Source of the DNA: Chiloscyllium plagiosum
Taxonomy: Eukaryota
Assembly (NCBI RefSeq): GCF_004010195.1
Contig: NC_057752.1
Coordinates: forward strand, 10,429,595-10,487,526
Direction: 5' to 3'
Length of the DNA stretch: 57,932 nt
Shown here: positions 1 through 57,932 of the stretch, piece by piece
Layout of the letters: each line of letters begins with the position of its first letter
How positions within the stretch are numbered: the first letter of the stretch is position 1
The notes under the pieces: model-generated
Seen by the model: only the letters and a program-made list of their open reading frames with translations
The model's database searches: none
Told to the model about the DNA's origin: nothing
Position numbers and translations under genes: made by a program

Positions 1-5
1 GTTAG

Positions 6-125
6 TGTGTGTTTATATGGGGCTGTGGGGGGGGGATTAAATGGGTGGGGAGGGTCAGTCATGGGGTGTGTGTTTATACAGGCGTGTGGGAGGGGGATTA
101 AATGGGTGGATAGTCAGTAATGTGT
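6..125. repeat. 60-bp tandem repeat (2 diverged copies, may continue beyond the window)
   Basis: GTGTGTGTTTATA...GGGGGATTAAATGGGTGG...GTCAGT at a 60-bp period. Confidence 0.8.
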
Positions 126-1134
126 GGAGGGAGGAGGAGTGTCCCCGGGATCTCAGTGGAAGATGGAAAGCAGGCAGAGTCAGTGAGAATACTGAATGCA
201 ATGCAAACTGGATTTTCATGAAATCTGTCACCGATTGATGTCAGAAACAGTTCGAAAATGTCTTCTGTCATTTAGACTAACCTGGTGAACATTAAAATAA
301 TGGGAAAAGGGCAAAATTTTAGACTGAACGTGGTGCACTTCAACGTGGGTGCAGAGAGTCCAAATACCATTTGAACATATTTAAGTGACGCAGCTCCACA
401 CACACAGAGCTGCTCTGCACTATTGGTGAATGCTATTGGACAACTATGTTTAAAGAGGCAAAACCAATAACTAGCTAAAGGTTTTTAGAAGTTGAAGAGC
501 CTTGTTTCTGATTCTCAACTGTTTCAGCAGCCTCCAACTTGCAACTGGTCACATTCACTCATGTTCCAGGAGCTCCTTTATTCTAAATTCCAAAGTTACA
601 TCCTGTTTTTCAGCATTTCCAGCTACTTGTCCCCGGATTCCAGTTGTCAACTCTTGGCTCCTGGCTTCTTTGGTTGAAAGCTCCTGGATTCAGGCTTTTA
701 GAGTTCGGATCCCAAACTCCAGATTTTCACCTCCCAATTAGTGGAGGGGCTACTAGATTATGTTCCCACCAGTCCCCATTGCAGCCTACTAGAATCCAAC
801 TGGCTTCTGGCTCCCAGTGCCAGGTTCCTAACCATCCCTAGCAGAGAGCAACCAGTCTCTGACTCCAGCTAGCTGGCTTCTGGATCCCATCTGCAGAATC
901 CAATTGGGTGATGAAGGGATCCCTGTACATAACAAACTCTGGACTAATGTTTGGATATCAAATAAGCTGCACACGTTTTCAGGACAAGGCAGTCACTTTT
1001 AAGCTAATGTCTGAAAAACACTTGCAAACAGGACGAGAATTCCTCACCTGAGCTTAATGCAACAGTCTTAAAGCATGTTAGCTATCAAGGGGAACATTTT
1101 GTTTCAAAACTTTAGATGAATAAACCATACTCAC

Positions 1135-56072
<54,938 letters not shown>

Positions 56073-56075
<3 letters not shown>

Positions 56076-56093
56076 GTCTAAATATTAGACATG
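56073..56093 (-). promoter_or_regulatory. Collagen 5' stem-loop (upper stem) containing uORF ATG TCT AAT ATT TAG and the main ATG
   Basis: Perfect 9-bp inverted repeat CATGTCTAA-TAT-TTAGACATG; uORF at 56078-56092. Confidence 0.9.
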
Positions 56094-56127
56094 CAGAATG
56101 TGTTAATGTGGAGAAGGAGTCCCGCAG

Positions 56128-56142
56128 TTACGGCGCCGTCAT
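56128..56142 (-). promoter_or_regulatory. Upstream ORF 1 (ATG ACG GCG CCG TAA)
   Basis: 4-codon ORF between the predicted TSS and the main ATG. Confidence 0.65.
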
Positions 56143-56180
56143 AAAGTCAAGCTCGGACCGGGCGAAGGGCAATCAGGTAT

Positions 56181-56330
56181 CCAGCAGCGCTCTGTTCTCT
56201 GGCCCTGGCACCGCAGGTTTTAAGTCCGCTCTCCCTACAGTGACTGCGTATATCCCCACCGCCAGGAGATCTCCACCCCCTTTGCCCACCCCCCAGCCAA
56301 GCTGGGAACCCGCCCTCCTCTCCCTCCCCA
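56181..56330 (-). promoter_or_regulatory. COL2A1 core promoter: TATA-like TTAAAA (56218-56223), predicted TSS near 56193, GC box (56309-56315)
   Basis: TTAAAA lies 30 nt upstream of CAGAGCGCTGCTGG, a motif recalled at the human COL2A1 mRNA 5' end; GGGCGGG upstream; CpG-rich surroundings. Confidence 0.75.
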
Positions 56331-57932
56331 GCTAGCTCTCCCCATTCACCAGAGCCCCTCCTTCCTGGCCAGCCAGATCTCCAACCCCCACCCCCTTCCC
56401 AAATACTGTCCCTTTTCTTCACAAAGTTCGGTGAAAGAAAATTCAACCTGAAGGTTGCGATTGTGCTTATTTTGTTTTGAATATAGACACCTTGCGGTTA
56501 AGGGGGCAAGTTTATATGAATGCCTCGAGATAGCCACGTTGCGGAGTCAGTTTGACCTTCCACCAGCACCCCCTGAAAGGGTATCAGTTTAGCGGGATGC
56601 TGAACCTTCCGTGGATGGGGTTGGTGGGGGGGGGGACTTCTCGCCTGAAGCGGTTCGATTCCCTGGGCTCTCCGCACAAGTCTTTGTCATATCGAACAGG
56701 AATGTCTTCTCAAGCGACTACAGTCCGAGTCAAACCCAAACAATTAATTCAGTAGTCCCACTCAGCTTCATAAATTGCATGTCTCTATTGTGTCGCGGTG
56801 AGTTAATGTTGCAGGTCGGGGTCCTCTCTCTCTCTCTCCCTCTTTTACAGAATCGACACTTGGGGCAGTTTCCTTCGGAAATTGTGAAGTTTGTCGCGTT
56901 CAAAAGCTAAACGATGTCCGGCTTTATTTGTTTTTTTGAGTTGGTTTTAACAGCCAGAATTACTTTTTGTGCACTCCCCCCCCCCCCCCCCACACACACA
57001 CACACACACAAAGCCCCAATTTCTGAGTCCGGGCTATTCAAAGACATTTCTTGGAGGTGAGCTGTCGGGCAGTTCCGCTTCTCTGAGAGTGAAGGGCGCC
57101 CTTGCTCCAACTTGGAGGAACCCTCCCCAGGACAGAGTCCGGGTTTTACTGCTTCATTCGCTTGGCGCAGTGTGTGTCTTTTTTTCTAGCTATGATGGGG
57201 TGGGGGTTAATTTCCAGAGGTTGTGCTGGGAGTGGGGGGGGGGGGGGACTGTTCAGCTCCGGGACAGCCGCCGCGGAGATGCATGGTCTCCTGGGGGAGA
57301 CAGCTCCGCGTTGCCCGCCGCTTGCACAGGGCGCTCTGGGCTGCTCGGGGTCACACACACACATGGAAACCTCAGCAGGTCTGCCAGCATCTGTGGAGAG
57401 AAAGGACTCGCTGCTCGATGGAGATTGTGGGTCTTTCCACCTCTGCCTGTTTCTCTCTGCAGAAGGCAGTGTAGTGCGTGGGCCCTGCCAATCAATCCCC
57501 TTCTCAACTCCACCACACTCTCAGGGTAACGGAGCCCTCTGCAATTTACTCCGGCCAAGCGCATCCTAGCCGCAAGCTTTTGTCTGAGTGAGTGGCAGCT
57601 TTCCCTCGCTCGGTACCGATGTCGTGGGGGTGTTTGGTTCTGAGAGAATGGGATGTCTTTTTCACCCCCGGAGTATGAGCCTGTCCCCAGTTATCTCCGT
57701 GCTGGGGAGTGGGGATGATTGACAGCTGTCAGTCAGACAGAAAAAGCAACCTCTTGATGGGACAGCGCCGGTGGCATTTCACCCAATGGGCGCCCGAGGG
57801 GTCCAGTGTCCTCACCTGATTGGTCCAACGGGCAAAATAGAGGCAGTTGTTATATGCAACGGCCAGAGCGAAAGTGGGAGACCGAGAGAAAGAGATTGAA
57901 GGAAAATAACAGATGCGAAAAAGAATTAGAGA

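Follow-up and report, generated by a model that had tools for sequence, protein, structure and literature searches.

The mRNAs of COL1A1, COL1A2 and COL3A1 carry a 5' stem-loop in which the stem encloses the main AUG (PMC4813270, PMC4615758, PMC12288881; statements on the literature refer throughout to the available parts of each source), and the leaders of type I mRNAs combine this hairpin with two short uORFs (PMC4813270). The element is the binding site of LARP6, an antifibrotic drug target. An NMR study describes a 5+4 internal loop and gives the two stems plus the loop as strictly needed for LARP6 (PMC12288881). Binding needs five loop bases, A and U in the 5' strand of the internal loop (B1) and C, A and G in the 3' strand (B2) (PMC4615758); the stems are needed only as a duplex (bioRxiv 2020.09.30.320564), and shortening them lowers LARP6 affinity only 2.6-fold (PMC4288179). 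Zebrafish larp6a/b double mutants have no obvious bone or fin defect (PMC7055395).

Papers on LARP6 place the element in type I and type III mRNAs only, with type II mRNAs lacking it (PMC4813270, PMC4615758, PMC4085608). [quoted passage not shown] 1991, PMC2289160). That non-mammalian COL2A1 can carry a hairpin at its start codon had therefore been pointed out in 1991, but was later lost from view. We found no paper reporting the element in shark or teleost col2a1, in a search that covered subscription and older literature thinly. COL2A1 goes unmentioned in the available part of PMC13078889, and the available parts of PMC11195269, PMC2852846, PMC5364628 and PMC3767648 hold nothing on COL2A1 leaders. 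Here we describe the start-codon hairpin of a shark COL2A1 gene and compare it with these systems.

The start codon of shark COL2A1 lies in a hairpin

The window, a stretch of 57,932 nucleotides from Chiloscyllium plagiosum, carries a collagen gene on its minus strand with the main ATG at 56075 (Table 1). Exon 2 matches only two PDB entries, both COL2A1 VWC domains (E 6e-30 and 8e-30; 2 of 177,635 sequences), and a by-eye comparison with the Xenopus protein shows the Gly-X-Y exons arranged as in type II; on these two grounds we identify the gene as COL2A1. Exon 3 spans only 17 nt (51080-51064).

An initial annotation had described a 9-bp hairpin and two uORFs in the leader of this gene, and we recovered all of them on the minus strand, as described. 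Positions 56093-56085 pair with 56081-56073 around a 3-nt loop (56084-56082), and with a G.U pair at 56094/56072 the stem reaches ten pairs. Folding predicts eight of the hairpin pairs with a probability of 0.92-1.0, and the loop-closing pair with 0.56, in all fold windows. As in the collagen 5' stem-loop, the stem encloses the main AUG, with the letters of the internal loop in the same register. The proposal that the element is the upper part of that structure is supported. Its absence from mammalian COL2A1, also claimed, agrees with the literature (PMC2289160, PMC4813270).

Table 1. Features of the COL2A1 5' region, in positions of the window
Feature	Positions	Strand	Basis or remark
Second AT-rich box, also in teleost-type locus L001	56247..56253	-	promoter-leader alignment; function inferred
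TATA-like box, also in L001	56216..56227	-	promoter-leader alignment; function inferred
Exon 1 extent in spliced X14 contig; leader at least 181 nt, both uORFs inside	55982..56256	-	lower bound; contigs do not give true start
uORF1 (MTAP*), weak context (-3 U, +4 A)	56128..56142	-	aligned with short uORF in L001
Lower-stem 5' strand position, degenerate	56100..56107	-	4/8 register positions can pair, each p<=0.07
Internal loop 5' strand (B1 position), AUUCU	56095..56099	-	not common to teleost copies
27-nt core: 10-bp upper stem (9 Watson-Crick + G.U), 3-nt loop, main AUG, 3' loop strand	56068..56094	-	identity with teleost-type loci
Perfect 9-bp hairpin, uORF2 AUG arm with main AUG arm	56073..56093	-	sequence and folding
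uORF2 (MSNI*), weak context (-3 U, +4 U), out of frame	56078..56092	-	same uORF in L001-L004
Internal loop 3' strand (B2), UCAG; also fixed by codons 2-3	56068..56071	-	C, A, G needed by LARP6
Lower-stem 3' strand position (codons 3-6, RRLD), degenerate	56060..56067	-	folding; X14 differs at 56065
COL2A1 exon 1, coding part, signal peptide, 94 nt	55982..56075	-	splice joint 55982->52816, X14 and X20 contigs
COL2A1 exon 2, VWC domain; identifies gene	52604..52816	-	PDB matches and contigs

Taken alone, the hairpin is unremarkable: it is one of seven perfect hairpins of at least 9 bp (loop 3-8) in the window. Its folding z-score is -3.1 in an 81-nt and -3.7 in a 56-nt fragment, and only -0.6 and -0.5 in fragments of 150 and 146 nt. 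None of the 39 Rfam matches (E<=5), all of them under the gathering score, overlaps 56060-56145. uORF2 starts in the 5' arm of the hairpin and its stop lies 2 nt short of the main ATG. Its AUG does not count as independent evidence, because CAUG is self-complementary and any arm that pairs with the main CAUG needs one. The main AUG has a better context than both upstream AUGs (-3 G versus -3 U).

The hairpin and both uORFs are present in spliced transcripts

We compared transcript contigs with the window for 4 of the 24 listed runs (X13, X14, X20 and X24), none of which is on record as RNA. A 5,690-nt contig of X14 (record 9) covers 56256-55982 and skips intron 1 exactly, and a contig of X13 spans 56207-56053; the 27-nt core is unchanged in both. 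Hairpin and both uORFs are therefore present in at least some of the spliced transcripts that a near-identical relative makes. Their place in the mRNA leader, as the initial annotation assumed, is supported by the X14 contig, which spans hairpin and uORFs alike, and a start site downstream of the uORFs is unlikely. The contig of X20 begins only at 56063, which is below the hairpin, and nothing came from X24; neither was counted as evidence on the hairpin.

The 27-nt core is identical in teleost-type loci

We scanned metagenomes with a pattern made of coding bases only, with no untranslated bases. The scan returned four loci (L001-L004), all of them col2a1 exon 1 with teleost-type signal peptides that resemble named eel, cod and silverside proteins. 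L002 duplicates L001 in a chimeric contig, which leaves three distinct loci (L001, L003 and L004); in L002 (1-1232) the fish sequence meets unrelated bacterial-looking sequence at a point 31 nt upstream of the ATG, and L002 is probably L001 sequence in a chimeric assembly. In L003 and L004, exon 1 continues straight into collagenous sequence, as in spliced transcripts.

All 27 core bases, hairpin loop included, are identical between the window and 4/4 loci. The eight core bases from the ATG onwards were largely fixed by the scan pattern, while the 19 untranslated bases before it were not, and these are identical (19/19) in all three distinct loci. The adjoining upstream block matches at only 4/19, 4/19 and 3/7 positions (7 bases being available in the last), about 20% ungapped identity, and synonymous third positions match at 5/11, 7/12 and 6/11, or about half. 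The full match of the untranslated bases, set against the weak match next door and at synonymous sites, argues that the 27-nt core is under strong constraint through purifying selection. It is this conservation that exceeds chance.

The three teleost-type loci thus share both the core and uORF2 with the window, letter for letter, and further likenesses extend upstream. Like the window, L001 and L003 have an upstream AUG beyond uORF2: uORF1 aligns with a short uORF (MVP*) at -111 in L001, and L003 has an upstream AUG at -114, so that this feature lies 44-47 nt further upstream in the teleost-type leaders than in the window. L001 also has the promoter boxes. The promoter-leader alignment of the window with L001 scored 91, which none of 200 shuffles reached (maximum 61); the alignment of the window leader with L003 was not above chance, with 57 of 200 shuffles scoring as high. 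The proximal promoter (56099-56366) could be aligned with that of L001 through G-rich boxes and the two AT-rich boxes.

A scan for the hairpin pattern in viral contigs gave no matches. In prokaryote genomes the same pattern gave three loci (L005-L007), which we rejected as bacterial look-alikes without a collagen signal peptide. These are bacterial hairpins with the same CATG-based arms; two of them (L006 and L007), from one alphaproteobacterial genome, are an identical 11-bp palindrome after a stop codon, REP- or terminator-like.

The lower stem is predicted not to form

We further compared the flanks of the hairpin with the parts of a LARP6 site. As in the type I and III stem-loops, the window has the letters of a 5+4 internal loop in register (AUUCU and UCAG) and two short uORFs. 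In the 5' loop strand, the third and fifth positions are U, matching U10 and U12 of the NMR model, and the second position is U in the window, where the model has G9. The first loop base of AUUCU is presumably the critical B1 A. Folding mostly predicts the 3' loop strand paired elsewhere. Unlike in the type I and III elements, a lower stem closing the internal loop, as a LARP6 site has it, is not predicted in the window, and the probability of its pairs falls to about 0 in longer contexts. The initial annotation had the lower stem broken by the changed coding start: it is indeed predicted unformed, with the divergence affecting both strands and not the coding strand alone. Of the internal loop it had seen only the 3' strand survive; that strand is present, and so is the 5' strand (56099-56095), which it had missed.

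The X14 contig differs from the window at 56065, where Arg4 is changed to Leu and one of the few possible lower-stem pairs is lost, and the X13 contig matches the window (Arg4). Both runs are labelled organism B, and the difference may be a polymorphism in a decayed lower-stem strand. We considered that the 5' strand of the lower stem was lost through a deletion of ~50 nt; such a deletion appeared with two of the three gap settings tried, and its anchoring 7-mer had p=0.34, so the idea is not supported.

The bony-fish copies differ in the complementary way. Unlike the window, the teleost-type leaders have a lower stem, an MFSF(V/M)D start and C-rich 5' loop strands: the lower stem is predicted with p>=0.8 in L001 and with six pairs in L003, and the 5' loop strands of both lack the first A and partly pair with the 3' strand. 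None of the four distinct COL2A1 leaders (window, L001, L003 and L004) shows all three parts, where L004 is truncated; all four keep the upper hairpin. What is new here, as read from these alignments, is the core common letter for letter with bony fish together with the complementary loss of the other parts. Such natural variants separate upper stem, internal loop and lower stem, and so help in asking what the hairpin does apart from binding LARP6.

Could LARP6 still bind? The protein might capture a minor conformation in which a short substitute (C-G, A.C, C-G, A-U) takes the place of the lower stem, and thereby regulate type II translation. None of the required loop letters would be missing, provided that the critical A is the first base of the loop. 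In a 50-nt fragment, forcing the LARP6-type fold costs only 1.6 kcal/mol relative to the minimum (-11.3 versus -12.9 kcal/mol), which we counted against a LARP6-independent reading. The tolerance for shortened stems (PMC4288179) points the same way, as does the need for the stems only as a duplex (bioRxiv 2020.09.30.320564). Against this, the lower-stem pairs have p<=0.07, the 56065 change in the organism B contig of X14 removes one of three pairs, the 5' loop strand is not kept in the teleost-type copies, and two stems are described as strictly required (PMC12288881). We judge a retained LARP6 site unlikely, and a compensated 4-bp replacement stem was also set aside as weak on folding. The suggestion that the shark element may still work as a LARP6 site is not supported, with the required lower stem predicted unformed; on these predictions, the window element falls short of a LARP6 site in one defining feature, and we would not class it as one.

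A possible role of the hairpin in translation initiation

We favor, with moderate confidence, a reading in which the hairpin, together with the two uORFs in weak context, influences initiation in cis while LARP6 is not stably bound. COL2A1 would have inherited the upper stem, which would still be under selection, while the lower stem would have decayed in the window lineage. Scanning ribosomes would pass two upstream AUGs in weak context, with leaky scanning delivering most of them to the main AUG, and would have to melt the 10-bp stem to reach it. Ribosomes starting at uORF2 would stop just before the main AUG and would probably be lost; termination so near a start codon is too close for efficient reinitiation. 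The outcome would be a damped, helicase-sensitive start.

This cis-acting reading builds on the observed sequence, its place in the spliced transcript and its identity with the teleost-type loci, and on a predicted fold with the upper stem formed and the lower stem open; it would entail a translational effect, use of the uORFs and independence from LARP6. A role of the hairpin beyond LARP6 fits the phenotype of the larp6 double-mutant zebrafish and the two-uORF layout of type I mRNAs. A 1988 report, in which the type I repeat is said to have had no translational effect in one assay, was counted against it. Cartilage models in fish and frog may differ from mammals in how they translate COL2A1; as long as no function is shown, the gain is modest.

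More tentatively, the apical 23-nt hairpin could be the older core of the 5' stem-loop, with a LARP6-independent job of its own and probably its own reader. COL2A1 would expose this core, since the lower stem is lost here and the 5' loop strand is changed in bony fish, while hairpin and loop are kept in both. If so, mammals and birds, in losing the element, would have truly changed how cartilage collagen is translated, and zebrafish col2a1 would allow a direct test.

The alignment itself does not prove an RNA structure: the 10/10 stem pairs never vary across the leaders that cover the hairpin (three distinct bony-fish leaders and two near-identical relatives, X13 and X14), which leaves no covariation in support of one. 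The loop is no more variable than the stem, and pairing does not account for its invariance. The constraint might accordingly bear on the sequence and not on an initiation hairpin, a specific factor reading the palindrome in the apical RNA loop or in DNA. The loop and the synonymous positions of uORF2 are invariant without compensatory change, which speaks for such a reader, and a double half-site of p53-family type that overlaps the palindrome starts at 56070 (0+2 mismatches, spacer 7). The window holds eight such double half-sites, and Kozak bases, the AUG and pairing explain most positions. The homologous type I element is also an established RNA element (PMC12288881, PMC4615758, PMC4813270), and we think a sequence reader improbable.

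Still less probable is a slowly decaying relic with no function in the window lineage today. The lost lower stem, the different starts of mammals and birds and the fact that mammals manage without the element would suit it; the 19/19 untranslated bases, retained where the neighbouring block has about 20% ungapped identity and synonymous sites about 50%, speak against it. Pairing of the palindrome between mRNAs, reportedly proposed in a 1987 paper on type I mRNA and here imagined to cluster COL2A1 transcripts for homotrimer assembly, is the least credible reading, as the self-duplex energy of the 23-nt core (-26.1 versus -20.6 kcal/mol for two hairpins) is what any near-perfect hairpin would give, and the gain of 5.5 kcal/mol corresponds to an estimated affinity of ~0.1 mM, far above mRNA concentrations.

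Probable separate erosion of the element in several lineages

Beyond the cis-acting role that we favor, the comparison bears on the age of the element. Sequence comparison identifies the window element as the upper stem in the collagen 5' stem-loop of vertebrates, older than the split from bony fish. The age proposed in the initial annotation stands in this respect (27/27 bases in 4/4 loci), and its novelty for COL2A1 does not, given the Xenopus hairpin of 1991. The window shares with the Xenopus laevis type II mRNAs the gene and the place of the start-codon hairpin (PMC2289160); the Xenopus palindrome was given as data not shown, the available passages mention neither uORFs nor fish, and the likeness is one of description, not of untranslated letters. 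Xenopus starts MFSFVD and thereby keeps the coding half of the lower stem, which the window does not.

The 3' strand of the lower stem is encoded by an MFSF-type start. COL2A1 of eel, cod, silverside, Xenopus, garter snake and rattlesnake has such a start. The initial annotation had cast shark COL2A1 as an intermediate. We rejected the window copy as INTERMEDIATE (an intermediate towards mammals), as MFSF-type starts are for the most part kept in teleost, frog and snake COL2A1; the same distribution suggests that the window copy eroded separately. Among 27 exon-1-like proteins, 12 start MFSF(V/M)D, 10 differ at residues 2-5 and 5 are incomplete at the N-terminus, and the start of the window is found in none (0/27). 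Codons 3-5 appear to drift repeatedly in COL2A1-type signal peptides, with a non-MFSF start in 10 of 22 full N-termini. Other COL2A1 starts are MIRLG in hamster and whale and MARHR in a white-eye, a bird. Protein searches for cartilaginous-fish N-termini gave 0/138 candidates and 5/91, none of them shark, in collections where full-length collagens were largely missing.

Since the collagens of types I and III share the MFSF-type start, the simplest account is that ancestral COL2A1 had the full element, which then eroded separately in the window lineage, some bony fish, birds and mammals. The element may be ancestral to clade A collagens, as the initial annotation proposed. Its absence from type II mRNAs applies only to mammals: the Xenopus hairpin of 1991 and the present sequences point to a strictly kept core in COL2A1 outside mammals.

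Several fish-type COL2A1 proteins (P0111-P0113, P0118, P0120, P0051 and P0062; known as protein only) start MFRL(V/A)D, MILSAD, MFIFVD or MYIFAD, which suggests further independent erosion of the element.

Splice forms and a hairpin at the intron 2 splice site

The loose ends of X13 contain both the exon 1 to exon 3 join (55981) and the exon 2 to exon 3 join (52603). The IIB and IIA splice forms both exist in the related organism of this run. The 5' splice site of intron 2 lies inside a perfect 13-bp hairpin with a 12-nt loop (52566-52603, minus strand). This hairpin is AU-rich, has a z-score of -3.3 and is the sole perfect hairpin of at least 11 bp (loop 3-15) in the window. Apart from being AU-rich, it resembles a stem-loop controlling the splicing of exon 2 in mammalian COL2A1.
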